Source: Chloroflexia bacterium
GTDB lineage: Bacteria; Chloroflexota; Chloroflexia; QHBQ01; JAICKM01
DNA length: 64,000 nt
Direction of reading: 5' to 3'
Assembly: GCA_038228295.1 (NCBI GenBank)
Contig: JBBRPH010000027.1
Span: 375 to 64,374 of the forward strand
Part shown: one piece after another, positions 1 through 64,000 of the stretch
Position numbering within the stretch: position 1 is the first letter of the stretch
Layout of the letters: every line of letters starts with the position of its first letter
The notes under the pieces: generated by a model
What the model was told of the DNA's origin: nothing
What the model saw: only the letters and a program-made list of their open reading frames with translations
Database searches by the model: none
Program-made: the position numbers and the translations under genes

Positions 1-519
1 CGGACCATCATACAGTGTCGCCGTTGGGACGGCATCATAGCTCAGGGGCCGCCCGTCCGCTTCCCACGCACCCAGGCCGCCGTCTAGCACGCCCACATCG
101 CGGTAGCCTGCCGCCAGCAGCATCTGCGCCAAACTGGCGCTTTGTTCATCGTGCGGTCAGCCACAGTAGACGATTAGTGGGCGATCATGGGGCAAGGTGT
201 CCAGCCGGCCGGCGACGGCCGCCGGCGGGAACAGTTGCGCGCCGGGGATACGACGCACTGCATAATCCTCCGGCAGCCGCACATCCAGCAGCACCACTCG
301 GTTGGCCGCCAGATCCGCCGCAAGTGCGGCCGGCGACACCCGTCGGAATGCCTCCGGCGCTGCCGTCACCGAGACGAGCGGCGCGGGCGTGAGCAGCGGC
401 GGCAAGGTCGGCGGCACACGCAGGGACGGTACGCCTCCTGCCCCCGGTTCCGGCGCCGTCGCGCAGCCCGCCGTCAGTAACAGCACACCGATCCCCAACA
501 CCCACAGCATTCGCTTCAT
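1..519 (-). CDS. Rhodanese-domain lipoprotein, probable selenoprotein (UGA at 159-157 read as Sec); runs off window start
   Basis: Lipobox LTAG-C; rhodanese core VLLDVR..IPGA..LIVYCG. The same frame continues past TGA without another stop to position 1: PHDEQSASLAQMLLAAGYRDVGVLDGGLGAWEADGRP (rhodanese C-terminal motif). Confidence 0.75.
126..140 (-). promoter_or_regulatory. Candidate bacterial SECIS hairpin
   Basis: GCGCCA-GTT-TGGCGC perfect 6-bp stem starting 16 nt after the in-frame UGA; the apical loop begins with G. Confidence 0.55.
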
Positions 520-698
520 GGCCCATTATACCAGATGCCCCCCACCCGGCCCAACGCGCCTACGCCTCAGGCAGCCCTGCCCCGGCGCCGCCAATACCGC
601 CCACAGCATACGCTCCCGCCTAAGCGCTAAACAGGCGTGGCTCAGGAGCGTGTGTTCCTGAGCCACTTGCCTACAGCCTACCGCTGCCCATGTATCGG

Positions 699-1823
699 CT
701 ACTGGTCTGACCGCTTGCGGAAGAGCTTGAGCGGCGCACCGGCGCTCGGCCCCGACGCAGCAGCGCGGGCATAGGCGAGGATGCTGATCTGTGCGGCCAG
801 GTTTTTGGCGACCGTGCGGAAGGCTTCGGCCGGCGCCGACTGCGGCTGGTCCACGGTGATCGGCTTACCACTGTCGCTGCCCAAGCGCACCGCCAGCGTC
901 AGCGGCAGTTCGCCCAGGAACGGCACGTCGAGATCGTGCGCCGCTGCGGCCGCGCCGCCGTGCCCGAAAATCTGTGTTTCGTGTTGGCAATTGGGGCAGA
1001 TGAACGTCGTCATGTTCTCCACGATGCCCAACACCGGCACGTTCAGCTTCTGGAACATCGCCAGCGCACGCTTGGCATCCATCAAGGCCACATCCTGCGG
1101 CGTGCTGACGATCACTGCGCCGGTGAGCGGCAGCGATTGGGCCACCGTCAGTTGCACATCACCGGTGCCTGGAGGCATATCCATCACCAAGTAGTCCAAC
1201 TGGCCCCACTCGACGTCATACATGAATTGGGTTAGCAGTTTGGTCAACATCGGCCCACGCCAAATCACCGGTGAATTATCGTCGGGCAGGAAAAAAGCGA
1301 TGGAGATCATATCCACGTTATAGGTGCGGATCGGCTCGATTTTACCGCTGGGACTGCTTTCCGGCTTGCCGACGGCGCCCATCATTAAGGGCACATTAGG
1401 GCCGTAGATGTCGGCATCCAGCAGGCCCACGCGCGCGCCGGTCTGGGCCAGGGCCAGGGCCAGGTTCACCGCCACGGTGGACTTGCCCACGCCGCCTTTG
1501 CCGCTGCCGACGGCGATGATGTTGCGCACGCCGGGAATGCCCTCACGCTGCGGCACATAGGAGCCTTGCACCCGCGAAGTCATCGTCGCGGTCGCCGAGG
1601 TTACACCGGGGATGGCGCCCACCGCCGCCTCGGCCTGTTGCTTCATCTGCTCTTTGACCGGGCAGGCCGGCGTGGTTAAGACGACAGTGAAATTTACTAC
1701 ACCGTCACTAATCTTTACATTTTCAACAAACTTCAAAGCCACAATATCTTTATGCAGATCGGGATCACGCACCGTCCGCAAAGCATCAAGCACTTGTTCT
1801 TCCGTTACCGCTGTTAGCGTCAT
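699..1823 (-). CDS. mrp: Mrp/NBP35 (ApbC) Fe-S cluster carrier ATPase with N-terminal DUF59-like domain
   Basis: TTPACP, GSGKGGVGKST, DADIYGPNVP, WRGPM, DMPPGTGD and CPNC motifs. Confidence 0.93.
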   Translation of the reverse strand: MTLTAVTEEQVLDALRTVRDPDLHKDIVALKFVENVKISDGVVNFTVVLTTPACPVKEQMKQQAEAAVGAIPGVTSATATMTSRVQGSYVPQREGIPGVRNIIAVGSGKGGVGKSTVAVNLALALAQTGARVGLLDADIYGPNVPLMMGAVGKPESSPSGKIEPIRTYNVDMISIAFFLPDDNSPVIWRGPMLTKLLTQFMYDVEWGQLDYLVMDMPPGTGDVQLTVAQSLPLTGAVIVSTPQDVALMDAKRALAMFQKLNVPVLGIVENMTTFICPNCQHETQIFGHGGAAAAAHDLDVPFLGELPLTLAVRLGSDSGKPITVDQPQSAPAEAFRTVAKNLAAQISILAYARAAASGPSAGAPLKLFRKRSDQ

Positions 1824-2013
1824 GTTATCGCTCCCACTTAAAACCGGTCATTTATAAGCCGTAGTATACACGCTAGCATAGCAAACGGTTGCCACACCGT
1901 CTGTAAGACAACATCCAACTATACCCTTTTCTCCTAGCGGAGTCAACGCGCCGCGCCATAAAACGTTCGCTGAGACGCTGTTCAAGCCGGCCCCGTGCTC
2001 CCAGCGCAGCCAC

Positions 2014-2042
2014 TTGACAGGCAGGCGTGTCTACATTATAAT
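2014..2042 (+). promoter_or_regulatory. Sigma70 promoter of GntR-ABC operon
   Basis: Exact TTGACA-17 bp-TATAAT about 40 bp upstream of the GntR start. Confidence 0.8.
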
Positions 2043-2081
2043 TATCTCATAAAGATGATACATTAACACAAGCGAGGCACC

Positions 2082-2492
2082 ATGCCGATCTGGCTGACCA
2101 TTGATGAGCATAGCGGTGTGCCCATCTACCTGCAACTGGTGGATCAGGTACGCCACGCCCTTGAAGTGGGCGTATTGCAGCAGGGCGATGCCATGCCAAC
2201 CGTGCGCGAATTGGTGGAAGACCTCACGATTGCGCCCAACACGATTGTCAAAGCCTACGGCAAACTGCAAGACCTGGGGCTAATTAAGAGCCGGCCCGGT
2301 GCGGGCACGGTAGTCACTGGCGGCCTGAACGGATCGCTGCGCCACAGCCGGCAGGCGGCGCTCTACGAGCGACTGCACGCTCTGGTGCGGGATGCCGCCG
2401 GGTTGGGCATTGACTCCGCCGATCTCACGGCGCGCCTGCAAGCCGCAGTCGCCGAGGTCTATCCGCCGCGCACTGACGAAGGAGCCGGCTAA
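2082..2492 (+). CDS. GntR family transcriptional regulator (YtrA subfamily)
   Basis: PIYLQLVDQVR..GDAMPTVRELVEDLTIAPNTIVKAY..GAGT wHTH, short C-terminus; heads an ABC operon. Confidence 0.9.
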   Translation: MPIWLTIDEHSGVPIYLQLVDQVRHALEVGVLQQGDAMPTVRELVEDLTIAPNTIVKAYGKLQDLGLIKSRPGAGTVVTGGLNGSLRHSRQAALYERLHALVRDAAGLGIDSADLTARLQAAVAEVYPPRTDEGAG

Positions 2493-3469
2493 TGGCAATC
2501 TCCAGACTAACTGAGACGGCAACCGGCGTGCCGACCGGCACAGCGGCGGCTATCGAACTGCACAACCTGAGCGTCCAATACGGCACGCAGCGAGCGGTAG
2601 ACAACCTTAGCTTCACCGTGCCGGTGGGATCGATCTTCGGCTTCTTGGGGCCGAACGGCGCGGGCAAGACCAGCACGATCAAAGCGCTGCTCGGCTTCCG
2701 CCCGCCCGCCGCCGGCAGCGCGCGTGTGCTGGGCCACGACGTAGTGCGCGACAGCATGGCGGTGCGCGCCCACGTCGGCTATGTCAGCGAAACCAACAGC
2801 CTCTACGATGGGCTGACCATTCCGCAACTGCTCGCCTTTAGCCGCGCCACGGCCCCGCGCTGGAACGGAGATTTAGTCGCCCGCCGATTGCGGGATTTCG
2901 GTCTGCCCGCTAGGGGCCGCGTCGGGCGCTTGTCCAAAGGCATGAAGTCGCAGCTCGCGCTGTGCCTGGCGCTGGGTAGCGAACCGGATCTGCTGATCCT
3001 GGATGAGCCGACCACCGGGCTAGATCCGCTGGCCCGGCACCAGTTCTTGAACACCATCGTGCGCGACGTGGCCGCCGCAGGCAAGACGCTCTTCTTTTCG
3101 TCGCACATCCTCTCCGAAGTCGAAGCGGTGGCTGATCAGGTGGCGATCATCCGGGCCGGGCGGCTACTGGTTTGCGATGAACTCGACCACCTGAAAGCCA
3201 CCCAGCGCCTAATCAAGCTGGCCTACACCGAACCACCGCCGCCGGACGAACTCGCCGCCCTGCGCGGGCTGCCCGGCGTGGCGCGGGTGAGTGCTGCCGG
3301 ACGCGGCGTGCGTATCCTGGCCCGTGGCGATGTGGATAGCCTGGCCGCCGCCTTGCGCAGCCGCCCGCTCGCCCCGCATCATCTCGACTTGGTGCCGCTC
3401 AACCTGGAGAGTCTGTTTCTGGAATACATGAAAGACGACAAGGAAGGAGACGCGCCCGATGGTCGCTAA
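2492..3469 (+). CDS. ABC transporter ATP-binding protein (YtrB-like)
   Basis: GPNGAGKT, LSKGM, LILDEPT, SSH motifs. Confidence 0.92.
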   Translation: MAISRLTETATGVPTGTAAAIELHNLSVQYGTQRAVDNLSFTVPVGSIFGFLGPNGAGKTSTIKALLGFRPPAAGSARVLGHDVVRDSMAVRAHVGYVSETNSLYDGLTIPQLLAFSRATAPRWNGDLVARRLRDFGLPARGRVGRLSKGMKSQLALCLALGSEPDLLILDEPTTGLDPLARHQFLNTIVRDVAAAGKTLFFSSHILSEVEAVADQVAIIRAGRLLVCDELDHLKATQRLIKLAYTEPPPPDELAALRGLPGVARVSAAGRGVRILARGDVDSLAAALRSRPLAPHHLDLVPLNLESLFLEYMKDDKEGDAPDGR

Positions 3470-4214
3470 AGAACTGCTCGAAAACCGCTGGAAAGCCGGC
3501 CTCGGCGGCCTCGTTGCCCTGCTCATGGCAGTGTTCGCAGTCTATTCCCTAGTCTGGGTAAAGCAGTTAAGCCCGCTGACGCTGGACACGCCGTTGCTCT
3601 CCACCGCAGACCGCACGCTGGTGCGCCAGGAATTGGCGAGTATCGAGGTCTGGACCTGGGCCAACTGGTTCGCTAAAAACGCGGGCCTGATCCTGGCACC
3701 GCTGGCCGCTGTGCTCGGCGGCAGCGCGATTGCGGGCGAGGTTAGTCGGGGCACCATTTTCCTGCTGCTGAGTAAGCCCCTCAGCCGCGACCGCGTGCTG
3801 CTGACCAAATACGCCGTGAGCGCCACGATCCTGCTGCTAGTCAGTGTGCTGGCAAGTGTAGGCATCGTCCTGACCACGCTGGCGCTAGGCCGGTCGCTAC
3901 CGCTGGGCGGGTTAGCGATCTCGACCGTGTTGATCTGGCTGGGTAGCCTGTCGATCCTCGGTGTGGCGCTGCTCTTCTCCGTGCCGGCGACAGACAGCCT
4001 GCGCGCGGTGGCCGGCGCGCTGGTCGTGGCGCTGCTGATCGGCGTACCGGGCTTTAGCCCCGGCAACCGGCCCTGGAACCTGACCGCCTATTGGGCCAGT
4101 CTAAGTGCCTATCAGGGCCGCGAGTTCCCGCTACTCGAACTGGTCGTCTGTGGGGTCACGGCCGCGCTGCCGTTAGCGGGAGCGCTGCTGTTGTTTCGCC
4201 GCCGGGCGTTCTGA
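3459..4214 (+). CDS. ABC-2 type permease
   Basis: About six hydrophobic segments; IAGEVSRGTIFLLLSKPLSRDRVLLTK motif; overlaps the ATPase stop. Confidence 0.85.
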   Translation: MVAKELLENRWKAGLGGLVALLMAVFAVYSLVWVKQLSPLTLDTPLLSTADRTLVRQELASIEVWTWANWFAKNAGLILAPLAAVLGGSAIAGEVSRGTIFLLLSKPLSRDRVLLTKYAVSATILLLVSVLASVGIVLTTLALGRSLPLGGLAISTVLIWLGSLSILGVALLFSVPATDSLRAVAGALVVALLIGVPGFSPGNRPWNLTAYWASLSAYQGREFPLLELVVCGVTAALPLAGALLLFRRRAF

Positions 4215-4278
4215 TTGCAATTGGAACTGTAGGGGCGCTACGTGCTGCGCCCATGCGACGATGGAAGGAGGATCGGTA

Positions 4279-5172
4279 GTGCAAAAGGTGTTAAAATGGT
4301 TGTTCCCACTAGTGATTGTGGCGAACATTATCCTGGTGTGGGCGAAAGTATTAGATGCTCGCACGGCGCTGCTCGTCGGCGGTACACTGGAACTGTTGGG
4401 CTTCGTGCTGGGCCTGCGTGCGGTGGGCGCGGCAGTGCTAGCCTACCGGCGCAACCGCGCAGCAGGCTTGAACGTGGAGGCGGCGTTAGAAGACGGCTTG
4501 ACCATCCTGTTCCCGCGCCGGGTCGCCCGCCTAGTGGCAATGGAGCCGCGCATCTATGTTTGCCTCTACCGCTCCTTGCGCCGCCGCTCGCCGGCGGCCG
4601 ACGAGTTTGCCTATCACCGCCGCTCTTTCATCGGCTCAATAGTCGCGCTGATCTTTCTGACCGCGCCTTTCGAGGTACTGGCTTATGAACTGTTGGTGCC
4701 GTGGGCCGGAGTGCGGTGGGCCTTGCTAGCCGTCACAGTCTACTCGATGATCTGGCTGCTGGGCTTCTATGCCTCGCTGCATACCCTGCCCTACCGGCTA
4801 GCCGCCGACGGTCTGCAGTTGCACTACGGCATCTTAGCCGAAGGCAGCGTACCCTATAGCGCGTTGGCCGACGTGATGCTAGAGCGACACAAAGCCCCCA
4901 GCGGACGCGAGGGGTTGCAAACCGCACCCGACGGCGCCTGCTATCTTGCTGTCGGAGGACGCACCGACCTGACCCTGCGCCTAAACAAGCCGATAACCAT
5001 CGCGGGCCTTTTCAAACCGCTACCGGCCACCACCGTGCTGCATTTAGCCGCCGACGACCCCGCTGCGCTAGTCGTCGCCCTGCGTGCGCGTGCCGGCCTT
5101 GCGCCAACCGAGCCGCCTACCTCGGCGCAGCCGGTGGTTCGCGGGCCGTGGGCCGTAGCGCGCGAATCATGA
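4279..5172 (+). CDS. Membrane protein of unknown function (likely last gene of the Ytr-like operon)
   Basis: GTG start after AGGAGG; four hydrophobic segments and a soluble C-terminus. Confidence 0.7.
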   Translation: MQKVLKWLFPLVIVANIILVWAKVLDARTALLVGGTLELLGFVLGLRAVGAAVLAYRRNRAAGLNVEAALEDGLTILFPRRVARLVAMEPRIYVCLYRSLRRRSPAADEFAYHRRSFIGSIVALIFLTAPFEVLAYELLVPWAGVRWALLAVTVYSMIWLLGFYASLHTLPYRLAADGLQLHYGILAEGSVPYSALADVMLERHKAPSGREGLQTAPDGACYLAVGGRTDLTLRLNKPITIAGLFKPLPATTVLHLAADDPAALVVALRARAGLAPTEPPTSAQPVVRGPWAVARES

Positions 5173-5335
5173 GCTGTGGGCAATTTCCGCGCTTCGCGCT
5201 TCTTCACGGCCCTTCGCGGATCAAATGGTATTCGTAAGCAGCGCGAAGGGCGGAATAGAGCCGGGGCAGTTCAACCCGTCGTTATCCACAACGCAGTACT
5301 CAGCACGCTGCTCCATTCCGCACTCCGCATTCTTC

Positions 5336-6205
5336 TCAGCGACCCAGCCGGAAGAAGAAGCGTTGAGCGATCAGGAAGATGCCTAGCACCGGTAGGGTCA
5401 GCACCAGCGAGCCGGCCATCAGCAGCGGCCAGCCGGTGGGGTTGGACTGTTGCAACGCCTGGATGCCGACCGGCAGCGTGTAGTATGCCTGGTTGTTGAT
5501 GTACAGCAGGGGGCTAAGGTAATCGCTCCAATAGAACACGGTCGCCAGCACCGTCACCGCACCGATAGCCGGCCAGACCTGCGGCAGCCCGATGGACCAC
5601 CAGACGCGCCAGGAGCCGGCCCCGTCGAGTCGCGCCTGCTCAAAGGTGGCGGGCGGAACGCGGGCGAAAGCCCAGGCGAACAGTAGCACATAAAGCGGGC
5701 TGGTGCCCATAATCGCTGGGGCAATCAGCGCCAGCGGCGTATCCAGGATGCCGATGGTCTTGTAGATCAGGAAGCGCGGCAGCCAGAGCGCCATCGTCGG
5801 CACCAGCAGCGCGGCCACCGAGACCGCGACCAACGCCGTGCGCGCCCGTGCGGGCAACGTGGCCAGCGCAAACCCGGCCAGCGATCCCGTCAGCACGGTG
5901 AGCGGCACCGCCACTAGGATCACCAGCAGTGAGTTGCCCAGCCAGCGGCCCAGCGCAAAGTTTTGGAAGATGGTGGGATAATTCTCCCACGAAAGCACGG
6001 CCGGAATCCACTCAAAGCGGACGGCCGGCGGCAGGGTGGTCGCGCGCAACGAGGTGCTGAACATCCAGAGCAGCGGCAAGATGCCGCCCAACCCCACCAG
6101 CACGGTGAGCACCAGTCGGACTGGTTGCCACCAAGCCCGTTCCCAGCCCGGCGGTAGGCCCGGCACGGCGACCGTGGGTAAGCCCTCAACGGCATCATCC
6201 AGCAT
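5336..6205 (-). CDS. Carbohydrate ABC transporter permease (MalG-like)
   Basis: EQARLDGAGSWRVWWSIGLP EAA loop; WENY..LGNS pattern. Confidence 0.9.
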   Translation of the reverse strand: MLDDAVEGLPTVAVPGLPPGWERAWWQPVRLVLTVLVGLGGILPLLWMFSTSLRATTLPPAVRFEWIPAVLSWENYPTIFQNFALGRWLGNSLLVILVAVPLTVLTGSLAGFALATLPARARTALVAVSVAALLVPTMALWLPRFLIYKTIGILDTPLALIAPAIMGTSPLYVLLFAWAFARVPPATFEQARLDGAGSWRVWWSIGLPQVWPAIGAVTVLATVFYWSDYLSPLLYINNQAYYTLPVGIQALQQSNPTGWPLLMAGSLVLTLPVLGIFLIAQRFFFRLGR

Positions 6206-7121
6206 ATTGCACCTCGCGCCAGCGCCGCGCGGCCAGGAACAGGCCGCCGATCACCAGCGCGGTGACTGCGTACAGCACCAGCGTCATGGCGGCGGCATAG
6301 CCGTAGCGACCAAACTCGGTGGCGTTGCGATAGATCCAGTAGGGCAGATAGGTGGTCGCGTAGTAGGGTCCGCCTTGCGTCACAATCACCGCCGCGACAA
6401 AGCTGGCTTGGAAGCTGAAGACCACGTCGCGCAGCGTCAACAGCAACAGCGAGGGGGCCAACAGTGGCAACGTGAGGTGGCGCACCTGCTGGTCGCCGCT
6501 TGCGCCGTCCAGCTCAGCGGCCTCATAAAGGTCACGCGGGATCTCACCCAACGCCGCTAGCAGCAGCACCATGCCCTCGCCCACCGTGAACAGCAGCAGC
6601 AGGATCACCGCCGCCTGCGCCGCACGCGGGTCGGTCAGCCAGATGCCGGGGGTCGCGACCGGGTTCACCGCCTCCGTCTCCACCCCGCCGGCGAAGATTT
6701 GCGACAGTCCGTTGAGTGGGCCATAGAGCGGATTGAGCAAATACAGCCAGATCAACGCATAGGCCACATCGGGGATGAGTGTCGGCAGGTAGGCCGCGCC
6801 GCGCAAAAAGCTGGTAGCGCGCCCGCGGCTCTGCACCAGCAGGGCCAATCCTAGCGCGCCCAGCACCCGCAACGGAACCGCCACCACTACCAGGATCAGC
6901 GAAGCCCGCAGCCCGTTCCAGAACTTATCGTCGCGCAGCAGTTCAGCAAAGTTGTCGAAGCCCAGGAACTGCGGCGGGCTTAACGCATCGTACTGCGTGA
7001 AGGCAATTCCTGCTGTCAACAGCGCGGGCAGCCCGATCAGCCCGATCAGCCCGATCAGATACGGGCCGAGCATCGCGATCAGTCCCCAATGATAGCGTGA
7101 AATGCGTCGCGCGAACGCCAT
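6195..7121 (-). CDS. Sugar ABC transporter permease (MalF-like)
   Basis: GFDNF..D..FWN; IPRDLYEAAELDGAS EAA loop. Confidence 0.9.
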   Translation of the reverse strand: MAFARRISRYHWGLIAMLGPYLIGLIGLIGLPALLTAGIAFTQYDALSPPQFLGFDNFAELLRDDKFWNGLRASLILVVVAVPLRVLGALGLALLVQSRGRATSFLRGAAYLPTLIPDVAYALIWLYLLNPLYGPLNGLSQIFAGGVETEAVNPVATPGIWLTDPRAAQAAVILLLLFTVGEGMVLLLAALGEIPRDLYEAAELDGASGDQQVRHLTLPLLAPSLLLLTLRDVVFSFQASFVAAVIVTQGGPYYATTYLPYWIYRNATEFGRYGYAAAMTLVLYAVTALVIGGLFLAARRWREVQYAG

Positions 7122-7300
7122 GCGCTCCCTGTTTTCTAGGCACCTTGCCGTATAGCGAACCCTAACCGCTTAGGCCGTATGATAGCATACCGGTCCAACC
7201 GGCATCAAGCAGTGCCACTGTGGAGAGGAGATCCGCCCTGCGACAGTTGCCGACTTCGCGAGCGGAGCACCCTGCCGGCAGCAGCACGCTATAGTCGCTC

Positions 7301-9670
7301 CTATGCCGTCTTCTTCTCAACCGGTTTACGAGCAGACGGTGGCTTGGCCGCCGCCTTGTTTACGGCGGGTTTACGCGTGGCCGGCGCTTTGCTGCCGGCC
7401 TTGCCTTGGGCTGCGGCCGATTTCACGCCGGGCGTGGTGCGGCCGCGCGCCGCCGGGCGCTCCGGCATTTCGTCGGCGGGCACCACAGGGCCGCTGTTGT
7501 GCGGGATGCGGCCCGTATCCGCCGGCACATCTTTACTAGCCCAAGTGCATTGGCTGCACTTCGCGCCCTCGCCCTTTGGTCCCTGCATGATCAGGCCGCC
7601 ACACTGGGGGCACGCGCCCGCTAGCGGTCGGGTCCAGGTCGAGAAGGTGCAAGCCGGGTAGCGGTCGCAGGAAAAGAACGTCTTGCCGCGTCCGCTGCGC
7701 TTCTCCACCATCTGACCCTCACCGCAAATGGGACAGGGCACGCCTACCAGCTTCGGGATGCTGCGCTTGTAGCGGCAGGACGGAAAGCCCGCACAGGCCA
7801 CGAAGGGACCAAAGCGGCTGGTACGGATCAGCAGATCTTTGCCGCACTCCGGGCAGGCTTCGCCCAGCTTTTCCGGCTCCGGCTTATCGAGCGAGATATG
7901 GGCCACTTCGCGCTCGGCACGCGCAATTTCCAACTCAAACGGCCCATAGAACTCGCCCAACACGCGCCGCCATTCGCGCGCACCCTCGGCCACATCGTCC
8001 AGTTCACCCTCCATCTGCGACGTAAATCCTACGTCCACCACATCGGGGAACTGCTCGACCAGCAGATCGTTCACTACGCGACCCAGGTCGGTCGGCACAA
8101 ACTTCTTGTCGGTGCGCTCCACATAGCCGCGCTCTTGCACCGTGCTGAGGATCGGCGCATAGGTGCTGGGTCGCCCGATGCCCTTCTCCTCCAGTGTCTT
8201 CACCAGCGTCGCTTCGGTATAGCGCGGCGGCGGTTCGGTGAAGTGCTGATCGGGCCGCAGGCTGATCAGCGCTAGCGGATCGGCTTCGTTCAAAGGCGGT
8301 AGCGCCTTCTTATCCAGATCATCGGCGGCATCGCCCTGGTCTTGCCCTTCGCGATACACGGCCAGGAAACCGGGGAACTTAATTACCGACCCGGTAGCCC
8401 GGAAAGTATAGGGGCGCGGCGCTTTTGCGCCCGCCGGTCCGGCGCCAATATCCACAGTCGTCTGGTCCATGATCGCCGGGGCCATTTGGCTGGCGAGGAA
8501 ACGTTGCCAGATCAGCCGGTAGAGCCGTAACTGCTCCCCGGTGAGATGCGCAGCCACCGAGTCGGGGTCGCGACCCGGCCCGGTCGGGCGGATGGCTTCG
8601 TGCGCCTCCTGTGCGCCGCGCACCTTCTTGGTATATTGCGGCGGCGTGGCCGGCACATACTCCTTACCGTAGCGCTCGGCGATCACCACGCGCGCTTCGT
8701 CTTGCGCCGAATGCGCCACCTGGGTCGAGTCGGTGCGCATATAGGTAATCAGTCCGACCGATCCCTCACTGCCCAACTCCACGCCTTCGTACAACTGCTG
8801 TGCGATCTGCATGGTGCGCCGCGCCGTAAAGTTCAGCTTACGCGCCGCCTCCTGTTGCAGGGTACTGGTGATAAACGGCGGCGCGGCGTTGCGGCGCGTC
8901 TCGCGCCGTTTCACCGTCTCCACTGCATACTGAGCGCCGTCCAGCGCACGCATCACTGCGTCAGCGGCGGCGCTATCGCCCAACTCCGGTTTCTTACCGT
9001 TGATCGCGTTCAACGTGGCGTGGAATGTGCCTTCTTTGCGGCTTTTGACTGTGCCCATCAGGTCGGCACGGCACAAGTCAGCCTCAATGGTCCAGTATTC
9101 CACCGGTACAAAGGCCTCGATCTCGCGCTCCCGCTCCACCACCAAGCGCACGGCCACCGACTGCACACGCCCTGCCGACAGCCCACGCTGCACCTTTTTC
9201 CATAGCAGCGGACTCAGCTTATAACCGACCAACCGGTCGAGCAAGCGACGTGCCTGCTGGGCGTTGACCAGTTGCATATCAATCTCGCGCGGGTGGGCCA
9301 CCGCCTCGCGGATCGCCTCCGGCGTGATCTCGTGGAAGCTGATACGCTGCACGGTTCGCCCGCCGCCACGTGCCCCGGTCGCCTCAGCGATATGCCAGGC
9401 AATCGCCTCACCCTCACGGTCAGGGTCGGTCGCCAGGTAGACGGTGTCCGCCGCTTGCACCAGCGCCCGCAGATCCTTGACCGTCTGAGATTTATCGCGG
9501 CTCACCAGATACTGCGGCTCAAAGCCGTTCTCGGTATCAATGCCCAGTTTCGTCTTGGGCAGATCACGTACATGACCGCCCGACGCACGCACCTGATAGG
9601 CCCGCCCCAATACTTTACTGATCGTTTTCGCCTTTGTGGGCGATTCTACGATCACCAACTTTGTCGCCAT
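7301..9670 (-). CDS. topA: DNA topoisomerase I with C-terminal zinc ribbons and basic tail
   Basis: LVIVESPTKAKTI, ATDPDREGEAIAWH, SAGRVQS, LITYMRTDS, QEAHEAIRPT, GIGRPSTY; CxxC zinc ribbons. Confidence 0.97.
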   Translation of the reverse strand: MATKLVIVESPTKAKTISKVLGRAYQVRASGGHVRDLPKTKLGIDTENGFEPQYLVSRDKSQTVKDLRALVQAADTVYLATDPDREGEAIAWHIAEATGARGGGRTVQRISFHEITPEAIREAVAHPREIDMQLVNAQQARRLLDRLVGYKLSPLLWKKVQRGLSAGRVQSVAVRLVVEREREIEAFVPVEYWTIEADLCRADLMGTVKSRKEGTFHATLNAINGKKPELGDSAAADAVMRALDGAQYAVETVKRRETRRNAAPPFITSTLQQEAARKLNFTARRTMQIAQQLYEGVELGSEGSVGLITYMRTDSTQVAHSAQDEARVVIAERYGKEYVPATPPQYTKKVRGAQEAHEAIRPTGPGRDPDSVAAHLTGEQLRLYRLIWQRFLASQMAPAIMDQTTVDIGAGPAGAKAPRPYTFRATGSVIKFPGFLAVYREGQDQGDAADDLDKKALPPLNEADPLALISLRPDQHFTEPPPRYTEATLVKTLEEKGIGRPSTYAPILSTVQERGYVERTDKKFVPTDLGRVVNDLLVEQFPDVVDVGFTSQMEGELDDVAEGAREWRRVLGEFYGPFELEIARAEREVAHISLDKPEPEKLGEACPECGKDLLIRTSRFGPFVACAGFPSCRYKRSIPKLVGVPCPICGEGQMVEKRSGRGKTFFSCDRYPACTFSTWTRPLAGACPQCGGLIMQGPKGEGAKCSQCTWASKDVPADTGRIPHNSGPVVPADEMPERPAARGRTTPGVKSAAAQGKAGSKAPATRKPAVNKAAAKPPSARKPVEKKTA

Positions 9671-9789
9671 AACCCCTTGTCACCTTCCGGATAAGCCCCG
9701 CCGCCCCATAGGAACCCGGCACCGGCCTACCAATTATTGCATTCTATAAGGTATACGCACGTCGGATTGCATCCCCCGTGCGGCGCTTA

Positions 9790-9819
9790 ATCATACGCCA
9801 GCCCCCGCACGAGTGTCAA
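9790..9819 (-). promoter_or_regulatory. Sigma70 promoter of topA
   Basis: TTGACA-18 bp-TATGAT on the minus strand about 120 bp upstream of topA. Confidence 0.6.
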
Positions 9820-9920
9820 GCGAATGCGGAATGCGGAATGGACCAGGCGCAATGAACGATGCGGCGTGCTAGGCGATTGAGGAGCTGTAGTCGTGCTGCT
9901 TGCTGCGCCGGCGCCGCTCA

Positions 9921-11393
9921 CTACGGTAGGTTATAGGCATCCCAGTGCCGGCGATCACTGTAAAGCGCAAACACAGGGTACGGCTGGTCGGCCCAGAGTA
10001 GATACCCGTTCTGGAAGGGCTGGGCCGCCGCATGAAACTGGCTGCCGCTTTGCAAGCGCGCCTGTGGCGACTCCTGGGTCGCCCCTAGGTCACTAGCTAC
10101 CGTCGGCTGATCGATCAGCAACTGCCGCAGGCTCGCGCCGGGGTCGGCATCGGATGCCGGCAACGGATCAGGATAGACCCGCCAACCACCCTGCGCGGCA
10201 CCCGTCGCCTCGCGCACCAGCACGAAAACCTGGCCGTGGGCGCTATCACGAAACAGATAGCCGCGTTGGAATTGTTGGATCGCCCCCGCCGGGACACCCA
10301 CTTCATAGGCAACCGTCGAGCAGCCCAGCCGGCGACCGACGGCGGGCCGCGCATATACCCCGCCGGTATACCCGCTCACCGGTAACACCCACGGACACGG
10401 CGTACCGGCCGGCAGCAGCGTAGGACTGGGAGTCGCCGTCGCTGCTGCGGGGGGTGAGGCGGTCACAGGGGATAAGATCGGCACCACGGCCGTAGCGGTA
10501 ACGCTGTTAACGGCCGGTACCGTCGCGGGGCGTATCCCGGTTGCCGTAGCCGTCGGGTTGCGGACCACCGTCACACTTATAAGCGGCCCGGCTGTAGCCG
10601 TAACTGGGGGTAGACGAGGTGGAGTAGGATCGGCCGTATGAACAGGAGTAGCCGGGAAGGCTGTAATTGTAGCACGACTAGCAACCATTGCTAGCGCAGT
10701 GGCTGTCGTGTCGGCAACAAAGGCCGTAGCTCTAGCCGAGACGGCTGTAGCTGTAGTGCGACTAACAACGGTTGCTAGTGCAGCGGGTGTACTGCTGGGC
10801 GTGGACAGCGGTGTAACAGGGGTTGGTTCAACAGTCAGCGTAACTTGCGCCGGCGCAGTTGCGGTGGTCGTCACAACAAGGCTCGTTGTGCTAGGCACGG
10901 ACGTGGGCACGTAGATCGAGGGTGGGGTCGGCGTAGCTGCGGCAGGTAGCAAATGGTTAAACCAGGCCGCCATTGCGCTGCTCACCCCGGCGATCAGCAG
11001 TAAGGCCAAGCCCAGCATAATACTGACCGTGCAACTTTTGCTGCCCAGCAGCGCTTGGAGCATGATCGGACGGCTGGGCGGGGCGGCCGGCGCATCAGAC
11101 GCGACCGGGGGCAGCGCCACCCCCAACTCCTCAGCCAGCGTACGCAACCGCCCGTTGGTCGGGTTTTCGGCCAGCGCCCCCTGGATCAACTCGTCCATCC
11201 GGCCCTGCGACTCAGCCCAATTAATCAGGTTGTATGCAGTGTCCTTCAGGCTGCCCGGCGGCACAATGGCGTCCAGCGACTCACCCAGCCACATCCGCAC
11301 TAGGCGCGCCAGGCTGCTGTGATCCGGAAAGGCGCTGCGGAGCGCGCTATCCAATGCCCGTACTTGGGCTGGAGTGAGAGGACTGGCCGCCAT
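9921..11393 (-). CDS. EAD1-like N-terminal domain + TM helix + Thr/Ala/Pro-rich stalk + extracellular domain
   Basis: LTPAQVRALDSALRSAFP..LARLVRMWLGESLDAI..AYNLINWAESQGRMDELIQGALAENPTN matches the effector-associated domain 1 pattern as recalled; one hydrophobic helix; low-complexity linker. Confidence 0.68.
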   Translation of the reverse strand: MAASPLTPAQVRALDSALRSAFPDHSSLARLVRMWLGESLDAIVPPGSLKDTAYNLINWAESQGRMDELIQGALAENPTNGRLRTLAEELGVALPPVASDAPAAPPSRPIMLQALLGSKSCTVSIMLGLALLLIAGVSSAMAAWFNHLLPAAATPTPPSIYVPTSVPSTTSLVVTTTATAPAQVTLTVEPTPVTPLSTPSSTPAALATVVSRTTATAVSARATAFVADTTATALAMVASRATITAFPATPVHTADPTPPRLPPVTATAGPLISVTVVRNPTATATGIRPATVPAVNSVTATAVVPILSPVTASPPAAATATPSPTLLPAGTPCPWVLPVSGYTGGVYARPAVGRRLGCSTVAYEVGVPAGAIQQFQRGYLFRDSAHGQVFVLVREATGAAQGGWRVYPDPLPASDADPGASLRQLLIDQPTVASDLGATQESPQARLQSGSQFHAAAQPFQNGYLLWADQPYPVFALYSDRRHWDAYNLP

Positions 11394-11405
11394 AGAGTAA
11401 ATCCT

Positions 11406-12167
11406 TTAGTGCACCTGCGCCAACCATGCCCCCACTGTCTGCGCGAACCAGGCCGGGTGCAACAAGTGTACCGCGTGGCCGGTATCCGGCACCAGGATCG
11501 TCTCACACTGTGGGATGCGCGCCGCCAGGGCGGCTACCGCCGCCGGCGGGTTCACAGCATCGTCCGCCCCATTGATAATCAGCACGGGGCAACGGACGGT
11601 GTGCGCACGGCTGAGGCTGATGTCGCCGCTACTGTCCATGATCAACGCCCGTGTCGCGGCGGCCCAGCCCTGCGTCATGGCGCGCGCGCGCGCAACCCCA
11701 TAGCGCGCCACGATCTGGTCGCGCCAGGCGACCCGCGCCGGCGGGGGGGCATCCACCAGCGCCTCGATCTCGGCCACCTCCGGTAGTGCGTTTACGTCCA
11801 GCGCCCCGGCGATGCCCCAAGCCACCACGGCCTGCGCCGCTGCCGGCCGCAGGATCGCCATCAGCAGCGCCACTTCCGATCCATCGCTGAAGCCGCCCAG
11901 ATGGGCCGCCGGCACGCCGAGCGCATCCAGCAACGCCCACATCGTCGCCGCATCCTGCGCGTAAAAGTCCGGCGTGTAGCGCCGCAGGGCCGACCGCCCG
12001 TAGCCCGGCATATCGGGCAGGATCACGCGCCAGTCGCGGCGCAGGGAGGCCGCCACTTGCTCTAGGTCGCGTCCACTGTCGGTGAAACCGTGCAGCAACA
12101 GCAACGGCGGCCCTTGTCCCGCTTCCTCATAGTAAATGTCCCCTGTGGGGAGCGCAATGTATGGCAT
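11406..12167 (-). CDS. Alpha/beta hydrolase
   Basis: LLLHGF, GFSDGS nucleophile elbow, GADD, GH catalytic His; start taken at MPYIALP. Confidence 0.9.
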   Translation of the reverse strand: MPYIALPTGDIYYEEAGQGPPLLLLHGFTDSGRDLEQVAASLRRDWRVILPDMPGYGRSALRRYTPDFYAQDAATMWALLDALGVPAAHLGGFSDGSEVALLMAILRPAAAQAVVAWGIAGALDVNALPEVAEIEALVDAPPPARVAWRDQIVARYGVARARAMTQGWAAATRALIMDSSGDISLSRAHTVRCPVLIINGADDAVNPPAAVAALAARIPQCETILVPDTGHAVHLLHPAWFAQTVGAWLAQVH

Positions 12168-12365
12168 ACAGCTATTGTACCCGTCTCTGCCGTCACCCGC
12201 AACTACGTGCCGCCCGCGCAAATCTAAGCAAATCCTAATTATTGGCGACGGGTTCCTAAGATTCGCGCCCTATAATGACACTATACCGCAGCAAATAGAG
12301 GCGCGGTAACGAGACTAAAACACCAGGGAGCCCACGGGCAGCCCTTAACGAAAGGAATCACCAAC

Positions 12366-13265
12366 ATGGACACGCCAAACAGCAACAAACTACGCGCTGC
12401 CGCCGCCCTCGCCGTCGGCGCAATCGCGGTGGCCGGGGCCGCCTTTAGCGGCACCACTGCCTTCGCTCAGACCGTCCCCCCGGCCACCAGCCCCGCGCCC
12501 CGCGCCCAAAGCACACCGGCTGCGGGCCAGGACCAGGGCAACGGCACGCAGGCCGAACAGGGTGAGACGCAGAACCACGGCGGCCCCGGCGGCTTCGGTG
12601 GCCCCGGCGGGCATCACGGCCACGACGGCTTCGGTGGCCGCGGCGGCGCGGCAGCCACCCTGGACGGCGCAACCCGCAGCATCCAGCAGGCCACTGCCGC
12701 CGTCACCCTAGTCCGCAGCGACGTGACGGCCGTGCAGGGCAAAACCGACACCGCACAGGCCAAAACCTGGCTTGACCAAGCCGACGCGCTGATCAAGCAG
12801 GCGCAGGCGGCCAGTGATGCCAAGCAATACGGCCAAGCGGGCGCATACGCCCATACCGGCAGCGATCACGCGCGCACTGCTGCCACCTTGCTCGCCAATG
12901 CGGTCGGTGAGGCCAACCTACCCTCTGCCGCCGCCCACCCGAACGATAACGACGCGACAGCGGCAGCGACCGTGACCCAGGCCCAGGCCAGCCGCGACCT
13001 GAGCCGCACCTACAGCCGGTTGGTGGCCCAGGCCGCCGTGCTCAAAGCTGCCGGCTCTGTGTCCGGCGCAGCGGACTATCTGACCGCCGCGCAGAATGCT
13101 TACAAGCAAGCCTACACGACCTATGGTGCCGGCAAGTGGAGCGATGCCCGGAACAGCGCCCGCCTAGCCGACAGCCTCAGCCGCATCGTGGACGACCTGA
13201 TTCACGCCGCCCAAGCGCCCGCCGGCACGGATAGCCCGGTCACGGTGCCTGCGCCGACCTTCTAA
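12366..13265 (+). CDS. Secreted Ala/Gly-rich helical protein, unknown function
   Basis: AAGGA RBS; signal peptide ending AFA-Q; Gly/His-rich linker; two similar amphipathic helical repeats. Confidence 0.75.
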   Translation: MDTPNSNKLRAAAALAVGAIAVAGAAFSGTTAFAQTVPPATSPAPRAQSTPAAGQDQGNGTQAEQGETQNHGGPGGFGGPGGHHGHDGFGGRGGAAATLDGATRSIQQATAAVTLVRSDVTAVQGKTDTAQAKTWLDQADALIKQAQAASDAKQYGQAGAYAHTGSDHARTAATLLANAVGEANLPSAAAHPNDNDATAAATVTQAQASRDLSRTYSRLVAQAAVLKAAGSVSGAADYLTAAQNAYKQAYTTYGAGKWSDARNSARLADSLSRIVDDLIHAAQAPAGTDSPVTVPAPTF

Positions 13266-13286
13266 CCAGCCGACGACTTACAGCAG

Positions 13287-13320
13287 CGCCGCAGCGGACT
13301 CCTCCCCGCTGCGGCGTTTG
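13287..13320 (+). terminator. Intrinsic terminator between convergent genes
   Basis: CGCCGCAGCGG / CCGCTGCGGCG 11-bp stem followed by TTTG. Confidence 0.7.
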
Positions 13321-13329
13321 CTTGTGTCT

Positions 13330-14385
13330 CTACCAGGTCTGCCGCAGCACGCGCAGCCAGTTTGCGTGCGCCAATTTATGCAGTGCTGCGGTATCATAGC
13401 CATGCTGCTGCAAGGCGGCGATCAATAGCGGCAACCCGCGTACATCCCCGATCTCATTGGAGATCAGTGTGCCGTCAAAGTCCGATCCGAAGCCCACCCG
13501 GTCGATCCCCAGCCGGGCTACTAGGTAATCAATATGCGCTACCATCGTCGCCAATGGCGTATCCGCCTCGTTGTAGCCGTCCGCACGCAAGTCGCACACG
13601 GAAAAGTTGAGGCCCACCATACCGTCCGACGCACGGATCGCATCCAGTTGGCGGTCGGTGAGGTTGCGCGTTGAGGGACACAGCGCATGGACCGCCGAAT
13701 GCGTGGCGACCAGCGGCGCATCCGATAATCCGGCTACATCCCAAAAGCCCTGCTCATTCAAATGTGACAGATCGATCAGGATGCCCAGCCGGTTGCAAGC
13801 GCGCACCAATGCTTTGCCCGCAGCCGTCAGGCCCGGCCCCGTATCGGGCGAGGCCGGGTACTGGAACGGCACGCCATGCCCAAAGGCATTCGGCCGGCTC
13901 CAGACCAAGCCCAGTGAGCGTAGCCCCGCCGCATAAAACACCTCCAGCGCATCACCCGCCGGATCCAGCGCCTCAGCGCCCTCAAAATGCAGAATCGCCG
14001 CCAGCACTCCGCGCTCCAAGCAGGCCTGCAAGCCGTCCACTGTTCGCACGATCTGCACCTGCCCCGCCGACTCCTGTTCTAAGCGCAGCAGGCACGCGGT
14101 GAGCGCCAACGCCACCCGCTGGGCATAGCCAAAATCCAGCGGCGCGGCCAGACGCACGGCATAGCCCGTCTCGGTCACCGTCAGGTCCGAGTCGTCCGCG
14201 ACCCCACTGAGGTTGGGCGGCACAAAGGCCGCGAAAAAGCCGCCCGCAAAGCCGCCGGCACGCGCCCGTGGTAAGTCGAGATGCCCGGTCATACTGTCCA
14301 CAAAGGAGAGCGGTCCATCGCCACTCTGCTCATTTATGTAAAGCCGCAGCAATGTGTCATTATGCCCATCCAGTACAGGGATCAT
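13330..14385 (-). CDS. Membrane dipeptidase (peptidase M19 family)
   Basis: DGHND, HFEGAE, DLSH, ATHS, RNLTD, GFGSDFDG motifs. Confidence 0.92.
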   Translation of the reverse strand: MIPVLDGHNDTLLRLYINEQSGDGPLSFVDSMTGHLDLPRARAGGFAGGFFAAFVPPNLSGVADDSDLTVTETGYAVRLAAPLDFGYAQRVALALTACLLRLEQESAGQVQIVRTVDGLQACLERGVLAAILHFEGAEALDPAGDALEVFYAAGLRSLGLVWSRPNAFGHGVPFQYPASPDTGPGLTAAGKALVRACNRLGILIDLSHLNEQGFWDVAGLSDAPLVATHSAVHALCPSTRNLTDRQLDAIRASDGMVGLNFSVCDLRADGYNEADTPLATMVAHIDYLVARLGIDRVGFGSDFDGTLISNEIGDVRGLPLLIAALQQHGYDTAALHKLAHANWLRVLRQTW

Positions 14386-14625
14386 CCGCCCGGTCCGTCC
14401 TTTCCGCCTACAGGCCAATTATATCGAAATCGCCGGCGCTGCACCTGCCGTATTACTATTGATTATAGCCGTTCCACCCGCATCTGCAACCACACTCGCC
14501 GCTCGCTCGTTGCTATAATAAGCGCAGTACCCGATCCCAGCCCGCCCCAGCGGACTTCGCAGCGGTAGCCGCGACTCCGGTCGCCCCGTGGCACTGCCGC
14601 GCCCAGTATAGGAAGGCTAAAATCC

Positions 14626-17256
14626 ATGCACCCATTCACGACGCGCCGCGCCGCCGGCCTAGTGGTCGGCCTCTGTGCCCTATTGAGTGTGTTACCCACT
14701 GCCCCGTCTCGCCCAGTCGGAGCCAGCGCTGCGATCTCCGGCGTGGTCCCTACGCGGCAACCGGCCGCAATCGGCGCGCCGACAGGACTCCCGGCCGCCT
14801 TCGCCGCTGCCGGAGCCGAGTTCGGCGTGCCGCCCGCGCTGCTCGCCGCCGTCGCCTGGAGTGAGAGCCATTGGGACGGACGCGGCGGCGTAGCGAACGA
14901 CTACGGCCAGGTGGGCCTGATGGGCCTGCGCACGCCGCCCACCGGCAGCGGCCTGACCCGCGCCGCCGCGTTACTCGGCGTGGCCCCGCAGACCGCCGCC
15001 GGTGATGACCGCACCAACATCCGCGCCGCCGCTGCCCTGCTGCGCGATGCGGCAGCCCGCCTGGGCCGCCCCCGTGCCGCCGACCTCGCCGGCTGGTATC
15101 CGGTCGTCGCCGCCTACAGCGAGTTTAGCGATCCGTTGGTGGCCCGCAGTTATGCGTGGAGCGTCTTTGCCGTGTTGCAACACGGCGTACAGGCGGCCAC
15201 GGTCGCCGGCGAACCGGTCGCTATTCCCGCCGTCGGGCCACTAGTCCTGCCGGATAAGGCCGACCCGCTAACCGCTACCGCCCCGGCCACCGACGATTAC
15301 CCACCCGCGCATTGGGTTGCCGCCGCAGCGGGCAATTTCCAGTACGGGCGGAACTACGGCCCGCTCAATTTCATCGTCATCCACGACACCGAGGGCAGCT
15401 ATAGCTCAGCCATCAACTGGTTTGCCAACCCCGCCTCCGGGGTGAGCGCACACTTCATCGTCCGCTCAGCGGACGGCGACATCACCCAGATGGTCCATAA
15501 CGCCGACACCGCCTATCATGCAGGTAATTGGGACTACAACGTGCGTGCTATCGGGATAGAACATGAGGGATATGCCGCGCAAACGGGCTGGTACACGCCC
15601 GCTATGTATAACGCCTCGGCGGCGCTCGTCCGCACGATGGCCGACCGCTTCAGTATCCCGAAAGACCACGCCCATATCATCGGCCATTACCAGGTGCCCA
15701 ACCAACACCCGCCTATCCACACCGATCCCGGCCCCAACTGGGACTGGGCCGGCTACCTGGCCCAGGTGCGCAACGACAGCGCCGCCGCCGCCCGTGTGCG
15801 AAACAGCGATAGCGGCTTTCTCGCCAGCCCGGCCCCGGTAGACGCGGCGCACGGCTGGGGGTTATACGCGGGCAAAGGCTATGGCGGCGGCACGGCCGTG
15901 CGCGCCCTCAGCAACAGCGGCGCAGCCGATCACACCGCTACTTGGACTACCGCTCTGCCGGCTGCCGGAATCTACGATCTCTACGCCTACATTCCGTGGG
16001 TAGACAACGGTCGTGCCGACACCAGCAGCGCCCACTACATCGTCAGCACCAGCAGCGGGCCGCAGACAATCACGACGAGCCAGAAAGCCCTCACCGACGC
16101 AGGCATTCTCCAGGGCGGCCTGCCGCCTCAGGGCGAGTGGGGTCACTTGGGGCGCTTCAACCTGCCCGCCACAGGTACCGTCTCACTCGACAACAGCACA
16201 GGCGAGAGCGCGCTCAACGTTTGGTTTGATGCCATGATGTGGATCCCCGCCGGCACGGCCTCACCGCCGACCGTTCCCGCCACAGTGTCGCCTACTGTTA
16301 CACCCACGCACACCCCTACCTACACCCCTGCGCCCACCTTCAGCCCCACGCGCACCCCCGCGCCGACGCTATCACCCACACGCACGTCTACGCGCACCAG
16401 TACACCCACAGCGACCGCCACCCCGACCGCTAGCCCTACTACTACGCCGACGGCCAGCTGGACTCCCGGTCCCTGCGGCATGACTTTTATTGATCTGCCC
16501 GATACCCATTGGGCTTGGAGTTATGTCAACTACCTCTACTGCCGGGGCATTGTGGGGGGCTACAGCGACGGCACCTTCCGGCCCCAGGCTATCGCCACGC
16601 GCGGCCAACTAACCAAGATGATCACCATCGGGATGCACTGGTCCATGCCGCTGCCGCCCACTCCCACCTTTAGCGACGTACTGCCGGGCTCGCCCTTTTA
16701 TAGCTATGTTGAAACCGCCGCCGCGCATGGTGTGGTCAGCGGCTACAGCGACGGCACCTTCCGCCCGGCCAACCCGATCACCCGCGCCCAATTGTCGAAG
16801 ATGATCCTGCTGGCGAAAGGCTGGTCGCCGCTCTACCCGGCTATGCCGTCGTTCAGCGATGTACCCGCCGACTACTGGGCCTACGGCTACATCGAGGCGA
16901 TTCGCGCGCAAGGAGTGGTCAGCGGCTACAGTGACGGCACCTTCCACCCGGCCGATGTCGCCACGCGCGCCCAACTGTCGAAGATGTTAAGCACCGCCTT
17001 CCAATTGCCGGATGGTGGGCCTACGGCGACCGCCACGGCGACCGGCACTCCGCTCACGGCGACCCCTACCGCCCCGCCCACCGGCGGCACTACAGTCACC
17101 GCGACGGTTAGCAGCACCCCGCCTAGCGCGACTCGTACCGCCACCGGCACGCCGACGGCTACGGGCACGCAGCCCACCGTGACCCGTACCGCCCCGCCAA
17201 GTAGCACAGCGACGGCTACAGCCACGACTACTAGCGGCATCCATAGCAACCGATAG
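14626..17256 (+). CDS. Multidomain N-acetylmuramoyl-L-alanine amidase (lysozyme-like N-terminus, Amidase_2, Golvesin/CBM-like domain, three SLH repeats, Pro/Thr linkers)
   Basis: Signal peptide; FGVPPALLAAVAWSES; IVIHDTEG..SAHF..AYHAGN..IGIEHEG..HTDPG; three GYSDGTFRP..TRAQ SLH repeats. Confidence 0.9.
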   Translation: MHPFTTRRAAGLVVGLCALLSVLPTAPSRPVGASAAISGVVPTRQPAAIGAPTGLPAAFAAAGAEFGVPPALLAAVAWSESHWDGRGGVANDYGQVGLMGLRTPPTGSGLTRAAALLGVAPQTAAGDDRTNIRAAAALLRDAAARLGRPRAADLAGWYPVVAAYSEFSDPLVARSYAWSVFAVLQHGVQAATVAGEPVAIPAVGPLVLPDKADPLTATAPATDDYPPAHWVAAAAGNFQYGRNYGPLNFIVIHDTEGSYSSAINWFANPASGVSAHFIVRSADGDITQMVHNADTAYHAGNWDYNVRAIGIEHEGYAAQTGWYTPAMYNASAALVRTMADRFSIPKDHAHIIGHYQVPNQHPPIHTDPGPNWDWAGYLAQVRNDSAAAARVRNSDSGFLASPAPVDAAHGWGLYAGKGYGGGTAVRALSNSGAADHTATWTTALPAAGIYDLYAYIPWVDNGRADTSSAHYIVSTSSGPQTITTSQKALTDAGILQGGLPPQGEWGHLGRFNLPATGTVSLDNSTGESALNVWFDAMMWIPAGTASPPTVPATVSPTVTPTHTPTYTPAPTFSPTRTPAPTLSPTRTSTRTSTPTATATPTASPTTTPTASWTPGPCGMTFIDLPDTHWAWSYVNYLYCRGIVGGYSDGTFRPQAIATRGQLTKMITIGMHWSMPLPPTPTFSDVLPGSPFYSYVETAAAHGVVSGYSDGTFRPANPITRAQLSKMILLAKGWSPLYPAMPSFSDVPADYWAYGYIEAIRAQGVVSGYSDGTFHPADVATRAQLSKMLSTAFQLPDGGPTATATATGTPLTATPTAPPTGGTTVTATVSSTPPSATRTATGTPTATGTQPTVTRTAPPSSTATATATTTSGIHSNR

Positions 17257-17284
17257 CCCGCCGACCCTTGTTATAGCTTTTACA

Positions 17285-17320
17285 CAAAACGGCCCCGCTG
17301 CCTGTAGGCAGCGGGGCTGT
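17285..17320 (-). terminator. Intrinsic terminator
   Basis: 14-bp stem ACGGCCCCGCTGCC-TGTA-GGCAGCGGGGCTGT followed by TTTT on the minus strand. Confidence 0.75.
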
Positions 17321-17368
17321 CGTACTGATGCGCCTGCACTCTTTTAGGCGCAGGAGCCGGGGTGCGAA

Positions 17369-19036
17369 CTAGGGCGTGACGCAGAACGCCGCGATCGCCT
17401 CGTGTCCGCTCTTCACGCCATGCACTGTCAGTGACCAGGTGCCTGGATACAGCACCCCGCTGTTCAACTGCAACGTGCCGCCGCCGCTCGACGGGATGGT
17501 AAGCTGCTGCTGTGCGCCGAACACCGCACCGTCCGGATCGGTCAGCCAGTAGCCGGCCTGCTCGCCCGGCTGAAAGCCGGTGATCGTCACGGCGAAGATC
17601 GTGCCCTTACGCCCGCTCGACGGCGAAACCGTTGCGTCATGGGCGTGGCTCAGGTCACACGAGACCGGGGCCGGGGTAGCCGTCGGAGTGCCACCACCAC
17701 CACCGCCACCGCCACTCACGGCCTTCGGCGTGATTTTAAACCAAGCCACGGCCTGGTGCGCCGAATCCGCACCCTGATAGGTTAGTGCCCAGTTGCCTTC
17801 GGTGTTATTGGGCGACAAGATCGGCAGCAGGCTGCTGTCAAACACATCGTCTAACTCGCCGGGGTGATTGCCTGCATCTAGGGGAGCGGGTGTACCCAGC
17901 ACGCGCCCGGCCGGCGAAGTGATCCAGAAGCTCACCCGTTCGCCGGCCTTGAAGCCGCTGATGTGAATCTGGAATACTGTGCCCACCGGCCCGCAGTTCG
18001 GGCTGACTGTGGCCGATTGATTGTTCGGCACCTCGCCGCAACCCACCGGCGCGGCGGTCGGCGGCACGGCGGTCGGCTGGCCGGCCGGGACAGTCGGAGC
18101 CGTCGTGGGGTTGCCGCCCGGCGCCGGGCCATTGCAGCCCACGCCCTTGTAGCGCCAAGCATAGTAGTGTTGGCCTACGTTGCCCATCTGCACGGCAAAC
18201 GCCGTGCCGTTGTAGGACGGCACATAGGTCAGGATGCGGCGCTCGAACGCCTGGATCAGGACATCGGTCGCTTTGCCCGCGATCTTGACATTGGCCCAGT
18301 AGGCTTCGGTTAGCGGCAGGCCACTAGCGAAGTACCAGGGCTGATTCAGCAGCCCGTTGCTATACTGCCCATTCTGGTAGATCGGTCCGCTAGCGTTCAG
18401 GAAGTCCCAAAACACCTTCGGGATGTTGCGTCCGGTGCGGCCCTCGAAATAGACGAGATCTGTGCCCGTCTGCGCGGTCTTGCCGGCATCCGCTGTTACA
18501 GTGCCGTTGCGATCCACGACGTTAATAGCCTTTTGGCCCACCAGATTGCCTTTCGTCGCATCCAGCAACTTGCCGAAGGTGGCGTAGGTCGGCGCGGCGC
18601 TGTCGTCGCCGTCCGAGGCCAGCGGCACATCGGCGGCGCAGCGCTGCTCAAAATCGCTGTCGCCCACTTGCATTCGCCCGGTCATCAGCTCGTTTGCCAG
18701 CAGGCCGTTAGTCACATAGAACGCGCTGCTTTTGTCGCCGACCGGGTTGTTGATCTCCATGCGGCTCTTATCGAAGTACTGCACTAACCGCGTGCCGCCC
18801 ACGCCCTGCTTATAGGTCTCCTGCGTGGCGAAGCCGGGGATCGGCCCCCAATACCACGAACGGTCGGCCGCTTTGTGTTCGGCCACCGGCCGGTCGGTGC
18901 GCTCCCAGGTACGCTGGAAGGCCGCATCCGCAAACCCCGCCTGCGTTTGCGCCTGCACCGGGGTCAGTTGCCCCAGCCCGGCCACGACCAGAGCTACCGC
19001 CCCGATCCCGCGCCACATTTTGGTCCTCAGTTGCAT
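17369..19036 (-). CDS. Secreted protein with Chloroflexi-type surface domain and two Ig-like repeats
   Basis: Signal peptide; FQRTWERTD, VQYFDKSRMEI, QAFERRILTY motifs; duplicated GTxFxIxIxGFxxGExxxxWxTxPxG unit. Confidence 0.8.
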   Translation of the reverse strand: MQLRTKMWRGIGAVALVVAGLGQLTPVQAQTQAGFADAAFQRTWERTDRPVAEHKAADRSWYWGPIPGFATQETYKQGVGGTRLVQYFDKSRMEINNPVGDKSSAFYVTNGLLANELMTGRMQVGDSDFEQRCAADVPLASDGDDSAAPTYATFGKLLDATKGNLVGQKAINVVDRNGTVTADAGKTAQTGTDLVYFEGRTGRNIPKVFWDFLNASGPIYQNGQYSNGLLNQPWYFASGLPLTEAYWANVKIAGKATDVLIQAFERRILTYVPSYNGTAFAVQMGNVGQHYYAWRYKGVGCNGPAPGGNPTTAPTVPAGQPTAVPPTAAPVGCGEVPNNQSATVSPNCGPVGTVFQIHISGFKAGERVSFWITSPAGRVLGTPAPLDAGNHPGELDDVFDSSLLPILSPNNTEGNWALTYQGADSAHQAVAWFKITPKAVSGGGGGGGGTPTATPAPVSCDLSHAHDATVSPSSGRKGTIFAVTITGFQPGEQAGYWLTDPDGAVFGAQQQLTIPSSGGGTLQLNSGVLYPGTWSLTVHGVKSGHEAIAAFCVTP

Positions 19037-19053
19037 TTATTTCTCTCCTTCAT

Positions 19054-19091
19054 AAAGCGTAAAGCGTAAAGCGTGAAACGTGAAAAGGCGT
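19054..19091. repeat. Intergenic heptamer tandem repeat (AAAGCGT x3, then GAAACGT)
   Basis: Read directly; similar heptamer runs near 5315, 9823, 41551 and 46700. Confidence 0.7.
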
Positions 19092-19128
19092 CAGAACTCA
19101 TAACCCATTGGCCTTCGGCACTCCGCAC

Positions 19129-21291
19129 TCAGGGCAGCCAGCCGCGTGCGCGCACGGTATCTACCCCCAACAAGCCCAACAAAACCTCGTTCGGCGTGCC
19201 GGCGAACTCCGGATGTAGCTCAAAGCGATTACGTTGGAAATACTGCACTGTATAGGTTTTGCCGTTGGTCGTGTTGGCTTCCTGGAACTCCTCGCTGATC
19301 GGGTAGCCGAACACGGCCAACCCACCGTGGCTTTGCCAATAAGCTAGGAACGCGCCGCTCAGGTTGTGCTGCACCGGCGGGAACCACTGGTGGGTCGCGT
19401 CGGTCGGCTGCGGTGTACCGGGCAGGAAGGTGCGGCCCTTCGAGGTCTCTACCCCCAGCAGGCCCAACAGCACTTCATTGGCGCTACCAGCAAACTCCGG
19501 GTGCAACTCGAAGCGATTACGCTGGAAGTATTGCACCGTGTAGAGTCGGCCGTCGGTGGCACTCTGCTCCTGAAATTGCTCACTGATCGGATAGCCGAAG
19601 ATCGGCAGTCCGCCATGGGCTTGCCAGTAGGCCAGGAACGGCCCGCGCAGCGTGTGCTGCACCGGCGCAAAATAGGTGGGATCGGTGCTGACATTGGCGG
19701 GTGCAGGCACACCGTCAAAAGCCGGCGGGCGCGCCAGAGCCAGCGTGAAGTTGGCCTGCGCCCCGTTGCCGGCCGATCCACCCACTTCCACTGTCTGCGG
19801 CGCGGGAAAGCCGAAGCCGCCGCTTTTGATCGCCAACTGTACGGTGTATTTACCGGCCGGCAGCCCATCGAACACATAGAGGCCCGACGCATCCGGCTGG
19901 ATGTCGCGCGGCGGACTGCCGTTCTGCGGCAACAGCAACACATCCACCAGGGCCGGATCAATGCCCGTCACAGTGCCTTGCACCTTTGAACCGCCGGCCG
20001 GGCCGGGGGCGGGCTTGGGCGGCGGGCTGCCGGGCTTCGGTCCGGCCGGGGCTTGCTGCAACGCCCGTAGTAAGTTGATGCGACCCCAGCCCGCTTTCTG
20101 ATCGAAGCCGGGGTCGCCGATGTCGTCCGCCGTCTGCTGCAACAGCAGTTGCACCTGCTCCGGGGTCAGGTTCGGGTTCACCGACAGGATCAGCGCCGCC
20201 GCGCCGGCCACCATCGGGCTTGCCATCGAGGTGCCGCTTTCGCTCTCATAGTCCGGCTTGCGGTCGCGCACCCACGTACTCAAGATATTAATGCCCGGTG
20301 CGGCCACATCCACATAGTCGCCATACGACGAGAAGCCCGCCACACTGTCGCGGCGGCTACTCGCACTCACCGCGATCACTTCGTCGTAGCCGCCGGGATA
20401 TTCGGGCCGCCCGTCCGGCGTATTGCCGGCCGCCACAACGATAGTCACGCCTTTGCTGCGCGCATATTTGATCGAGTCATGTTCCGCGTCGGTGCCGAAG
20501 TCGGCGCCGGCACTGATGTTGATCACCCGCGCGCCGTTATCCACCGCCCAGCGGATGCCCTGCGCGAAGTTGTAGGTGGAACCGGCTCCCTGCGCGTTCA
20601 ACACCTTGACCGGCAGGATCTTCGTTTGCCACGAAATGCCGGCAATGCCGATACCGTTGTTGCCCGCCGCGCTGGCGATACCGGTCACATGGGTGCCGTG
20701 TCCATTGTCGTCATAGGGGTCTTCATTATTTGAGACAAAATTATGCCCCGGCAGGATACGCCCGGCAAACTCCGGGTGGTTGGTTGCCAGGCCGGTATCC
20801 AGGATCGCCACGATCAGGTCGGGGTTGCCGGTGCTGATGTCCCACGCCGGTTGCGCTTGCAGTGCGGTCAGCCACCATTCCTGATCGGCATAATGCTCAT
20901 CGTTCGGGGTCATCAAGAGGTGCATCGGGTAATCCGGCTCGGCATAGGCCACCGCCGGATTCGTGCGCAAGGCTGCCACCGCCGCCGCCACGTCGAGGTT
21001 GGCGCTACCCTGCAATAGATACAGACCGTTGCCCGCCGTCGCCGCTTGCGCCTGCAAGCCCCACTGCGCCAATAACCCGCCCATCAGGCCCAGCGCGTGG
21101 GTATCACGCAGTTGCACCACCACACGCCCCGGCAACCAATCCGCCGCCGTGCCTTGTGGCCCACGTACATTCACCGCCGGGGCCGCCGGGTGCGCCGCTG
21201 CGCCGCCCGATCCTAATCCCGTCCCCAGGCTCAGGGCCAGCACTAGCCCCGCCGCCACCCGGCCTATCGGCCGTCGCCACCAATCATGCAT
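19129..21291 (-). CDS. S8 subtilisin-like serine protease with C-terminal Chloroflexi-type repeats
   Basis: ILDTG, HGTHVTG, GTSMASP catalytic triad; two GGLxxFGYPISE..VQYFQRNRFELHPE repeats; GGAGG RBS before MHDWW. Confidence 0.93.
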   Translation of the reverse strand: MHDWWRRPIGRVAAGLVLALSLGTGLGSGGAAAHPAAPAVNVRGPQGTAADWLPGRVVVQLRDTHALGLMGGLLAQWGLQAQAATAGNGLYLLQGSANLDVAAAVAALRTNPAVAYAEPDYPMHLLMTPNDEHYADQEWWLTALQAQPAWDISTGNPDLIVAILDTGLATNHPEFAGRILPGHNFVSNNEDPYDDNGHGTHVTGIASAAGNNGIGIAGISWQTKILPVKVLNAQGAGSTYNFAQGIRWAVDNGARVINISAGADFGTDAEHDSIKYARSKGVTIVVAAGNTPDGRPEYPGGYDEVIAVSASSRRDSVAGFSSYGDYVDVAAPGINILSTWVRDRKPDYESESGTSMASPMVAGAAALILSVNPNLTPEQVQLLLQQTADDIGDPGFDQKAGWGRINLLRALQQAPAGPKPGSPPPKPAPGPAGGSKVQGTVTGIDPALVDVLLLPQNGSPPRDIQPDASGLYVFDGLPAGKYTVQLAIKSGGFGFPAPQTVEVGGSAGNGAQANFTLALARPPAFDGVPAPANVSTDPTYFAPVQHTLRGPFLAYWQAHGGLPIFGYPISEQFQEQSATDGRLYTVQYFQRNRFELHPEFAGSANEVLLGLLGVETSKGRTFLPGTPQPTDATHQWFPPVQHNLSGAFLAYWQSHGGLAVFGYPISEEFQEANTTNGKTYTVQYFQRNRFELHPEFAGTPNEVLLGLLGVDTVRARGWLP

Positions 21292-21644
21292 AAGATCTTT
21301 GCCTCCGTATGGACCATCATTGCTACCGTAAGCCGCGCCCCGACCCACCAAAAAGGGTCCCGCACCATCATTGTCCGAGACCCATCGCTAGTATAACAAC
21401 ATCCGCTCGATTCCCCAACCCCCTAGGCCAAAGCTTTATGCAACGCTTATAGATCCGCTGTCAATCCTTATGCGCTACTTAGTGCCGCTGCTCAATCCAC
21501 CCAGCCCTGTTGCGGTAACAGACAGCCAATACGATCAGATCCCCTATACGTTGCTATTAAAGCATAGAACGGTCTTTGAAAGCGTGGGACAAAGTGATAC
21601 AAAAAGGAGCACAAAAAGTAGTACGGCTCGGTAAGAACTCCCCA

Positions 21645-23498
21645 TCAGCGCACCACCGCCGTCACCCGCAACGCCGCGCCACACACTAGCCCCAACGCTG
21701 CCGCAATCGCCGGGGCCAACTCGCCCTGGATCGCATCACGCATATAGGCCGCCGGCACGCCCAGCACCGCCCGCCCGCCGGCCGGGTCCAGGCTCAACAA
21801 CACCGCATAGCGCAGCACTCGCCCATAAGTTTCGGCCGGCAGGCCCACCCGCAAATGGATTAACGCCGCCTGCCACAGCCGCCCACACGCTGCCCCGGCC
21901 AAGCCAGACTCGCCGGAAGCAGCAGTATCCTCAGCCGGTAACACAACCACAGCAGGCATTGCGCTCCCGACCGGCACAGCAAGCGGATTAACATTTTCCG
22001 CCAAAGTGCTTTGTGCTTCCGTGCGGCGCTGTGGGGCTAAAGCTGCAGCGCTTCGCGGCGCTTCGTGTCCCGGCGTTGCTTCAGGAGCCGACTCCGCCGA
22101 CCGCCCACGCCGCCGCACCAGGCTCGTAAAATAGGCGCCTGGCCGGCTCACGCGGCCTTTCGCTTGTGCCCGCAGCGTGGCTTGAATGGCCCACTCGTAC
22201 AGGTCGGGTCCGTGATCGGCCACACACTGCCGGTGCCACTCACGACTGCCTACATCGTTCAGTGCCGCAGTGCCCCAATCCAGCAGGGCCGTGGAGTCCT
22301 CCGCACTCAGCGGTGTTCCGGCCGAGGCCAGTGCGCCGTTAACGTTCGTAGATTCATCCGTTTTAACGGATTCACGATTAACGTTAACGAGTGTGCCCGT
22401 GAGTCCGCCTAGTGCGGACTCCTGTCCCAGGTCCACTCCGCCTAGTGCGGACTCCTTGCCCAGCGCCGCGCCTATACCCGCCTCTTCGCCGATCCTGCCT
22501 CCGCCCGATGCGGACTCGTTCGACTCCGCCCAATGCGGACTCCCCGTTCCGCCGACTCCGCCCGATGCGGACTCCATTTGCCGACCCTGCCCGATGGGCC
22601 ACGTCGTGCCGGTTTCGAGGCCGCACGGAGCGGACTCCTGCCGTACTTCTATAGCAAGCCCGATCTCCGCACTCGTAACGAGTCCGCTTGATGCGGAGTC
22701 CGCCTGGATCTCCATAATCCCCCCAGGTATACCCACTCCGCCTGCTGCGGACTCCCCTACCCCGGTTCCCTCCATTATAGGCACGGCACACGGGGGGTTA
22801 GATCCCCCTGTTTCCATTCCGTATTCAAACGTGCTTTGGCGCGCAGGCGCCAAGCGCGCACGATAACTGCCTGGTGCAGTTAGCCGCCGGCCGTCCACGA
22901 GCGTCGCCACGCCGGCGCGGTCCCGTGTGACACGATAGGCGCGGCCCAAGATAGTGGTCAAGCGTGTCAACTCCGTCGTGGGGCCGAGCGGGGCGAGCGG
23001 GATGGTTAGCCAGCCGGTGTGTTTGCGGGTCCAAACGTCGGCATCAAAGAGCAGATACTCCAGCAAGCCTAGCGATGGCAGTGGTAGTCCCCGTGTCACT
23101 CGGTACAACTTCTGCTTGCCGCGTGGAATCTCTACTTCTTCCACCTGCACCAAGCCGCAGGTCAGTAGCAGGTTGCTGTAGCGGGCAATCGTGTCCTGGG
23201 AGGTGTCCAAATAGGCGGCCAGTGCAGTCTGTGTGCAATGCGCCCACCCGAAATGAGGATGACCAGGGGTAGTCTCCTCAAAGCTGTGCAACGCCAGCAG
23301 CAGCCCCAACCCGGTCGGCTTCAGCAGTGGCCCCCACTCTCGCACCAGCGCGGGACTGATCTCGCCCACCGGTGGATAAGCGGATCGCGCCGCCGGGTGG
23401 GCCGTCCCTGCCGAGGTCGGCGAGGCGCTATGGGGGAATATAGTGGGCGCGCTCTCTTTTGCGCTAGGATCGCTGATAATCGCTGGTTTGCCGCGCAT
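21645..23498 (-). CDS. Putative replication initiator (N-terminal wHTH, central iteron-encoded region, C-terminal DnaA-N-like domain)
   Basis: CTQTALAAYLDTSQDTIARYSNLLLTCGLVQV wHTH; SRPGAYFTSLVRR motif; C-terminal LWQAALIHL..ETYGRVL..AVLGVPAAYMRDAIQGELAPAIAAAL resembles DnaA domain I; sits directly downstream of parAB. Confidence 0.72.
   Translation of the reverse strand: MRGKPAIISDPSAKESAPTIFPHSASPTSAGTAHPAARSAYPPVGEISPALVREWGPLLKPTGLGLLLALHSFEETTPGHPHFGWAHCTQTALAAYLDTSQDTIARYSNLLLTCGLVQVEEVEIPRGKQKLYRVTRGLPLPSLGLLEYLLFDADVWTRKHTGWLTIPLAPLGPTTELTRLTTILGRAYRVTRDRAGVATLVDGRRLTAPGSYRARLAPARQSTFEYGMETGGSNPPCAVPIMEGTGVGESAAGGVGIPGGIMEIQADSASSGLVTSAEIGLAIEVRQESAPCGLETGTTWPIGQGRQMESASGGVGGTGSPHWAESNESASGGGRIGEEAGIGAALGKESALGGVDLGQESALGGLTGTLVNVNRESVKTDESTNVNGALASAGTPLSAEDSTALLDWGTAALNDVGSREWHRQCVADHGPDLYEWAIQATLRAQAKGRVSRPGAYFTSLVRRRGRSAESAPEATPGHEAPRSAAALAPQRRTEAQSTLAENVNPLAVPVGSAMPAVVVLPAEDTAASGESGLAGAACGRLWQAALIHLRVGLPAETYGRVLRYAVLLSLDPAGGRAVLGVPAAYMRDAIQGELAPAIAAALGLVCGAALRVTAVVR
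22401..22754. repeat. Eight 21-bp quasi-palindromic iteron-like repeats inside the rep ORF
   Basis: Units (consensus GASTCCGC-N5-GCGGACTC) start at 22401, 22434, 22497, 22522, 22554, 22617, 22680 and 22734. Confidence 0.85.
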
Positions 23499-23583
23499 AG
23501 GTCAATCCTCGTATGAGGGTACATGACCGGCAGGCGGGCCGCACACAGAGTAAACGCTCCCCCTCCTATCGCCGCCGTTGCCC

Positions 23584-23612
23584 TTGACAAGGGATCAAAA
23601 CTGCGGTATGAT
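23584..23612 (+). promoter_or_regulatory. Sigma70 promoter, antisense to the parAB-rep direction
   Basis: TTGACA-17 bp-TATGAT with no protein ORF downstream on this strand. Confidence 0.75.
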
Positions 23613-23615
23613 AGG

Positions 23616-23805
23616 CGTGCAGGGTCTGGAAGCGGCTGTTAAAAGCCCTCCCACTACGCAAGTAGCGGACTTCCAGGATGACGCACTGACGGGAAGAGTT
23701 TACCGGCCACGCTTGCCAGGGTTAAGCCGATAGCTCCTCGGATGACAACAGTGTTGTGAAACCTGCTTTGAGAGGACTCGGGTGACGGCCGAGTCCTTTC
23801 TGTTT
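23616..23805 (+). ncRNA. Candidate small structured RNA (counter-transcript or 6S-like)
   Basis: Bracketed by a near-consensus promoter and a terminator; foldable (CTGGAAG/CTTCCAG, CTAC-GCAA-GTAG GNRA loop); no ORF. Confidence 0.55.
23770..23805 (+). terminator. Intrinsic terminator of the candidate sRNA
   Basis: GAGAGGACTCGG-GTGACGG-CCGAGTCCTTTC stem then TGTTT. Confidence 0.7.
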
Positions 23806-23891
23806 GCCCAGTTTCACCTCTTGCCCCAGGCTTTCCTCCATTACATATACAAAATCAAACGGCGCGCCGCCGCTACAGCCCTCGTGTACCA

Positions 23892-25130
23892 CTAACGTTT
23901 CCGGCTCTTCGGCACCGGCTGCACGTGCCGGGTTGTGATCGTCGGTGCTTCCGCTGTTTGGGCGGCGGCCGCTGGGATTATGGGGGCGCTGCCATACGGC
24001 AGCATCACGGCCAAATGATGCGGTAGCGGCTCGCCCTCGTAACCGGGATCGCCCAGCCGCTCTTTTTCCTCAATGTACTCCATCGCCGCACGTAACTGGG
24101 CGCGTAGCCGTACCATCGGCTCTAGCACCGCGTCCAGGTCGCGTACCTGCTGCCGGTTCAGCGGTACTTCCGTGTCTGCGCCCGGCTCGCCCAGGATCAT
24201 ATCGGCCTGCCGCAAAACGCCCATTAACAGTTCAATGCGTCGCTGCGGGTCGCCGTCCTCAAAGGCTGGTAGCACACTATCGGCCGTGGGTTCCGGGGGG
24301 ACGGGGGTGGCGGGTGTCGCCGGCTCCTTGTCGGTGCGGCCGGCTTTTCGGCGGGCCTGGGGTGGCCCGGCTCCCGCCTCGTCCCCGTTCAGCACCTGCG
24401 CCACAGCCCGCTCTACGGGCAGGCTCCGTTGCTCCTTCAGCAACTCCGCCGTCGCCAGTGTTTGCCGCCCGCTCAGGTCGTGGGTTTTGATCGCTTCAGC
24501 TAAGGCCAGTTGTACCGCCGGGTCATAGGCGACCCGTGTCAAGCCGCGCGTGCGGACTTCGGTTAATTCGCCGCCCAATAACTGCTCAATAGTTGGGTCG
24601 AGGTTCAGCATCGCCATAAAGTTTCGCACTGTGCGCCCTGACAGGCCCAACCGCTTTCCTACAAACTCATCCAACTCGTTTGATGACAGCACGGCGGCTT
24701 CCTGGGCCAGATCGTCGCGGATCTCGGTGATCGCTCGCGCAAACTCCAAATCGCTTAGGTCTTTGCGTTGACGGTTCTCGATCACTCGGTCCAGCCGCAT
24801 CTCGGTATCGGCCAGGTTCACCACTAGCGCCGGCACGGCATCCAGTCCTGCTTCGCGTGCCGCTCGTAGTCGCCGCTCGCCGGTCACGACGAAATAGCCG
24901 CCCTCATCGCGCCGCTGCACCGTGATGGGCTGCAAAATGCCTCGCTCACGCACCGACGCCGTGAGTTCGGCCATCGCTTCTGCATCGAAGTGCTTGCGTG
25001 GCTGGCGCGGATCAGTGTGGATCAAGTCGGTGTTGATCAGCTTGGCATCTTTAAGCGGCTGCACCCCCTCTTCGGGACTGGCCTGCATCAGCCCTTGCCA
25101 CGCACGTTGCGGCACGCGAGATCGGCTCAT
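23892..25130 (-). CDS. parB: ParB/RepB-family partition protein (plasmid-type, long C-terminus)
   Basis: QPRKHFD, GILQPITV, GERRLRAA, ENRQRKDL; the HTH region differs from Spo0J-type specificity residues. Confidence 0.9.
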   Translation of the reverse strand: MSRSRVPQRAWQGLMQASPEEGVQPLKDAKLINTDLIHTDPRQPRKHFDAEAMAELTASVRERGILQPITVQRRDEGGYFVVTGERRLRAAREAGLDAVPALVVNLADTEMRLDRVIENRQRKDLSDLEFARAITEIRDDLAQEAAVLSSNELDEFVGKRLGLSGRTVRNFMAMLNLDPTIEQLLGGELTEVRTRGLTRVAYDPAVQLALAEAIKTHDLSGRQTLATAELLKEQRSLPVERAVAQVLNGDEAGAGPPQARRKAGRTDKEPATPATPVPPEPTADSVLPAFEDGDPQRRIELLMGVLRQADMILGEPGADTEVPLNRQQVRDLDAVLEPMVRLRAQLRAAMEYIEEKERLGDPGYEGEPLPHHLAVMLPYGSAPIIPAAAAQTAEAPTITTRHVQPVPKSRKR

Positions 25131-25996
25131 GGCGCGGCCTGCCGTTTCGCCGGGCGCGGGGAGGTCGCGGCAGCATCCGGGCCACCGAAGCCCGGCGTGG
25201 TCGGCTCATCGGCCACAATCTCCGCCGCCAACTCCTGGTAGCATTTTGCTACCGGCGAATTACGCGCATACAGGCGGATCGGCACCCCCTGGCCCGGCGC
25301 TTCCGCCGCCACCACGCCGTAGCGGATGACCGACTTGAAAATGCGCCCGCGATAGACCTGCCCAATGTTCGTTAGGATCTCGCGGTTCAGATTGCTGCGC
25401 GAGTCGTACATCGTCGGCAGGATGCCCAGGATCTTGATCTCCGGATTAAGCTGCGCCACTTCGTTCACTGTGGTGATCAGCCGATGCACTCCGCGCAACG
25501 ACAGCAGGTGGGTCTGCAATGGGATCAGCACTTCGGTTGCCGCCACAAACGCATTCACGGTCAGCAGGGTCAAGCTCGGCGGGCAATCAATCAGGATGTA
25601 GTCGTAGCGGTCCAGCACCGGAGCCAGTGTGTCTTTCAGCACCCGTTCGCGCGTGTAGTTGCGGAACAGGTCCAACTCGGCCGCCGCTAGATCCAAGTTA
25701 GCCGGTACCAAGTCCATGCCCGCCACGGGGGTCGGGTGGATAATATCAAGGATGCTGCCCTCGCGCCGCACCATTACGTTGTACAGCGTCACATCTAAGT
25801 TGTCCGGATCTAGCCCCAGCGAGTAACTCGCCGCTGCTTGCGGGTCCAGGTCAATTAACAGCACACGCCGGCCCAGAACGGCCAGTTCGGCTCCCAGATT
25901 GACGGTGGTCGTGGTCTTACCCACGCCACCTTTCTGGTTGGCAATCGCGATAACCCGCGTCTTGGCTAGCGTCCGCCCCTGCCCAGTTTCGCTCAC
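25127..25996 (-). CDS. parA: ParA/Soj-family ATPase
   Basis: NQKGGVGKTTT, IDLDPQ, DCPPSL motifs; overlaps the parB start. Confidence 0.95.
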   Translation of the reverse strand: MSETGQGRTLAKTRVIAIANQKGGVGKTTTTVNLGAELAVLGRRVLLIDLDPQAAASYSLGLDPDNLDVTLYNVMVRREGSILDIIHPTPVAGMDLVPANLDLAAAELDLFRNYTRERVLKDTLAPVLDRYDYILIDCPPSLTLLTVNAFVAATEVLIPLQTHLLSLRGVHRLITTVNEVAQLNPEIKILGILPTMYDSRSNLNREILTNIGQVYRGRIFKSVIRYGVVAAEAPGQGVPIRLYARNSPVAKCYQELAAEIVADEPTTPGFGGPDAAATSPRPAKRQAAP

Positions 25997-26072
25997 GGCA
26001 ACCCTCTACTTAATAGTTAACCCAACTGCCTGCATCCGTCGCCCATAAACCCTGATCCGAACTCAGCACTCG

Positions 26073-26429
26073 TCAGGCCGCCGGGCTGCGACCTTCGCGG
26101 CTGATTACGCCCAACAGTTCTAACGCCCGGCGCAAGCTATTGGCGTGGAACTCTAATAAATAAGGATCGCGATCAATCAAGATGGCGCGAATCTCGACTA
26201 AGTGCAGCCCTGCCCGTTGCAACACCAGCACCCGCTCCAGCAGGTCTAGGTCGGCGGGCGTATACTGCCGCTTCCCTTCATCATCGGCCTCGCCGTCCGC
26301 TGCCCCGTCGCGCTGCACCCGCAAGTCTAACTGCTTCTCAATGTTGCGGAGTACGCGCGCCGTCGTCATTTGCCCTCGATCAGCCAACACTGCCAGGGCA
26401 TCTTGTGTACTGTAACCGCGACCTGTCAT
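26073..26429 (-). CDS. MerR-type HTH protein
   Basis: YSTQDA..TARVLRNIEKQLDL..GKRQYTPADLDLLERVLVLQRAGLHLVEIRAIL fits the MerR HTH/wing pattern. Confidence 0.7.
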   Translation of the reverse strand: MTGRGYSTQDALAVLADRGQMTTARVLRNIEKQLDLRVQRDGAADGEADDEGKRQYTPADLDLLERVLVLQRAGLHLVEIRAILIDRDPYLLEFHANSLRRALELLGVISREGRSPAA

Positions 26430-26612
26430 GTGCGTTCCCTGTGGTTCCTCTCGCCCAGCGCAGGCGACTATTTTCCCGTTGAGGCGTTTTGTCCCCTTAC
26501 ACAGCCAATTATAGCCGGTTTTTTTCCAGAGTCAAATCCCTACTACTCTAATGCGATGCCCATGTACTAACATATAGATAAGCCACCAGCCCCAACATGG
26601 TTGTCAGACCTA

Positions 26613-26641
26613 TTGACTTCATCTATGTTTTGCAGTAGTAT
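26613..26641 (+). promoter_or_regulatory. Sigma70 promoter of the ATPase-RHH pair
   Basis: TTGACT-17 bp-TAGTAT about 100 bp upstream of the ATG at 26743. Confidence 0.55.
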
Positions 26642-26742
26642 TAACATCAATGTCAAGGTGATAGCAGCGCATGGCAAGCGCAGGCCAGGTAAAAGAGACA
26701 CGCAATGACGGGCGCGTGGTCGGGTTTTATGAGAGGAACCGC

Positions 26743-27615
26743 ATGACGAGCCAGTACCAAAAACTAGCGATGGCTTTCTTCCATCCATCGTTGCGCGAAG
26801 ACCCCTTCAACCCCGAAGACAGCGCCCGCTATTTCTACCTCGCCGATCAGTACCGCGAAGCGCTCGACCTGCTCGTGCGCCACGTCTTGCGGCGTGGTGG
26901 CCTGTCCATCATCTACGGTGACGTCGGCCTCGGCAAAAGCAGCCTCATGGCAGTACTGCGTGGGCGCACGCGCAACAGTGACCTCTTCAAGAGCTTTGTC
27001 ATGGGTGAGATTCTTGATCCCTCGCAAGTTACGGATGCTGAGTTCACTCGCCAATTGCTGATCGCTTTCGACCAGAAGCCCTATGGTAGCACACGCTCCG
27101 AACTCAGCGAACAGTTCATCATCTTCCTGCAACGCCAGGCCCGTGAAGGTCGCGTGCCGCTGCTGGTGATTGATGAAGGCCAATGCCTTTCCTACGACGG
27201 CCTCGAACGGCTGCGGATCTTCCTCAACTATTCGCTGGACGACCACCGCATCCTCCAGATCGTCATCTTCGGCCAGCTTGAATTGCAGGAAAAGATCGCT
27301 AAAAAGCGCAATCTGGCCTCGCGCGTGCGGTTCACTATGACCCTTGCCCCGCTCAGTAGCGTTGCCCAGGTGCGCGAAATGATCGAATACCGCCTGCGGA
27401 CGGCGGGCCTGATTGACGGTGTGCAACTCTTCGCTGCCGGGGCCATTGAAGCTGTCTACAAACACTCCGGTGGCGTGCCGCGTCACATCGTGAACATTTG
27501 CTCGATGTGCTTCGACCAAGCACCGCGCCTCGACAAGCGCCAGATTGATGCCGACATGGTAGACCAGGTGGCCGCCCGCCTGATGCAAAAGGGAGCCTTG
27601 AACGATGGACGATGA
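26743..27615 (+). CDS. ExeA/GspA-like AAA+ ATPase (standalone)
   Basis: REDPF N-terminal motif, GDVGLGKS Walker A, LLVIDEGQ Walker B, IFGQLEL, SGGVPRHI; GAGAGGA RBS. Confidence 0.85.
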   Translation: MTSQYQKLAMAFFHPSLREDPFNPEDSARYFYLADQYREALDLLVRHVLRRGGLSIIYGDVGLGKSSLMAVLRGRTRNSDLFKSFVMGEILDPSQVTDAEFTRQLLIAFDQKPYGSTRSELSEQFIIFLQRQAREGRVPLLVIDEGQCLSYDGLERLRIFLNYSLDDHRILQIVIFGQLELQEKIAKKRNLASRVRFTMTLAPLSSVAQVREMIEYRLRTAGLIDGVQLFAAGAIEAVYKHSGGVPRHIVNICSMCFDQAPRLDKRQIDADMVDQVAARLMQKGALNDGR

Positions 27616-27997
27616 GAATTACAACCGCTCGTCACGCGGCTGGATCGAAGATCAGATGGCGAACGACCGCGCCCGTGAGGGCGAAGGCCGCCTCAAGCAG
27701 GTTGCCGTCTACTACTATCCCAAGCAACTCATCCCGTTGGACGAGCATCTCTCACGCCTCAACAGCCGCACACGTGCCTATGACGGCCTCAAAATCAACC
27801 GCAGCACCTATTTGCGGCTCTGCGGTGCGGTCCTGATGGATCTCCTTAGCGACCCGGCTTTCGCCGGTAATATGTTTGAGCGTCTTTACGATGAAGCGGA
27901 GCTGGAACATCGCCTGCGCGAACGTCTGCGTGACCTGCTTGAACTGCAACGCGCCTATCAGGAAGGTTCCCTCCGCCCCGTTCTGCCTGACTTGTAG
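27605..27997 (+). CDS. Small protein with possible ribbon-helix-helix DNA-binding motif
   Basis: KQVAVYY (strand), PKQLIPLDEHLSRL (helix), INRSTYLRL (helix); overlaps the ATPase stop. Confidence 0.55.
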   Translation: MDDENYNRSSRGWIEDQMANDRAREGEGRLKQVAVYYYPKQLIPLDEHLSRLNSRTRAYDGLKINRSTYLRLCGAVLMDLLSDPAFAGNMFERLYDEAELEHRLRERLRDLLELQRAYQEGSLRPVLPDL

Positions 27998-28406
27998 AAC
28001 CTGTATCCTCGGCATTGCTCACTGAACCCCTAATAGCATAATAAGCTAATATACTAATAAATCGGTCTGCCCGTACAGTTTCGTCTTTCCTGTATGTGCA
28101 ACGCTGTGCCCAATTAAACACAAACAACCTGCCCCCAACCTCTTGGAAAAATCCTCTCGTAACGCTATATTGCCCTAGGATGAGCTTTACATAATATACC
28201 AATATGGTTATTACTATTTTATCGGCAATTAGCTTTTCAGTGTGCTCAACAGTATAGGGTTTTACGGTAGCTTACTCAGATAATTGCTTGTGTTATGTAA
28301 ACCTAATTTATCGCAGCTTCTCACAATTGCCGTAAATCCTAGAATAGCGTGTCTATATATGCGTAACTGATCCATTTGTCTGCGTGTGCTGGCAATTGTT
28401 GCTAAT

Positions 28407-28495
28407 TATATTCTAGGAACTCGTGTTCCTAGAATATAGATGTAGTAATACGTTTGAATGCTAATCGCGTTAGGAACTCGTGTTCCTAACGCGAT
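28407..28495. repeat. Two perfect 32-bp palindromes sharing core TAGGAAC-TCGT-GTTCCTA
   Basis: 28407-28438 TATATTCTAGGAAC-TCGT-GTTCCTAGAATATA; 28464-28495 ATCGCGTTAGGAAC-TCGT-GTTCCTAACGCGAT. Confidence 0.9.
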
Positions 28496-28566
28496 AACCA
28501 TGTAAGCGGACGATAAAATGTTCCCTTAGCTGGGGCGTTGTGCTCCAAGCAATGGAGAGCATGGGG

Positions 28567-29154
28567 CTAGGCTCCCTTCAACGACCATACAGGCCCATGT
28601 CCAGGATAGATTATGGTGCCGTTGTGGGCACGGATTTTCGCCCAACTCTGTTGTACGGGGTCCAGCGGGTCGCCCATTGTAGCCCAGGGTGGCGTTAAGT
28701 CGCCGGTAAAGGCTTCGCCCGTATCCAGTACGAGCGTGAGGCTGTCGTCTGAATGCCCCGGTGTACTCACGGTTTCACCAAGGATGTCAATTCCTTGTAG
28801 GACGCTACGACTCTCTTCAGCAGTGACTATGAGGTTATCTGTCATGTCAATATCGCTATAGTGATCTTGTGGTTTCATGTGGCGTTGTAACAAGGGAATG
28901 CTTTGCTTTTGTGTTTCCAGCACGATGAGTTGGAGACCGAACTGTTTCAGATCCTGGGCGAGACCCGCATGATCAGGGTGATAGTGGGTGACAAGCAAAT
29001 AGGGGATGGTGGATAATTTGATGCCGGCGCGTTTGCACGTATGCTGAAATTGCGGTAGTGTGTTGGGCCAACCGGCATCAATCAGCAAATGCGGACGGTC
29101 CGTGGCGAGAACATAGTAGTTGGTGGATGCATAGCCCACATTGACGATATTCAT
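28567..29154 (-). CDS. MBL-fold metallo-hydrolase
   Basis: THYHPDHAG, TPGHSDDS, FTGD, PGHG motifs; lower GC than neighbours. Confidence 0.9.
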   Translation of the reverse strand: MNIVNVGYASTNYYVLATDRPHLLIDAGWPNTLPQFQHTCKRAGIKLSTIPYLLVTHYHPDHAGLAQDLKQFGLQLIVLETQKQSIPLLQRHMKPQDHYSDIDMTDNLIVTAEESRSVLQGIDILGETVSTPGHSDDSLTLVLDTGEAFTGDLTPPWATMGDPLDPVQQSWAKIRAHNGTIIYPGHGPVWSLKGA

Positions 29155-29189
29155 TGGAGCCCCCTCCCTTCGGCTATACAGCGGTTGCC

Positions 29190-29636
29190 CTACGACCGTT
29201 CCGTGACATGACTACGCACTACATCGGCATAGATGGGCTGTACGGTGCGGATGAACAGGCCCGCGCGCTCGGCAAACTCGGCTAGCCGTGCCTCGTCTAG
29301 CGGGTACAAGGGATGTGTCTCGTAGAGGCGCACCCAGCCGCGATCCCACTCCTCCAATTCAACCCCCAGGCCGAGCGTTGCTTTGAGGTCGAACAGGCAG
29401 AAGCTGAGGCCATGGCGGATTTGCGCGTTGCGGACGGCAGTTGCTTCGCAGTGCAGGCCCAGTTCCAGCTGGAGCGTGCGTTCGTGGATCCATACTTCGT
29501 AGTGAATCGCCTCATCGCTACCGTACCAAAGTTTGAGCAGGCGACCGTGCGGCTCAATGTGCAGCGGCTCCTCGCTTTCAGGCAAATAGGGTCGCAGGGC
29601 AGCGGGTAGGCGGCGTAGGAACTGATACGGCAGCAT
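29190..29636 (-). CDS. Hypothetical protein
   Basis: Start overlaps the lysA stop; globular, protein-like composition. Confidence 0.7.
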   Translation of the reverse strand: MLPYQFLRRLPAALRPYLPESEEPLHIEPHGRLLKLWYGSDEAIHYEVWIHERTLQLELGLHCEATAVRNAQIRHGLSFCLFDLKATLGLGVELEEWDRGWVRLYETHPLYPLDEARLAEFAERAGLFIRTVQPIYADVVRSHVTERS

Positions 29637-30892
29637 CAGGCACCTCGTGGTAGCAGGTCGGCATATGTTTCGCGGGAACGGATCAGGCAGTGAGTGGTAC
29701 CGGCGACCAACACTTCGGCTGGGCGTGGGCGGCTGTTGTACTGCGAAGCCATCGCAAAGCCATACGCCCCGGCCTGCCGGATCGCCAGCAGCGCACCTTC
29801 GCCCAGCGCCGGCAATTGCCGATCCGTCGCCAAGAAGTCGGACGACTCGCAGATGGGACCGGCCAAGTCGGTCAGGTAGAAATCATCATCGGGGCTGGGC
29901 TGCTGTAGCGGTTCGATGGGGTGGTAAGCACCATAAAGCGCCGGGCGCAGCAGATCGTTCATGCCGGCATCCGCGACGAGCAGTTGCCGGTCGGCGGTGG
30001 CCGATTTGCGGTACAGAACACGAGTGAGCAGTACCCCGGCCGGTCCCATCAGGTAGCGACCGGGTTCCAATTCCAGTTGCAAGCGACGTCCGGCTAGCAA
30101 AGGGCGCAAACCGGTAGCCAGTTCGGCTGGGCCTTGTGGCGCGTCGCCCGGTTGATAGGGAATCGCCAGCCCACCGCCGATGCCCAGGCTGTGCAGCGTG
30201 ATCCCTTCACCGGCCAGTGTATCCCATAAGGCCAGCAGGCGGCGCGTAGATTCTATAATCGGTGCTATCGTCTCCATCTGTGAGCCGATATGGGCGTGTA
30301 GGCCGACCGGGCGTAGATGCGGGTGCGTGACGGCCCAGCGGGTGAGGACTAGCGCCTCATCAGGCGGCACGCCAAACTTGCTGTTCGCAGTACCGGTCGT
30401 GATATACGGATGCGTATGTGCCTCCACATCGGGGTTGACACGCACCGCCACCGCTGCGACTGTGCCCAGCCCCGCCGCGATCTCGGCCAGCGCCGCCAAC
30501 TCGCCCCGCGACTCAATATGGAAGGCGCGAATGCCCGGACCGTGCAGGGCTTCGGCCAACTCAGTGCGGGTTTTGCCCACGCCGGCAAAGACAATGCGGT
30601 CCGCCGGAAAGCCACTATGCTGCGCCACGTACAATTCGCCGCCGGAGACCACGTCTACACTTGCACCGCGCTCGGCCAGCAGGCGGGCCAGGGTCGGGTT
30701 GCTGTTGGCTTTGAGCGCATAGCAGATGCGTAGCGGCACGCCGAGGTTGCCGAGGTGCTCAATCAGGCTATCGTAAGCGGCTTCGAATGTGGCCCGGCTG
30801 TAGACATAAAGCGGTGTGCCATACTCGGCGACCAACGCCGCCAGCGGCACATTTTCAGCGCAAAGCTGCCCTTCCTGATAGTGGAACATCAT
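29636..30892 (-). CDS. lysA: Diaminopimelate decarboxylase
   Basis: YGTPLYVY, YALKANSN (PLP Lys), DVVSGGE, HAHIGSQ, EPGRY, GPICESSD, GAYG. Confidence 0.96.
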   Translation of the reverse strand: MMFHYQEGQLCAENVPLAALVAEYGTPLYVYSRATFEAAYDSLIEHLGNLGVPLRICYALKANSNPTLARLLAERGASVDVVSGGELYVAQHSGFPADRIVFAGVGKTRTELAEALHGPGIRAFHIESRGELAALAEIAAGLGTVAAVAVRVNPDVEAHTHPYITTGTANSKFGVPPDEALVLTRWAVTHPHLRPVGLHAHIGSQMETIAPIIESTRRLLALWDTLAGEGITLHSLGIGGGLAIPYQPGDAPQGPAELATGLRPLLAGRRLQLELEPGRYLMGPAGVLLTRVLYRKSATADRQLLVADAGMNDLLRPALYGAYHPIEPLQQPSPDDDFYLTDLAGPICESSDFLATDRQLPALGEGALLAIRQAGAYGFAMASQYNSRPRPAEVLVAGTTHCLIRSRETYADLLPRGA

Positions 30893-31052
30893 GGTATACT
30901 CCCTAGTGGCTGGTGGATATTACGCCGCAGCCGGCTTGTGACGGCGGCGCGGTCGCCGGTTCTTACCGTCTCAGTATACCAGAACCGCCGCTACTCGATG
31001 CCTGGGCCGGCCTACTATCGCCGATCCCTACCTTGATTGAGAATAGCTTCTT

Positions 31053-32555
31053 ATGCCCAAACAAGCCCTGTTCCAATCTGCCGCCGTCGCGCGTAACCCG
31101 GCCGCATTGCCGTGGGTACAGGTCGCGCCGGTCGGCCGCTACTTTATGACCGACGACGGCGCGCCGTTTCTGCTGATCGGGCAGAACGATGCCGTCAACT
31201 GGCCTGACATGTGGCAGCTTCACTATGAAGCCGACATCGCTACCACCGAGCGCTATATCCAAAAACTGGCCGCGCACGGAGTGACCGTGATGCGGATGAT
31301 GCTGGAGTACTGCCACGACGACCACTGGTACTTGGAGAAGCCGGTCGGTCGCTTTGTGCCGGAGCAGGTGCTGTATTGGGACGACGTGATTGGCCTATGC
31401 GAGCGGCATGGCGTGCGACTACTGCTGTCGCCATGGGATACTTTCTTTATGGCGCGACGCTGGGGGCGGCATCCCTATAGCTACAAGAACAGTCCGTTTC
31501 GCGCGCCGGGCGATTTCTGTGTGCATCGCCCGGCCATTGAGGCCGAAAAAGCGCGCTTGGCCTTTATCATAGACCGTTGGGGCGATTCGCCGGCCGTCTT
31601 CGGCTTCGACCTGCTGAACGAGATCCATCCATATTGGGGTGGCAGCCCAAGCCGGCAGGGAGAGTGGATCCATGAGATCGCCACGTTCATGAAGGAGCGC
31701 GCGTTAGCCCGGCATGGGCGAAGGCACCTGCTGACTTGCTCTATCTTCGGGCCGATGCCGGAAGGGGAGTACCCCGCCCTGATTTTCCGCCACCCCGACC
31801 TGGATTTTGCTACCACACACATCTATTGGCCGGGCTGGATTGATATGCCGGAGAACACATTTGACTGTGTGCGGGCGGTGAACCGCAGTGTGCGCTTTGC
31901 GTTGGCCGAAATCCAAGATCACCGCCCGTATACCGACACCGAGACCGGGCCGATCCACCTGTTTCTTGACCATAAGCGGCAGCTAGAGGAGGCGTTCGAC
32001 ACCGAATACTATCATAATATGAGTTGGGCACACCTGATGAGCGGCGGGGCCGGCAGTGGGATGCGCTGGCCGAGCCGCGATCCGCACTGCCTGACCGACA
32101 GTATGCACGCGGTGCAGCGAGGTATGGCGCAGACCTGTCGCGCTATTGACTGGGCGCACTTTGCCGCCGACCCGCTGGAGCATCGGTTGCGCGTAGTGTC
32201 GCGCGGCGTGGCGGATACATACCAGGGCAGCGTGCCGCGTTTGGCGGTGCTGCCTGCGCTGCCTGCACGCGCCTACGGGTTGTCTGATGGGCTGACCAGC
32301 TTCCTATGGGTGCTGCGCGACAGCCGCGCTGTGGGACTGCATGATCCGTTGCCGGAGCCGGAATTGGTGGGTGCGGGTTGGCTATCCGGGAGCTACACCG
32401 TGGAGTTCTACGACACCTACAGTGGCACCCGAACTGGTGCTACAGCGATCTGGGTAGGTGAGCCGCCGCAAGACACGAGTCTGGGCACAGTATTACGCAT
32501 TCCTCTGCCGTTGGATGGACGCGATGTGGCCCTGGTGGTGCGGCGGAGTGGCTAG
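31053..32555 (+). CDS. Glycoside hydrolase, clan GH-A (GH5-like)
   Basis: FDLLNE acid/base motif, TTHIY, DTETGP nucleophile region. Confidence 0.75.
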   Translation: MPKQALFQSAAVARNPAALPWVQVAPVGRYFMTDDGAPFLLIGQNDAVNWPDMWQLHYEADIATTERYIQKLAAHGVTVMRMMLEYCHDDHWYLEKPVGRFVPEQVLYWDDVIGLCERHGVRLLLSPWDTFFMARRWGRHPYSYKNSPFRAPGDFCVHRPAIEAEKARLAFIIDRWGDSPAVFGFDLLNEIHPYWGGSPSRQGEWIHEIATFMKERALARHGRRHLLTCSIFGPMPEGEYPALIFRHPDLDFATTHIYWPGWIDMPENTFDCVRAVNRSVRFALAEIQDHRPYTDTETGPIHLFLDHKRQLEEAFDTEYYHNMSWAHLMSGGAGSGMRWPSRDPHCLTDSMHAVQRGMAQTCRAIDWAHFAADPLEHRLRVVSRGVADTYQGSVPRLAVLPALPARAYGLSDGLTSFLWVLRDSRAVGLHDPLPEPELVGAGWLSGSYTVEFYDTYSGTRTGATAIWVGEPPQDTSLGTVLRIPLPLDGRDVALVVRRSG

Positions 32556-32561
32556 CGGGGT

Positions 32562-32577
32562 GGTTTCATGTGAAACA
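32562..32577. promoter_or_regulatory. Candidate chromosomal parS site
   Basis: GGTTTCATGTGAAACA matches TGTTTCACGTGAAACA at 14 of 16 positions; intergenic. Confidence 0.65.
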
Positions 32578-32721
32578 ATAGCGTGGAACGGGCAGCTTGA
32601 AACGTGAACTACGGCTTTGTACATAGAAGATAGCTGCTAATGACCCCGTTGGACATCGCCACCGACGGTTGCACAACCAGTAGTATATTACCGCTACTCC
32701 GTTAGGAGTGTCAACGGAGCA

Positions 32722-32758
32722 AGATCAAACCGGACGGATGTACCGTCCGGTTTGATCT
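32722..32758. terminator. Bidirectional terminator-like hairpin
   Basis: Perfect 16-bp stem AGATCAAACCGGACGG / CCGTCCGGTTTGATCT between convergent genes. Confidence 0.75.
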
Positions 32759-32777
32759 ATTTGCCTGTCTATACGCG

Positions 32778-33782
32778 CTATTTGGGCGGCCAGGTTTCGG
32801 GATTGACGAGATTGGGCGGGCGGTCGCCGGCGAAGTAGGCGCGGATGTTGGCGGCGGCCATTGTCGCCATCGCGTTGCGGGTGGCCCATGTAGCGCTGGC
32901 GATGTGCGGAGCCAGCACCACGTTTTCGCAGATGAGTAGCTCCGGGTGGACCGTAGGTTCCTCTTCATAGACATCGAGACCCGCCCCGGCGATCGTGCCT
33001 GTGTGCAGGGCGGCGGCGAGCGCGGCTTCGTCTACAACCGGACCACGGGCGGTGTTGATCAGATAAGCGGTGCGTTTCATGCGGCCGAGACTGTCGGCAT
33101 TGATCAGGTGGTGCGTTTCGGGTGTGTAGTTGACGTGTAGGCTGACGAAATCGGCTTGGGCCAGTAAATCGTCCAACGGAGTGAAGCGGGCGTTGAGTTC
33201 GTGCTCCACGGCTGCATCTACCGGATGGATGTCGTAGTAGAGCACTTTCATGTTGAAGCCCAACGCACGGCGAGCCACAGCCTGGCCGATGCGTCCGAAG
33301 CCGACCACGCCGAGTGTGCCGCCCGTTACCTCGCCGCCCAGCAACATGAGCGGTCCCCAGCCGTGGAATTTGCCGGCGCGCGTAAAGCGGTCGCCCTCCG
33401 CGACCCGGCGGGCAGCGGCCATGAGCAAAGTCCAGGCGAAGTCGGCGGTGGTGTCGGTCAGCACGCCGGGCGTGTTAGTGACCGGGATACCCCGGCGCGT
33501 GGCTTCAGGGATGTCTATATTGTTGAAGCCGACCGCCATGTTAGCAATGATTCGCACATCGGGCATGGCCGCCATGACCTCGGCATCAATCGTGTCGGTG
33601 AGTAGGCAGTAGAGGGCATCATGACCGGGTAGACGGCGCAGGAGTTCGACCTTGCTCCAGATCGTGCCCTCGTCGCTGTTCGCGTCTACATCGGCGAACG
33701 TATGCAGCAGGTCAAGCCCGGCTTGGGGCACAGCTTGCGTGACCAAAACGCACGGCCGCCTACCGGCATCGTTATTTGACAT
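32778..33782 (-). CDS. D-2-hydroxyacid dehydrogenase (glyoxylate/glycerate reductase, GyaR-like)
   Basis: AVGFNNID, NTPGVLT, GFGRIG, INTARG, GLDVYEEEP, PHIAS. Confidence 0.93.
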   Translation of the reverse strand: MSNNDAGRRPCVLVTQAVPQAGLDLLHTFADVDANSDEGTIWSKVELLRRLPGHDALYCLLTDTIDAEVMAAMPDVRIIANMAVGFNNIDIPEATRRGIPVTNTPGVLTDTTADFAWTLLMAAARRVAEGDRFTRAGKFHGWGPLMLLGGEVTGGTLGVVGFGRIGQAVARRALGFNMKVLYYDIHPVDAAVEHELNARFTPLDDLLAQADFVSLHVNYTPETHHLINADSLGRMKRTAYLINTARGPVVDEAALAAALHTGTIAGAGLDVYEEEPTVHPELLICENVVLAPHIASATWATRNAMATMAAANIRAYFAGDRPPNLVNPETWPPK

Positions 33783-34068
33783 AACTCGCACTCCTTTGTG
33801 AGAATATTGGTAGACAGAGTTCAGCAGCAAGTGTGCCGCCGATATTCCATGAAGCACTCACGTATTCTTCCATCCAGTACACATTGGCCGCAATGCTCGG
33901 CTCCCCTATTTACGCCTTCGGCCACTTTTGAACGCCGGCGCTGTGTGCTCGCTCCGTATTATACGGCAACCAGCGGCGGGTGAGGCTACCTCCTGCGCCG
34001 ACTTTCTGCATTGAGTTAAGAGTAGGGTTGCACCGCACCCACTGCCTCACTAACATCTTGACATAACA

Positions 34069-34091
34069 AAGGCGGGCTTTAAGCCCGCCTT
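34069..34091. terminator. Terminator-like hairpin
   Basis: AAGGCGGGCTT-T-AAGCCCGCCTT just past the 34124 stop. Confidence 0.65.
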
Positions 34092-34123
34092 CTACGGCTC
34101 CTTGTACTTTTACTGCCGGTAGC

Positions 34124-34606
34124 CTACTGCCGGCTGCCTACCCGTTCGCGGAGGGCACGCAGGCGCTGGAAGTCGGCCATGATCTCGTCGAAGGGCAAGG
34201 CCAGGCCGCCGCTGGGATCGTAGATGGACGAGGGCAGGGTGGCGTAGGGAGCGGGATCTTCAAAGCAGGTAAGCAGCAGGCGTAGCAGATCCTCGGCCGG
34301 CGGTGGGCCGTGTCGCGCAGGCTTAAGCAGCCCGCGCCGCTCCAACTTGTGCAGGTTGCGGATCACGAAGCCGTGAATGGCAAAAAAGCGTGCGGCATTG
34401 TCGGGGCCGGCGATAAGGCCGTATTTATCGAGAAAGTAGTCCTGAGCGGCGGCTTCCGGGCTGTTAGGATCATCAATCCGATCCTCGGTGGGGTCGAGCG
34501 TGCTGCTGTCGGCGAATGTTGGGCGGGCGGTATACTCGCGCCAACCATTGGTGATTTCGCCCAAATTTTGAATATCTTCTTGCAGCAGATCGAGATCGTA
34601 GTGCAT
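34124..34606 (-). CDS. Hypothetical protein
   Basis: GAGGAGG RBS; 160-aa protein-like ORF followed by a hairpin. Confidence 0.7.
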   Translation of the reverse strand: MHYDLDLLQEDIQNLGEITNGWREYTARPTFADSSTLDPTEDRIDDPNSPEAAAQDYFLDKYGLIAGPDNAARFFAIHGFVIRNLHKLERRGLLKPARHGPPPAEDLLRLLLTCFEDPAPYATLPSSIYDPSGGLALPFDEIMADFQRLRALRERVGSRQ

Positions 34607-34995
34607 CGGTCGCCCCTCCTCGTGGCGGTCCCCACGGGCACACGCCCGGTGTTATGGGGGTGGTCAAGTGAATCATAGCATAGGCTCATAGGGGGAGTCA
34701 AGCGAACTGTTGGGGAGCCTTCGGGGTATATATGGTACGCAGGGCAGGCGAAGCGGAAGCCGCTCTACTCGCTCGTCCTGCGGAAGATTGCCGACAGCTT
34801 GCATGGGTGTGGTATAATGTAACCGTGCCTTAGCCGGCTGGAGAATTAACCAGATAGTCGGTATGGCACGGTCGGTGCGGGTGAGCTGGTATGACCCTTG
34901 CTTTACGGTTTATGCCGCTTCACTATATCAGATTGAACAAGCGCTCGAACAAGCTCTTATTTAGTAATCTGCCTTATCCGCTGTTGAACAAACCC

Positions 34996-35024
34996 TTGAC
35001 AAATAGCGGATAAAGCGGTACAAT
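34996..35024 (+). promoter_or_regulatory. Sigma70 promoter
   Basis: TTGACA-17 bp-TACAAT. Confidence 0.75.
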
Positions 35025-35102
35025 GCGTATAATAAAAGGTGGAGTATACCCGGTGGGATGGCGTGGCCCGGCAGGCTCCTGTGTAAGCAAAGACGGAGGC
35101 AG

Positions 35103-35477
35103 ATGGTGGACGATCTGACGACAATGGATGATGTGGGGTTGACGGCCCGCGTGGCCGCCGGCGATACCGAGGCAGTGGAAATCTTATATGACCGCTACAG
35201 TACGCCGGCCTACTCGCTGGCCCTGCGATTGGCGGGCGATCCGGCGCGCGCGGCGGACTTGGTCCAGCGCGCCTTTGGCCGCATTTGGGCCGATGCCCAA
35301 CGTTTTAACACCGAGACAATCCGCTTCAGCAGCCGGTTGTTTAGCCTGGTTAACTACTTGGCCCTGAGTCCGGCCCCGATGGCTGCGGCGCCGCGCCCAA
35401 CGGCTGCACTGCGCTCCCGCACGATCACCGGCCCCCTGCAGCCGGTGCCGGTGCGGGTGACTTGCCGCCACCAGTAA
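35103..35477 (+). CDS. ECF sigma-factor region-2-only protein (truncated or degenerate)
   Basis: DDVGLTARVAAGDTEAVEILYDRYS..YSLALRLAGD..AADLVQRAF matches ECF sigma2; no region 4 before the stop. Confidence 0.7.
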   Translation: MVDDLTTMDDVGLTARVAAGDTEAVEILYDRYSTPAYSLALRLAGDPARAADLVQRAFGRIWADAQRFNTETIRFSSRLFSLVNYLALSPAPMAAAPRPTAALRSRTITGPLQPVPVRVTCRHQ

Positions 35478-35548
35478 GTAGCTTCTGTTAGCCGGTTGGT
35501 CGCACGCGGATAGGTAATGCCGGTTGCGATTATCCGGTCGGATTTGCC

Positions 35549-35587
35549 GGGGCGTAGAGATTTCATCTGAATCTCTACGCCCCTTTT
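35549..35587 (+). terminator. Intrinsic terminator
   Basis: Perfect 14-bp stem GGGGCGTAGAGATT / AATCTCTACGCCCC then TTTT. Confidence 0.8.
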
Positions 35588-35610
35588 GTGTATCTGCTAG
35601 GAGGCGGCGG

Positions 35611-36783
35611 ATGGGGATACGGGTGGTGGCTGCGCGCCGGCGACAATGGTGGCGATGGGCCCTGCCGGCTGCTGTAGTGATCGCTGCGGCCGGCTGGTGG
35701 GTGTTTGTGGGCGGCTTCGGCGGGGTGAAGATCGACATCGGCGGCGCGAGCCAAGCCCATCTGACGCTGCCGCCGGGCTTCCAGGCTACTGTGTTCGCGT
35801 CGGGGCTGGATAATCCACGCTTCATGGCTGTGGGGCCGGGCGGCACCTTGTATGTGGCTGAGCGTGGGCAGGGGCGCATCGTGGCGCTACCCGACCGCAA
35901 CGGCGACGGCCAGGCTGATGAGCGCATCACCGTGGCCGGCGATTTGCACGCGCCGAGCAGCCTTGACTTCTACAAGGGCGACCTGATCGTCGGTGAGCAA
36001 GATGGAGTGCGGCTGATCCACCTGGATGTGAATGGGCATGAGAGTGGGCGCAGCGTATTGGTGCCGAATTTACCTACTGATGGAGTGCATACGACCAAGA
36101 CGGTGTTGGTGGGGCCGGATAGCCGGCTCTATGTGGCGATGGGATCGACCTGCAATCTGTGCGCGGAGAGCGACACACGACGCGCCACGGTGCAGGTCTA
36201 CAACATAGACGGCACTGGCGGCCGGTTGTTCAGCAAAGGGCTGCGGAACGCGGTCGGTTTAGCGATCAACCCGGTGACGCACGCCGTCTGGGCGAGCAAC
36301 AATGGACGCGACCTATGGGGCGACGACCGCCCACCGGAGACGGTGAACGTCTTGCACGCCGGCGCCGATTTTGGCTGGCCGCGTTGCCACGCCGGGCGGT
36401 TGCCCGATACCGAGGCGGGCGTGCCTGGCGGCTGCACGGGTGTAGATGCGCCGGTGGTCGAACTGGGCGCGCACCAGGCTCCGCTGGCGTTGGCGTTCTA
36501 CCAGGGTAGCCGGAACTTCCCTGCGGCCTACCGCGACAGCCTGTACGTCGCCTTGCACGGCTCGTGGAACAGCACGCAGTTAGTGGGCTACAAGGTGGTA
36601 CGGGTGCCGCTGCGCGCCGGAGTGGTCGACGGTCCGGCGGAAGATTTTGCGACCGGTTGGTTGCCGAGCCAAGCCGGTGCTGTCGGTCGGCCCGCCGGCT
36701 TGGCGATAGCGGCCGACGGCAGCCTGTTGGTGAGCGATGATAAAGCCGGTTTCATCTATCGCATCCGCTATACCGCACCGTAA
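35611..36783 (+). CDS. PQQ-dependent sugar/sorbosone dehydrogenase-family beta-propeller
   Basis: N-terminal TM; GSTCNLC, GLRNAVGL, DFGWP, HQAPLAL, HGSWN, GRPAGL, VSDD. Confidence 0.9.
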   Translation: MGIRVVAARRRQWWRWALPAAVVIAAAGWWVFVGGFGGVKIDIGGASQAHLTLPPGFQATVFASGLDNPRFMAVGPGGTLYVAERGQGRIVALPDRNGDGQADERITVAGDLHAPSSLDFYKGDLIVGEQDGVRLIHLDVNGHESGRSVLVPNLPTDGVHTTKTVLVGPDSRLYVAMGSTCNLCAESDTRRATVQVYNIDGTGGRLFSKGLRNAVGLAINPVTHAVWASNNGRDLWGDDRPPETVNVLHAGADFGWPRCHAGRLPDTEAGVPGGCTGVDAPVVELGAHQAPLALAFYQGSRNFPAAYRDSLYVALHGSWNSTQLVGYKVVRVPLRAGVVDGPAEDFATGWLPSQAGAVGRPAGLAIAADGSLLVSDDKAGFIYRIRYTAP

Positions 36784-37189
36784 CGAGTACCGCCTAGGGC
36801 AGGCGGACTAGCATAGAGCGCCTGCCCACGCTGGATACACGCCGGCTAAGGTAGAGACTCTTTAGGTAGCTGTTTAGAAACAGCCCTTCTGCAACCTTTG
36901 TTTTCCGTTGCCACCAGACTCATAGACTCATAAACCAACTTATTAGTACACTTGTTTACCGGCTTATTAGCCTATTCACTTGATAGCACAATATACCACC
37001 TTCAGAAACCCCGCCAACTCGGCTCAGGATCTTATTTTCTAGCCGAATCGCAATGATTTTCTGACATGAAAGGCCAATGATACACTTACGATATGATTGT
37101 GCTATGATTATGCTATGATCTGGGCAGAATATCGGCACGTTTGGTTAATTGTACTGGTATAGGACGCTAGCAAGTGAGAGGGCACAACT

Positions 37190-37687
37190 GTGTTTTGTTT
37201 GCAATGTGGGCATGGTTTGGTGGAGCGGCTACTACCCACGGAGGACCGCCCCCGGCTGGTATGTGACTCCTGTGGCTACATCCACTATCTGAACCCGCGC
37301 GTGGTGTGCGGCACGCTGCCGGTGTGGAATGGGCAAGTATGGCTGTTGCGGCGCGGGATTGAGCCACGGCGGGGCTATTGGAGCCACCCGGCCGGCTATC
37401 AGGAAGTGGGCGAGAGTACGCCTGACGGCGCGCTGCGCGAGACCCGCGAGGAACTCCAGTGGGCGGTGCGTATTGTGCGCCTACTAGGGGTGTACTCGCG
37501 GGCGGCCGCGCCAATCGTGAACGTGGTCTATCTAGCGGCCCCAGTAGATCCGATCGCCCACCCACACACCACGCCGGAGGCGTTAGAAGTGCTGCCGTTT
37601 ACACCGGCGACGATCCCCTGGGCCGATATGGCCTTCCCCAGCACCACCCAGGCGTTGCGCGACTGGATCGCAGGGCTAGCGTCGTGA
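37190..37687 (+). CDS. NUDIX hydrolase with N-terminal zinc ribbon
   Basis: CLQCG..CDSCG; PAGYQEVGESTPDGALRETREE Nudix box. Confidence 0.9.
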   Translation: MFCLQCGHGLVERLLPTEDRPRLVCDSCGYIHYLNPRVVCGTLPVWNGQVWLLRRGIEPRRGYWSHPAGYQEVGESTPDGALRETREELQWAVRIVRLLGVYSRAAAPIVNVVYLAAPVDPIAHPHTTPEALEVLPFTPATIPWADMAFPSTTQALRDWIAGLAS

Positions 37688-37736
37688 GCGGCGAGTTGTG
37701 TTCCATACTGGACTGCTTTTCGGCTGACAAACGGAT

Positions 37737-37846
37737 AACACAGAGGCACAGGGAGTACGGAAAGTTGTGTCTATGCTAAAATCCAGCCACCTTATTTCAG
37801 CTTAACGTCTTTCGCTTAAGTCTCCAGATCTCCGTGTCTCCGTGTT
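37737..37846. repeat. Imperfect inverted repeat of CACRGAG-type units flanking about 75 bp
   Basis: AACACAGAGGCACAGGGAG ... CTCCGTGTCTCCGTGTT between convergent genes. Confidence 0.55.
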
Positions 37847-37866
37847 GTCGCCGGCTCGCCCGCAAG

Positions 37867-38199
37867 TCAGCCCCGTCCGCCGAAGAACAGGCCGAAGCCG
37901 GCCGCGCCGATCGCCAGTACGCATTCTTCGAGCGTGCCTTCAATGGGCAAGGCCGTCCACTTGTTGGTGTGGCGCATATGTTCTAGGCGGTAGGTACTGT
38001 GGCTGGGGTCAAGCGGCACAATGCGCGCCCACAGGGCGTAGTAGCCCTCCCAGGCGGGGCGCTGAAACGGCTGCACTAATTCATAGAAGATCAGGCCGGT
38101 TTTGCGCTCTTCTACCAGCACGTCGGCGAAACGCGGGTCGTCGCGCACTACGGCTACGGCGCGGGCGGCCGGCGGGCCACCGCGGGTCAAGCGGCGCAT
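37867..38199 (-). CDS. Hypothetical protein (DUF3024-like)
   Basis: YRLEHMRHTNKW..TLEECV pattern, recalled only; contiguous with upstream genes. Confidence 0.55.
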   Translation of the reverse strand: MRRLTRGGPPAARAVAVVRDDPRFADVLVEERKTGLIFYELVQPFQRPAWEGYYALWARIVPLDPSHSTYRLEHMRHTNKWTALPIEGTLEECVLAIGAAGFGLFFGGRG

Positions 38200-38201
38200 A
38201 C

Positions 38202-38624
38202 TCAGGCTCCTCGTAATAGGGCATCCAGACGGCGAATACTGTCATCGAGTTGGCGACCCATCGTGGTTTTGAGCAGTAGCGTGGGGACGGCGGGTGCTTC
38301 CAGCCGAATTTCAGTGTGCGTGGCGCTGCCGCCGAGATCCGGCGTGAGGCTGATGGTTAGCGTGGCGGCGGGGTCGCCGTCCAGGGCCAGTGCGACTTGC
38401 CGCTCCGGCAGTAGCGTTAGCAGGCGCAGCGTGATCAGCTCCGGGTGGCCCATAAAGCGCGCCGCTGCATGAAATACCTGTCCCACGGCGGGTGATCCGC
38501 TCGGCCCGCTGGTAATCCCACTAATTGCGCCGATGAAATGCGGCGCGTTGCGGAGGTCGGCTACGTAGCGGTAGACGGCGGCGGGCGGCGCATGGACGAG
38601 GCCGGTCTTATCCAGATGGCCCAT
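38202..38624 (-). CDS. SRPBCC (START-like) family protein
   Basis: VHAPPAAVYRYVADLRNAPHF N-terminal signature. Confidence 0.8.
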   Translation of the reverse strand: MGHLDKTGLVHAPPAAVYRYVADLRNAPHFIGAISGITSGPSGSPAVGQVFHAAARFMGHPELITLRLLTLLPERQVALALDGDPAATLTISLTPDLGGSATHTEIRLEAPAVPTLLLKTTMGRQLDDSIRRLDALLRGA

Positions 38625-38629
38625 ATGCC

Positions 38630-40420
38630 CTAGGTCTCCTCAGCGGGTTCGGCCCGGCGCGTGCGTGATGCGCGCTTGCCGGTCTCGCCCTTATGGCCTT
38701 GCATACTGTAGAGCCGAATCACTTCGTCCACAGCCGTCGCGTCTTCCGGTAGCTTTTCGCGCGGTTGGAGGATGCGCGGGAAGCGCAGGGCATAGCCGGT
38801 GCCGCCCTCTGCGCCGGCCGAGTGCATGGGGCTGCGCGTCACCTCGTCGGCCTGTAGCTCAAACACGTAATGCGGCGTGACCCACACGGCCGGTTTGAGG
38901 ATGCTGACCACGCGCGGGTCGGGGTGGTCCAGCCGATCAGCCGCCAGCTTTTGTCCCAGGGCGATCCAGTCGGCGTTGCTCATGCCGCTGGCGCAGCGCG
39001 TGACAGTAGGGAACAGGTCATGTTCGCGGTCGTAGACGGCGCAGAGCAGTGAGCCAATGCCCCAGGCCGCCCGCGCTCCCCGCCCATAATCGTAGCCGAC
39101 GATCACCACATCTACGGTGTCACGCAGTTCGGTCGAATAGGAGCGCTTCAGCTTGATCCAGTTGAAGTCGCGCTTACCGGCTTGGTAGGGGCCGCTCAGT
39201 TTCTTGGCGACAATGCCCTCTAACCCTTCGCCGGTGCTGTCGTCGTAGAACAGCGCCATCTCCTCCGGATCTTCGGTGAACAGCGCATCGGTCACGCGCA
39301 GCGCCGGGCCGGGCGTGACCAGGCTTTCCATCCGTGCGCGGCGTTCTTCGTAGGGATGGGCGGTGATGTCCTCGCCGTCGGCCAGCAGCAGATCGAAAGC
39401 GACCAGGCGCAACGGCAGCCGCTCACTGGTCTCGGCGATATTGTGGATGCGGCGGCGCTTAGTGGTCTCCTGAAACGGGTAATACTTGCCCGTTGCGACG
39501 TTGTAGGCCATCGCTTCGCCTTCGATGATCACTTGCGCGCTCCGCACATCGCGCCGCACCGCGTCGGCGATTTCGGGGAACATCCCGGTCATGTTTTCCA
39601 GGCCACGCGAGAAGATCGTGACGTTCTCGCCGTCTTTATGCACCTGGCAGCGGAAGCCGTCGTATTTCGGCTCAACCGAGCAGCGGCCCAACCGTTTGAG
39701 GATCTCTTCTACGCTGTCGGCGCGCTCGGCCAGCGCCATGCGGACGGGATTGCCCACCTGCACGGCAATCTCGGCCAATGCGTCGGGGCCGCCGCGATAC
39801 AAGGTTTCGGCCACCAGGCCCAGGTCGCTAGACAGGTTGTAGGCGCGTTCGAGCGAGGGGCGCAGCGTTTTGCCGCCGGTCTTGGCCTGCGACAACGCAT
39901 CAAGCATCGTCTGATCGCCCCACCCGCCGCGCAACCGCCCGACCACAATCTTGGTGATATGCTTGGCGGCCTGCGCTGTGACCGACCCTAGCAACTGCGC
40001 CAGCAAGGTGATCTTGCGCTCCGCACTGCCCGATCCACTCGCCGCAGCTAATGCACTCAGGGCGGCATGAACTTCGAGCAACAGGATCGGCCGCGCCGGT
40101 CCCGTATCGCCCAGGCGGTTGCGGCACTCCGCCGCGACCAGCCCTGCGTCGCCCCGCTCAGCAAATAGCTGTTGCGCGTCCGCGACGGTGCAGCCACCGA
40201 CCTGGGCGATAGCCCGCAAAGCACTCTTTTCGTTGATGCCGAACTCGTTTTGCCGATACTCCGGGGCTAAATGGCCCTGCATCAGATAAACCAGCGGCGC
40301 GATTTCGTCGGAGTCGGCTTGGCCCAGTAGATCGGCCAGCAGGGCGATCATTTGGAGCCGGCTGCTGATCGGCTCTAATTGCTCAAAGGCTTCGGCGACA
40401 GTTTGGAACAGCAAAGGCAT
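38630..40420 (-). CDS. lig: ATP-dependent DNA ligase (archaeal/LigB-like)
   Basis: EPKYDGFRCQVH, IEGE, FDLL, EGIVAK, WIKLK, LRFPR motifs; N-terminal DNA-binding domain. Confidence 0.94.
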   Translation of the reverse strand: MPLLFQTVAEAFEQLEPISSRLQMIALLADLLGQADSDEIAPLVYLMQGHLAPEYRQNEFGINEKSALRAIAQVGGCTVADAQQLFAERGDAGLVAAECRNRLGDTGPARPILLLEVHAALSALAAASGSGSAERKITLLAQLLGSVTAQAAKHITKIVVGRLRGGWGDQTMLDALSQAKTGGKTLRPSLERAYNLSSDLGLVAETLYRGGPDALAEIAVQVGNPVRMALAERADSVEEILKRLGRCSVEPKYDGFRCQVHKDGENVTIFSRGLENMTGMFPEIADAVRRDVRSAQVIIEGEAMAYNVATGKYYPFQETTKRRRIHNIAETSERLPLRLVAFDLLLADGEDITAHPYEERRARMESLVTPGPALRVTDALFTEDPEEMALFYDDSTGEGLEGIVAKKLSGPYQAGKRDFNWIKLKRSYSTELRDTVDVVIVGYDYGRGARAAWGIGSLLCAVYDREHDLFPTVTRCASGMSNADWIALGQKLAADRLDHPDPRVVSILKPAVWVTPHYVFELQADEVTRSPMHSAGAEGGTGYALRFPRILQPREKLPEDATAVDEVIRLYSMQGHKGETGKRASRTRRAEPAEET

Positions 40421-40568
40421 GAGGCGGTTCTCCTTTAGCTAGACTGGCTCTATTATACCATACCTATCTGTAGGATCGGCCTGTTGCCGACTTGCGAGGG
40501 GGCGGGCAGCGTGCTATAGTGGGGACCGTGGACCGACCGCTAGTTTTGCCGAAAGAGGACTTGCCCGC

Positions 40569-41555
40569 ATGAAACTTGTGACTTATCTAACCGCTCAACA
40601 CACGGCTTGCTTAGGTATTGCATTGCCCGGCGGCATTGTAGACTTAGAACGCGCGCTGGATTGGGGCGAACCGGGGGAGGGGTTTGTTGACGGTGGCGTG
40701 CCGGCGACAATGATTGACCTGCTGGCGCGCGGGCCACAGACGCTGGCTGGGTTGCGCGCCCTGGCCGACCGCTTGGCCGCGCAACCCGCCGGCGCGCTCA
40801 CCCGCCTGCTCCTGCCGGCGGATACCGGGTTGCTGGCTCCGCTGCCCCGCCCTAATAATGTGCGCGACTTCTACGCCTTTGAGCAGCACGTCAAGACGGC
40901 GCGCGCCCAGCGCGGGGCTGAGATGATCCCCGAATGGTATCAGATCCCCGTCTTTTATTTCTCCAACCCTGACGCGATCTACGGTCCCGACGCATCGGTG
41001 TCGGTGCCGCAGGAGACGGCGGAACTGGACTATGAATTGGAACTGGCCTGCGTGATCGGGCAAGCGGGGCGCGACATCCCGGCGGCGCAGGCAATGGACT
41101 ATGTAGCGGGCTACACGATCATGAATGATTGGAGCGCGCGCGACGTGCAGCGGCTGGAAATGAAGATGAATCTTGGTCCGGCCAAAGGCAAAGACTTCGC
41201 CACCAGCTTGGGGCCGTGGTTGGTCACGCCCGATGAATTGGCCGACCGCCGCGAGGGCGAGGGTGCAGAGACACGCTATCGTCTCGATATGGTGGCGCGT
41301 GTGAACGGCAAGGAATACAGCCGCGGCAATGCCGCAGCCCTCACGCACACTTTCGCTCAGATGATCGCTTTCGCCAGTCGCGATGTTTGGCTCAAACCGG
41401 GCGACGTGATCGGCTCCGGCACGGTCGGCACCGGCTGTATCCTCGAACTGCGCCCCGAAACGGTCGGCGGCTGGCTTAAAGCGGGCGATGTGGTAGAGAT
41501 GGAGATCGAGCGGCTGGGTGTGTTGCGGAACCGGGTCATAGCGCGTGGCGCGTGA
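40569..41555 (+). CDS. Fumarylacetoacetate hydrolase family protein
   Basis: RDFYAFEQH, LDYELE, NDWSARD, KGKDF, GDVIGSGT. Confidence 0.92.
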   Translation: MKLVTYLTAQHTACLGIALPGGIVDLERALDWGEPGEGFVDGGVPATMIDLLARGPQTLAGLRALADRLAAQPAGALTRLLLPADTGLLAPLPRPNNVRDFYAFEQHVKTARAQRGAEMIPEWYQIPVFYFSNPDAIYGPDASVSVPQETAELDYELELACVIGQAGRDIPAAQAMDYVAGYTIMNDWSARDVQRLEMKMNLGPAKGKDFATSLGPWLVTPDELADRREGEGAETRYRLDMVARVNGKEYSRGNAAALTHTFAQMIAFASRDVWLKPGDVIGSGTVGTGCILELRPETVGGWLKAGDVVEMEIERLGVLRNRVIARGA

Positions 41556-41632
41556 AACGTGAAGCGTGCTTAAGCATTACGTAGCCGCCTGTCTTAGCGA
41601 AAGCGTGGGATGCCGGCCTGGGGGAGTGTGCG

Positions 41633-42232
41633 ATGTGGCGGAAGTGGGCGGGGTGCCTCGGCAGTCTCCTGGCCGCATTGGGAGCCGGTGGGTGTATAGC
41701 GGACCCAACTCCACCGTTGCCGATCTCCCACCCGCCTGTGTCACTGTCGGCTACGTCGGTGCCGCTCCAGCGGATACCGCCTACAGCCGGCAGGATTGCT
41801 CCGCCTTTCACCGAAATTGTGGCGACGCTTACCCGGCTGCAACAGCAAGATCAGGCAGCGGGTGACGACGATGACGCGGCGCGCAGGGCCTATGTCGCCA
41901 CGTTGCGGACGAAATCAATCCGCGACTGGGCAGGTTGGATTACCGCCGTTGGGCAAGCATCGGACGGGCGTGCGTTTGCCCAACTGTCGGCCCAACCCTC
42001 CCCGCACGCTGTGTCGCTCAACCGCCTCACGCCTACCGTGTATGCCGTTGAGCCGGGACAAGTCTACTTATCCGACTTCGCACCGGCCCAGTTCTCCGTG
42101 TTACGAATTGGGCAGGCGGTGCGCTTTAGCGGTGTACTCGACGACGTGGATTGGCTGGGTGCCGGCATCACGGTACGCGTTATAGGTGTGACCCTCACGC
42201 CGGTAGTTTCGCTCATGCCTGCTCTGCCCTAA
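41633..42232 (+). CDS. Putative lipoprotein
   Basis: Signal peptide with LGAGG-C lipobox. Confidence 0.6.
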   Translation: MWRKWAGCLGSLLAALGAGGCIADPTPPLPISHPPVSLSATSVPLQRIPPTAGRIAPPFTEIVATLTRLQQQDQAAGDDDDAARRAYVATLRTKSIRDWAGWITAVGQASDGRAFAQLSAQPSPHAVSLNRLTPTVYAVEPGQVYLSDFAPAQFSVLRIGQAVRFSGVLDDVDWLGAGITVRVIGVTLTPVVSLMPALP

Positions 42233-42259
42233 ACTCATATCACGCGAAAGGGTTGCTCA

Positions 42260-42760
42260 ATGGACACCGAAATGTTGATCACGCTGTTCGAGTACTTTAC
42301 CTGGGGGCGTAACCAGGTGCTGGATACGGCAGCGGGGCTGACGAGGGCACAGTTGCGGCAGGCCGACGAACCGGGAGGGTACGGCTCCATTTGGGATACG
42401 CTGGCCCACATGGCCGCTTCGGAGTGGATGTGGATGGAGCGCCTCACCGGGCAGTCGCCGACTGCGTTTCCGAGTGGCGACAACTTCGCCGATGTGGCGG
42501 CGCTGCGCGGCTGGTGGGATGACGTGCATTCGCGCAGCATGACCTACCTGCGCGGCTTGACCGCCGCCGATCTGGCACGCGAGATCCACTACCGCAACAC
42601 GCAGGGCCGCGAATTCCGCCGCCGGGTCTGGCACGTCTTGTTGCACATCGTCAACCACCAGACCGAACATCGCACGCAGATCGCCGCCCTGTTCACTCGC
42701 TTCGGCGTGGCGCCGCCCGCTACCGATCTGGTGGTGTACCTACCGTCTGACGGTAGTTGA
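42260..42760 (+). CDS. DinB/YfiT family protein
   Basis: SIWDTLAHM..E..W; HIVNHQTEHRTQI metal-binding histidines. Confidence 0.9.
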   Translation: MDTEMLITLFEYFTWGRNQVLDTAAGLTRAQLRQADEPGGYGSIWDTLAHMAASEWMWMERLTGQSPTAFPSGDNFADVAALRGWWDDVHSRSMTYLRGLTAADLAREIHYRNTQGREFRRRVWHVLLHIVNHQTEHRTQIAALFTRFGVAPPATDLVVYLPSDGS

Positions 42761-42768
42761 GGAAGCAA

Positions 42769-43143
42769 ATGGACACAGCGACCGCTATCGTGGTCGTTAA
42801 GGCATAGCAAGATGCGGCCAATCGGCAAGAGGTGGCTTGCCTGCTCGCACTAGCGGATCCACCGCTCGAAATAGTGGAACCACGCGGCTCGGGTTACGGC
42901 CGTGCGCTGCTGCGTGACTGGCTGAGTCGGGCCGGTCTAGAACTCACCACGCAGCGGATATTTGCGTGCGGCCTGGTTGTGGTGGCCCAGCACGGAATCT
43001 GGCGTGTGGTAGAAACGGGCACTGTAACCGGCGAGGCGGATCTTGCCTCGCACTTTCACGTCGCCGCTGGGCGGGTCGTGCAGTTCGCGCGACATGACCA
43101 GCTAGATACGGCGCTCGTAGCGGCGTCCTCAGCCAGCCGATGA
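42769..43143 (+). pseudogene. SnoaL/NTF2-like gene interrupted by in-frame TAG at 42805-42807
   Basis: GAGGA RBS + ATG, MDTATAIVVVKA*QDAANRQEVACLL.., continuous in frame with the 42832 ORF; the stop lies where Trp is expected. Confidence 0.55.
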
Positions 43144-43217
43144 GCAGGTGTGAGCGTGTGCCGCGGCAGCGCAGTATTAGCCAAGTGCAACCTATTTTGG
43201 TTAGACCAAGTGGGGGC

Positions 43218-43273
43218 AGACACCAAGAACGCAAAGATTCCGTTTGCTGCGGATCTTTGCGTTCTTGGTGTCT
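43218..43273. repeat. Perfect 21-bp inverted repeat (terminator-like)
   Basis: AGACACCAAGAACGCAAAGAT / ATCTTTGCGTTCTTGGTGTCT between convergent genes. Confidence 0.8.
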
Positions 43274-43284
43274 TTGCGGAGAAT

Positions 43285-44433
43285 TTACCGGCGCACGCTT
43301 TGCACCAATTCACCGGCGGGCGTAGTAGACGTGGCTGCCCAGGTCCAGGCCATTTTGGTTTTGAGTGTGCGCTCGATCAGGCGCATGGCCGGCAGGTCTT
43401 GGGTAATCACCAGCGAGACGGCGATGCCCGTTTTTTGCGCGCGCGCGGTGCGTCCGATGCGGTGGACATAATCTTCCGTCGTGCCCGGCACGTCATAGTT
43501 GACGACATGGGTCACGTCGGGAATGTCGAGGCCGCGCGCCGCGATGTCGGTGGCAACCAATACCGGTGAGTCGCCGTCGCGGAAAGCATCCAGCGCGCGC
43601 AGCCGCTCGTCGAGATTCAGATCCCCGTGTAAGGCCACATTGGGCAGTTGGCGGGCCAGCAGGGCGCGGTGCAGATCGTCAGTGTCGCGCTTGGTGCGCA
43701 CAAAGATGATCACTCGCTGGGCTGCTGGGTCGCGCAATAGGCGCACCAACGCAGGCAGCTTGTTGCCGTCGGCGATCATCTGCACCTGCTGCACCACACC
43801 CGCCACCGTGCTAGCCGGCGGGTCTACACGTGCCTCGATTGGATCATGCAGCAGCTTTTCGGCCAGCGGGCGAATCGCGTCGGGCATGGTGGCCGAGAAA
43901 AACAGCGACTGCCGTTGGGCGGGTAGGTAAGAGACTAACTTTTGCACATCGGGCAGGAAGCCCAGATCGAGCATCCGGTCTACCTCGTCCAGCACCAGCG
44001 CCTGCACATCCCCCAGCCATAGCTTGCGGCGGCGGATCAGGTCAAGCAGGCGGCCCGGCGTACCGATCACCACCTGTGCGCCGCGCTCCAGCCGCTGGAT
44101 CTGGTCCTGCATATTGGCCCCGCCGACGATCACGGCGGCCCGCACCGGCATTTGCTGGGCGTAGGCGGCGATATCTTCTTCCACCTGGTAGGCGAGTTCG
44201 CGCGTCGGCACAACGATCAGCGTGTGCAAACCGTCGTGGGCGGCGATGCGGTCTAGCAGCGGCAACGCATAGGCGGCGGTCTTGCCGGAGCCGGTTTGGG
44301 CGTTGCCGATCACATCATGGCCGTCGAGGACGGCGGGAATCACGCGCTCCTGAATCGGAGTCGGGGTATGGTGGTCGCGGGCAGCAATGCCCGCTTGTAG
44401 CGCGGGGCTAAACGCGAAATCTGTAAAGCGCAA
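43285..44433 (-). CDS. DEAD-box RNA helicase
   Basis: PTPIQ, AQTGSGKT, PTRELA, TPGRL, DEVD, SAT, ARGLD, HRIGRTAR. Confidence 0.95.
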   Translation of the reverse strand: MRFTDFAFSPALQAGIAARDHHTPTPIQERVIPAVLDGHDVIGNAQTGSGKTAAYALPLLDRIAAHDGLHTLIVVPTRELAYQVEEDIAAYAQQMPVRAAVIVGGANMQDQIQRLERGAQVVIGTPGRLLDLIRRRKLWLGDVQALVLDEVDRMLDLGFLPDVQKLVSYLPAQRQSLFFSATMPDAIRPLAEKLLHDPIEARVDPPASTVAGVVQQVQMIADGNKLPALVRLLRDPAAQRVIIFVRTKRDTDDLHRALLARQLPNVALHGDLNLDERLRALDAFRDGDSPVLVATDIAARGLDIPDVTHVVNYDVPGTTEDYVHRIGRTARAQKTGIAVSLVITQDLPAMRLIERTLKTKMAWTWAATSTTPAGELVQSVRR

Positions 44434-44768
44434 CAGGGTGCATCCTTTCTGTAGCGGAGGCCCAAGGGGGTCTCACATCCAACAGCAGGCCATAGAGGTT
44501 CCAAACCTGGGTGCGCCGGGGCGGCGCTGAAGGGGGGAATACCTGTTTCGTGCAGTGTTGCTCCGTCTGCCTGCTATCCATCACCCAACAAGTATACCAT
44601 AATTGCGTGTAGATTGCTGAGAGGGTACAACCAGTACCTGTTCAGCGGGGCGTGGCAGGGGGTGCGCCACTCCTCGTAAAACAAACGTTCAGATCACTAC
44701 TATGACAATGAATAGCTTCTGTGCGGCGTTTAGGGAGCACTTGACGGGGCGCTATAATCGTGTTATCA

Positions 44769-44792
44769 CATAAATGAACAGGTTCATTTATG
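44769..44792. promoter_or_regulatory. Probable TetR operator
   Basis: Perfect palindrome CATAAATGAAC-AG-GTTCATTTATG between a TTGACG-17-TATCAC promoter and the RBS. Confidence 0.75.
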
Positions 44793-44800
44793 GAGGTGGT

Positions 44801-45502
44801 ATGATCGAGAAAAAGAGTGGTGGCCTAAATACGAAAGCAGCCCGCACACGCGCGCATATTTTAGATACCGCACTCAGTTTGTTCGCGGCGCAGGGTTATG
44901 AGCCAACCACAATGCGCGAAATTGCTAAGGCCGCAACGTGTTCGTTGGGTTTAACCTATCGCTACTTCTCGTGCAAAGAGGATCTGGTGCTGGCGCTATA
45001 CACTCAACTGGAAAGTGAATTCGCCGCCCAAGTTGCAGCCCTACCACAAGGCCCACTGGCCGGCCGCTTTGCGGCGGCGATGCGCGCCAAGATCGCCCAG
45101 GTCGTTCCCTATCGCGACTCCTTTGCCGCCCTGTTCGGCGCGGCGTTGAACCCCGCTTCCGGTGTGTCGGTGGTCGGCGATAGTACGATTGGGATTCGCA
45201 CGCAGGTTACCACCGCGTTTCACCTGCTGGTACTCGGATCGCGTGATGCACCGCCGGAGCCGTTGGCCGGCCAGTTGGCTACCGTACTCTACGGACTACA
45301 TCTCGCGCTGCTGCTGGTGGCGCTCACCGACCGCAGCCCAGCGGGCCGCACCACGGCCGATCTGCTGGTATTCGTGGGCGATGCACTGGCCCTGATCGGG
45401 CCGCTGCTGGGCCTGCCGGAAGCAGCGGCGGCCCTCGCCCGCTTGGCGATGACCCTCGGACCCGCGCTCGGCGCGCTCACCCCACAGGAGGATATCTGTT
45501 AA
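44801..45502 (+). CDS. TetR family transcriptional regulator
   Basis: ILDTALSLFAAQGYEPTTMREIAKAATCSLGLTYRYFSCKEDL. Confidence 0.92.
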   Translation: MIEKKSGGLNTKAARTRAHILDTALSLFAAQGYEPTTMREIAKAATCSLGLTYRYFSCKEDLVLALYTQLESEFAAQVAALPQGPLAGRFAAAMRAKIAQVVPYRDSFAALFGAALNPASGVSVVGDSTIGIRTQVTTAFHLLVLGSRDAPPEPLAGQLATVLYGLHLALLLVALTDRSPAGRTTADLLVFVGDALALIGPLLGLPEAAAALARLAMTLGPALGALTPQEDIC

Positions 45503-46128
45503 TGAATGGACTACTCGCAAGCCTGCGTGCATCTCGGTTGACGTGGGACTGGAAACTGCTGTTGTTCTGGATCGTAGCCGGGAATAGTGGTACTTTGGTA
45601 ACCGTGTTGAGCGGCTACTCTTACTATCTGCTGCTCCCACTGACGCTGGGGTTGCTCCAAATGGGAGTTTTGTATCTACGCCATGTGCGCGGAACCGGCT
45701 GGTGGCTTGTAGCCACGCTGATCGGTATGGTGCTGGGCCCCAGCGGGGGTGGCGCGCAGCTATACCGCGATCTGCTGTTTGAGCATCCAATCGATTCCCA
45801 GATCGGTAGCGGCGCAGGCTTGAATTTGACGCTCGCGCTAATTGCCCTTCTACAGCTGCCCATCTTACGCCGCAACACCAGCCGTCTCGGTCTGCGCGCT
45901 GCCGCATTATGGATCATTGCTAATGGACTAACCTATTTCATGATAAGTGGAGAGTTCAGCTTTTTCTGGTTACGGGGACTCCAGAATACATACCTAGAGT
46001 GGTTTACCTGGGGGCTCCTGCCGTGGTTGCTCACCGGTGGCCTATTGGTATGGCTGTTGCATAGCGACTCGGCGCACGGCACTAATCGTGCTGTAGACGG
46101 GGCGGTTCCCACTCACCGGCGGAACTAG
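45502..46128 (+). CDS. Membrane protein of unknown function
   Basis: About six hydrophobic segments; TAATG coupling to TetR. Confidence 0.75.
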   Translation: MNGLLASLRASRLTWDWKLLLFWIVAGNSGTLVTVLSGYSYYLLLPLTLGLLQMGVLYLRHVRGTGWWLVATLIGMVLGPSGGGAQLYRDLLFEHPIDSQIGSGAGLNLTLALIALLQLPILRRNTSRLGLRAAALWIIANGLTYFMISGEFSFFWLRGLQNTYLEWFTWGLLPWLLTGGLLVWLLHSDSAHGTNRAVDGAVPTHRRN

Positions 46129-46179
46129 GCGGGGGTGCCGTTGCTGGGGGCGCACCGTGGGTTTGGAGGAGTCGGATTC

Positions 46180-46641
46180 ATGCGGATGTCCCCGCTAGGA
46201 ATGTATCGGTTTTATCACCGCCTCTATGGGCAAGGCTGGATCAAACTCGCTTTCTGGCTCTATCGCCTGCATCGCCTGATCTATGCTTGTGAGATTCACC
46301 CTACCGCTGTATTGGGGCCGGGCTGCCAGATGCCGCATTCGGTCGGCATCGTCATCGGTCCCAAAGCGCGGGTTGGGCGCGGCTGCTTTATCGGCCAGGG
46401 GGTCACCCTCGGCTATCGTTACCCCGGTCCGCGCGATCCGGTGGTCGGCGACGGCAACCCGGTGCTGGGCGACCACGTGATCATCGGCGCGGGCGCCGTG
46501 ATCCTCGGCCCGGTCCACATCGGTGATGGGGCCGTGGTCGGCGCGAACAGTGTGGTCACCCGCGATGTGCCGGCCCTGCAGATGGCCGTTGGTAACCCCG
46601 CTCAAATCCGTCCCCGCCGCCCGCGCCGTTCTCTGGTGTGA
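46180..46641 (+). CDS. Serine O-acetyltransferase-like hexapeptide acyltransferase (short, EpsC/WcaB-like)
   Basis: EIHPTAVLG..PH..GIVIG..IGQGVTLG..GAGAVILGPVHIG..GANSVV..GNPA. Confidence 0.85.
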   Translation: MRMSPLGMYRFYHRLYGQGWIKLAFWLYRLHRLIYACEIHPTAVLGPGCQMPHSVGIVIGPKARVGRGCFIGQGVTLGYRYPGPRDPVVGDGNPVLGDHVIIGAGAVILGPVHIGDGAVVGANSVVTRDVPALQMAVGNPAQIRPRRPRRSLV

Positions 46642-46747
46642 GTGCCTCGCTGTGGAGCTAAGACGCGTGAATAGGGAAAGCCGAAAGTCGGCGATGTAGC
46701 ACTTTCAACTTTCGATTTCCCACTTCCGATTTTCAACTAGGGTGCCG

Positions 46748-47263
46748 ATGGATACCACCAACGAATACGACGATAAGCACCGGATGCTCGCTGAGCGCCG
46801 CATCCGTGATGCGCTACAAAGCGGCGAACTCCAAACGGAGATTGGCCCCAATCAACGGTTGGACCTGGAAGATAATCCGTATGTGCCGGAGGATATGCGG
46901 CTGGCCTTCAAGGTTATGCGGAACAGCCACTACCGGCCCGACTGGATGGAATTGGGTGACGAAATCGATCACGACATCGCCGCTTGGCAGCAGGCCGCCG
47001 ACCGCCATTTTGCCACGGTGCGTGAGCGTTTAGACCGGGCGACCCAGCGTGGGTTGCACCTGTTGCGCGATGAAGTCAGCGCCTTACGCACGCGTCACCG
47101 CCGTGCGACCGCCGACCACGCCGCCGCCCTTGCGGAAATCAACAGCAAGATTCACCGCTACAATGCTACCGTGCCCACTGACAGCCTGATGCGCGGCACC
47201 ATCCCTGCCGATGCGGCGATGCGCGCCTTTGCTGACCGCCTGCCGGCTTACTTAAACTACTAA
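46748..47263 (+). CDS. DUF1992 domain protein
   Basis: AERRIRDALQSGE..LEDNPYVPEDMRLAFKVMRNSHYRPDW. Confidence 0.75.
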   Translation: MDTTNEYDDKHRMLAERRIRDALQSGELQTEIGPNQRLDLEDNPYVPEDMRLAFKVMRNSHYRPDWMELGDEIDHDIAAWQQAADRHFATVRERLDRATQRGLHLLRDEVSALRTRHRRATADHAAALAEINSKIHRYNATVPTDSLMRGTIPADAAMRAFADRLPAYLNY

Positions 47264-47283
47264 CCTGTAAAGGACTCTACCTG

Positions 47284-48600
47284 ATGGAACACCCCTTTGC
47301 CGCCTCCGGCGGCTCGATGCGCCGTACACAGGCGTTAGCCCCCGGCAGTGTCACCCGCCGCGTACTAGACAACGGTCTGACCGTGCTGGTCTATCCCAAC
47401 CCGGCCATCCCCGCGATCAATGTGCGCCTGAGCGTGCGCGCCGGCGCGATCTATGACCCCGCCGACCGCGCCGGACGCGCCTCGTTCACCGCGACGGCCA
47501 TGCGCCGGGGTACCGCGCACCACACGTTCAGTGAACTGAACGAGCGCACCGAAGAGCGCGCCGTCTCTGTCGGCGTGGATGCGGGCTACCACCTGCTGGA
47601 TGTGGGCGGGCGCAGCTTGCGCGAAGATAGCGATTTCCTGTTTGAGACGATAGCTGAGGTGCTACGTGAACCCTCGTTCCCCGATGACGAGATCGAGCGC
47701 TTGCGTGCCCAGTGGATGACCGGCCTGCTGGAAGGCGAAGACGATACACGCTCCAAGTCGGATGAAGTGTTCCGCGCCGCCATTTACCCCGCCGACCATC
47801 CCTACAGCCGCGATCCCGGCGGCACGCTCGCATCTATCCCCACGCTCACGCGCGCCGACCTGCTGGCGCATCACGCCGAACTGGTGCGCCCGGACGGAGC
47901 GATCCTGGTTATTGTCGGCGACACCACGCCCGACGCGGCGCTGGCCCTCGTTGAGCGCACGCTGGGTGACTGGCGTGTTGCTGGGCTGCCCCCGCCGTTC
48001 GCTGTGGCCGATGCTGCAGTGCCCCCTGCCCCACGCGAGGTGCAGCATTTTATCAGCGGCAAAACGCAAGCCGATCTGGTGCTGGGTTTTCCGGCGGTCC
48101 GGCGCAACAATCCCGACTATTACGCGCTGGAGATGATGAACCTGATCCTGGGGCGGCTGGGCCTCTACGGACGGCTGGGCAAAACCGTGCGCGAAGATCA
48201 GGGGTTGGCCTATTATGCCTACAGCGGCTTCGAGGCCGGTTTCGGGCCGGGGCCGTGGGCCGTGCGCGCGGGGGTCAATCCCAACAACGTGCGCCAGGCC
48301 GTGTCCAGTATCCTAACCGAGATGCGACGCATCCAGGACGAGCCGATCAGCGCCACGGAACTGGCCGCCGGGCAACGCTACTTGACCGGCACGCTGCCGT
48401 TGCGCCTGGAAACCAACAGCGGCATCGCTCGCCAGATTGTGGAGATCGAACTGTTCGATCTGGGCTGGGACTTTATTGGGCGCTACCCGGAGATTATCGG
48501 CGACCTGACAGTGGAAGCTGTGCAAAAGGCCGCGCAAAGCTATCTGCACCCCGACCGCTATGTGCTGGCAATCGCCGGCCCCAGCGTCCCGCCGGCATAA
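47284..48600 (+). CDS. Peptidase M16 family protein (non-catalytic subunit type)
   Basis: LDNGLTV, SRLGKTVREDQGLAYY-like motif; no HXXEH. Confidence 0.85.
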   Translation: MEHPFAASGGSMRRTQALAPGSVTRRVLDNGLTVLVYPNPAIPAINVRLSVRAGAIYDPADRAGRASFTATAMRRGTAHHTFSELNERTEERAVSVGVDAGYHLLDVGGRSLREDSDFLFETIAEVLREPSFPDDEIERLRAQWMTGLLEGEDDTRSKSDEVFRAAIYPADHPYSRDPGGTLASIPTLTRADLLAHHAELVRPDGAILVIVGDTTPDAALALVERTLGDWRVAGLPPPFAVADAAVPPAPREVQHFISGKTQADLVLGFPAVRRNNPDYYALEMMNLILGRLGLYGRLGKTVREDQGLAYYAYSGFEAGFGPGPWAVRAGVNPNNVRQAVSSILTEMRRIQDEPISATELAAGQRYLTGTLPLRLETNSGIARQIVEIELFDLGWDFIGRYPEIIGDLTVEAVQKAAQSYLHPDRYVLAIAGPSVPPA

Positions 48601-48632
48601 TTACGCCGCTGCGCTACAAAGGAGACTATACG

Positions 48633-49805
48633 CTGCTGCTGGAGAGGGATCTCGACGTGTTGGCGATGGGCGAACTACTGGTTCACCTCGTCGCTACGCG
48701 CGTCGGGGCATTGGCCGACGCACCGGGCTTCACCCGTGAACCGGGCGGCGCGGCGGCCAATGTCGCAACCGGTGTGGCCCGCCTGGGGCGGCGCGCCGCC
48801 GCGCTGGGCTTGGTCGGTGACGATCCGTTTGGCCGCTATCTTGTGCGGACGCTGGCCGGCTATGGCGTAGAGACAGGCTATATCGGTGTGCATCCGCGCA
48901 GCCATACGCCGGTCGCGTTCGTCAGCCGCAGCGAACTCGACCACCCGCCTGATGAACCCGGTGCCGATACCGATGCCGATGCCGCGCCGGGGGCCGCGCA
49001 ATTCGTCTTCTATCGCGAGGGCGGCGCCGATCAACTGTGGAGTCCGGCGAGTGTGCCGGAGGCGGCGGTGCCGCGCGCCCGCATCGTGGTCGGCAGCGGC
49101 ATCGCCCTGGCGCGCGCTTTGCCGCGTGCGGCCTTGCACAGCGCGTTTAATCAGGCCGCCGAGACGGGGGCGTTGGTGGCCTTCGATGTAAACTGGTGGC
49201 CGGGTCTCTGGCAACACCCGGAGAAGGCGCGTGATGCGTACCACGCCCTGCTACCGCAGGTGGACATCCTCAAGCTGAGTTCGGCGGAGTTGATTATGCT
49301 AACCGGGGGGGCGGCTTCGTCGGAGTTGAGCCGGCTCGACGCGCTGCTGCACGCCTGGGTGGGACGCTTGGTGACGGGGCGCAACCGGCCGCTGCTGGTT
49401 GCTCTTACCCGTGGACCGGCCGGCTGTACCTATGGCCTCTGGCGACCGGGTCGCCGCAACATGGAAGTCGCCCATCTTGCGGCCTGCGATGTAGCCGTCA
49501 AAGATCGCACCGGTGCGGGCGATGCGTTTTTAGCCGGCCTGCTTGTCGCGGTTCTCGACCGCCTAGCCCCATCCGACGCATCCGCCGGCGTGACCGGTAG
49601 CGCCGCTATAGCAGCGCAGCACGCAGCACTCGGCACGCAGCACTTGCCACTCGATTTGACCCTGCTTACCCTGGCTGATGTGGCCTTGTGCTTCACCTGG
49701 GCCAATGCGTCGGGCGCGCTGGCGACCACCCGCCAGGGAGCCATCGCCGGCCTGCCCGGCCGCAGCAACGTACTGCGTCTGATCAAAGGCAGCCGCTTAT
49801 CCTGA
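48633..49805 (+). CDS. PfkB family carbohydrate kinase
   Basis: GGAAANVA, GDDPFG, FDVN, DRTGAGDAF; start uncertain (CTG 48633 after AAGGAG, or GTG 48657). Confidence 0.88.
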   Translation: MLLERDLDVLAMGELLVHLVATRVGALADAPGFTREPGGAAANVATGVARLGRRAAALGLVGDDPFGRYLVRTLAGYGVETGYIGVHPRSHTPVAFVSRSELDHPPDEPGADTDADAAPGAAQFVFYREGGADQLWSPASVPEAAVPRARIVVGSGIALARALPRAALHSAFNQAAETGALVAFDVNWWPGLWQHPEKARDAYHALLPQVDILKLSSAELIMLTGGAASSELSRLDALLHAWVGRLVTGRNRPLLVALTRGPAGCTYGLWRPGRRNMEVAHLAACDVAVKDRTGAGDAFLAGLLVAVLDRLAPSDASAGVTGSAAIAAQHAALGTQHLPLDLTLLTLADVALCFTWANASGALATTRQGAIAGLPGRSNVLRLIKGSRLS

Positions 49806-49814
49806 GCGGCGGCG

Positions 49815-50003
49815 TTAGCGTCGTTTTTCCCGCAGCAGGTTGAACGACGCCACCGCCGCCGCCGCGCCGATGACCAGGAACAGAAGCGCCCCCAGCCACT
49901 GATCTTGCAAAAAGCCGCCACTCATCACAGACATACTGGCCGCTGCGATATACATCAAGCCGACTACGCCCAGCACCACCGCAAACACTAACCGTCCCAT
50001 CAT
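49815..50003 (-). CDS. Small two-TM membrane protein
   Basis: Two hydrophobic helices with a basic C-terminus. Confidence 0.55.
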   Translation of the reverse strand: MMGRLVFAVVLGVVGLMYIAAASMSVMSGGFLQDQWLGALLFLVIGAAAAVASFNLLREKRR

Positions 50004-50054
50004 CGCTGTCGTTTCCCTTCCGGTCTGCCTGTGTCAACGTTACTGTCGCCTTAA

Positions 50055-50666
50055 TTATAGCGCATCATCGGCACTTTGCCCAGCCGCGAAGCGCTTGACC
50101 ACGCGCGCCGGGTTGCCCGCCACTACCACATCGGCGGGGATCTCACCGGAGACCACGGCGCGGAAAGCGACCACCGAGTTCGCGCCGATGCGTGTGCCTT
50201 TCAGCACCGCGCTTTGTCCCGCCAACCACACATTAGGACCGACTGTGATTGGGCGGGTGGAGACCGGCGCGTTGGAGTCATGCCGCCGGGCCGGGTCAAG
50301 TGGGTGGAAGTCGCTGTCGAAGACGACCGTTGAGCCGAGGATGCACTGCGGGCCGAAGGTGATGGTCGTGTAGGCCATCACGCCCGCGCCGTTGAGCCGC
50401 GTGCCGCTGCCTACCTCAATGCGCGAGTCGGGCGTGTAGGTGATAAATACGTTCTTTTCGGCATGGCACCAGGCCCGGATGTCGTCGCCGAAGATTACGC
50501 GGCCCGGCCCGCGAATCACGAGCCGGCCGTTGGTCTGGAAATTGCGCCCAAACTGCACGCGGCGGCCTAAACGTAAGCGGAACCAGGCGACCCAGACGCG
50601 ACTGATCACTGTCGCCACCACGGGTTTCAGGCGGGCACGGAGGCCCACTGGCAGAAGTCCAATCAT
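50055..50666 (-). CDS. Hexapeptide-repeat O-acyltransferase
   Basis: DSDFHP, VWLAGQSAVLKGTRIGANSVV, VAGNPARVVK. Confidence 0.88.
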   Translation of the reverse strand: MIGLLPVGLRARLKPVVATVISRVWVAWFRLRLGRRVQFGRNFQTNGRLVIRGPGRVIFGDDIRAWCHAEKNVFITYTPDSRIEVGSGTRLNGAGVMAYTTITFGPQCILGSTVVFDSDFHPLDPARRHDSNAPVSTRPITVGPNVWLAGQSAVLKGTRIGANSVVAFRAVVSGEIPADVVVAGNPARVVKRFAAGQSADDAL

Positions 50667-50767
50667 GCGGCTATTATAGCAGGAGTGGGCCGTGTTGCGT
50701 AGGGCAGCGCCGAGTCTGTGTGCGTTATCGCAGTTGTCTGCCGGCGGCGGGACGAAAGGGGTTGGGG

Positions 50768-52429
50768 ATGGAGACTGGAATTGGCGCAAGCGCGATTACG
50801 CTGTTCTGGATGCTGATCGCCGTGGCGGCAGTAGCGATCCTGACGAAGTGGGTGCGCCTACCCTACACCGTGGCACTGGTCATCGCGGGGCTGACCATCG
50901 CCGTCGTGCCGGGCGCACCGACGGTTGAACTGACCCCCGACCTGATCCTAGCCGTCTTTCTACCGACGCTGGTGTTCGAGGCGGCCTATAATCTGCATTT
51001 CGGCCATCTACGTGACGTGCTGCGCACCGTTAGCCTGCTGGCGATTCCCGGCGTGCTGCTGACCGCGACCATCGTCGCGGCGTTAACGCACTGGGTTATG
51101 GGTTTCGACTGGCTAATCGCGTTTCTGTTCGGTGCGATTGTCGCGGCGACCGATCCGGTGTCGGTGGTTGCCACTTTCAAGGAGTTGGGCGCGCCTGCAC
51201 GGCTGCGAATGCTGCTGGAGGGCGAGAGCTTGTTTAATGACGGCACCGCGCTGGTATTATTTCGCCTCCTGCTGGGACTGGCGGTGGCGGGCGCGGTGGA
51301 TGTGGCCGGCAGCCTGGGGCAGTTCGGATTGGTGATTGCCGGTGGGCTGGCGTTAGGTGTGGCAGGCGGTTATCTTGTCACCCAACTAATGCGCCGCTTC
51401 GACGATTATCTGGTGGAGACGGTGCTGACGGTGGTGCTGGCTTACGGCAGCTACTTTCTGGCCGAGCAGTTGCACGTCTCCGGCGTGATCGCGGTGGTCG
51501 CCGCCGGCTTGGTGGTCGGCAACTACGGGCAGCGGGTCAGCTTTTCGCCTACCTCGCGCATCGCTGTCGGCCTGTCGTGGGAGTTTTTCGGCTTCCTCGC
51601 TAACTCGCTGATCTTCCTGTTCGTCGGCCTCCAGGTGCGGCAAACCCATTTGGCGGCTCATCTGGGGCTTATCGCGCCGGCGGTCGGCGCGGTGTTGCTG
51701 GCGCGGGTTGTGACGGTAGGGGTGGCGGCGGCGATTATGCGCCACCTACGGATCGAAGGGTCACTCCCCTGGCGCTGGCAGGTACTGCTGGTTTGGGGTG
51801 GGCTGCGCGGTTCGTTGTCGCTGGCGATGGCGCTGTCGCTGCCTTATACGTTGGGCGGGGCCGGGTCCGGGCTGCGCGAGGAACTGCTGGTGCTGACTTT
51901 CGGCGTCATTCTGTTTACCTTGCTGGTGCAGGGGGTGACGCTGCGCCCGCTGCTCCAACGCTTAGGCTTGATTCGCAACGATAAGGCTGGGCGGGCCTAT
52001 GGGGAAATTCAAGCGCGTTTGCGCGCCGTCCGCACGGCTTGCGCGGCGCTGGAAGAGCAGGTGCGCGAAGGCATTCTCACGCCACGGATTGCCGACCACC
52101 TGCGCGCCGAATATACAGCCCGCGAAGGGGTGTTGCTGGCCCAGTTTGAGGAGATCCATGTTAGCGACGCAGTGTTGTTCGACGGACAGTTGCGCGCCGG
52201 CCACCGCCAACTGCTGACGGTGGAGCGTACCACGCTGCGCGGTCTGCTCACCGCCGGGGCGATTGATGACGAGACCTGGCGCAGCCTGGCCGCCGAGATT
52301 GACCAGCGCCTGGCCGCGCTTGATGTAGCGCCTTCCGATGATTCCGATGATTCCGATGGCTTCCTCATGCATCCTGATCTGCCGCTGCCGGAACTTGCAT
52401 CCGTGCCACGCCCTGATGCTCCGTCGTAA
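50768..52429 (+). CDS. Na+/H+ antiporter, CPA1 (NhaP/NhaG) family
   Basis: ATDPVSV, EGESLFNDG, WGGLRG, VQG motifs. Confidence 0.93.
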   Translation: METGIGASAITLFWMLIAVAAVAILTKWVRLPYTVALVIAGLTIAVVPGAPTVELTPDLILAVFLPTLVFEAAYNLHFGHLRDVLRTVSLLAIPGVLLTATIVAALTHWVMGFDWLIAFLFGAIVAATDPVSVVATFKELGAPARLRMLLEGESLFNDGTALVLFRLLLGLAVAGAVDVAGSLGQFGLVIAGGLALGVAGGYLVTQLMRRFDDYLVETVLTVVLAYGSYFLAEQLHVSGVIAVVAAGLVVGNYGQRVSFSPTSRIAVGLSWEFFGFLANSLIFLFVGLQVRQTHLAAHLGLIAPAVGAVLLARVVTVGVAAAIMRHLRIEGSLPWRWQVLLVWGGLRGSLSLAMALSLPYTLGGAGSGLREELLVLTFGVILFTLLVQGVTLRPLLQRLGLIRNDKAGRAYGEIQARLRAVRTACAALEEQVREGILTPRIADHLRAEYTAREGVLLAQFEEIHVSDAVLFDGQLRAGHRQLLTVERTTLRGLLTAGAIDDETWRSLAAEIDQRLAALDVAPSDDSDDSDGFLMHPDLPLPELASVPRPDAPS

Positions 52430-52713
52430 TCACGAAACGCCACGATAACACAGCGTAGGATGCTGGGCAAGCGTGCGGCACAACCTACGCTTACGCACGG
52501 TGGTCGTCTACCCCGGCTAGGTGGGGCAGCGGCAGGCCGCCGGCTACAGAGGCGGGCGGCACGGGGACTTTGCGATGGACTTCGGCCAAGTGTACTGTGC
52601 AGTACGGGCGCTACCATAAGGTAAACTCCTCGCTTGCGTTGCTCTTACTATACCTCCCCTCCCCTCCCTTAAACGGGGTTGACAAACACGGGCCGATTGG
52701 GTAGTATGCGGAG

Positions 52714-53766
52714 ATGCCCGCCCGCGACGAGCAGCGAGGAGTCGCCGTGAGTAGCCTGGATAGCCGCAACCGCATAATCGCTGTACCCGATGTGGCCGCC
52801 GGCCTGCAACCGACGCGCCCCTCACCCCCCCCCGCTGCGCGCCGCCGCCTGACCCAAGCCCGGCGCGTTACGCAAATCGCCGTACTGGCCTTGATTGCAG
52901 CGGGGCTGACCTATACCCTGTGGAAGATGTGGCCGGACATCCGGGCCTATCCCTGGCACATCAACGGCGGTTATTTGCTGGCCGGGTTGATCCTGCTGCT
53001 GCTGCGCGGCCCGGTGATTTGCTTTGCCTGGCGCGAAATCTTGCGCCAAATGGGTTATCCACTGCCCGTCGCGACGGCGATCCGTGTTTACTTCTATTCA
53101 GGTATGGCGAAATATCTGCCCGGCAGCCTCTGGTATGCGGTGGGTCGCGTGTTGCTGGCCGAGGGGGTGGGCGTACCTAAGATGGTCACGAGCATCAGCA
53201 TCGCGTTGGAGACGGCGCTGGTCACGGTGGCGGCTATCGCCGTCGGGTCGGGCGCGCTGGCGGTGACGGTGGGCGACTCGCCCTGGTGGCTGGTGCCGAT
53301 CCTGGCCGCGCTACTGGTCTTCTTGGCTTGGCCGCAGCCCTGGTTCCGCCTGCTGAATTGGGGACTAGGGCGCATCGGTCGCACGTCGGTACCGCTGACA
53401 ATCAATGGGCGGCAACTGCTGGTGCTGTTGCCGTTGTTTCTGATGAGTTGGATCGTTTACGGCCTGATCTCCTTTTGCCTCACGGCGGCGCTGGTCCCCA
53501 ATCTGCCGTGGAGCGATCTGCCCGCCGTTACCGGTGTGTTTACTACTACTTGGATCATTGGCTTCCTGACCCTGCTGGTGCCTAACGGCTGGGGAGTGCG
53601 CGAAACGTTGCTGACCACCGCCTTGCATACCGCCCCGGTGTTGGCCTTACCGCTCGTGGTGGCCGCCGGCGCGGCCCTCCTGTCGCGGCTCGGATCGATC
53701 TTCGGCGAAGCGGCCTGGGCCGGCGTGGCCTGGTTGCTTAAGCCACCACCCGCGCCACGAACCTGA
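52714..53766 (+). CDS. Lysylphosphatidylglycerol-synthase TM / flippase-like membrane protein
   Basis: KYLPG, PNGWGVRE motifs; many TM helices; heads a glycosyltransferase operon. Confidence 0.8.
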   Translation: MPARDEQRGVAVSSLDSRNRIIAVPDVAAGLQPTRPSPPPAARRRLTQARRVTQIAVLALIAAGLTYTLWKMWPDIRAYPWHINGGYLLAGLILLLLRGPVICFAWREILRQMGYPLPVATAIRVYFYSGMAKYLPGSLWYAVGRVLLAEGVGVPKMVTSISIALETALVTVAAIAVGSGALAVTVGDSPWWLVPILAALLVFLAWPQPWFRLLNWGLGRIGRTSVPLTINGRQLLVLLPLFLMSWIVYGLISFCLTAALVPNLPWSDLPAVTGVFTTTWIIGFLTLLVPNGWGVRETLLTTALHTAPVLALPLVVAAGAALLSRLGSIFGEAAWAGVAWLLKPPPAPRT

Positions 53767-53773
53767 TCCGCGC

Positions 53774-55015
53774 GTGCAGATCGTCCATTGCATCTACGAT
53801 GACCTCGGCAACCCGTGGCTGGGCGGCGGCGGCGCAGTGCGTACCGACGCGATCAACCGGCGCTTGGCGGCCCGCGGCCATCAGGTAATTGTCGTCTGCG
53901 GCGGCTATCCTGGTGCCCCAGCGAGCGATGTGCGCGGCGGCGTGCTGTATCTGCGGACCGGGCGCGGCGGCGGCGGCTATCTCGGCAGCCGCTTGGCCTA
54001 CGTGGCGCGGACGGGGCGCTTGTTGAAAGCTCTGCGCTATGATATAGTGGTCGAAGATGTATCACCCTATAGTCCGGTTTTCGCGCCCCTGCGGTCTCGC
54101 CGGGGCGTTGCGAGTATTGCCGGCGTGCAAAACCTGTCGGGGGTCCATGCCCTGCGCAAATACGGTTGGGGGCCGCGCGGTCTGCTGCCGCGCCTGGTCG
54201 AACGCCCCTTGCTGCGGCGGTTTACCGACGTGATCACGGTTTCCCCCGGCATGGCCGACGCCTTGCGAGCTTGGTGGCACCCGCCCGGCGCGCACCTAGC
54301 CGTGATCCCTAACAGCGTGGGACCGGCGTTTGCCGCTGTGGCCGCTGCGCCCTTTTTGTCTGCGGTGCGTCAGGAACCCGTGATCCTGTTCCTGGGCCGT
54401 TTTGATCCGTATCAAAAGGGGCTGGACCGACTGTTGCAGGCGTATGCCGCCGCCGCGCCGCGCTTGCCGGGTATCCGGCTCGAACTGGCGGGTGGGGGGC
54501 CGGCGGCAGCAGTCGCGCAGGTGCGCGACTGGGCCGCCGCGTTGGATCTGCCGGTTGTTGAGGCCGCACCCGGTGCGACGGTAGCCGTCGCTGCTGGGCC
54601 GTTAGTGGTGTTACGTGGGCGACTGGACGGCCAAGCTGCGGTTGATGCGCTCTGCGGCTGCCTGTTCCTGGCCCTGCCGTCGCGCTACGAAGCCTGGCCG
54701 CTGGTGGCTATCGAAGCCGCCGCCTGTGGTCGCCCGGTTTTGGGCACCGCCGTGATCGGCGTGCGCGATGCCGCGCCGGCCACGGCGCACGGCTGGTTAG
54801 TGCCGCCCGACGACGTGGTGGCCCTGGCTGAAGGTATGGTGCGACTCGCCGGCGATCCTGACTTACGGGCCGCGTTAGGGGTGCGGGGGCGGACCTGGGC
54901 CGCCGGGTTCACCTGGGACGCGCTGGCCGCCCGTCAGGAGGCTGTCTATCTCGATCTGCTCGCCCGCGCCGGGGGAACCGCCGGTCTGGACGCGCCGGGG
55001 GCCGCATCCGCATGA
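53774..55015 (+). CDS. Glycosyltransferase family 4
   Basis: GGGAVR, LGRF..QKG, PSRYEAWPLVAIEAAACGRPV. Confidence 0.9.
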   Translation: MQIVHCIYDDLGNPWLGGGGAVRTDAINRRLAARGHQVIVVCGGYPGAPASDVRGGVLYLRTGRGGGGYLGSRLAYVARTGRLLKALRYDIVVEDVSPYSPVFAPLRSRRGVASIAGVQNLSGVHALRKYGWGPRGLLPRLVERPLLRRFTDVITVSPGMADALRAWWHPPGAHLAVIPNSVGPAFAAVAAAPFLSAVRQEPVILFLGRFDPYQKGLDRLLQAYAAAAPRLPGIRLELAGGGPAAAVAQVRDWAAALDLPVVEAAPGATVAVAAGPLVVLRGRLDGQAAVDALCGCLFLALPSRYEAWPLVAIEAAACGRPVLGTAVIGVRDAAPATAHGWLVPPDDVVALAEGMVRLAGDPDLRAALGVRGRTWAAGFTWDALAARQEAVYLDLLARAGGTAGLDAPGAASA

Positions 55016-56139
55016 TCCTGTTTATCACCCGTAAACACCCGCCCTCGATTGGTGGGATGCAGAAACTCAGCCAAAGCCTGACTGTGGAGGTCAGCAAACT
55101 GGCCCCCACGCAAACCATTTCTTGGGGGCGGTCGAGCGTCTTTCTGCCGTTGTTTTTGCTGTATGCCCTCATCCGCGCCGCGCTGACGATCCTCTGTAAC
55201 CGCCGCATCCAGGTGATCCACCTGAGTGATGCGCTGCTGGCCCCGCTGGGAATGCTGCTCAAGGCGCTGTTCCGCGTGCCGGTGGTGGTGACGGTGCATG
55301 GGTTGGACATCACCTTCAGTAATAGCGCCTATCAATGGTTAATACCGCGTTGCCTGGCGCGCATGGACCGTCTGATCTGCGTCAGCAGCACCACGCGCGA
55401 CCAATGCGTGCGGCGCGGCATCCCGGCGGCACTGTGCGAAGTGGTGCCCAACGGTGTGAACCTGGACGAGTTCACCTGTGGCGCGTCGGCGGAGGCACAG
55501 GCGGCACTTGACGTGCGGCTCGGCCCCGCGCAGGACGGGCGCAAAGCCCTGCTGACGGTGGGCCGCCTGATCGAGCGCAAAGGCGTGCTGCACTTCCTCG
55601 ACACGATCTTGCCGCGTGTGCTGGCCCATTGCCCCGATACTTGCTACCTCGTAGTCGGCGACGGGCCGCTGCACCACCTTTTGGAGACGCGCATCGCCAG
55701 CCTGCATCTGCAAGACCGCGTGGTGCTGCTCGGTCAGGTGGACGATGCGCTGCTCAAAGCGGCCTACCGCCGTGCGGCGCTGTTCGTGATGCCCAATGTG
55801 CCGGTGCCCAACGATATGGAGGGCTTCGGCCTAGTCGCCCTGGAAGCGGGTGCGGCGGAGCGCTTCGTGGTCGCCTCGCGCATAGACGGCATCCCGGAAG
55901 CCGTGGTGCCGGGCGAGAACGGCTTGCTGATCGATCCCGCCGATCCGCAAGCGTTCGCTGATGCGGTGGTGGCCCTGCTGGAGGACGATACAGAGCGCGC
56001 GGCGCGCGGTCGTCAGGCGCGGACCTTTGTGCGCGGCCATTATAGCTGGGATATAATCGCCCGGCGCTACAACGATCTGTTCCGGGGCGTGGTGCAGGCG
56101 GCGCTGGAACGTGGCGACCTGCCGCGCCGCCGCTGGTGA
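55012..56139 (+). CDS. Glycosyltransferase family 4
   Basis: GGMQ, PNGV, VGRLIERKG, EGFGLVALEA. Confidence 0.92.
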   Translation: MILFITRKHPPSIGGMQKLSQSLTVEVSKLAPTQTISWGRSSVFLPLFLLYALIRAALTILCNRRIQVIHLSDALLAPLGMLLKALFRVPVVVTVHGLDITFSNSAYQWLIPRCLARMDRLICVSSTTRDQCVRRGIPAALCEVVPNGVNLDEFTCGASAEAQAALDVRLGPAQDGRKALLTVGRLIERKGVLHFLDTILPRVLAHCPDTCYLVVGDGPLHHLLETRIASLHLQDRVVLLGQVDDALLKAAYRRAALFVMPNVPVPNDMEGFGLVALEAGAAERFVVASRIDGIPEAVVPGENGLLIDPADPQAFADAVVALLEDDTERAARGRQARTFVRGHYSWDIIARRYNDLFRGVVQAALERGDLPRRRW

Positions 56140-57398
56140 TGCGCCGGGTCGCGATCCTGGGTTGGTACGGTAGCCCTAACCTGGGTGACGAAGCTGAACT
56201 GGCCGCTATCCTGGCACACCTGGCCGGTTTCTCCCCCCCGCCCGCTGTGACTGTTTTTTCCCACCACCCCGCTCACACGCAGGCGGCGCACGGCGGCTAT
56301 CCCGGCGGCCTGCGTGCCCTACCGCGCAACCCGTTTACCGCTGCCGCGCTCCGTGCCCTGCGTGGCAGCCGCCTTCTGATCCTCGGCGGTGGCGGCCTAA
56401 TTCAAGATCAGACCAGCCTTTACAATCTACCGATCTTCACCGCCTTTGGCCTGGTTGCAGCGGCGCTGGGCCGGCCGCTGTTTTGGTGGGGTGTAGGCGT
56501 GGAGCCGCTAGTTACGGGGCTGGGCCGGGCGCAAGCGCGGCTGCTTGTCCGCCTGGCCCCCCCCGGCGGTGTGCGTGTGCGCGATGCCCAGTCGCGCCGC
56601 TTGCTGCTCGCCGCCGGGGTACCGCCCGCCCGCGTGGTGGTGAGTGCCGATCCGGCGGTGAGCCGGGGGCCGTGGGCAGGCGACGCGCAGCAGGCGGCGG
56701 CTGAGCAACCACCCGTCAATTCAGCCCGCAGCCTTCAGCCCGCAGCACTCGGCAATTCACGGCCCACGGCTCGAGTGGCTTTCTGTGTGCGCGATCTGCC
56801 GAACAATCCGAAAGGCGGCAGCTGGGGCTATCTGCTGCCGGTGGCGGCGCAGCGACGGTTGGGTCTCGGCGGGCGGGGGGCAGCGGCGCATAGGCGGCGC
56901 GCGACGGCGTTTTACACCCAGTTGGCGGCGGCGGCGGATCACCTGATCGAGCGCTATAACGTGCAGGTGCTGTTTGTGCCGTTCTGGCCGGGACGCGATG
57001 ACGCGATTGCGGTCCAAGTGCAGGCCCAGATGCACTACCCGGCGCGTGCCACGGCCTATCCCGCGCCGCTGACCCCGGCCCAGGCGCGGGCCTTGCTGGG
57101 CACGATGGAACTCGTGGTCGCGGTGCGCCTGCACGCGCTGATTTTCGCGGCGGCCGCGGGGGTGCCGGGGGTGGGCTTCGCTTATGCGCGCAAGATTCGC
57201 GGCTTCATGACGCGCACCGGCCAAGCCGCTCACGTCCTCAATCCCGCCACGCTGACTCGGCCGCTGCTGGAGGCCACGCTGGACCGCGTGTGGGCGCAAC
57301 GCGCCGGCTTGCACGACACCCTGGCGGCGCAGATGGCGGAATTGCAGACGCTAGCCGACGGGGACGCGGCATGGGTGCGCGCTTGGTTGGAGTCGTAG
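56136..57398 (+). CDS. Polysaccharide pyruvyl transferase (CsaB-like)
   Basis: GWYGSPNLGDEA, GGGGLIQD, ADP, VRLHALIFA, YARK. Confidence 0.88.
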   Translation: MMRRVAILGWYGSPNLGDEAELAAILAHLAGFSPPPAVTVFSHHPAHTQAAHGGYPGGLRALPRNPFTAAALRALRGSRLLILGGGGLIQDQTSLYNLPIFTAFGLVAAALGRPLFWWGVGVEPLVTGLGRAQARLLVRLAPPGGVRVRDAQSRRLLLAAGVPPARVVVSADPAVSRGPWAGDAQQAAAEQPPVNSARSLQPAALGNSRPTARVAFCVRDLPNNPKGGSWGYLLPVAAQRRLGLGGRGAAAHRRRATAFYTQLAAAADHLIERYNVQVLFVPFWPGRDDAIAVQVQAQMHYPARATAYPAPLTPAQARALLGTMELVVAVRLHALIFAAAAGVPGVGFAYARKIRGFMTRTGQAAHVLNPATLTRPLLEATLDRVWAQRAGLHDTLAAQMAELQTLADGDAAWVRAWLES

Positions 57399-57407
57399 GG
57401 CAGGGTG

Positions 57408-57878
57408 TTAGGATTTCGCGGGGTCGCCGGGGATAGGAGACTCTGCTTTAGGTTCGCCAATGGTCTTTTGCAGATAGGTGCCGGCAATTTTCATCCCGCC
57501 CACTCCGAGGATGGTCACGGTCATACGTTGAGCTTGGGTTTTGAACAAGGTACGTTCGCTAGGATTAACGCTATTATCTGCTCCATCCAGCAGGGTCAGC
57601 ACCACCTCACAAATGATCGCGGGCACGCGCGCCACTTGGGCCGGGTCGTAGTTGTGGGCAATGTTCCGCTGGATCGTCGTCTGGGCCTGACTCGCGTGGC
57701 GCAGTAGGTCGTTATGCTCTATCGTGCTGCACCATTGATCATAGGCCATACCGGCTCCTAGTGTCATCTCCGGCAGCGGCCGTTGTCGGTAATCGGGCAG
57801 TTCGGCGTAAATACGTAGGACGATCTCCGCCACGATCTGGGATTTATGTTGTTTCAGCCAATAGGTGACGGATTCCAT
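57408..57878 (-). CDS. Hypothetical all-helical protein (possibly RsbR-N/globin-like)
   Basis: GGAGG RBS; WLKQHKSQIVAEIV..ELPDY helical pattern. Confidence 0.6.
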   Translation of the reverse strand: MESVTYWLKQHKSQIVAEIVLRIYAELPDYRQRPLPEMTLGAGMAYDQWCSTIEHNDLLRHASQAQTTIQRNIAHNYDPAQVARVPAIICEVVLTLLDGADNSVNPSERTLFKTQAQRMTVTILGVGGMKIAGTYLQKTIGEPKAESPIPGDPAKS

Positions 57879-57911
57879 GCGGTTGCCTCCTAGCCGCCCA
57901 GCGGTAGCCTG

Positions 57912-58670
57912 TTATTCCGCAGAGTCTTTGTGCCTACCCGGATCGGGCAGCAGGACGGCACCGACCCCGTTGCGATAGGTATGCGGATCGTCGCCGGCTC
58001 TCCAAACGGTTACGCTACCCTCGCCCCAAACGCTCCACGCGCCGGCGGTGTGCAGCAGCGCGGTGTCTTCGTCAATGCCGATCATAGTGTAGTCGGCGGG
58101 GATCCGGCGGCGCAGATCGGTGACACTGTGATCGGCGAACATCCAAGCATTGTCGAAATGTGGAATCAGAAACCAGTGCGGCAGCAGACCGAGCGCCGGG
58201 ATAGGGCTAAACGGCTGCCCAGCGTGCATAGCGTCGGGATTATAGGTTAAGCCGCCGAGCATCATGCTGCCCGCACTGCACCCGGCCAGGGCCGCGCCGG
58301 CTTGGAAGCGCGCCAACGTGGCGTGCCAGACCGGCGAATCGCGCAATGTCTCCACCACATATTCCGGCCGGCCGCCGGAGTAATAAATCACCCCGGCAGC
58401 GGCCAGTGCCTCTACCCAGTGCGGGTCGTGCGCGTCGGCACGGCTATAGACCGGCACGCCGTAGGCTGCGGCCCCCAACGCGGCAAAGTGTTGTTGCCCC
58501 AGCGCGATCCAATCGGCCGGATTTTCCAGACCGGCGGCCGTGGGCAGGATGGCGACGTTGCGCCCGACGGTGGCTACGCGCTGTAAGACTTCGCGGTCTA
58601 CCTCATTCATCACCGGTAAGAACTCGCCGGAACCGGCTAGCAAGAGAGGTGCAGTGGGTAGGTGCGGCAT
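57912..58670 (-). CDS. Peptidase S51 / cyanophycinase-like protein
   Basis: LPTAA, SGG, GCSAG nucleophile, PHFD, GIDEDT. Confidence 0.88.
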   Translation of the reverse strand: MPHLPTAPLLLAGSGEFLPVMNEVDREVLQRVATVGRNVAILPTAAGLENPADWIALGQQHFAALGAAAYGVPVYSRADAHDPHWVEALAAAGVIYYSGGRPEYVVETLRDSPVWHATLARFQAGAALAGCSAGSMMLGGLTYNPDAMHAGQPFSPIPALGLLPHWFLIPHFDNAWMFADHSVTDLRRRIPADYTMIGIDEDTALLHTAGAWSVWGEGSVTVWRAGDDPHTYRNGVGAVLLPDPGRHKDSAE

Positions 58671-58800
58671 AAAGGTGTTGCCTAATGGTTGCGCCGCCAT
58701 GCGGATGGCAGTCTGGGACGGGAAGCAACTCCGCTGTCGCTGACGGTTCCCTCGCTACGGCGCTTAAGGCGGCATTACGCGCTGTTCAGGTCGTATGCGT

Positions 58801-60654
58801 TTAGTGTTCTTGCGTGTTGTTCGCTACGCCGGCCTCTTGCCGGGTTTGCGCGTCCTGGTAGATGCCGGCCAGTTCGCCAAGCAGCCGGGCGCGGGTGGCG
58901 ACATCCACGTTCATGCCGGCGATCTGCGCGCGCACGGTCTCTTCCGGTGTGCCGTTGCGCACAGCGGCTTCGACTTGCGTGCGGGCCAGGCCATAGACGG
59001 CTTCCGGTTGGACTGCATTGCTAACTTCCGCTTCGCTCTCACTGCCGCCAAAAAGCGAATTCCAGCCACTCGTGATGCTGTGGCCGATGGAGTTAACCCC
59101 GCCGGCGATGCTGTTGCCGACCGCGCTAGCCCCGTTGACGACAGCATTGCCCACGTAGCTTGCGCCGTTTGCGATAGCGTGTCCGGTGTAGCTCGCACCG
59201 TCGGCGATGCCGTGGCCGACCGCTGCGGCTCCGCGTGCGATGCCCCGCCCGGCTGAGCCTATGGCGTGCCCAACGGTGCCGACCCCGCGCCCGATATAGC
59301 CGACTCCTTTGCGCGCCGTCTCGCTGTAATGGCTTTCGCCGTTTACCTCATCGGTGCTTTGCGTACCCATGTCGGTTACGGTCAAGCCTTTCGGGTCGGC
59401 ACCGGGCAGTTGGTTACCGTGGCCCTGTTGCAGTGCGCCGGCCGTTACCGGCAATGCGCCGTGCGCGGTGAGGGCGTAGTGACCGAGACCTAGTAAGCCC
59501 AACCCGCCGCTGCGCTCCGCCTCGCCCAGCAGCCCCATGTTCATGCGGTAGTTGTGGACGGTGCCGTGCGTCAGTGCTTCACCACCGGCCGGTACTGCGT
59601 CGCCTTCGACACGGTAGTGAGTCGAGTCAATCGCCCGTCCGTCGCGTTTGTGGGCGGCGTTATAGGTATCCAGTTTCGCGGCTTCGCTGCGATTGATGCC
59701 CGGCGATTGGAAGGTGGTGACCTGGCTGACCAGGCCGGGGTACTCACTAGCCGCCGTCTGGGCCAGCGCCCCGCCCAGGCTATGGCCGGTCACAATGGCC
59801 GGGCCGGAGCGCGCCGCCGACTCCATAGCTTGGCGGATCACGGTGCGGTTTAGCTCAAACTGGTCGTGGCCGACCCCATCGGGGTTGAAGTCGGTGGCAA
59901 TGTCACCCCATTCCGACGGTTGGGTGCCGCGGAAGCAGACCACACTGGCTTGGCGCGGCTCGGCGGAGAAAAAGACACGCATCTGCATCCCGTTGCGCCC
60001 GGCGATCAATGGGCCGGCCGTGTAGTGGTGCCGGCGCAGCAGCGCGACCTGTTCGTTGCTGAGGGTGTCGGCATAGCCCATCACATGGGCCATTTGCTCA
60101 ATCAGCGCATCGTGGGTTAGATCCGGCTTACCGGGCGCGGCAGGGTTGCCGCTCTGATCGTGGCCGTCCCCAACCCGCTGCGCGACTAAACTCTGCGTGT
60201 GCTCGGCGCTGCGCTGGACCGCTTGTGGGGCCGCACTTTCCGTAGCCAATCCCCCCAGGGCCGGCGATGCGGTAGTGGCCTGACCAGCAGGACTAGCGGT
60301 TTGGGAGGCTTGCGCGGCGGGTGCGTCTGTCAGTTCCGCTCCTGCGGTCATGTTCTGCTCGGCTGGCCGCATAGCATCGCGCGCGAGGGGGGTAGCGCTC
60401 TGCTCGGTCCGGGCGGCGCTACGCTGTAGCATTTGTTGGACAGCGCGATTGCCGTGGGTCTGCTGCACTTGCTGGGCCAGGGCCGCCCGCACCACGCTGT
60501 TGCCGCGTCCGCTTAGGCGCGAGTCCCCCAGGTGCAAACCGCTGGGCGTGGCAAGCGACTCGCTGGTTCGCTGCACTGCGTCGGGGGTCGCTGCTGCCGG
60601 GTGCGCACGATGGTGTTCCTGCTCGTGTGCGTCGTTGGCTTGGCTGGGGGACAT
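58801..60654 (-). CDS. Lipase class 3 domain protein with eCIS-cargo-like N-terminus and Gly/Ala-rich repeats (candidate toxin)
   Basis: QQTHGNRAVQQMLQR and repeated VQR; FRGT, TGHSLGGALAQ, TFQSPG, GDAVP lipase motifs; GAGGTG RBS. Confidence 0.72.
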   Translation of the reverse strand: MSPSQANDAHEQEHHRAHPAAATPDAVQRTSESLATPSGLHLGDSRLSGRGNSVVRAALAQQVQQTHGNRAVQQMLQRSAARTEQSATPLARDAMRPAEQNMTAGAELTDAPAAQASQTASPAGQATTASPALGGLATESAAPQAVQRSAEHTQSLVAQRVGDGHDQSGNPAAPGKPDLTHDALIEQMAHVMGYADTLSNEQVALLRRHHYTAGPLIAGRNGMQMRVFFSAEPRQASVVCFRGTQPSEWGDIATDFNPDGVGHDQFELNRTVIRQAMESAARSGPAIVTGHSLGGALAQTAASEYPGLVSQVTTFQSPGINRSEAAKLDTYNAAHKRDGRAIDSTHYRVEGDAVPAGGEALTHGTVHNYRMNMGLLGEAERSGGLGLLGLGHYALTAHGALPVTAGALQQGHGNQLPGADPKGLTVTDMGTQSTDEVNGESHYSETARKGVGYIGRGVGTVGHAIGSAGRGIARGAAAVGHGIADGASYTGHAIANGASYVGNAVVNGASAVGNSIAGGVNSIGHSITSGWNSLFGGSESEAEVSNAVQPEAVYGLARTQVEAAVRNGTPEETVRAQIAGMNVDVATRARLLGELAGIYQDAQTRQEAGVANNTQEH

Positions 60655-60840
60655 AATCAGCACCTCGCGTCGGCTTGAAAAGCAATAATATTCTACATCG
60701 TCATCAAAGGCCCAAAGAAGCGTGGCTACCGTGTCAGTATAGCACAGTTTATGCCCTGTGAGAAGTGGCAACTTGTAGTTGCTGCTGCAAATTGGCGGAA
60801 ATGAGACACGCGATACTTAGCGCTATTTGCTGTCCCGCTT

Positions 60841-62016
60841 TCAAGAGGCCAGGCCGCGCCCCACCAATTCGGCGCGCGCCTGATCGGCTTGGTCGGTGGC
60901 CTGCTGGTCGCGTACCCATGTCAGCAGTTCAGCCACGCCGTCGGCAAAGTGCACCGTCGGTGTGTAGCCTAGCAGCCGCTGCGCCTTGCTGATGTCGGCG
61001 TAGCAGTGGCGAATATCGCCCGCACGGAACTGGCCCACGATCTCGGGAGCAATGGCCTTGCCCAAGCCTTGCGCCAGCGCCTCCGCCACCTCGCGCACCG
61101 TCACACGCAGGCCGGTGCCGATGTTCAGCGCCTCATAATCGGCCGCATCCGTTTCCAGGGCACGCAGGTTGGCCTGTACGATGTCGCTGACATGGATAAA
61201 ATCGCGCTGTTGGCCGCCGTCCTCAAAGATCAAAGGCGCCTTATTATTCAGCAATCGTCCGCTAAAGATCGCCGCCACCCCAGTGTAGGGATTGGATAGC
61301 GCCTGGCGCGTCCCGTAGACGTTGAAATAGCGCAACGCGACCGTCGGAATGCCGTAGGCGCGGCCCACAGCCAGGCACATCTCCTCTTGATCGCGCTTGT
61401 TGATCGCATAAATCGAAGTCGGAAAGAGCGGCTTGTCTTCATCGGTGGGGATGGGCGTGGCCGGGCCGTCGCATAGCGGGCAGTGCATTTCCCAGTCGCG
61501 GGCCGCCAATTGGGCTTCGCCGCGTAGTTTGGGATAGACGCCACCATGTGTAGGGCATCGGTAGGCGCCTTCGCCGTAAATAGACATGGATGACGCGACG
61601 ATCAGCTTGCGGACGGCTCCCCGGTCGGTGGTCAAGGCTTCGAGCAACACTGCCGTGCCGAGCGTATTGGTCCGCGTATAGCGCACGATCTCGTACATGG
61701 ACTGGCCCACGCCGACCTCGGCGGCCTCATGGTACACCACCTCGATGCCGGCCAGCGCGCGACGCACGGCGGCGGCATCAGTGATGTCGGCCTGGTAGAA
61801 CTCGGCGGCGGGATGCAGGTAGTGCGGGCGACCATCGGCTCCCAACGGCTGCGGGCCGTGGACCTGGGGCAGCAGCGCGTCCAGCACGCGCACCTGATGC
61901 CCGCGTGCGATCAGTGCGTCTACTAGGTGCGAGCCGATAAAGCCGGCCCCGCCCAGCACCAATACCCGCTCACTCCGACCCGGCGTAGCCTGCCCATGCC
62001 CGTTCGTGTTGCTCAT
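60841..62016 (-). CDS. NAD-dependent epimerase/dehydratase (extended SDR)
   Basis: GGAGFIGSH, SSMSIYG, YAINK, YFNVYG, RDFIHV. Confidence 0.92.
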   Translation of the reverse strand: MSNTNGHGQATPGRSERVLVLGGAGFIGSHLVDALIARGHQVRVLDALLPQVHGPQPLGADGRPHYLHPAAEFYQADITDAAAVRRALAGIEVVYHEAAEVGVGQSMYEIVRYTRTNTLGTAVLLEALTTDRGAVRKLIVASSMSIYGEGAYRCPTHGGVYPKLRGEAQLAARDWEMHCPLCDGPATPIPTDEDKPLFPTSIYAINKRDQEEMCLAVGRAYGIPTVALRYFNVYGTRQALSNPYTGVAAIFSGRLLNNKAPLIFEDGGQQRDFIHVSDIVQANLRALETDAADYEALNIGTGLRVTVREVAEALAQGLGKAIAPEIVGQFRAGDIRHCYADISKAQRLLGYTPTVHFADGVAELLTWVRDQQATDQADQARAELVGRGLAS

Positions 62017-62825
62017 ACCTGCTCCTTTTTTTCACTCTGCTCAACCGGGGCGCGGCTTTTGACTGCCTGGCGGTGGCGCACCTGTGGGCCGTATAAGCCG
62101 GCGGCGGCATTCCAGCGGATGCGGAACAGGCCGCGTAGCGCACGCACGGCATCACGCCCGATCCGTACCTTCGTGCCACGCTCATCATGCCAGGTCACGG
62201 GTACTTCCATGATGCGATAGCCCCGCCGCTGGGCCAAATAGAGGATCTCGGCATCGAAACTGAAATCATCGAGGCGACCGCGGCGGAACAGGTCGTGCGC
62301 GGCTTCCCGGCGGAATGCCTTGAAGCCACAGGTTACGTCGCTGATGTCGCGTGTCGCCAGCAGATCACTCAGCCAGGTGAATACTTTGCCCAGCCGTTCG
62401 CGCAGCCAGGGCTGGCGGCGCACCAACACCGAGCCGGCCATTTTGCGCGACCCGATAACCAGATCCCACCCACTTTCAAGCCAGGGCCAGAACTTGTCTA
62501 ATTCACTGGGCGGGGTGGAGAGGTCGGCATCGGTGAACAACACATATTCGCCGCGACCGGCAGGCATCCCGGCGCGTAGGGCTTTGCCTTTGCCGCCGTT
62601 CGGCCCGTTAGCGATCACACGGTGGTGGGGTACGGCGGCCAGCAGTTCACGGGCCAGGGCAGCGGTGCTGTCGCTACTGCCGTCGTCCACCGCGATCACT
62701 TCGTAGCTGTAGGACTGGGCAGCCAGATAGGCCAGCAAGCGCGGCAAACTGTCGCGCATCCGTGCCGCTTCATTATACATCGGGATGACCACCGACAACC
62801 GGAACTCAGCGGGAGACGCGGACAC
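62013..62825 (-). CDS. GT2 polyprenyl-phosphate glycosyltransferase (Dol-P-Glc synthase-like)
   Basis: IPMYNE, VDDGS, GKG, FTDADLS, CGFKAF, FDAEIL; GTG start after GGAGG. Confidence 0.9.
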   Translation of the reverse strand: MSASPAEFRLSVVIPMYNEAARMRDSLPRLLAYLAAQSYSYEVIAVDDGSSDSTAALARELLAAVPHHRVIANGPNGGKGKALRAGMPAGRGEYVLFTDADLSTPPSELDKFWPWLESGWDLVIGSRKMAGSVLVRRQPWLRERLGKVFTWLSDLLATRDISDVTCGFKAFRREAAHDLFRRGRLDDFSFDAEILYLAQRRGYRIMEVPVTWHDERGTKVRIGRDAVRALRGLFRIRWNAAAGLYGPQVRHRQAVKSRAPVEQSEKKEQV

Positions 62826-63115
62826 ACATACCTCCGATAGGCAAGCGACCTCATGCAGCACCGGTTTGCCTCGGCACCGCCGCCTAGCATACCACACGCT
62901 GGGCAGCTACGTCAAGGCCGGCTCCGCCGCCTTGACCCTCGCTCGGCGGGGAATAGGCGTATGGGCGCTCTCATATTTGCTTGTGGGCGCGGGCGAGTGG
63001 TATAATAACCGAGAGTTGGTGCCACGGGCGACTGTGGCGTGGCCTTTTCTAGCGGAACTTGCCGGAACGGTCAACGCCGACCGGGCCGGGCACTTCAATG
63101 ATGAAGGAGAATCTG

Positions 63116-64000
63116 ATGGCAATTGATCCTTCCCTGGTTTGCTTTTTCCAGGGCGACTATGTGCCCCTGGCTGAGGCCAAAGTCGGTATCCTCACGCACG
63201 CTTTTAGCTACGGCACAGGCTGCTTCGAAGGTATTCGCGGCTACTACAATTCCGACCACGATCAGATTTACGTCTTCCGTCTCGATCAACATTACGCCCG
63301 CCTGAGCCAGTCGGCACGTATCGTGATGATTGACATCCCCTACAGCCCGACCGATTTGGGTGAGATGACGTTAGAGTGCATTCGCCGCAGCAATCTACAC
63401 ACCGATGTCTATATTCGTGCGTCGGGCTATAAGTCGTCGGAGATAATCGGTGTGCGCCTGCACAACCTGGAAGACGAGCTGTACATCGTGGCCCAACCGT
63501 TCGGCAACTATATTGATATTGACCGGCCGCTCCGCGCCGGGGTGTCGTCGTGGCGGCGGGTGGACGATAACATGATCCCGGCGCGGGCCAAGATCACCGG
63601 CGCGTATATCAACAGCGCCTTCGCCAAGACCGAGGCGTTGCTCAACGGCTTCGATGAGGCGATCATGCTCACCGGCGACGGCCATGTGTCGGAAGGCAGC
63701 GCGGAAAACCTGTTCATGCTGCGCAAAGGCACGCTCTACACGCCGCCGGTGACGGACAACCTGCTCGAAGGCATCACACGCGACACGATCATCACGCTGG
63801 TGCGTGACGAACTCGGCGTGCCGGTGGTCGAGCGCCCGATTGATCGCACCGAACTCTATGTGGCCGACGAATTGCTGCTCTGCGGCACCGGCGCGCAGAT
63901 CGCCCCGGTCGGCAGCGTGGACCACCGCGCCATCGGCAACGGCAGCGTGGGCGAACTGGGCCGCCGCCTGCAAGCGCTTTATTTCGACGTAGTGCGCGGC
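63116..64000 (+). CDS. ilvE: Branched-chain amino acid aminotransferase (partial, runs off window end)
   Basis: AAGGAG RBS; YGTGCFEGIRGY, RAKITGAYINS (PLP Lys), EGSAENLF, LEGITRDT, CGTGAQI. Confidence 0.93.
   Translation, partial: MAIDPSLVCFFQGDYVPLAEAKVGILTHAFSYGTGCFEGIRGYYNSDHDQIYVFRLDQHYARLSQSARIVMIDIPYSPTDLGEMTLECIRRSNLHTDVYIRASGYKSSEIIGVRLHNLEDELYIVAQPFGNYIDIDRPLRAGVSSWRRVDDNMIPARAKITGAYINSAFAKTEALLNGFDEAIMLTGDGHVSEGSAENLFMLRKGTLYTPPVTDNLLEGITRDTIITLVRDELGVPVVERPIDRTELYVADELLLCGTGAQIAPVGSVDHRAIGNGSVGELGRRLQALYFDVVRG

Follow-up and report, generated by a model that had tools for sequence, protein, structure and literature searches.

The rhodanese gene and its in-frame TGA codon

A gene encoding a predicted signal peptide, a Pro/Ala-rich linker and a rhodanese domain is located on the minus strand at the left edge of the window, that is, the whole stretch of 64,000 nucleotides that was analyzed. 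Its reading frame contains a TGA codon, which is followed by a hairpin. The features of the locus are listed below, with the basis of the assignment in parentheses.

1..519, minus strand: predicted selenoprotein CDS, complete, 173 codons, with the ATG at 519-517
463..519, minus strand: predicted lipoprotein signal peptide MKRMLWVLGIGVLLLTAG followed by C19, with the lipobox L-T-A-G-C (sequence reading; lipoboxes of the orthologues)
337..462, minus strand: Pro/Ala-rich linker, residues 20-61 (composition; low model confidence)
58..336, minus strand: rhodanese domain, residues 62-154 (PF00581, AF2 and Foldseek)
163..165, minus strand: codon of Cys119 (invariant in both alignments; the canonical catalytic Cys in the PDB alignments with 6mxv and other rhodaneses)
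157..159, minus strand: in-frame TGA, codon 121, probable selenocysteine (Sec) codon in the motif V-Y-C119-G-U121-P (TGA/Cys column; Sec machinery)
126..140, minus strand: putative SECIS hairpin GCGCCA-GUU-UGGCGC (conservation in Sec forms, compensatory change, synonymous-codon constraint)
525..533, minus strand: promoter-like element of the extended −10 type, TGGTATAAT, 5 nt ahead of the ATG
699..1823: gene of an Mrp/ApbC-type Fe-S carrier ATPase, the upstream neighbour

The open reading frame obtained with translation table 11 covers the window positions 519 to 157 (minus strand), comprises 120 codons and ends with ...DRPLIVYCG-TGA. Past the TGA, the same frame is open for 52 further codons to window base 1 (PHDEQSASLAQMLLAAGYRDVGVLDGGLGAWEADGRPLSYDAVPTATLYDGP), and no further damage was found in the rhodanese frame downstream of the TGA. 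The contig continues for 374 bases beyond the window on the 3′ side of the gene. A TAG stop codon was found within the 3 bases past the window edge (contig C27:372-374), directly after ...TLYDGP. Since these are the next three contig bases, the gene is complete and consists of 173 codons.

The Pfam model PF00581 (Rhodanese) matches residues 62-154 with an E-value of 4.8e-16 and 59.5 bits (gathering score 22.2), and this match straddles the TGA at codon 121. In the public gene calls that were found, this gene (P0002, 117 aa) and the two orthologues closest to it end at the TGA, with lengths of 117-119 aa. In a search for homologous proteins, the matches consisted only of such TGA-shortened gene calls and one unrelated two-domain rhodanese. 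A preliminary description of this DNA had stated that the frame stops at YCG-TGA and then stays open up to the window edge, that the continuation completes the rhodanese fold and that standard pipelines truncate the gene. The first statement can be read directly in the sequence, the second agrees with the domain match across codon 121 and the third with the public gene calls.

The promoter-like element TGGTATAAT was found at the same place in three orthologues, and its position suggests that the gene may be transcribed as a leaderless mRNA. A sigma-70 consensus scan demanding a −35 element called no promoter. Directly downstream of the gene, outside the window, a zinc-ribbon protein with LRFSREEL-like repeats is encoded, and its ribosome binding site overlaps the stop codon of the rhodanese gene. 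This pairing is kept in the metagenome orthologue L216, where the frame likewise ends with ...LYDGP and is followed by the same gene. The pairing is not kept in the G002 orthologue, with which no synteny was found; there, the gene is located between an HTH regulator and purH.

Conservation of the TGA codon and of the downstream hairpin

Two paralogs with a TGA at the same column were identified by tblastn within the genome, namely AYCQ-U-PAENESA in C64 and AYCQ-U-PAEQESA in C37 (U marks the TGA). A six-frame search of 60 related genomes resulted in dozens of matches with exactly one TGA. By protein homology, 61 sequences of the CxC/CxU type were collected from this genome and the 60 relatives. 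The codon-121 column is a TGA in 55 of these and a Cys codon in the other 6. The 55 Sec forms are the gene described here, its two paralogs and 52 further homologues. For the Cys forms, the motifs YCECPNDEESA (one sequence), YCDCPHDEESS (two) and YCNCTAEQVS (three) were found. The first two of these motifs correspond to YCxCP, which the preliminary description had given for related rhodanese domains. In an alignment of 16 full-length proteins, Y118, C119, position 121 (U or C) and S127 were invariant.

Furthermore, two independent orthologues from Logan metagenome assemblies, with 63-68% identity over the called products of 119 residues, have the TGA at the same column. Their products as called end with ...AYCG and ...AYCA, respectively, and the contigs show the TGA followed by the conserved continuation. 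The presence of the same TGA in 55 sequences and in two metagenome orthologues is therefore not explained by a sequencing error. The frame downstream of the TGA is kept at the protein level in orthologues with 49-68% identity, up to the same YDGP stop.

At the DNA level, a pattern combining Y-C-x-U with the hairpin was matched by at least 119 loci, while about 0.3 matches are expected by chance according to our own estimate from the information content of the pattern. The matches listed belong to MAGs of the Chloroflexota, Acidobacteriota, Desulfobacterota, Nitrospirota, Methylomirabilota and Verrucomicrobiota. Since part of the hairpin is required by the pattern, these loci are no unbiased test of the stem, and the 55 sequences found by protein homology are the unbiased set.

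The hairpin in the window has a perfect 6-bp stem and the loop GUU, starts after a spacer of 16 nt from the UGA and has a folding energy of −10.2 kcal/mol. The perfect stem, the G at the start of the loop and the spacer length had all been pointed out before; the hairpin was located at 140..126, and among the homologues only the Sec forms keep it, at a constant distance from the UGA. When the 48-nt stretch from the window was folded alone, it was no better than its shuffles (z = −0.18), and the minimum free energy structure was a different fold. The hairpin is thus weak evidence in the single sequence and becomes meaningful only because it is conserved across homologues.

In the first 13 Sec forms inspected, the hairpin starts at the same position in all 13. 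In the complete set, 53 of the 55 Sec forms have the family hairpin GCGCC-NGUNN-GGCGC at a distance of 16 nt from the UGA. For the remaining two, the register is shifted by one, with the stem GAGCAA/UUGCUC and a different peptide (ESKRVA). The five core pairs are formed in 48 to 51 of the 53 distinct Sec sequences, and the G002 orthologue shows a compensatory change (GUGCCA/UGGCAC). The loop consensus is NGUNN with an invariant G26. The hairpin is incomplete or missing in all six Cys forms, and L024, which comes closest, retains three of the five core pairs.

The same helix was independently predicted by RNAalifold. The covariation score was reached by none of 500 column shuffles, with a small absolute covariation; since the stem hardly varies, its covariation is sparse. 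Part of this invariance could come from the conserved S-A-x-x-A peptide. At the codon level, Ser127 is encoded by AGY in 55 of 55 Sec forms and never by TCN, and Ala128 by GCC in 52 of 52. The codon for Ala131 is GCG in 52 of 55; in the other three, pairing is kept by a change of the partner. At codon 129, 52 of 55 Sec forms have NGU, so that G-U comes to lie in the loop. The Cys forms have GCC for Ala131 and differ from the Sec forms in codons 128-129.

[quoted passage not shown] The hairpin in the window shows this arrangement. An Rfam scan resulted in no match to a SECIS family, and its sole match was a chance miRNA hit (E = 9).

Selenocysteine machinery and other readings of the TGA codon

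The source is a draft genome of 177 contigs with a completeness of about 90% and 63% G+C. The preliminary description had named selA, selB, selC and selD as genes to look for, and selA, selB, selD and a tRNA-Sec gene were all found, each above the curated cut-off. The tRNA-Sec was identified once by aragorn as SeC (tca) and by Rfam RF01852 with 62.7 bits (gathering score 47). SelA was found with 513 bits, SelB with 306 bits (331 bits together with a neighbouring same-frame stretch) and SelD with 361 bits. The selD gene has an in-frame TGA of its own at the canonical C-A-G-U-A-G-K site. Among the genomes sampled from the same class, selA was found in 59 of 61; with selA so common, its presence says little about genomes with only Cys forms.

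Taken from the conserved TGA column, the hairpin and this machinery, it is very probable that the UGA at codon 121 is decoded as Sec and that the gene encodes a selenoprotein.

Three other readings of the TGA were considered. The first is that it is a true terminator, so that only the 120-residue product is made and the 52 codons are an untranslated remnant, or, in a variant, that termination dominates unless selenium is abundant. Gene callers using table 11 give exactly such a product (P0002), TGA is a normal stop codon in this genome, and a certain amount of termination at Sec codons is to be expected when selenium is limiting. However, the short product would miss the α-helix and the β-strand which complete the rhodanese fold, and the frame downstream of the TGA is conserved in the orthologues up to their common stop. 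In addition, the split would have to be kept up in 55 homologues and at least 119 loci of several phyla. Termination as the regular outcome is therefore regarded as very unlikely.

Secondly, near-cognate or suppressor decoding might insert another residue in place of Sec at the UGA, for example Cys, Trp or Gly, or TGA might be reassigned in the whole genome. Insertion of Cys would also give a working protein, since the Cys forms have Cys at this position, and the aragorn output includes three unusual tRNA-like calls whose anticodons are unassigned. Against this stand the complete Sec pathway with its canonical tRNA-Sec and the hairpin, which lies at SECIS distance with G/U in its loop, is needed for decoding by SelB and has no role in suppression. 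In a crude count, TGA terminates 611 long open frames, compared to 642 for TAG and 602 for TAA, and the G002 orthologue itself is among the frames ending with TGA. Reassignment throughout the genome was ruled out, as TGA ends about as many long frames as TAG or TAA; a genome of this G+C content is also unlike the lineages known to reassign TGA. Decoding as a different amino acid has accordingly a very small probability, slightly below that of termination.

Least credible of all is that the TGA arose from TGC or TGT by an error of sequencing or assembly, or by a recent nonsense mutation that left a pseudogene: TGA is one base away from a Cys codon and the genome is a draft, but the same TGA occurs in the two paralogs, in the G002 orthologue and, each time with the identical hairpin, in two Logan assemblies from different samples, the downstream synonymous codons are constrained to keep the stem, and the frame behind the TGA is undamaged. 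The following sections refer to the protein with Sec at position 121, the reading preferred here.

Fold, location and possible function of the predicted selenoprotein

The AF2 model has a mean pLDDT of 83, with values of 91-98 per 10-residue block over residues 61-160 and of 58-76 over residues 1-60. A Foldseek search against the PDB resulted in the rhodanese domains 3tp9, 6mxv, YgaP, Alr3790, BH2092 and GlpE with E-values from 8e-10 to 1e-6; the superpositions have an rmsd of 1.1-3.1 Å over about 105 residues. In the model, Cys119 follows the strand formed by residues 115-118. The predicted structure is a classical rhodanese fold with Cys119 at the canonical catalytic position. The alignment to 6mxv (YCG--GFRSA compared to YCGUPHDEQSA) shows a two-residue insertion after Cys119, and Sec121 is therefore placed inside an enlarged loop. 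This active-site loop, C-G-U-P-H-D-E-Q-S, is acidic and contains neither Arg nor Lys. Among the solved structures aligned, none with a CxC or CxU loop was found.

At the N-terminus, the lipobox L-T-A-G-C19 comes after K2/R3 and a hydrophobic core. It agrees with the rule [LVI..][AST..][GAS]-C of PROSITE PS51257. The lipoboxes of the orthologues are LTGC, LAAC and LAGC. Furthermore, the genome encodes lgt (172.6 bits) and lspA (100.1 bits), both over the cut-offs. From these sequence features, a location as a lipoprotein on the outer face of the membrane is predicted and appears likely. The membrane-anchored, extracytoplasmic enzyme proposed in the preliminary description fits the lipobox together with lgt and lspA and is plausible. 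Among the proteins from the pattern matches listed for which enough upstream sequence was available (n = 76), 66 have a strongly hydrophobic N-terminal segment and 29 a lipobox-like motif. With 66 of 76 proteins showing such an N-terminus, export or membrane anchoring is therefore considered a trait of the family.

Reports of rhodanese-related selenoproteins go back at least to the Sargasso Sea study of 2005 (PMC1088965). Rhodanese selenoproteins of the CxU type are already catalogued as the predicted 'form 3' (PMC13188914), and 'COG0607 form 2, CxU' is listed in PMC9312934. By domain and motif as used in these catalogues (PMC13188914, PMC9312934), the C119-G-U121 within the rhodanese domain places the protein in the CxU class. 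The best NCBIfam match is NF041203 (rhodanese_LYCAU, rhodanese-related (seleno)protein), which is the top match for the window protein and all its relatives. At 69.5 bits compared to a cut-off of 115, the window protein is outside this equivalog as curated. The cut-off was passed by only two Desulfobacterota members tested (168-175 bits), and eight Chloroflexota and Acidobacteriota copies tested reached 57-85 bits. In a quick maximum-likelihood tree, the window protein and the G002 orthologue were paired with a support of 99 on a long branch, among the paralog groups of their order and apart from the NF041203 clade. The gene is a divergent Chloroflexota member of the known CxU rhodanese class, and the finding goes no further than this.

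With the 'form 3' CxU rhodaneses, the protein shares the single rhodanese domain, the Y-C-x-U motif, the SECIS directly downstream and the N-terminal signal or anchor found in most members. It differs from 'form 3' and NF041203 in its lipobox, its long Pro-rich tether and its loop VYCGUPHDEQSA, compared to LYCAUPNE[YH]TSA in NF041203; the function of the catalogued NF041203 family is itself predicted. The Cys forms of the same order with YCxCP (L024, L027 and L033) have the same domain, loop length and membrane-anchored architecture. They are 29-32% identical to the window protein, have Cys in place of Sec, and their SECIS stem is absent or decayed.

GlpE, PspE and YgaP (1gmx, 2jtq and 5hbl), 3tp9 and Alr3790 (3ilm, 3hix) share the fold and the catalytic Cys at the junction of strand and loop. 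PspE is periplasmic and YgaP is membrane-bound. In the classical rhodaneses, the loop C-x-x-G-x-R/S comprises six residues, among them a single Cys but no Sec, whereas the loop of the window protein is two residues longer, acidic and free of Arg, with the predicted Sec at +2. TsoB (NF045694, UxxxxU, a rhodanese/DsbD fusion-like protein) is similar in that a Sec-containing rhodanese domain is coupled to a transmembrane thiol-reductant pathway, which has a parallel in the TlpA-like neighbour of the AYCQ-U-PAENESA paralog type. The similarity to TsoB is weak (18-31 bits compared to its cut-off of 805), the Sec motif is different, and TsoB is a fusion with two Sec residues.

In classical rhodaneses, a basic residue binds thiosulfate; the longer, acidic loop of the window protein, without Arg or Lys, has no such residue. 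The protein is therefore better described as a rhodanese-fold protein and not necessarily as a thiosulfate sulfurtransferase. The invariant Cys119 and the Sec two positions behind it speak against a classical thiosulfate:cyanide transferase, as do the acidic loop and the predicted extracytoplasmic location. The same features favour a redox-active C-x-U pair, which would handle sulfane sulfur or disulfides via Se-S intermediates.

In the preferred course of events, UGA codon 121 is very probably decoded by SelB and tRNA-Sec under the direction of the hairpin 16 nt downstream, as the comparison of homologues shows. Export of the protein would probably depend on its type II (lipoprotein) signal peptide and be accompanied by lipidation on Cys19, and the Pro-rich tether of about 40 residues would hold the domain at the outer face of the cytoplasmic membrane. 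There, Sec121 would be the nucleophile attacking an extracellular substrate of the sulfane-sulfur or disulfide type. Cys119 would resolve the Se-S intermediate, resulting in an intramolecular selenenylsulfide. A membrane-bound thioredoxin-like partner of the TlpA/ResA type might then reduce this selenenylsulfide again. The chemistry proposed for Sec121 and Cys119 is derived from the motif and the predicted location and is tentative, with somewhat less in its favour than against it.

The TlpA neighbour belongs to the paralogs; the neighbours of the window gene are the Mrp/ApbC-type carrier and the zinc-ribbon repeat protein. The AYCQ-U-PAENESA paralog type has a transmembrane segment as its anchor, and its gene in this genome lies between ccmA/ccmB/ccmC and two TlpA-like Redoxin genes with a DUF3105 gene; a TlpA-like protein is encoded at C37:26681-27385. 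Of 16 loci of this type in related genomes, 11 have a TlpA-like gene directly next to it and in the same orientation. The position beside TlpA-like thioredoxins hints at extracytoplasmic thiol or sulfur redox chemistry.

More speculatively, the CxU rhodaneses of this lineage might belong, as its selenium-dependent part, to a so far unrecognised redox relay outside the cytoplasm. Together with the adjacent TlpA-like thioredoxins, and in this genome beside the cytochrome-c maturation genes ccmABC, they would act on exported proteins by supplying them with sulfane sulfur, taking it away or reducing their disulfides. The lipoprotein in the window would then be a specialised version that shares a transcript with the zinc-ribbon repeat protein, made from a leaderless promoter; this version might link the chemistry to a membrane signalling partner. 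As a whole, such a relay is considered rather unlikely.

With the curated NF041203 model and the gene callers missing members of this kind, a widespread and mostly exported class of selenoproteins would be hidden. The family would represent an unexplored use of selenium outside the cytoplasm, in which the loop keeps the canonical rhodanese Cys and adds a Sec at +2. The conserved TlpA-like neighbour of one paralog type is a concrete candidate for a partner. In this Chloroflexota lineage, CxU rhodaneses were found in 3-5 copies per genome.

Promoter-like element and flanking genes

The rhodanese gene is accompanied by the following features (C27, the contig carrying the window):
Window 525-533, minus strand: extended −10 element TGGTATAAT, ending 5-6 nt before the rhodanese ATG
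Window 699-1823, minus strand: upstream neighbour, Mrp/ApbC (NUBPL-type) Fe-S cluster carrier ATPase gene
C27:1-361, minus strand: zinc-ribbon repeat protein gene just beyond the window start, partial, ending at the contig end

The spacer between the ATPase gene, whose product carries an FeS_assembly_P domain at the N-terminus, and the rhodanese gene has a length of 179 nt and contains the promoter-like element. At the equivalent position, an extended −10 element was also found in the orthologue of locus L020 (as TGCTATAAT) and in those of the metagenome loci L216 and L217. No Shine-Dalgarno sequence is present. Since the element is kept in all of these orthologues (4/4, including the window gene), the rhodanese mRNA is probably leaderless.

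On the downstream side, the zinc-ribbon gene starts 11 nt past the rhodanese stop (TAGGAGGAAGCCGGCATG). Its product consists of an N-terminal zinc-ribbon followed by Pro-rich repeats of the '...LRFSREEL...' type. The same gene pairing was identified in one metagenome orthologue (L216:740-1012).

Selenoprotein genes elsewhere in the genome

Two CxU rhodanese paralogs of the AYCQ-U-PAEN/QESA type are located outside the window on other contigs of the genome:
C64:1058-1945, plus strand: CxU rhodanese paralog
C37:25743-26552, plus strand: CxU rhodanese paralog
C37:23220-29329: neighbourhood of the C37 paralog

Both are anchored by a transmembrane segment and share the SECIS hairpin of the window gene, giving three Sec-rhodaneses in this genome; relatives of the same order have 3-5 or more copies per genome. 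The C37 paralog is flanked by ccmA/ccmB/ccmC on one side versus two TlpA-like Redoxin genes and a DUF3105 gene on the other. In related genomes, a TlpA-like gene adjoins this paralog type on the same strand in 11 of 16 loci (L201-L203, L205, L206, L208-L213). The two look like a conserved gene pair, and the TlpA-like protein may be a redox partner of the AYCQ-U type.

The selD product is itself a selenoprotein (...TCAG-U-AGKMG...), and hairpins of the gene's own were found 3′ of its TGA:
C112:6562-7512 (locus L001): selD

Rhodanese architectures in relatives

In the transmembrane-anchored CxU/CxC rhodaneses of relatives (L021-L024, L027-L029, L031, L033, L035), the membrane helix is preceded by a conserved motif in the cytoplasmic N-terminus, RGPSRPVDPR-x-APG...RRGPDPF. 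The Cys forms among these include:
L024 (G020:C73): Cys-form rhodanese YCECPNDEESASVAY

In the tree it clusters with L028, a Sec form, and its gene retains three of the five core pairs in the SECIS stem. This resembles a recent switch from Sec to Cys, or from Cys to Sec, accompanied by decay of the SECIS.

In L070, L089, L090 and L118, the CxU rhodanese is fused to a membrane helix and a large N-terminal region. The fusion is nearly identical (tree end branches of 0.06-0.09) across these loci, from MAGs labelled Verrucomicrobiia, Methylomirabilota and Limnocylindria, which points to recent horizontal transfer or binning errors. In L058 and L085, the ORF upstream of the rhodanese extends over hundreds of hydrophobic residues and looks like a putative membrane transporter.

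What the first reader, a model, noticed from the sequence alone, without database searches (positions are those of the whole stretch)
21645..28500. repABC-like replicon module with a non-RepC initiator, embedded among chromosomal housekeeping genes
Seen: the order MerR-HTH > ParA > ParB > antisense sRNA unit > Rep-like ORF with internal iterons, plus a divergent ATPase/RHH pair, an AT-rich tract and twin palindromes. Known: alphaproteobacterial repABC replicons have this layout (partition genes, counter-transcript, initiator with the origin inside its gene). Inference: this is an analogous system in a probable Chloroflexota with a different initiator. The flanks are topA, lysA, ligase and ilvE, and no integrase or att repeat was seen. 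So it may be a chromid origin, a domesticated plasmid, or a DnaA-independent secondary origin.
Basis: partly seen in the sequence, partly recalled or inferred. Interest (0 to 1): 0.88.

Follow-up and report, generated by a model that had tools for sequence, protein, structure and literature searches.

The report
Plasmid-style replication-partition cassette in Chloroflexia chromosome
A conserved gene cassette in uncultured Chloroflexia is built like a plasmid's replication-and-segregation unit (ParA, ParB, an antisense control RNA and a new initiator-like protein that ends in a DnaA helicase-recruiting domain) but sits among housekeeping genes far from the normal origin, so it may mark a second origin or second chromosome, which the sequence data cannot yet show.

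Summary
Window 21645-28566 carries rep(-), parB(-), parA(-), a weak MerR-like gene(-), a divergent ExeA-like AAA+ ATPase plus a 130-aa protein, and a 41% GC tract with twin palindromes.

New evidence:
- The 617-aa Rep has a winged helix, a disordered linker, a 4-helix domain and a C-terminal DnaA domain I fold (TM 0.93 to 4tps).
- Eight TCCGC-N5-GCGGA palindromes in the linker-coding DNA form the only such cluster in the genome. One is read in another frame, so selection acts on the DNA.
- A ~185-nt antisense RNA lies between parB and rep, with an invariant promoter, a terminator and 11 compensatory pairs. A second family has a non-homologous unit at the same place.
- TAGGARC-N4-GYTCCTA palindromes are almost confined to the cassette, and one canonical parS lies 5-8 kb from the cassette's parB in three genomes.
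- The cassette and its lysA neighbour are inherited vertically in two families.

The true oriC (dnaA, 15 DnaA boxes, 6 parS) is on another contig. The assembly's strongest GC-skew switch falls at the cassette, but its polarity is opposite to that at oriC and relatives lack it.

Verdict: a repABC-like cassette with a new initiator family. Origin activity is unproven.

The parts
21645..23498 (-). rep: 617-aa initiator-like protein. Winged helix about residues 49-134, disordered repeat linker 212-393, 4-helix domain 399-468, C-terminal DnaA domain I fold 535-616.
   Evidence: No Pfam, NCBIfam or PHROG hit. In the AlphaFold model the domains reach pLDDT about 90. The best PDB match is B. subtilis DnaA domain I, 4tps_B, TM 0.93 and rmsd 1.2 A. 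Relatives score above the PF11638 cut-off and true DnaA matches the profile. Only 192 hits in 1.84 billion representative proteins.
22400..22755 (.). Array of 8 palindromic units, GAGTCCGC-A-N4-GCGGACTC (core TCCGC-N5-GCGGA), inside the linker-coding part of rep.
   Evidence: It is the only cluster in the 5.68-Mb genome. Ser is TCC in 33 of 36 motif copies in the family f1 orthologues; codons GCA and GGA recur by eye. One unit is read in another frame (GSPHWAES) in WIN and L015. Orthologues carry 4-9 units (one G074 unit lies outside the linker array), and five of six share the terminal 63/33-nt spacing.
23584..23612 (+). Promoter of the antisense RNA, TTGACA-17-TATGAT.
   Evidence: 11/12 consensus. 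Both hexamers are invariant in 10 sequences. An equivalent TTGACA-17-TATCAT is found in family f3.
23619..23805 (+). About 185-nt structured antisense RNA (counter-transcript candidate), complementary to the parB-rep intergenic transcript. It ends in a hairpin plus T-run.
   Evidence: Alignment A4. RNAalifold finds 14 compensatory pairs. Pair counts: 95% paired, 11 pairs changed on both sides against 4.9 +/- 1.4 in shuffles (0/500) and 1-3 in slid controls. G-U pairs favour this strand. No Rfam match. Transcript ends are inferred, not measured.
23892..25130 (-). parB (412 aa) with a GERRLRA motif and an HTH.
   Evidence: ParB_N 1.7e-27 and HTH_ParB 1.8e-6. TIGR00180 120.7 bits, above its cut-off.
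25127..25996 (-). parA (289 aa), a Soj-type deviant Walker ATPase.
   Evidence: AAA_31 1.2e-58 and CbiA. 72-89% identical across two families.
26073..26429 (-). 118-aa weakly MerR-like protein, first gene of the parAB operon.
   Evidence: MerR_1 22.8 bits against a cut-off of 21.6, covering only profile positions 31-66. TipAN match at E 0.0037. Conserved in every cassette.
26430..26670 (.). Divergent promoter region, 47% GC.
   Evidence: TTGACT-16-TATAAT on the minus strand (11/12) and two plus-strand candidates. GC content.
26671..27615 (+). ExeA/MuB-like AAA+ ATPase. The likely true start is M25 at 26743, giving 290 aa.
   Evidence: AAA_22 1.7e-16. TIGR03015 133.6 bits, below its 324.5 cut-off. 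phrog_296 'DNA transposition protein' 2.5e-18. Orthologue clade is at least 58% identical, then identity drops to 36% or less. Single copy in the genome.
27605..27997 (+). 130-aa protein overlapping the ATPase gene. Ribbon-helix-helix-like by pattern only.
   Evidence: 65-88% identical across families. No family or PDB match. The model is of low confidence.
27998..28566 (.). AT-rich non-coding tract, 41% GC with a minimum of 33% per 100 nt, between convergent genes.
   Evidence: The orthologous tract is also AT-poor-shifted in L015 (46%) and G074 (49%) but not in G062 (66%). No DnaA boxes. The per-gene GC3-skew sign flips across it.
28407..28508 (.). Twin palindromes with core TAGGAAC-TCGT-GTTCCTA at 28414-28431 and 28471-28488.
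   Evidence: TAGGARC-N4-GYTCCTA is conserved at the same place in L015, G074 and G062. Across the genomes searched it lies at the cassette (G000, G062, G074, G121, G130, G058), except for one G058 site on another contig and one site each in G121 and G130 on short contigs whose context was not examined. There are no hits to the reversed control pattern.
32562..32577 (.). Single chromosomal-type parS-like site, GGTTTCATGTGAAACA.
   Evidence: Its 14-nt core is identical to the six parS sites beside dnaA on C30. One such site lies about 5 kb from the cassette's parB in G062 and in G074 (about 8 kb in the window), and these are the only exact parS cores found outside the dnaA cluster (none was found beside dnaA in G074).

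Best explanation
This is a plasmid-type replication-and-partition cassette that has been inherited vertically inside a chromosome-sized replicon of an uncultured Chloroflexia lineage.

Proposed working:
1. The merR-like-parA-parB operon and rep are read in one direction.
2. A constitutive ~185-nt counter-transcript made from the opposite strand pairs with the parB-rep leader and limits Rep synthesis, giving copy or timing control as in repABC.
3. Rep binds DNA through its winged helix. Its C-terminal DnaA-domain-I module brings in the host helicase or a helicase-loading partner (DnaB, DnaD-like, or DnaA itself).
4. The 8-unit palindrome array inside rep is the binding platform for Rep (origin or operator) or for ParB (centromere).
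5. The conserved TAGGAAC palindromes beside the AT-rich tract are bound by the most conserved DNA-binding partner, the 130-aa protein, working with the ExeA/MuB-like AAA+ ATPase. They may mark the unwinding or loading site.
6. ParA/ParB, the nearby canonical parS, and perhaps the array segregate the locus.

The cassette would then serve as the maintenance unit of a second large replicon, or as a second origin without DnaA boxes in a dicentric chromosome.

Shown: the parts, their conservation, DNA-level selection on the repeats, the RNA structure and the DnaA-domain-I fold.
Inferred: every binding assignment, control by the RNA, and origin firing.
For: - Architecture.
- Cassette conservation: the six-gene cassette is conserved in families f1 and f3 and is always linked to parAB. 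AAA22, ParA and p130 are 65-91% identical, against 32-60% for Rep.
- Rep: its C-terminus matches the DnaA domain I fold (TM 0.93). Relatives have the architecture HTH_36/DnaD_N plus DnaA_N and match phage 'replication initiation' families. A Rep paralogue lies with ParAB in a mobile-element-like island on C70.
- Antisense RNA: invariant promoter, terminator and 11 compensatory pairs. Family f3 has a non-homologous antisense unit at the same position, with compensatory changes in its terminator.
- Repeat arrays: the array inside rep is selected at the DNA level. Family f3 carries a different array in and just downstream of rep, at the same locus.
- Cis elements: cassette-specific palindromes and a conserved single parS.
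- Skew: the strongest skew switch in the assembly lies at the AT tract and does not depend on gene strand.
- Inversion: a near-symmetric inversion is centred on the tract.
- Precedents: repABC has its oriV inside repC and an antisense RNA between repB and repC (PMC3155836). A. tumefaciens C58 fusion strains have a dicentric chromosome with an essential repABC ori2 (PMC11514494).
Against: - There is no direct evidence of initiation here.
- The skew polarity at the cassette (- to +) is opposite to that at the bona fide dnaA/DnaA-box/parS origin in G062, and weakly so in G000.
- No switch is seen at the cassette in G062, G074, G058 or G085.
- In G062 the cassette shares a 2.6-Mb contig with an rRNA operon and the canonical parB, so a separate replicon is unproven.
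- The repeats are palindromes, unlike classical direct iterons.
- Rep matches no characterised plasmid initiator and no PLSDB plasmid.
- The roles of the AAA+ ATPase and the 130-aa protein are unknown.
Confidence: 0.55

Rival explanations
1. Domesticated cassette that no longer fires as an origin. It would be a chromosomal organising or regulatory locus. An extra ParABS system positions this region. Rep, tethered at its palindromes, would use its DnaA-domain-I module to bind or titrate DnaA or its partners, acting like datA, DARS or SirA to regulate the single DnaA-dependent origin.
For: - Strict vertical inheritance with housekeeping neighbours.
- Very strong purifying selection on ParA, AAA22 and p130.
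- A canonical parS lies next to the cassette.
- DnaA domain I is a known protein-interaction hub that includes self-interaction (PMC5448010, PMC10201431).
- Skew gives no consistent origin signature across genomes.
Against: Antisense-RNA throttling of the initiator-like gene and a repeat array inside that gene are hallmarks of autonomous replicons. Both are conserved in two families even though their sequences have turned over. A Rep paralogue occurs in a mobile-element setting.
Confidence: 0.25
2. Terminus-associated system. The cassette marks or manages the fork-convergence region. Judged by the polarity seen at dnaA-oriC, the skew switch in this genome is of terminus type.
For: The skew goes + to - at dnaA-oriC and - to + at the cassette in WIN and L015.
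Against: - Genes diverge from the switch: 68% minus-strand on the left and 58% plus-strand on the right.
- No dif-like site was found at the tract.
- Relatives have no switch at the cassette.
- In G062 the cumulative minimum lies half a contig length away from the cassette, not at it.
- Nothing in the protein set resembles Tus, RTP, MatP or Xer.
Confidence: 0.08
3. Recently integrated mobile element (plasmid, ICE or plasmid-prophage) caught in the chromosome.
For: Plasmid-like gene content. The MBL gene next to the palindromes is a low-GC insertion absent from relatives. The genome holds several other ParAB pairs.
Against: - No integrase, att repeats, transfer genes or phage genes.
- The same neighbours (lysA, p148, 2-hydroxyacid dehydrogenase) recur in genomes whose Rep is only 45-60% identical.
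- GC content is native apart from the intergenic tract.
- No hit in viral contigs or PLSDB.
Confidence: 0.05
4. The twin palindromes are ordinary LexA (SOS) boxes and have nothing to do with the cassette.
For: Their core is GAAC-N4-GTTC. The genome has likely LexA boxes of the form TAGAAC-N4-GTTCTA.
Against: - Orthologous sites in G062, G121 and G130 read GAGC-N4-GCTC, which breaks the LexA core.
- The extended TAGGARC form is almost confined to the cassette in the genomes searched.
- The sites lie between convergent genes, not in a promoter.
Confidence: 0.07

Closest known systems
repABC replication-partition operons of alphaproteobacterial plasmids and chromids
   Same: Both have the order ParA-type ATPase, ParB-type protein, an antisense RNA gene in the B-C intergenic region, then the initiator gene. 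In both, cis-acting DNA lies inside the initiator gene (PMC3155836) and palindromic centromere sites sit at variable positions (PMC9040568). repABC units can also sit in a dicentric chromosome beside a DnaA origin (PMC11514494).
   Different: - The initiator here is unrelated to RepC: no Pfam match, and a winged helix plus DnaA domain I instead.
- The RNA is about 185 nt and matches no Rfam ctRNA family.
- ParA and ParB fall below the RepA and RepB equivalog cut-offs.
- Extra conserved genes are present: the MerR-like gene, the ExeA-like AAA+ ATPase and the 130-aa protein.
- The array consists of palindromes, whereas p42d repC has an A+T-rich region without iterons.
- The host phylum is Chloroflexota, while repABC is described as exclusive to alpha-proteobacteria (PMC7610768 abstract).
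Iteron-type plasmid initiators (RepA/RepE/pi/TrfA) and their origins
   Same: A winged-helix DNA-binding initiator, repeated binding sites, an adjacent AT-rich tract, and direct recruitment of the host helicase (reviewed in PMC4980987).
   Different: There is no Rep_3 or other initiator-family match. The repeats are inverted, not direct, and lie inside the gene. The helicase-recruiting module is a DnaA domain I fold.
DnaA (domain I only) and DnaD-like or phage replication organisers
   Same: The C-terminal 80 residues adopt the DnaA domain I fold. Wider relatives combine HTH_36/DnaD_N with DnaA_N and match phage replication-initiation PHROGs.
   Different: There is no AAA+ domain III and no domain IV. 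The domain I module is C-terminal. The window's own protein does not reach any DnaD or phage family threshold.
Chromosomal ParABS (Soj/Spo0J-parS)
   Same: ParA and ParB carry the canonical motifs, and a canonical parS lies 5-8 kb from the cassette's parB.
   Different: This is a second pair. The canonical pair is on C13 and the parS cluster is beside dnaA on C30. ParB is longer (412 aa) and is coupled to a Rep-like gene.

Membership tests
repABC | RepC-family initiator as the third gene | tested here: not met
   No Pfam or NCBIfam match of any kind for the 617-aa protein at E <= 0.01, nor for its three parts at E <= 10 apart from weak MarR_2 and DnaA_N hits.
repABC | RepA and RepB equivalogs (TIGR03453, TIGR03454) | tested here: not met
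   ParA scores 123.4 bits against a cut-off of 348. ParB scores 59.4 bits against a cut-off of 201.5. They are generic ParA and ParB, not RepA/RepB equivalogs.
repABC | Antisense (counter-transcribed) RNA gene between the B gene and the initiator gene | tested here: met
   Conserved promoter, structured body and terminator on the opposite strand, and a positional equivalent in family f3. It is not homologous to Rfam ctRNA families. Transcription itself was not tested.
repABC | Origin of replication located inside the initiator gene | not testable with these tools
   A DNA-level palindrome array lies inside rep.
repABC | Occurrence in Alphaproteobacteria | tested here: not met
   All loci come from 'Chloroflexia bacterium' MAGs. 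15 of 301 genomes of the class carry a match at E <= 1e-5; 13 of them, in two families of one order, carry the Rep-like gene, and the other two are DnaA N-terminal matches in family f6.
Iteron plasmid Rep (Rep_3, RepE, TrfA types) | Sequence membership in a known initiator family | tested here: not met
   No Pfam, NCBIfam or PHROG hit. No tblastn hit in 72,556 plasmids.
Iteron plasmid Rep (Rep_3, RepE, TrfA types) | Directly repeated iterons next to an AT-rich unwinding element | tested here: inconclusive
   Eight repeated units are present, but each is an inverted repeat. The AT-rich tract lies 5 kb away, beside different palindromes.
DnaA | Domain I fold | tested here: met
   Foldseek top hits are 4tps_B and 4tps_D, with TM 0.93 and 0.84. 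The secondary structure is alpha-alpha-beta-beta-alpha-beta.
DnaA | AAA+ domain III (PF00308) and DNA-binding domain IV | tested here: not met
   No Bac_DnaA match in the protein. The genome's DnaA is on C30.
ParABS partition system | Deviant Walker A ParA, ParB with ParB_N/HTH and GERRxRA, and a palindromic parS nearby | tested here: met
   the sequence, and the parS-like site at 32562. Which ParB binds which site was not tested.
ExeA/GspA and XrtA-associated ATPase (TIGR03015) | Score above the equivalog cut-off, and a secretion or PEP-CTERM gene context | tested here: not met
   133.6 bits against a cut-off of 324.5. No secretion genes are nearby. It is a member of the AAA_22 superfamily only.
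Oriented replication origin by GC skew | A strand-asymmetry switch of the same polarity as at the genome's known origin, conserved in relatives | tested here: not met
   A switch is present and is the strongest in the assembly. Its polarity is opposite to that at dnaA-oriC, and it is absent at the cassette in G062, G074, G058 and G085.

The most novel reading that the evidence does not exclude
A clade of Chloroflexia maintains a second origin/centromere, on a multi-megabase second chromosome or within a dicentric chromosome. It would be run by a previously undescribed initiator family (winged helix plus a C-terminal DnaA domain I that recruits the helicase without DnaA boxes). A ~185-nt counter-transcript would throttle the initiator, and an ExeA/MuB-like AAA+ ATPase with a small DNA-binding partner would assist. 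This would be an independent, non-homologous reinvention of the repABC design outside the Alphaproteobacteria.
Probability: 0.4. Interest if true: 0.85.

Novelty: new variant of a known kind. Interest (0 to 1): 0.72.

Why it matters
If the cassette is active, three things follow.
- It would be a repABC-style coupled replication-partition unit with antisense control outside the Alphaproteobacteria, to which repABC replicons have been described as exclusive (PMC7610768).
- It would define a new initiator family in which DnaA's helicase- and partner-binding domain is grafted onto a plasmid-type DNA binder.
- It would show how large secondary replicons, or dicentric chromosomes, are maintained in Chloroflexota.

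It also provides a compact, well-delimited set of parts that could be tested as a replicon for a phylum with almost no genetic tools. These parts are a 7-kb cassette, a conserved RNA and three classes of cis sites.

Even if the cassette is domesticated, a ParAB-linked protein carrying DnaA domain I would be a new kind of link between segregation and initiation control.

Tried and rejected
- **DnaA boxes in the window.** There is no cluster: 12 single near-matches against 5.9 expected. The clusters lie on C30.
- **Rfam on 20.5-30 kb at E <= 1.** Nothing found.
- **PLSDB and IMG/VR.** No hits for Rep or for the RNA hairpin.
- **PDB sequence searches.** Uninformative for the ATPase, p130 and the MerR-like protein.
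- **AlphaFold of p130.** pLDDT 58.6, so no fold search was run on it.
- **Polarity calibration by gene orientation in G000.** There is no correlation (r = -0.006 over 185 blocks), so it could not settle the sign.
- **dif-site search.** It was swamped by an abundant TTATGTCAACT motif, and no convincing dif was found at the tract.
- **Circularity of G062:C2.** Joining the contig ends was inconclusive.
- **rRNA and L2 positions in G062.** They do not resolve the replicon structure.
- **nhmmer with the f1 RNA profile.** It found only the promoter in family f3. The f3 unit was then found by position.
- **LexA-box reading of the twin palindromes.** Considered and largely rejected.

Full report
**1. 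What is there**

The window is contig C27 (positions 375-64374) of a 5.68-Mb, 177-contig metagenome-assembled genome. Relatives are all labelled 'Chloroflexia bacterium' MAGs.

Reading leftwards from 26429, one operon encodes:
- a 118-aa protein with a marginal MerR_1 match (22.8 bits, half the HTH only);
- ParA (AAA_31, 1.2e-58);
- ParB (ParB_N, 1.7e-27; TIGR00180, 120.7 bits).

After a 393-nt spacer comes a 617-aa ORF with no match in Pfam, NCBIfam or PHROGs.

Reading rightwards from a 241-nt, 47% GC promoter region are an AAA_22 ATPase and an overlapping 130-aa ORF. The ATPase is ExeA-like (TIGR03015, 133.6 bits, below its cut-off) and also matches phrog_296, 'DNA transposition protein' (2.5e-18).

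Next is a 569-nt tract of 41% GC between convergent genes. It holds two palindromes that share the core TAGGAACTCGTGTTCCTA.

The flanks are topA, an SLH amidase, an S8 protease, lysA, a 2-hydroxyacid dehydrogenase and an ATP-dependent ligase. There is no integrase, and the only tRNA is 26 kb away.

**2. The Rep-like protein**

An AlphaFold model built on 12 homologues gives three confident modules separated by disorder:
- a winged helix at residues 49-134;
- a four-helix domain at 399-468 (pLDDT about 90);
- an alpha-alpha-beta-beta-alpha-beta domain at 535-616 (pLDDT about 90).

Foldseek's best PDB hits are B. subtilis DnaA domain I, 4tps_B and 4tps_D (TM 0.93 and 0.84, rmsd 1.2-1.3 A). The N-terminal part matches MarR/ArsR winged helices.

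A profile search of 1.84 billion representative proteins found only 192 hits. Full-length relatives are rare. The C-terminal module recurs at the C-terminus of proteins that carry HTH_36 or DnaD_N at the N-terminus and that score above the DnaA_N cut-off. It also matches the N-terminus of true DnaA (where it hits the first gene of a relative's contig 1). One such relative matches phage 'replication initiation' and 'DnaD-like helicase loader' PHROGs.

A 437-aa paralogue with the same layout sits on contig C70. It lies beside ParA, ParB, a P22-antirepressor-like gene and an Xre gene, which is a mobile-element-like setting.

No PLSDB plasmid encodes a detectable relative. Rep is therefore a new family. 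Its domain logic, a DNA binder plus the DnaA module that contacts helicase or loader (PMC5448010, PMC10201431), fits an initiator or an initiation adaptor.

**3. The repeats inside rep are DNA elements**

Eight units of GAGTCCGC-A-N4-GCGGACTC lie at 22400-22755, in the DNA that encodes the disordered linker. The core TCCGC-N5-GCGGA occurs 19 times in the whole genome, and seven of those lie in 334 bp here. This is the only cluster, and control palindromes show none.

Across six orthologues there are 4-9 exact units each (one G074 unit lies near the 5' end of the gene, outside the linker). Ser is TCC in 33 of 36 motif copies although TCC is a minority Ser codon, and the codons GCA and GGA recur at fixed places by eye. 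The two encoded residues over the spacer vary freely. In WIN and L015 one intact unit is read in another frame, giving GSPHWAES and GSPRGAES. The last two spacings, 63 and 33 nt, are shared by five orthologues.

Family f3 orthologues lack this motif. At the same locus, in and just downstream of rep, they carry a different array: 8 x TGTTTCAC-N2-GTGAACA in G085 (five units inside the ORF, three after it) and 5 x TGTGCCAC-AA-GTGAACA in G058.

Arrays that turn over in sequence but keep their position are what one expects for sites co-evolving with a binding protein. Each unit is an inverted repeat, and the f3 units resemble parS half-sites. The binder could therefore be Rep (origin or operator) or ParB (centromere). 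This question is open.

**4. The antisense RNA**

The parB-rep spacer is far better conserved than the flanking genes. On the strand opposite to rep, both hexamers of TTGACA-17-TATGAT (23584-23612) are invariant in ten sequences. The unit ends in an invariant hairpin followed by a T-run near 23805.

RNAalifold predicts a multi-helix fold. On that fold 95% of cells pair. Eleven pairs show changes on both sides, against 4.9 +/- 1.4 in shuffles (0 of 500) and 1-3 when partners are slid. Several A-U/G-U alternations favour this strand.

Rfam has no match. Four metagenome contigs carry the hairpin and no viral contig does.

Family f3 has no detectable sequence homologue. At the same position and on the same strand it has its own invariant TTGACA-17-TATCAT, a conserved body of about 150 nt, and a terminator whose stem shows compensatory changes.

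A counter-transcript between the B gene and the initiator gene is the signature of repABC control (PMC3155836).

**5. Other cis sites**

TAGGARC-N4-GYTCCTA is conserved downstream of the 130-aa gene in WIN, L015, G074 and G062. In seven genomes searched it is almost confined to the cassette. In some genomes it also occurs inside parB or upstream of rep. One G058 site is on another contig, and one site each in G121 and G130 sits on a short contig of unknown context. The reversed control pattern gave no hits.

Its core resembles this genome's likely LexA boxes, TAGAAC-N4-GTTCTA. However, the orthologous GAGC variants break the LexA core, so I read it as cassette-specific. The site is conserved across both families, as are p130, the ATPase and ParA. 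p130 is therefore my candidate binder. This is inference.

The canonical parS (TGTTTCAYRTGAAACA) occurs six times beside dnaA on C30 and once at window 32562. In G062 and G074 a single exact parS core also lies about 5 kb from the cassette's parB (about 8 kb in the window), and these are the only sites outside the dnaA cluster.

**6. Where the real origin is, and what skew says**

dnaA is on C30. It is flanked by clusters of 9 and 6 DnaA boxes and by the six parS sites. The window has no DnaA-box cluster.

*In the window.* C27 at about 29 kb shows the strongest - to + skew switch in the assembly: 0.135 against a next best of 0.071, or 4.7 sd. Per-gene third-position skew is negative for nearly all genes on the left and positive for most on the right, whatever their strand. 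It flips between p130 (-0.28) and the genes to its right (+0.26 and +0.31). L015 behaves the same way.

*At the true origin.* In G062 the switch at the bona fide dnaA origin has the opposite polarity. It goes from + on the left to - on the right, sustained over roughly 300 kb, and this persists after separating plus-strand and minus-strand genes. C30 shows the same sign weakly.

*In relatives.* The orthologous cassette lies inside a +0.1 to +0.36 skew island in G074. It has weak uniform skew in G062 and G085 and uniform skew of the G074 sign in G058.

*Two suggestive points.* The 12-kb block from rep to the dehydrogenase is inverted relative to its flanks between WIN/L015 and G062/G074. The breakpoints lie 6.35 and 5.3 kb either side of the AT tract, the kind of near-symmetric inversion seen around fork start or end points. 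In G062 the cumulative-skew minimum of the 2.61-Mb contig lies at about 0.43 Mb, half a contig length from the cassette.

Neither point is decisive. Skew therefore neither establishes nor excludes an origin here.

**7. Evolutionary setting**

Fifteen of 301 genomes of the class gave a match (E <= 1e-5). Thirteen of them, in two families of one order, carry the Rep-like gene. The other two are matches of the C-terminal domain to DnaA in a third family (f6). No genome of the sister family f2 among those listed has it.

The six genes always occur together. In family f1 they lie next to p148 (absent in L015), lysA and the dehydrogenase. AAA22, ParA and p130 are 65-91% identical, against 32-60% for Rep. 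The ATPase, p130 and the MerR-like gene are single-copy in this genome.

In G062 the cassette lies at 1.74 Mb of a 2.61-Mb contig. That contig also carries an rRNA operon and the canonical parB, while dnaA is on a 656-kb contig. The cassette is thus an old resident of a chromosome-sized replicon, not a recent insertion.

**8. Verdict**

The cassette has the organisation and control logic of a repABC-type replicon but is built from non-homologous parts and carries extra conserved genes.

I put 0.55 on it being a working maintenance unit, either a second origin/centromere or the origin of a second large replicon. I put 0.25 on a domesticated organiser or initiation regulator. The terminus-system and mobile-element readings receive the remaining small shares.

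It fails membership of repABC, of iteron Rep families and of DnaA proper, and it is best filed as a new variant of a known kind.

Noticed in passing
G000 genome-wide; window about 28290 (GTTATGTAAAC): The motif TTATGT[CA]AA[CG]T occurs about 55 times in the genome, far above expectation for an 11-mer in a 63% GC genome. One copy in the AT tract is conserved in L015. Its function is unknown; it may be a promoter or regulatory element.
   Followed up: no
G062:C3:62-472 kb and G000:C30: At the canonical dnaA/DnaA-box/parS origin the GC skew runs from + to -, which is the reverse of the textbook polarity. Coding strands are also C-rich at third codon positions (mean -0.057).
   Followed up: partly
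G074:C39:60-100 kb (L119, L125): A 40-kb island of very strong positive GC skew (up to 0.36 per kb, with GC3 skew of 0.3-0.6) is centred on the cassette and its parS. The sign is opposite to that of the same genes in the window. Unexplained.
   Followed up: partly
G000:C70:3.9-11.5 kb (L159): A mobile-element-like island carries a P22-antirepressor-like gene, Xre, ParB, ParA, a 555-aa unknown protein and a 437-aa paralogue of Rep. Its GC content is 59%.
   Followed up: partly
G000:C93:8.3-14.3 kb: A short contig carries two ParB_N genes, a ParA and a cluster of 5 DnaA boxes. It may be another replicon or element.
   Followed up: no
G000: C1:43645, C26:8080, C40:20028, C43:37273, C51:4077, C98:6286: Palindromes of the form TAGAAC-N4-GTTCTA look like this organism's LexA boxes.
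   Followed up: no
window 28567-29154: A metallo-beta-lactamase-fold gene in a 46% GC kilobase is absent from all relatives. It appears to be a local insertion right beside the palindromes.
   Followed up: no
window 9921-11393 (-): A 490-aa protein has an N-terminal EAD1 (effector-associated domain 1) and no other match.
   Followed up: no
L117:15658-16834 and L118:8496-9269: In family f3 the rep genes carry arrays of parS-like units (TGTTTCAC-N2-GTGAACA) in place of the TCCGC-N5-GCGGA units of family f1.
   Followed up: partly

Follow-up and report, generated by a model that had tools for sequence, protein, structure and literature searches.

An array of dyad repeats inside a candidate initiator gene of a Chloroflexia bacterium as a candidate replication origin

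A stretch of 64,000 nucleotides from a Chloroflexia bacterium, here called the window, contains an open reading frame of 617 amino acids on the minus strand (21645–23498) that carries an array of palindromic repeats. The question raised by this locus is whether the array serves the encoded protein, the RNA, or a protein that binds the DNA. An earlier note, made from the sequence alone, held that eight 21-bp palindromic units lie at 22401–22754, that seven of them encode ESAxGG-like peptides while one is read in a different frame, and that the repeat is kept at the DNA level, as expected for initiator-binding iterons at an origin within a rep gene, comparable to lambda O or repC.

A motif scan recovers the eight units, each a 21-bp dyad of the form GASTCCGC-N5-GCGGASTC and each a candidate initiator-binding iteron. 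They start at plus-strand positions 22401, 22434, 22497, 22522, 22554, 22617, 22680, and 22734, with start-to-start steps of 33, 63, 25, 32, 63, 63, and 54 bp, and all lie within the reading frame. Translation bears out the seven related peptides in the general form (E/D)SAxxG, the frame-0 units reading ESAAGG, DSASSG, ESAPCG, ESASGG, ESASGG, ESALGG, and ESALGG. The unit at 22522–22542 is indeed offset by 25 bp and followed by a step of 32 bp (a sum of 57), and its peptide, GSPHWAES, contains the SPHWAES noted earlier and departs from the (E/D)SAxxG form. The invariant part of the repeat is TCCGC(A)…GCGGA; outer arm positions are conserved at just 40–70%, and the paired S positions are often non-complementary. 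A weak ninth unit (22297–22317; ACCGC-N5-GCGGA on the gene strand, one core mismatch) lies beyond an AT-rich tract in a shifted frame, encodes TPLSAED, and has a similar copy in one homologous locus (L062).

The repeat is concentrated in this gene. Searching with the degenerate 21-mer at up to 3 mismatches gives 13 matches in the window against 2.15 expected, a number reached by 0 of 100 shuffles. A two-mismatch match at 22538–22558 was discarded as the shared arms of its two neighbour units. Across the 5.68-Mb genome there are 19 exact copies of the core TCCGC-N5-GCGGA, and 7 of them are in the 354-bp array. Cores with other spacer lengths yield 5–17 matches each genome-wide, none of them in the array and only one (spacer 3) elsewhere on the contig, and the genome holds no second array of the same repeat. 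A genome-wide element of the REP or MITE type is ruled out because core counts outside the array equal background.

Homologous genes show the level at which the repeat is maintained. The core recurs in ten of them (42–60% protein identity) at 5–12 copies per gene, and the 89 in-gene copies are distributed as 75 in frame 0, 14 in frame 2, and none in frame 1, so that the repeats are kept while their frame varies. The shifted copy itself reappears as GSPQ/RxAES in three homologues (P0002–P0004), and perfect core copies stand 46–53 bp 5′ of the start codon in three loci (L005, L060, and L061). Where the core is read as S-A-x-x-G, serine is encoded by TCC in 44 of 45 motifs (background 20%), and glycine by GGA in 41 of 45 (background 10%), with NGC as the fourth codon in 42 of 45. 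Because synonymous codons are fixed, two frames as well as non-coding positions are used, and the motif is unique in the genome, the repeat is maintained at the DNA level, as the earlier note had proposed. The reading frame is also kept open through the array: across 13 loci and 5,288 nt there are no in-frame stops, versus 46 and 101 in the two alternative frames.

These observations leave very little room for a repeat that acts only through an ESAxGG peptide or mRNA hairpins, with its DNA identity due to recent duplication or gene conversion. Such an account would explain why 75 of 89 copies share one frame and a small-residue peptide, and the 8-bp G+C-rich stem would fold in RNA. However, it does not accommodate rare synonymous codons fixed across such divergent proteins, 14 out-of-frame copies with an unrelated peptide, or copies that are non-coding. 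Compensatory changes are absent as well; the core is invariant, one-mismatch copies break pairing, and the outer S positions often fail to pair. Both the peptide-only repeat and the RNA hairpin are rejected on this codon, frame, and non-complementarity evidence, and the account as a whole is highly improbable.

Next to the array is an AT-rich tract (22338–22397) of AACGTT/TAACG repeats that encodes GTLVNVNRESVKTDESTNVN and is a candidate DNA-unwinding element. Its A+T content reaches 64% per 50 nt versus 38% locally, and equally AT-rich 50-mers make up just 0.67% of those in the window. In all 13 loci analysed, the AACGTT tract begins 24–36 bp past the last site, so the layout is conserved. 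Third codon positions are depleted of G+C in the tract (GC3 of 0.30–0.60 versus 0.68–0.85 elsewhere), and 49 of its 50 valine codons end in A or T, versus 28% elsewhere. Synonymous sites in the tract are driven to A/T.

The protein that contains the array is a credible replication initiator, in agreement with the earlier rep call. It has a winged-helix N-terminus, has a DnaA domain I at its C-terminus, and is encoded downstream of parA-parB. The family is small, with 15 homologues found and only 25 cluster representatives among 1.84 billion proteins. Searches of Pfam, NCBIfam, and PHROG matched no family, O-type families (Phage_rep_O) gave no match in Pfam or PHROG at E up to 10, and tblastn against 72,556 plasmids found nothing. 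Neither this initiator family nor Chloroflexi origins of such a type are described in the literature searched. The N-terminal winged-helix region (approximately residues 49–221; 22836–23354, minus strand) is modelled with a pLDDT of 76 and a pTM of 0.74 as one clear winged helix-turn-helix plus a second helix/hairpin unit, with a predicted recognition helix SQDTIARY and wing IPRGKQK. Its best Foldseek matches are MarR, DnaD-N, and ArsR at a weak E of ~0.04, profile searches against the PDB give ArsR/MarR at E 0.01–0.05, and RepE, RepA, and pi were not retrieved by Foldseek with this model of moderate confidence. A conserved four-helix middle domain (22092–22304, minus strand; WHRxC…GAYFTSL) is modelled at pLDDT above 90 and has no sequence relative in the PDB. 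The C-terminal ~80 residues (21648–21896, minus strand) are homologous to DnaA domain I, both by profile against the PDB (4tps, E 2.3e-7; 8btg, E 8e-6; 2e0g, E 1.4e-3) and by Foldseek superposition on 4tps_B (TM 0.92, rmsd 1.2 Å). Within DnaA, contacts with the helicase and with regulators are made through domain I. The AAA+ domain III and domain IV of DnaA are absent from the 617-aa protein in Pfam searches.

Directly upstream of rep and in the same orientation lies parB (23892–25130, minus strand; ParB_N and HTH_ParB), preceded by a ParA ATPase gene (25127–25996, minus strand) whose product is 72–87% identical across loci. The order parA-parB-rep is conserved in nine loci, and parA-parB is present in every locus with an upstream flank. 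In the parB-rep spacer, a candidate antisense RNA (23584–23805, plus strand) has a TTGACA-17-TATGAT promoter matching 11 of 12 consensus positions and a terminator-like hairpin; the spacer is strongly conserved, with long identical k-mers in seven loci, and the RNA is a candidate part of the parA-parB-rep module, not of the array. An Rfam scan of 21000–29500 assigned no family. A near-site at 23652–23672, identical in L001 and L002, was dropped as a Rep operator; it forms a CTAC-GCAA-GTAG hairpin within the conserved antisense-RNA candidate.

The array locus is not oriC, because 18 DnaA boxes mark the chromosomal origin on a different contig, and the DnaA boxes of the window are scattered without forming a cluster. 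A normal dnaA likewise lies on contigs other than that of the array, and Bac_DnaA matches fall on contigs C30, C2, and C152, with none in the 617-aa protein. GC skew provides no clear origin signal. Its cumulative minimum in the window is at ~26–28 kb, 4–5 kb off the array, and this coincides with a switch of gene orientation at a divergent promoter. On a relative's 2.6-Mb contig (G001:C2), a local skew minimum lies ~70 kb from the gene in noisy sampling, and no skew V appears at the gene in twenty 20-kb samples plus a continuous 400 kb, the values again being noisy. The lowest G+C of the window (0.53) is at 28001–30000, and the AT-rich 28–29 kb region carries twin palindromes.

The main rival to an initiator-bound origin is a centromere: the array would be a parS-like cluster comparable to sopC of plasmid F, and its binding protein would be the ParB encoded upstream. 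Arrays of short palindromes located 3′ of parB are common among centromeres, and parS sites on chromosomes can be intragenic. The rep linker would then simply be the first tolerant DNA downstream of parB. Since parA-parB stands 5′ of rep in every close homologue, co-occurrence does not rule against a ParB site. The homologous loci yielded no further multi-copy candidate for parS, which also favours a centromere. Canonical parS (up to 2 mismatches) is absent from all of these loci, which speaks against one. A single parS-like site is present at window position 32562. A 16-bp palindrome at 26641, in the promoter region on the parA side, is conserved in both subgroups of the family.

The comparison of these subgroups bears on which protein reads the array. 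The distant subgroup 2 (L007–L010) has, at the same place, a 20-bp repeat, GCrrTGTTTCACCAGTGAACAATG, instead of TCCGC-N5-GCGGA, and its half-site TGTTTCAC is the canonical parS half-site, a point for the centromere. The initiator of subgroup 2 has GRT[ST]I[IV]RY in place of the SQD[TS]IARY recognition helix of the main subgroup, and its wing differs, with a 4-residue insert. In contrast, the ParB helix SGR[TS]VRNF is the same in both subgroups, although their repeats are unrelated. Across the two site classes that this comparison spans, the elements by which the initiator is predicted to read DNA change with the repeat class, whereas the ParB helix-turn-helix does not. ParB specificity may depend on residues outside the recognition helix. 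Neither an AT tract under synonymous selection, which follows the array in both subgroups, nor perfect copies at the rep start fit a centromere, and the 16-bp palindrome at 26641 offers an alternative site for ParB or a MerR protein. Further evidence comes from L066, a distant relative combining a winged helix-turn-helix with DnaA_N, which has in-gene dyads of CGTTGT-N11-ACAACG followed by an AACG-rich AT tract. Its 6.7-kb locus contains no parA or parB, and judging by this one locus the layout of array and AT tract appears to travel without parAB. A centromere is accordingly an unlikely reading of the array.

Another explanation keeps the initiator, or the initiator together with ParB, as the binding protein and assigns the sites to control, either through a roadblock or operator within the gene or through handcuffing and copy-number control of the kind known from incA of P1. 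Replication would then start elsewhere, such as in the AT-rich 28–29 kb region with its twin palindromes, where G+C is lowest and to which the cumulative skew minimum is nearer. Subgroup 2 has extra arrays in its second linker and beyond the stop codon, as expected for control iterons. Repeats located 5′ of parAB in Deinococcus double as ori and parS-like sites (PMC7671480). However, every locus, even that of the distant relative, has the AACG-repeat AT tract joined directly to the array, and a control array usually exists alongside an origin array built of the same repeat, whereas this genome has no second array. Control alone is thus also improbable, though marginally less so than a centromere.

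An initiator-bound origin has a close parallel in the lambdoid phages, where gene O carries midway along its length 19-bp inverted-repeat iterons, bound by O dimers, together with an AT tract, and where iteron number varies between relatives and alters the length of O (PMC7466680). As in lambda O, the candidate origin sits midway along the initiator gene, in the linker that separates the DNA-binding domain at the N-terminus from the recruiting domain at the C-terminus, with inverted-repeat sites of 19–21 bp and an AT-rich tract flanking the last one. With in-gene dyads conserved in ten homologues and a flanking AT tract in all 13 loci, the layout fits the intragenic origin suggested by this comparison. 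The differences are that the 617-aa protein has no sequence relation to O, that there are 8–12 irregularly spaced sites in two frames versus 4–6, that its C-terminus is DnaA domain I where lambda O has a P-binding domain, and that it belongs to a parA-parB module surrounded by housekeeping-type genes, not to a phage.

The parallel with repC holds in part. The operon layout and the in-gene origin agree, since repC holds its own oriV near an A+T region where synonymous composition matters, but repC has no iterons (PMC3155836), whereas a dyad array dominates here. Shared with repABC are the gene order of partition ATPase, ParB-like protein, and initiator, and an origin, a candidate here, within the initiator gene by an A+T-rich region with synonymous constraint. 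The candidate antisense RNA, lacking an Rfam match, occupies the place of the counter-transcribed RNA that repABC has between its second and third genes. The 617-aa protein is no RepC homologue (no Pfam or NCBIfam match), and its host is a member of the Chloroflexia, while repABC is described as confined to Alphaproteobacteria (PMC7610768). Lambda O is the closer analogue.

Rep_3 initiators have two tandem winged-helix domains and use direct, non-palindromic iterons beside rep. RepA, RepE, and pi of this family, and RctB of Vibrio chromosome 2, resemble the present candidate system as winged-helix initiators with repeated sites by an AT-rich unwinding element, in the palindromic copies found at the rep promoter of some homologues, comparable to Rep dimer operators, and in their use on large secondary replicons, which is proposed for the present system. 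They differ in that the 617-aa protein has no Rep_3 or RctB homology and has DnaA domain I fused C-terminally, and in that the dyads here are in the gene instead of direct repeats beside it. Direct iterons do occur in a related module on contig C70, where a second ORF beside another parAB pair shares its C-terminus with the 617-aa protein and carries at least 11 of them, three spaced at 22 bp, with an inverted copy at the ORF start; this textbook array adds to the credentials of the 617-aa protein as an initiator. DnaA itself is matched by profile and fold in domain I, which is N-terminal in DnaA and C-terminal here, where domains III and IV are missing.

The array is therefore probably a set of initiator-bound dyad iterons with an adjoining unwinding element, in a lambda-ori-like layout within a repABC-like parA-parB-rep module. 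The array and the AACGTT tract would together form the vegetative origin of this replicon. Dimers of the N-terminal winged helix would bind the 21-bp dyads. As spacings are mostly 33, 51–54, or 63 bp, the sites would fall on approximately the same helix face, which may let bound initiators bundle the DNA in the manner of the lambda O-some. The spacings show 10.5-bp phasing (R 0.47, p < 0.001 versus a uniform null), which is no more than suggestive because the loci share kinship. The resulting strain would open the neighbouring AT tract, and the C-terminal DnaA-domain-I module would recruit the host helicase or its loader. By binding inside its own gene, the initiator may also throttle its own transcription. 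Because the proposed origin lies in the disordered stretch that links the DNA-binding domain to the recruiting one, its sequence must hold the sites and stay translatable, a dual coding that would be solved by reading the core as S-A-x-x-G or, when shifted, as P-x-x-A-E/D.

A broader proposal is more tentative. The protein may represent an undescribed superfamily of initiators, in which a repeat-bearing linker joins a winged helix to DnaA domain I, that carry their own origins of dyad iterons and an AACG-type tract in their coding linkers and drive large secondary replicons of Chloroflexia, with AACG/AACGTT as a new sequence-specific element for unwinding or single-strand recognition that even distant members with different iterons would share; this is possible, if short of an even chance. 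A relative is found on a 2.6-Mb contig without dnaA. The remote relatives P0026–P0028 and P0032 have peptide repeats of their own (PPNYEA, TFVRQA, DLTLKT).

No plasmid or chromid replication system for the Chloroflexia phylum is described in the literature searched, and for secondary replicons of Chloroflexia this locus, if correctly read, would provide the first candidates for an origin and an initiator. It would also mean that the lambda-type origin within an initiator gene arose anew in a cellular replicon with an unrelated protein, and that DnaA domain I has been newly used as a portable helicase-recruiting module. The linker would be a clean natural case of dual coding, in which candidate protein-binding DNA sites constrain the codons and frame of a disordered protein segment. 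Vectors for Chloroflexia might be built on the rep gene by itself as a compact replicon.

The array at window positions 22401-22754 consists of eight 21-bp units of the pattern GASTCCGC-N5-GCGGASTC, with start-to-start distances of 33, 63, 25, 32, 63, 63, and 54 bp. Every unit lies inside a single ORF (21645-23498, minus strand), termed rep, whose 617-aa product is a candidate replication initiator. Allowing up to three mismatches, the pattern matches the window 13 times against 2.15 expected, a count that no shuffled sequence attains. The exact core, TCCGC-N5-GCGGA, has 19 copies in the whole 5.68-Mb draft genome, seven of them within the 354 bp of the array. Cores with other spacer lengths give 5-17 matches genome-wide, none in the array and only one elsewhere on the window's contig. 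These counts rule out a chance cluster, and also a dispersed repeat element, as the core is concentrated in the array with few copies elsewhere. Seven units translate as (E/D)SAxxG and the remaining one (22522-22542), put out of frame by spacings of 25 and 32 bp, as GSPHWAES. A weaker ninth unit, also in the shifted frame, is found at 22297-22317. Pattern search, spacings, and translation thus confirm the eight units, one in a shifted frame, described in the earlier note.

Fifteen homologues of the rep ORF were found among 5.8 billion proteins, and DNA of homologous loci was taken from Chloroflexia MAGs and metagenomes. Ten genes, encoding proteins 42-60% identical to that of the window, contain 5-12 core copies each. 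When these are compared for repeats conserved in variable frame, as the earlier note proposed, the 89 in-gene copies divide into 75 in the S-A-x-x-G frame, 14 in the shifted frame, which encode (S/D/P)-P-x-x-A-(E/D), and none in the third. In S-A-x-x-G, TCC encodes the Ser in 44 of 45 cases and GGA the Gly in 41 of 45, against 20% and 10%, respectively, in the remainder of these genes. At the fourth position the codon is NGC (42 of 45), which explains why only G, C, or S is seen there. A logo of 84 sites places T-C-C-G-C-A and G-C-G-G-A at 89-100%, with far weaker outer arms. In three loci (L005, L060, and L061), perfect core copies precede the rep start codon by 46-53 bp. The segment is nevertheless truly coding, since array and AT tract together (5,288 nt, 13 loci) have no in-frame stops vs 46 and 101 in the other frames. 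The repeat is maintained at the DNA level, with the reading frame kept open too; fixed synonymous codons, two frames, and non-coding copies bear out what had been proposed from the window alone. Action at the protein or RNA level only is very improbable. Rare synonymous codons are fixed, shifted copies encode an unrelated peptide, copies occur outside the coding region, and the compensatory changes of an RNA hairpin are absent; the peptide-only and hairpin readings were rejected as unfit with this evidence.

Beside the array is an AT-rich tract (22338-22397), equaled in A+T content by just 0.67% of 50-mers in the window. In every locus, the tract begins 24-36 bp from the core of the last unit in the gene direction and is the gene's most AT-rich 50-60 nt (60-74% A+T). 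It is rich in AACGTT/TAACG repeats and encodes VNV..R..VK...N.NVN-like peptides. GC3 is 0.30-0.60 in the tract vs 0.68-0.85 in the remainder of each gene, and 49 of 50 Val codons end in A or T, compared with 28% outside the tract. Core spacings in the loci cluster at 33, 51-54, and 63 bp, with a 10.5-bp phasing (R 0.47) that is only suggestive given that the loci are related by descent.

The rep ORF has no Pfam, NCBIfam, or PHROG family match, and none by tblastn against 72,556 plasmids. The initiator family is tiny: with a cutoff of E ≤ 1e-3, a search of 1.84 billion proteins yields 25 cluster representatives. The conserved N-terminal region is predicted to form a winged helix-turn-helix (wHTH; pLDDT 76), its nearest structures being MarR, ArsR, and the DnaD N-domain with weak scores. 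The middle domain is confidently modeled as four helices, with no relative found in a PDB sequence search. Over its last 80 residues, the protein is a homologue of DnaA domain I, its profile matching 4tps (E 2.3e-7) along with several further DnaA entries. The model of this domain fits 4tps with a TM of 0.92 and an rmsd of 1.2 Å, and the next match is the helicase loader DciA. Linkers of two more distant relatives contain peptide repeats (PPNYEA five times in P0027; TFVRQA twice and DLTLKT three times in P0032) that may be DNA-level repeats as well.

In lambda ori, O dimers bind iterons that are 19-bp inverted repeats; these iterons and an AT tract lie midway along gene O, and more iterons mean a longer O protein (PMC7466680). 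The window array matches this layout of in-gene iterons and AT tract. Because of this match, it is fairly probable that the array represents dyad iterons for initiator dimers and the AACGTT tract an unwinding element. Initiator dimers would occupy the dyads, the tract would open, and the DnaA-domain-I tail would recruit the helicase in place of the lambda O-P link. In-gene binding would probably also feed back on the initiator's own transcription. It is rather unlikely that the initiator binds the array for control while the origin lies at another place, or that the array combines origin and centromere roles, as reported for Deinococcus repeats (PMC7671480).

A centromere bound by ParB would fit the parAB genes that accompany all close homologues. 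This is quite unlikely, and four results favor the initiator as the predicted binder of the sites. The first comes from two site classes. The more distant subgroup 2 (L007-L010, L057-L059) shares the gene layout and the AT tract but has, in place of the subgroup 1 core, a different 20-bp repeat, GCrrTGTTTCACCAGTGAACAATG (GTTTCACCAGTGAACAATG). This repeat starts with a canonical parS half-site, a point for ParB. The predicted initiator recognition helix changes with the repeat, from SQD[TS]IARY in subgroup 1 to GRT[ST]I[IV]RY in subgroup 2, and the wing differs, gaining four residues in subgroup 2, whereas the ParB helix-turn-helix SGR[TS]VRNF is identical in both. Subgroup-2 copies (L007 6633-7817, L009 6613-7725, L008 971-1631) occur in each of the two linkers, and L007 and L009 have further copies past the stop codon; by analogy with incA of P1, these may form a second array for copy control. 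AT-rich AGTTGAAAGTT and AGTTTTGAGTTTTG repeats adjoin the subgroup-2 copies.

Secondly, the perfect palindromes of L005, L060, and L061 occupy the place before the rep start where iteron initiators have their dimer operators. Thirdly, contig C70 of the window's genome has a second ORF (L064 5493-7037) beside another parAB pair, with a different wHTH and a DnaA-domain-I-like C-terminus 63% identical to that of the rep ORF. At least 11 direct copies of GTGGACnnnTTGTGCTACCAGCGTGGAC lie upstream (L064 4633-5555), three at 22-bp spacing, with one inverted copy at the gene start; judged by sequence, this is a classical textbook iteron origin. Finally, locus L066 encodes a remote wHTH relative with two Pfam-significant DnaA_N domains. 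Its in-gene dyads, CGTTGT-N11-ACAACG, lead directly into an AACG-rich AT tract (dyads and tract together at L066 5016-5250), and no parA or parB is present within the 6.7-kb locus. Its neighbors resemble a mobile element (HTH_17 excisionase-like ORF).

In every locus with upstream flank, the rep ORF is preceded by co-oriented parA and parB genes, a gene order shared with repABC (PMC3155836). The parB-rep spacer contains a near-consensus antisense promoter and a terminator-like hairpin (23584-23805, plus strand), with a conserved core at about 23711-23799 and long stretches identical in seven loci. This strongly conserved non-coding element matches no Rfam family and is a candidate for a counter-transcribed RNA of the repABC kind. 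On the parA side, the 16-bp palindrome TTAACATCAATGTCAA (26641-26656; consensus TTGACATYRATGTCAA), single-copy in the genome and conserved in both subgroups, sits in the divergent promoter region of a MerR-like ORF (26073-26429) and an AAA_22 ORF (26671-27615), and is possibly a MerR operator or a ParB site.

The chromosomal oriC is not on the window's contig; it is on contig C30 (L065 about 1855-2230 and 3600-6170), where 18 copies of the DnaA box TTATCCACA, counted with at most 1 mismatch and against 1.1 expected, flank a normal dnaA on both sides. No DnaA-box cluster is present in the window. About 3 kb from the C30 boxes are six 16-bp parS-like palindromes, TGTTTCAYRTGAAACA, in alternating orientation. 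A single parS-like site in the window, GGTTTCATGTGAAACA (32562-32577), 6.5 kb from parA, differs from these six by one base. In the related MAG G001, the parA-parB-rep module is at about 1.743 Mb of contig C2 (2,614,392 bp), which is separate from the contig that carries dnaA and possibly represents a megabase-size secondary replicon. GC skew is uninformative as an origin signal in the window and around the module on C2. Since the window additionally encodes topoisomerase I, a LysA-type decarboxylase, and DNA ligase, it may belong to a chromid or a second chromosome.

Lambdoid phages are already known to have an origin inside the initiator gene. The same is known for repC (PMC3155836). No description of this initiator family, or of an in-gene origin of such type, was found in the literature searched. 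New are the protein family, which joins a winged helix to DnaA domain I, its occurrence in this host phylum, the reading of one DNA site in two frames, and an AACG-type AT tract common to distant members.

Follow-up and report, generated by a model that had tools for sequence, protein, structure and literature searches.

A probable structured small RNA gene antisense between parB and an initiator-like gene in uncultured Chloroflexia

The spacer between parB and the gene of an initiator-like protein, p617, very probably carries a real and previously undescribed gene for a structured small RNA (sRNA) of about 187 nt. On the basis of sequence and comparison, the sRNA is predicted to be transcribed from the strand opposite to both neighbours, and we give a probability of about 0.5 to the reading that it is a repABC-like counter-transcript that limits expression of the initiator p617. 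The sRNA lies in the window, the whole stretch analysed, which comprises 64,000 nt of Chloroflexia bacterium GCA_038228295.1 (contig JBBRPH010000027.1, positions 375-64,374, forward strand). It is regarded as a real RNA gene because its promoter is invariant, its helices carry compensatory changes, its G-U pairs are biased towards the plus strand and it occurs as a single copy per genome. It is linked to the initiator because of a fixed synteny, the position of a second RNA in family f3, the DnaA-domain-I-like C-terminus of p617 and a repeat array inside the p617 gene.

Promoter, terminator and coding potential of the sRNA gene

An earlier note on this DNA, made from the letters of one sequence, had described TTGACA-17-TATGAT followed by a non-coding stretch and a 12-bp terminator with a U tail. 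These elements were confirmed, and the gene was delimited as follows.

23584..23612, plus strand: sigma-70-type promoter (TTGACA at 23584-23589, 17-nt spacer, TATGAT at 23607-23612)
23619..23805, plus strand: predicted sRNA of about 187 nt, matched end to end in its homologues by covariance model R1
23770..23805, plus strand: intrinsic terminator with a 12-bp stem, loop GTGACGG and tail TTTCTGTTT, from RNAfold and comparison

Both ends of the transcript are predictions: the start was set 7 nt past the -10 box and the 3' end by the U tail. The promoter agrees with the consensus at 11 of 12 positions, and the helix-forming sequence begins seven bases past its -10 box. A single promoter match of such quality in 64 kb could arise by chance. 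The promoter segment CTTGACAAG-N13-GTATGATAG is identical in all 12 distinct homologues, with the -35 box, the -10 box and their spacing invariant throughout (12/12), and the DNA farther upstream diverges.

In the RNAfold prediction the terminator stem pairs 23770-23781 with 23789-23800 around a 7-nt loop and is followed by the tail UUUCUGUUU, which ends at 23805. A simple terminator scan overlooked this element because the U tract is interrupted. Across homologues the stem is 99% paired; seven pairs never vary and four vary only to G-U, and the sole change in the terminator core GGACTCGGGTGACGGCCGAGTCCTTT / GGACUCGGGUGACGGCCGAGUCCUUU (within 23770-23805) is one A-to-G that yields a G-U pair. 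The U tail is found on the plus strand only, and the minus strand of the window has no U tract past the hairpin.

Two mechanical open reading frames overlap the region, one at 23578-23733 (plus strand, 51 aa), which begins within the -35 box, and one at 23722-23892 (minus strand, 56 aa). One- and two-base indels among the homologues break both, and therefore no reading frame is conserved on either strand. Small proteins on either strand were rejected as an explanation of the conservation, since the frames are broken by indels and the only common peptide stems from the invariant hairpin. The description of the segment as ORF-free was in this sense essentially right. As expected of an independent sRNA gene, the sequence contains its own promoter, its own terminator, no conserved frame and a conserved structure.

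Distribution of the RNA family

The RNA had been called unannotated, and this description held: scans with the Rfam models, including RF00013 and the ctRNA families, gave no match at E<=10 in 23300-24000, and no family reached its gathering score in the whole window. Searches with blastn and covariance model R1 detected the sRNA once per genome in eight of the nine genomes of one Chloroflexia family, which span two genera, and the remaining 31 genomes of this order had no copy. When GTDB genomes were scanned for an exact pattern, the sRNA was recovered in seven MAGs, six of them labelled Chloroflexia, and a metagenome scan added three more sRNA contigs together with two chance matches in coding DNA. 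Five further contigs were fetched only for their close p617 homologues, and all five carried the sRNA in the parB-p617 gap on the opposite strand. The resulting comparison set consists of 12 distinct sRNA sequences, with both the window's genus and its sister genus represented. The RNA family is narrow and all of its members are from uncultured organisms; searches of known plasmid and phage sequences revealed no homologue of the sRNA or of p617.

Covariation supports a branched fold

Two folds had been proposed by eye in the earlier note, a three-way junction and a long bubbled rod. The comparison of homologous parB-p617 spacers, which had been suggested as a check, revealed a conserved structure in which 14 pairs show compensatory changes. 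The three-way junction stood, with covariation in GCAGG/CCTGC, in CTGGAAG/CTTCCAG and in the GNRA hairpin, and the rod did not, as it showed no covariation beyond GCAGG/CCTGC. RNAfold of 23619-23805 likewise yields the branched fold followed by the terminator hairpin. The helices of this fold are as follows.

23619..23623 (GCAGG) with 23762-23766 (CCTGC), plus strand: P1, which closes the whole fold and is paired in 98% of alignment cells
23625..23677, plus strand: 5' domain, a three-way junction of P2, P2a and P2b
23625-23632 with 23670-23677, plus strand: P2 (CTGGAAG/CTTCCAG), with double changes in 5 of 8 pairs
23634-23637 with 23644-23647, plus strand: P2a, with double changes in 2 of 5 pairs
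23651-23657 with 23662-23668, plus strand: P2b, with double changes in 2 of 7 pairs
23693..23739 (23693-23707 with 23726-23739), plus strand: P3-P4, a long hairpin with an 18-nt apical loop at 23708-23725
23745..23757, plus strand: P5, a short stem-loop (ACAAC-AGT-GTTGT) that is conserved within the window's genus and has weak support in the sister genus

In the model alignment of the 12 distinct sequences, compensatory double changes were found in 14 of the 55 pairs and 91% of cells were paired. None of 500 shuffled controls reached these values, and sliding the partners by 1-3 columns lowered pairing to 32-48%. The closing helix P1 changes from G-C to A-U in three sequences. P2b is capped by the GNRA tetraloop GCAA (23658-23661), and GCAA or GUAA occupies this position in most sequences. 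Within P3-P4, 4 of 14 pairs carry double changes and six carry one-sided changes, most of them to G-U; a C-A mismatch of the window is U-A in L037. Read on the plus strand, the alignment contains 47 G-U pairs versus 26 A-C mismatches, an excess that favours this strand in P2, P3-P4 and the terminator. The folding energy departs only modestly from that of shuffled sequences (z = -2.4 for the plus strand and -3.5 for the minus strand), and the case for structure therefore rests on covariation.

The rod was rejected. Double changes occur in two of its pairs, close to the 1.7 that shuffled sequences would give, and only 58% of cells are paired in one of its helices. It shares only P1 with the branched fold, and its other helices never vary or else break; the helix GCAAGT/GCTTGC, for instance, exists in the window and is lost in L097 and L100. 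A kissing contact of the P2b loop with the apical loop was rejected as well, since it showed no covariation and is lost in the same two sequences.

Gene neighbourhood and the initiator-like protein p617

That an antisense RNA gene lies between parB and a rep-like gene was borne out as to position, and the layout is that of a repABC counter-transcript. The neighbouring features of the window are listed below.

21645..23498, minus strand: p617, a 617-aa initiator-like protein whose C-terminal domain resembles DnaA domain I
22400-22755, inside p617: eight palindromic repeats GAGTCCGC-N5-GCGGACTC, spaced 25-63 bp
23892..25130, minus strand: parB (ParB_N plus HTH_ParB), convergent with the sRNA
25127..25996, minus strand: parA (ParA/MinD-type ATPase), which precedes parB

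The gene order AAA-ATPase, MerR-like gene, parA, parB, sRNA (antisense) and p617 is found at every locus of the family. Synteny from parA to p617, with the sRNA antisense, extends over 8/8 family genomes and the 5/5 contigs retrieved via p617 homologues, and the antisense arrangement of parB, sRNA and p617 is repeated on 13 loci besides that of the window. One genome, G008, alone has an ORF inserted between the sRNA and p617, and the sRNA persists there unchanged. This ORF (L032, about 985-1590, minus strand) lies between the sRNA promoter and the p617 homologue and contains the TMEM175/DUF1211-like motif FSDGVFAIAVTLLVLEI.

No Pfam or NCBIfam family was assigned to p617. Its last 80 or so residues resemble DnaA domain I by a weak PDB match, and the tblastn matches of this C-terminus correspond to the first 85 or so residues of genes that Pfam confirms as DnaA. 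Only 16 close relatives were found among 5.8 billion proteins; none was found in PLSDB plasmids or phage records, and the N-domain was absent from 400 other genomes of the phylum. The internal repeats of p617 are conserved in both genera and occur at no other locus of the genome, apart from one weak match on contig C78. They could be iterons of the initiator or a centromere for the adjacent ParB. The ParA and ParB of the module score far under the cut-offs of the RepA and RepB equivalogs (123 vs 348 bits and 59 vs 201 bits, respectively).

In G004 a 2.6-Mb contig carries the module at position 1.74 Mb, and dnaA is on a different contig of that genome. The cumulative GC skew has its minimum near 28-30 kb of the window, a few kb beyond parA, and on the 2.6-Mb contig of G004 the skew showed no clean switch or clear origin at the module. 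The GC content of the window dips to 0.55 in 26000-30000.

Conserved pairings that extend beyond the predicted transcript

Two further elements that covary lie partly or wholly outside the predicted sRNA, and neither was assigned to a strand.

23756..23762: first arm of a clamp helix (GTGAAAC), which pairs with 23811-23817 and encloses the terminator hairpin
23811..23817: second arm of the clamp helix (GTTTCAC), past the U tail and outside the predicted sRNA
23547..23618: dyad symmetry centred on the -35 box, outside the sRNA transcript, with arms that covary

The clamp helix shows double changes in 5 of 7 pairs, and the variants GUAGAAA/UUUCUAC, GUAAG/CUUAC and CAAGCUC/GAGCUUG replace it in other genomes. 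In the first eight sequences its pairing is complete in 55 of 56 cells on the minus strand versus 50 of 56 on the plus strand. Its arms were rejected as parS half-sites, as they covary rather than keep their sequence. In the promoter dyad, the -10 box and spacer form one side and upstream DNA forms the other (CCTATC...GATAGG, CCGC...GCGG), with the -35 box as the centre of the palindrome CCCTTGACAAGGG. L097 has 12-bp arms of a different sequence, and no clear strand preference was seen. Such a dyad could act as a hairpin within the RNA of the p617 leader or, alternatively, as a feature at the DNA level.

Neither the clamp nor the dyad can form within the sRNA as delimited. A minus-strand transcript across the whole sRNA gene would be their simplest account. 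These pairings suggest, at the level of sequence, that the opposite strand is transcribed across the sRNA gene, in which case the sRNA would be a true cis-antisense RNA of the p617 leader. The clamp could be explained instead by a read-through isoform of the sRNA. Neither a promoter for p617 nor read-through from parB was demonstrable, and the parB gene of the window has a terminator-like hairpin after it on the minus strand.

Nearly invariant blocks and searches for their partners

Across the two genera the stems of the sRNA diverge by about 30%, in contrast to its apical loop and terminator hairpin, which are close to invariant. Two conserved stretches in addition to the terminator core stand out at and near the sRNA.

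23710..23728, plus strand: nearly invariant segment CGCTTGCCAGGGTTAAGCC / CGCUUGCCAGGGUUAAGCC, comprising most of the apical loop and the top of P4
23550..23566, no strand assigned: conserved block upstream of the promoter, with the minus-strand consensus GGGAG-N2-4-GYTTGCCG, present in both genera

The first of these is single-copy in the genome and departs from identity only twice among the 12 distinct sequences, by a G to A change in L100 and by the loss of one base in L006. A purely cis-antisense role would not require the apical loop and terminator hairpin to be so constant over two genera, and an additional partner of the sRNA, either a protein or a second RNA site, is therefore suggested. 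A protein partner would be the most attractive possibility for the two frozen blocks, the segment CGCUUGCCAGGGUUAAGCC and the terminator core GGACUCGGGUGACGGCCGAGUCCUUU.

Several candidate partners were tried and rejected. Trans targets of the invariant loop were sought as complementary 11-12-nt words, which occur elsewhere in the genome only at chance rate. In L029, L031 and L035 the loop can pair with the start region of p617 (GGCAAGC); this pairing is disrupted in L037, L006 and L034 and, in part, in the window. A switch in the leader built from three elements (the complement of the loop, the GYTTGCCG block and the start region) was not supported, since blocking the sRNA target gave no consistent change in accessibility. 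The terminator arms contain GGACTC/GAGTCC, which are the outer hexamers of the repeats inside p617, and P2b carries GCGGACT, which matches seven of the eight bases of a repeat arm. By chance, about one quarter of 187-nt stretches would have a 6-mer in common with the p617 repeats. The terminator was rejected as a site shared with these repeats, as the likeness is just a 6-mer, its relative orientation is opposite and nothing corresponds to it in the sister family.

A second antisense RNA in a sister family

Homologues of p617, about 50% identical to it in the N-domain, are encoded in f3, another family of the same order. The genes upstream of them are the same, except that parB is followed by two additional genes, of which one has a P22_AR_N domain and the other encodes a TPR protein. 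An antisense RNA was also predicted at this locus.

L072, 5776 down to 5570, minus strand: f3 antisense RNA of about 170 nt, with a TTGACA-17-TATCAT promoter and a strong terminator

The f3 RNA is directly upstream of, and antisense to, the f3 p617 homologue and is conserved in four genomes (L072, L073, L074 and L053). Compensatory changes were found in 14 of its 42 predicted pairs among these four sequences. The order of its elements is similar to that of the RNA of the window's family (f1): 5' stem, GNRA hairpin, long hairpin, small hairpin and terminator. It has an invariant large loop, GCCCUCUCA(C/U)AGCC, and a conserved terminator loop, GGAUGGCCCC. Homology of the f1 and f3 RNAs was rejected, since neither a covariance model nor blastn gave significant similarity between them; their loops differ and only the order of elements is alike. 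Taken together, the two families indicate that the constant feature is a position antisense to, and just upstream of, an initiator-type gene, and that the upstream neighbour varies. The f3 p617 homologue carries parS-like repeats, TGTTTCAC-NN-GTGAACA (L072 6650-7245), where p617 has its own repeats, and the f3 RNA showed no similarity to the repeats of that family.

Possible function of the sRNA

The sRNA most probably represents a new structured RNA family that is not a member of any known ctRNA family and that would act as a replication-control counter-transcript; a function is proposed for it from its position only. In such a mechanism the sRNA would be made from its near-consensus promoter and end at its own intrinsic terminator, as its sequence and conservation suggest. 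A transcript of the parAB/p617 strand would cross the spacer, to which the two covarying helices point, and the sRNA would be complementary over its full length to the p617 leader. As is known from other antisense systems, the two RNAs may meet via complementary hairpin loops, namely the 18-nt apical loop and the 7-nt terminator loop. Pairing could then lower p617 expression, speculatively by cleavage of the duplex or by refolding or blocking of the leader. The dosage of the sRNA would track gene copy number, which, as in the case of the repABC counter-transcript, could provide negative feedback on the supply of initiator.

A number of findings speak against a counter-transcript. A distance of 107 nt separates the sRNA from the p617 ribosome-binding site; the sRNA is upstream of this site and has no overlap with it. 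When leaders from seven genomes were folded with the target blocked, accessibility of the start site was not consistently changed, and no attenuator-type terminator was evident in the p617 leader. The target of a cis-antisense RNA covaries with it automatically, and a closed, multi-branched fold with nearly invariant loops is atypical for such RNAs. In addition, an ORF separates the sRNA from p617 in G008, and in G004 the module is on a contig of 2.6 Mb.

We consider it possible, at odds well below even, that the sRNA instead binds a protein, such as p617, ParB or another factor, or acts in trans by pairing of its invariant 18-nt loop with a distant mRNA. Co-regulation or co-inheritance, rather than antisense pairing, would then account for its position beside the partition and initiator genes. 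Such a role is consistent with the compact multi-branched fold closed by P1, the GNRA hairpin and the large apical loop, with the contrast between the frozen loop and terminator hairpin and the diverged stems, and with the unchanged sRNA of G008 despite the ORF that separates it from p617. Against it, the genome is not enriched in sites complementary to the loop, with 12-nt matches at chance rate, and no conserved pairing joins the loop to the start region of p617. The f3 RNA, which has the same position and layout and entirely different loops, also argues against a universal conserved partner.

Tentatively, both kinds of role may be combined. The locus could be an independently evolved counterpart of the repABC module, composed of ParA, ParB, a new initiator family whose cis sites lie within its own gene, and a large folded counter-transcript with a second function. 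The invariant apical loop and terminator hairpin would serve that second function, for example in binding the initiator or ParB, and the sRNA would then be a protein-partnered regulatory RNA.

It is unlikely that the structure belongs mainly to a minus-strand mRNA (the p617 leader or the parB 3' UTR) or to DNA sites bound by ParB or p617, with a plus-strand promoter and terminator that are secondary or non-functional. In favour of this reading, parts of the clamp and of the promoter dyad are located outside the sRNA, and the clamp has its better fit on the minus strand. The minus strand also departs from shuffles in its folding no less than the plus strand does, and the terminator arms and P2b resemble the p617 repeats. 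However, the exact hexamers at 17-nt spacing in 12/12 sequences, 7 nt before P1, are hard to explain without plus-strand transcription. The ratio of 47 G-U pairs to 26 A-C mismatches also favours the plus strand in P2, P3-P4 and the terminator, and the U tail exists on that strand only. The shared 6-mer is of a kind expected by chance at the rate given above, and the f3 RNA is unlike the repeats of its own family.

The earlier note had also suggested a 6S-like RNA, which would sequester RNA polymerase by mimicry of open promoter DNA. This reading is very improbable and was rejected: length alone, similar in the two RNAs, and the rod pairings drawn by eye in one sequence favour this reading, whereas RF00013 gave no match at 23300-24000 even at E<=10, its candidate in this genome is on another contig (G000:C16:65434-65615, 36 bits, E=2e-5, below the 46.4-bit cut-off), of 41 relatives, 36 have one such locus elsewhere in the genome (14 score above the cut-off), and covariation backs the branched fold and not a centrally bubbled rod, one helix of which is gone in L097 and L100.

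Comparison with known antisense systems

CopA of R1, RNA I of ColE1, RNAIII of pIP501 and the pT181 countertranscripts are constitutive, structured antisense RNAs to the rep leader, and plasmid copy-control antisense RNAs expose hairpin loops that are available for kissing contacts, features in which the sRNA is predicted to resemble them. These plasmid RNAs are chains of independent stem-loops, whereas the sRNA described here is closed by a terminal helix into a branched fold. They overlap the rep leader, whereas an overlap of the sRNA with the p617 leader is predicted, and the loops of the sRNA are far more conserved than a cis-acting pair needs.

In repABC modules an antisense RNA lies in the repB-repC spacer and the origin is inside repC (PMC4492784). 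The repABC ctRNA (inc-alpha; Rfam ctRNA_p42d) is, like the sRNA, located on the opposite strand in the spacer between the ParB-type and initiator genes of a parA-parB-initiator cassette, and presumed cis-acting replication sites likewise lie inside the initiator coding sequence, represented here by the p617 repeats (PMC4492784). The ctRNA also has its own strong promoter and intrinsic terminator, both of which are predicted for the sRNA. In contrast, no sequence or model similarity links the two RNAs (Rfam ctRNA families, E<=10). The ctRNA is about 55-60 nt long with one stem-loop, whereas the sRNA, at about 187 nt, is three times longer and has five helices and a terminator. The repABC initiator RepC is unrelated to p617, which belongs to no Pfam family and has a DnaA-domain-I-like C-terminus, and the ParA and ParB of repABC are of the RepA/RepB type, whereas those found here score far below these equivalogs. 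Unlike in repABC, no attenuator hairpin was found and the module is on a megabase contig. PMC7610768 reports repABC only from Alphaproteobacteria; the hosts of the sRNA are Chloroflexia.

The RNA family itself is well supported, with 12 distinct sequences, 14 covarying pairs and two blocks whose sequence barely changes. If the proposed control of p617 is true, antisense control of an initiator in a partition-replication cassette would have arisen far from the Alphaproteobacteria as a convergent control logic, with an unrelated initiator and an unrelated, much larger RNA than in repABC. It would also provide a handle on the maintenance of large Chloroflexia genomes and on a possible second or domesticated replicon. 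The f1 and f3 RNAs, alike in layout and different in their loops, raise the question of whether the loops set specificity (incompatibility).

Additional observations at related loci

A 437-aa protein without a Pfam family is encoded on contig C70 of G000 (about 10223-11536; L068 571-1884) and has a DnaA-domain-I-like C-terminus with 63% identity to that of p617 over 73 aa. Another ParB gene is about 4 kb away (C70:5817-6089), and a second module, of a different kind, may be present at this locus.

In the window, the plus-strand motifs CACCTC and CCTCC are conserved at a fixed spacing within 23806-23845, in the interval from the sRNA terminator to the stop codon of parB. On the minus strand they read GAGGTG and GGAGG, and no conserved minus-strand start codon follows them. 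Tandem AACCTCA heptads were observed after the sRNA terminator in G008 (L032, about 1890-1960), and tandem CTCAAAA heptads precede the start of the f3 p617 homologue (L072 5870-5900).
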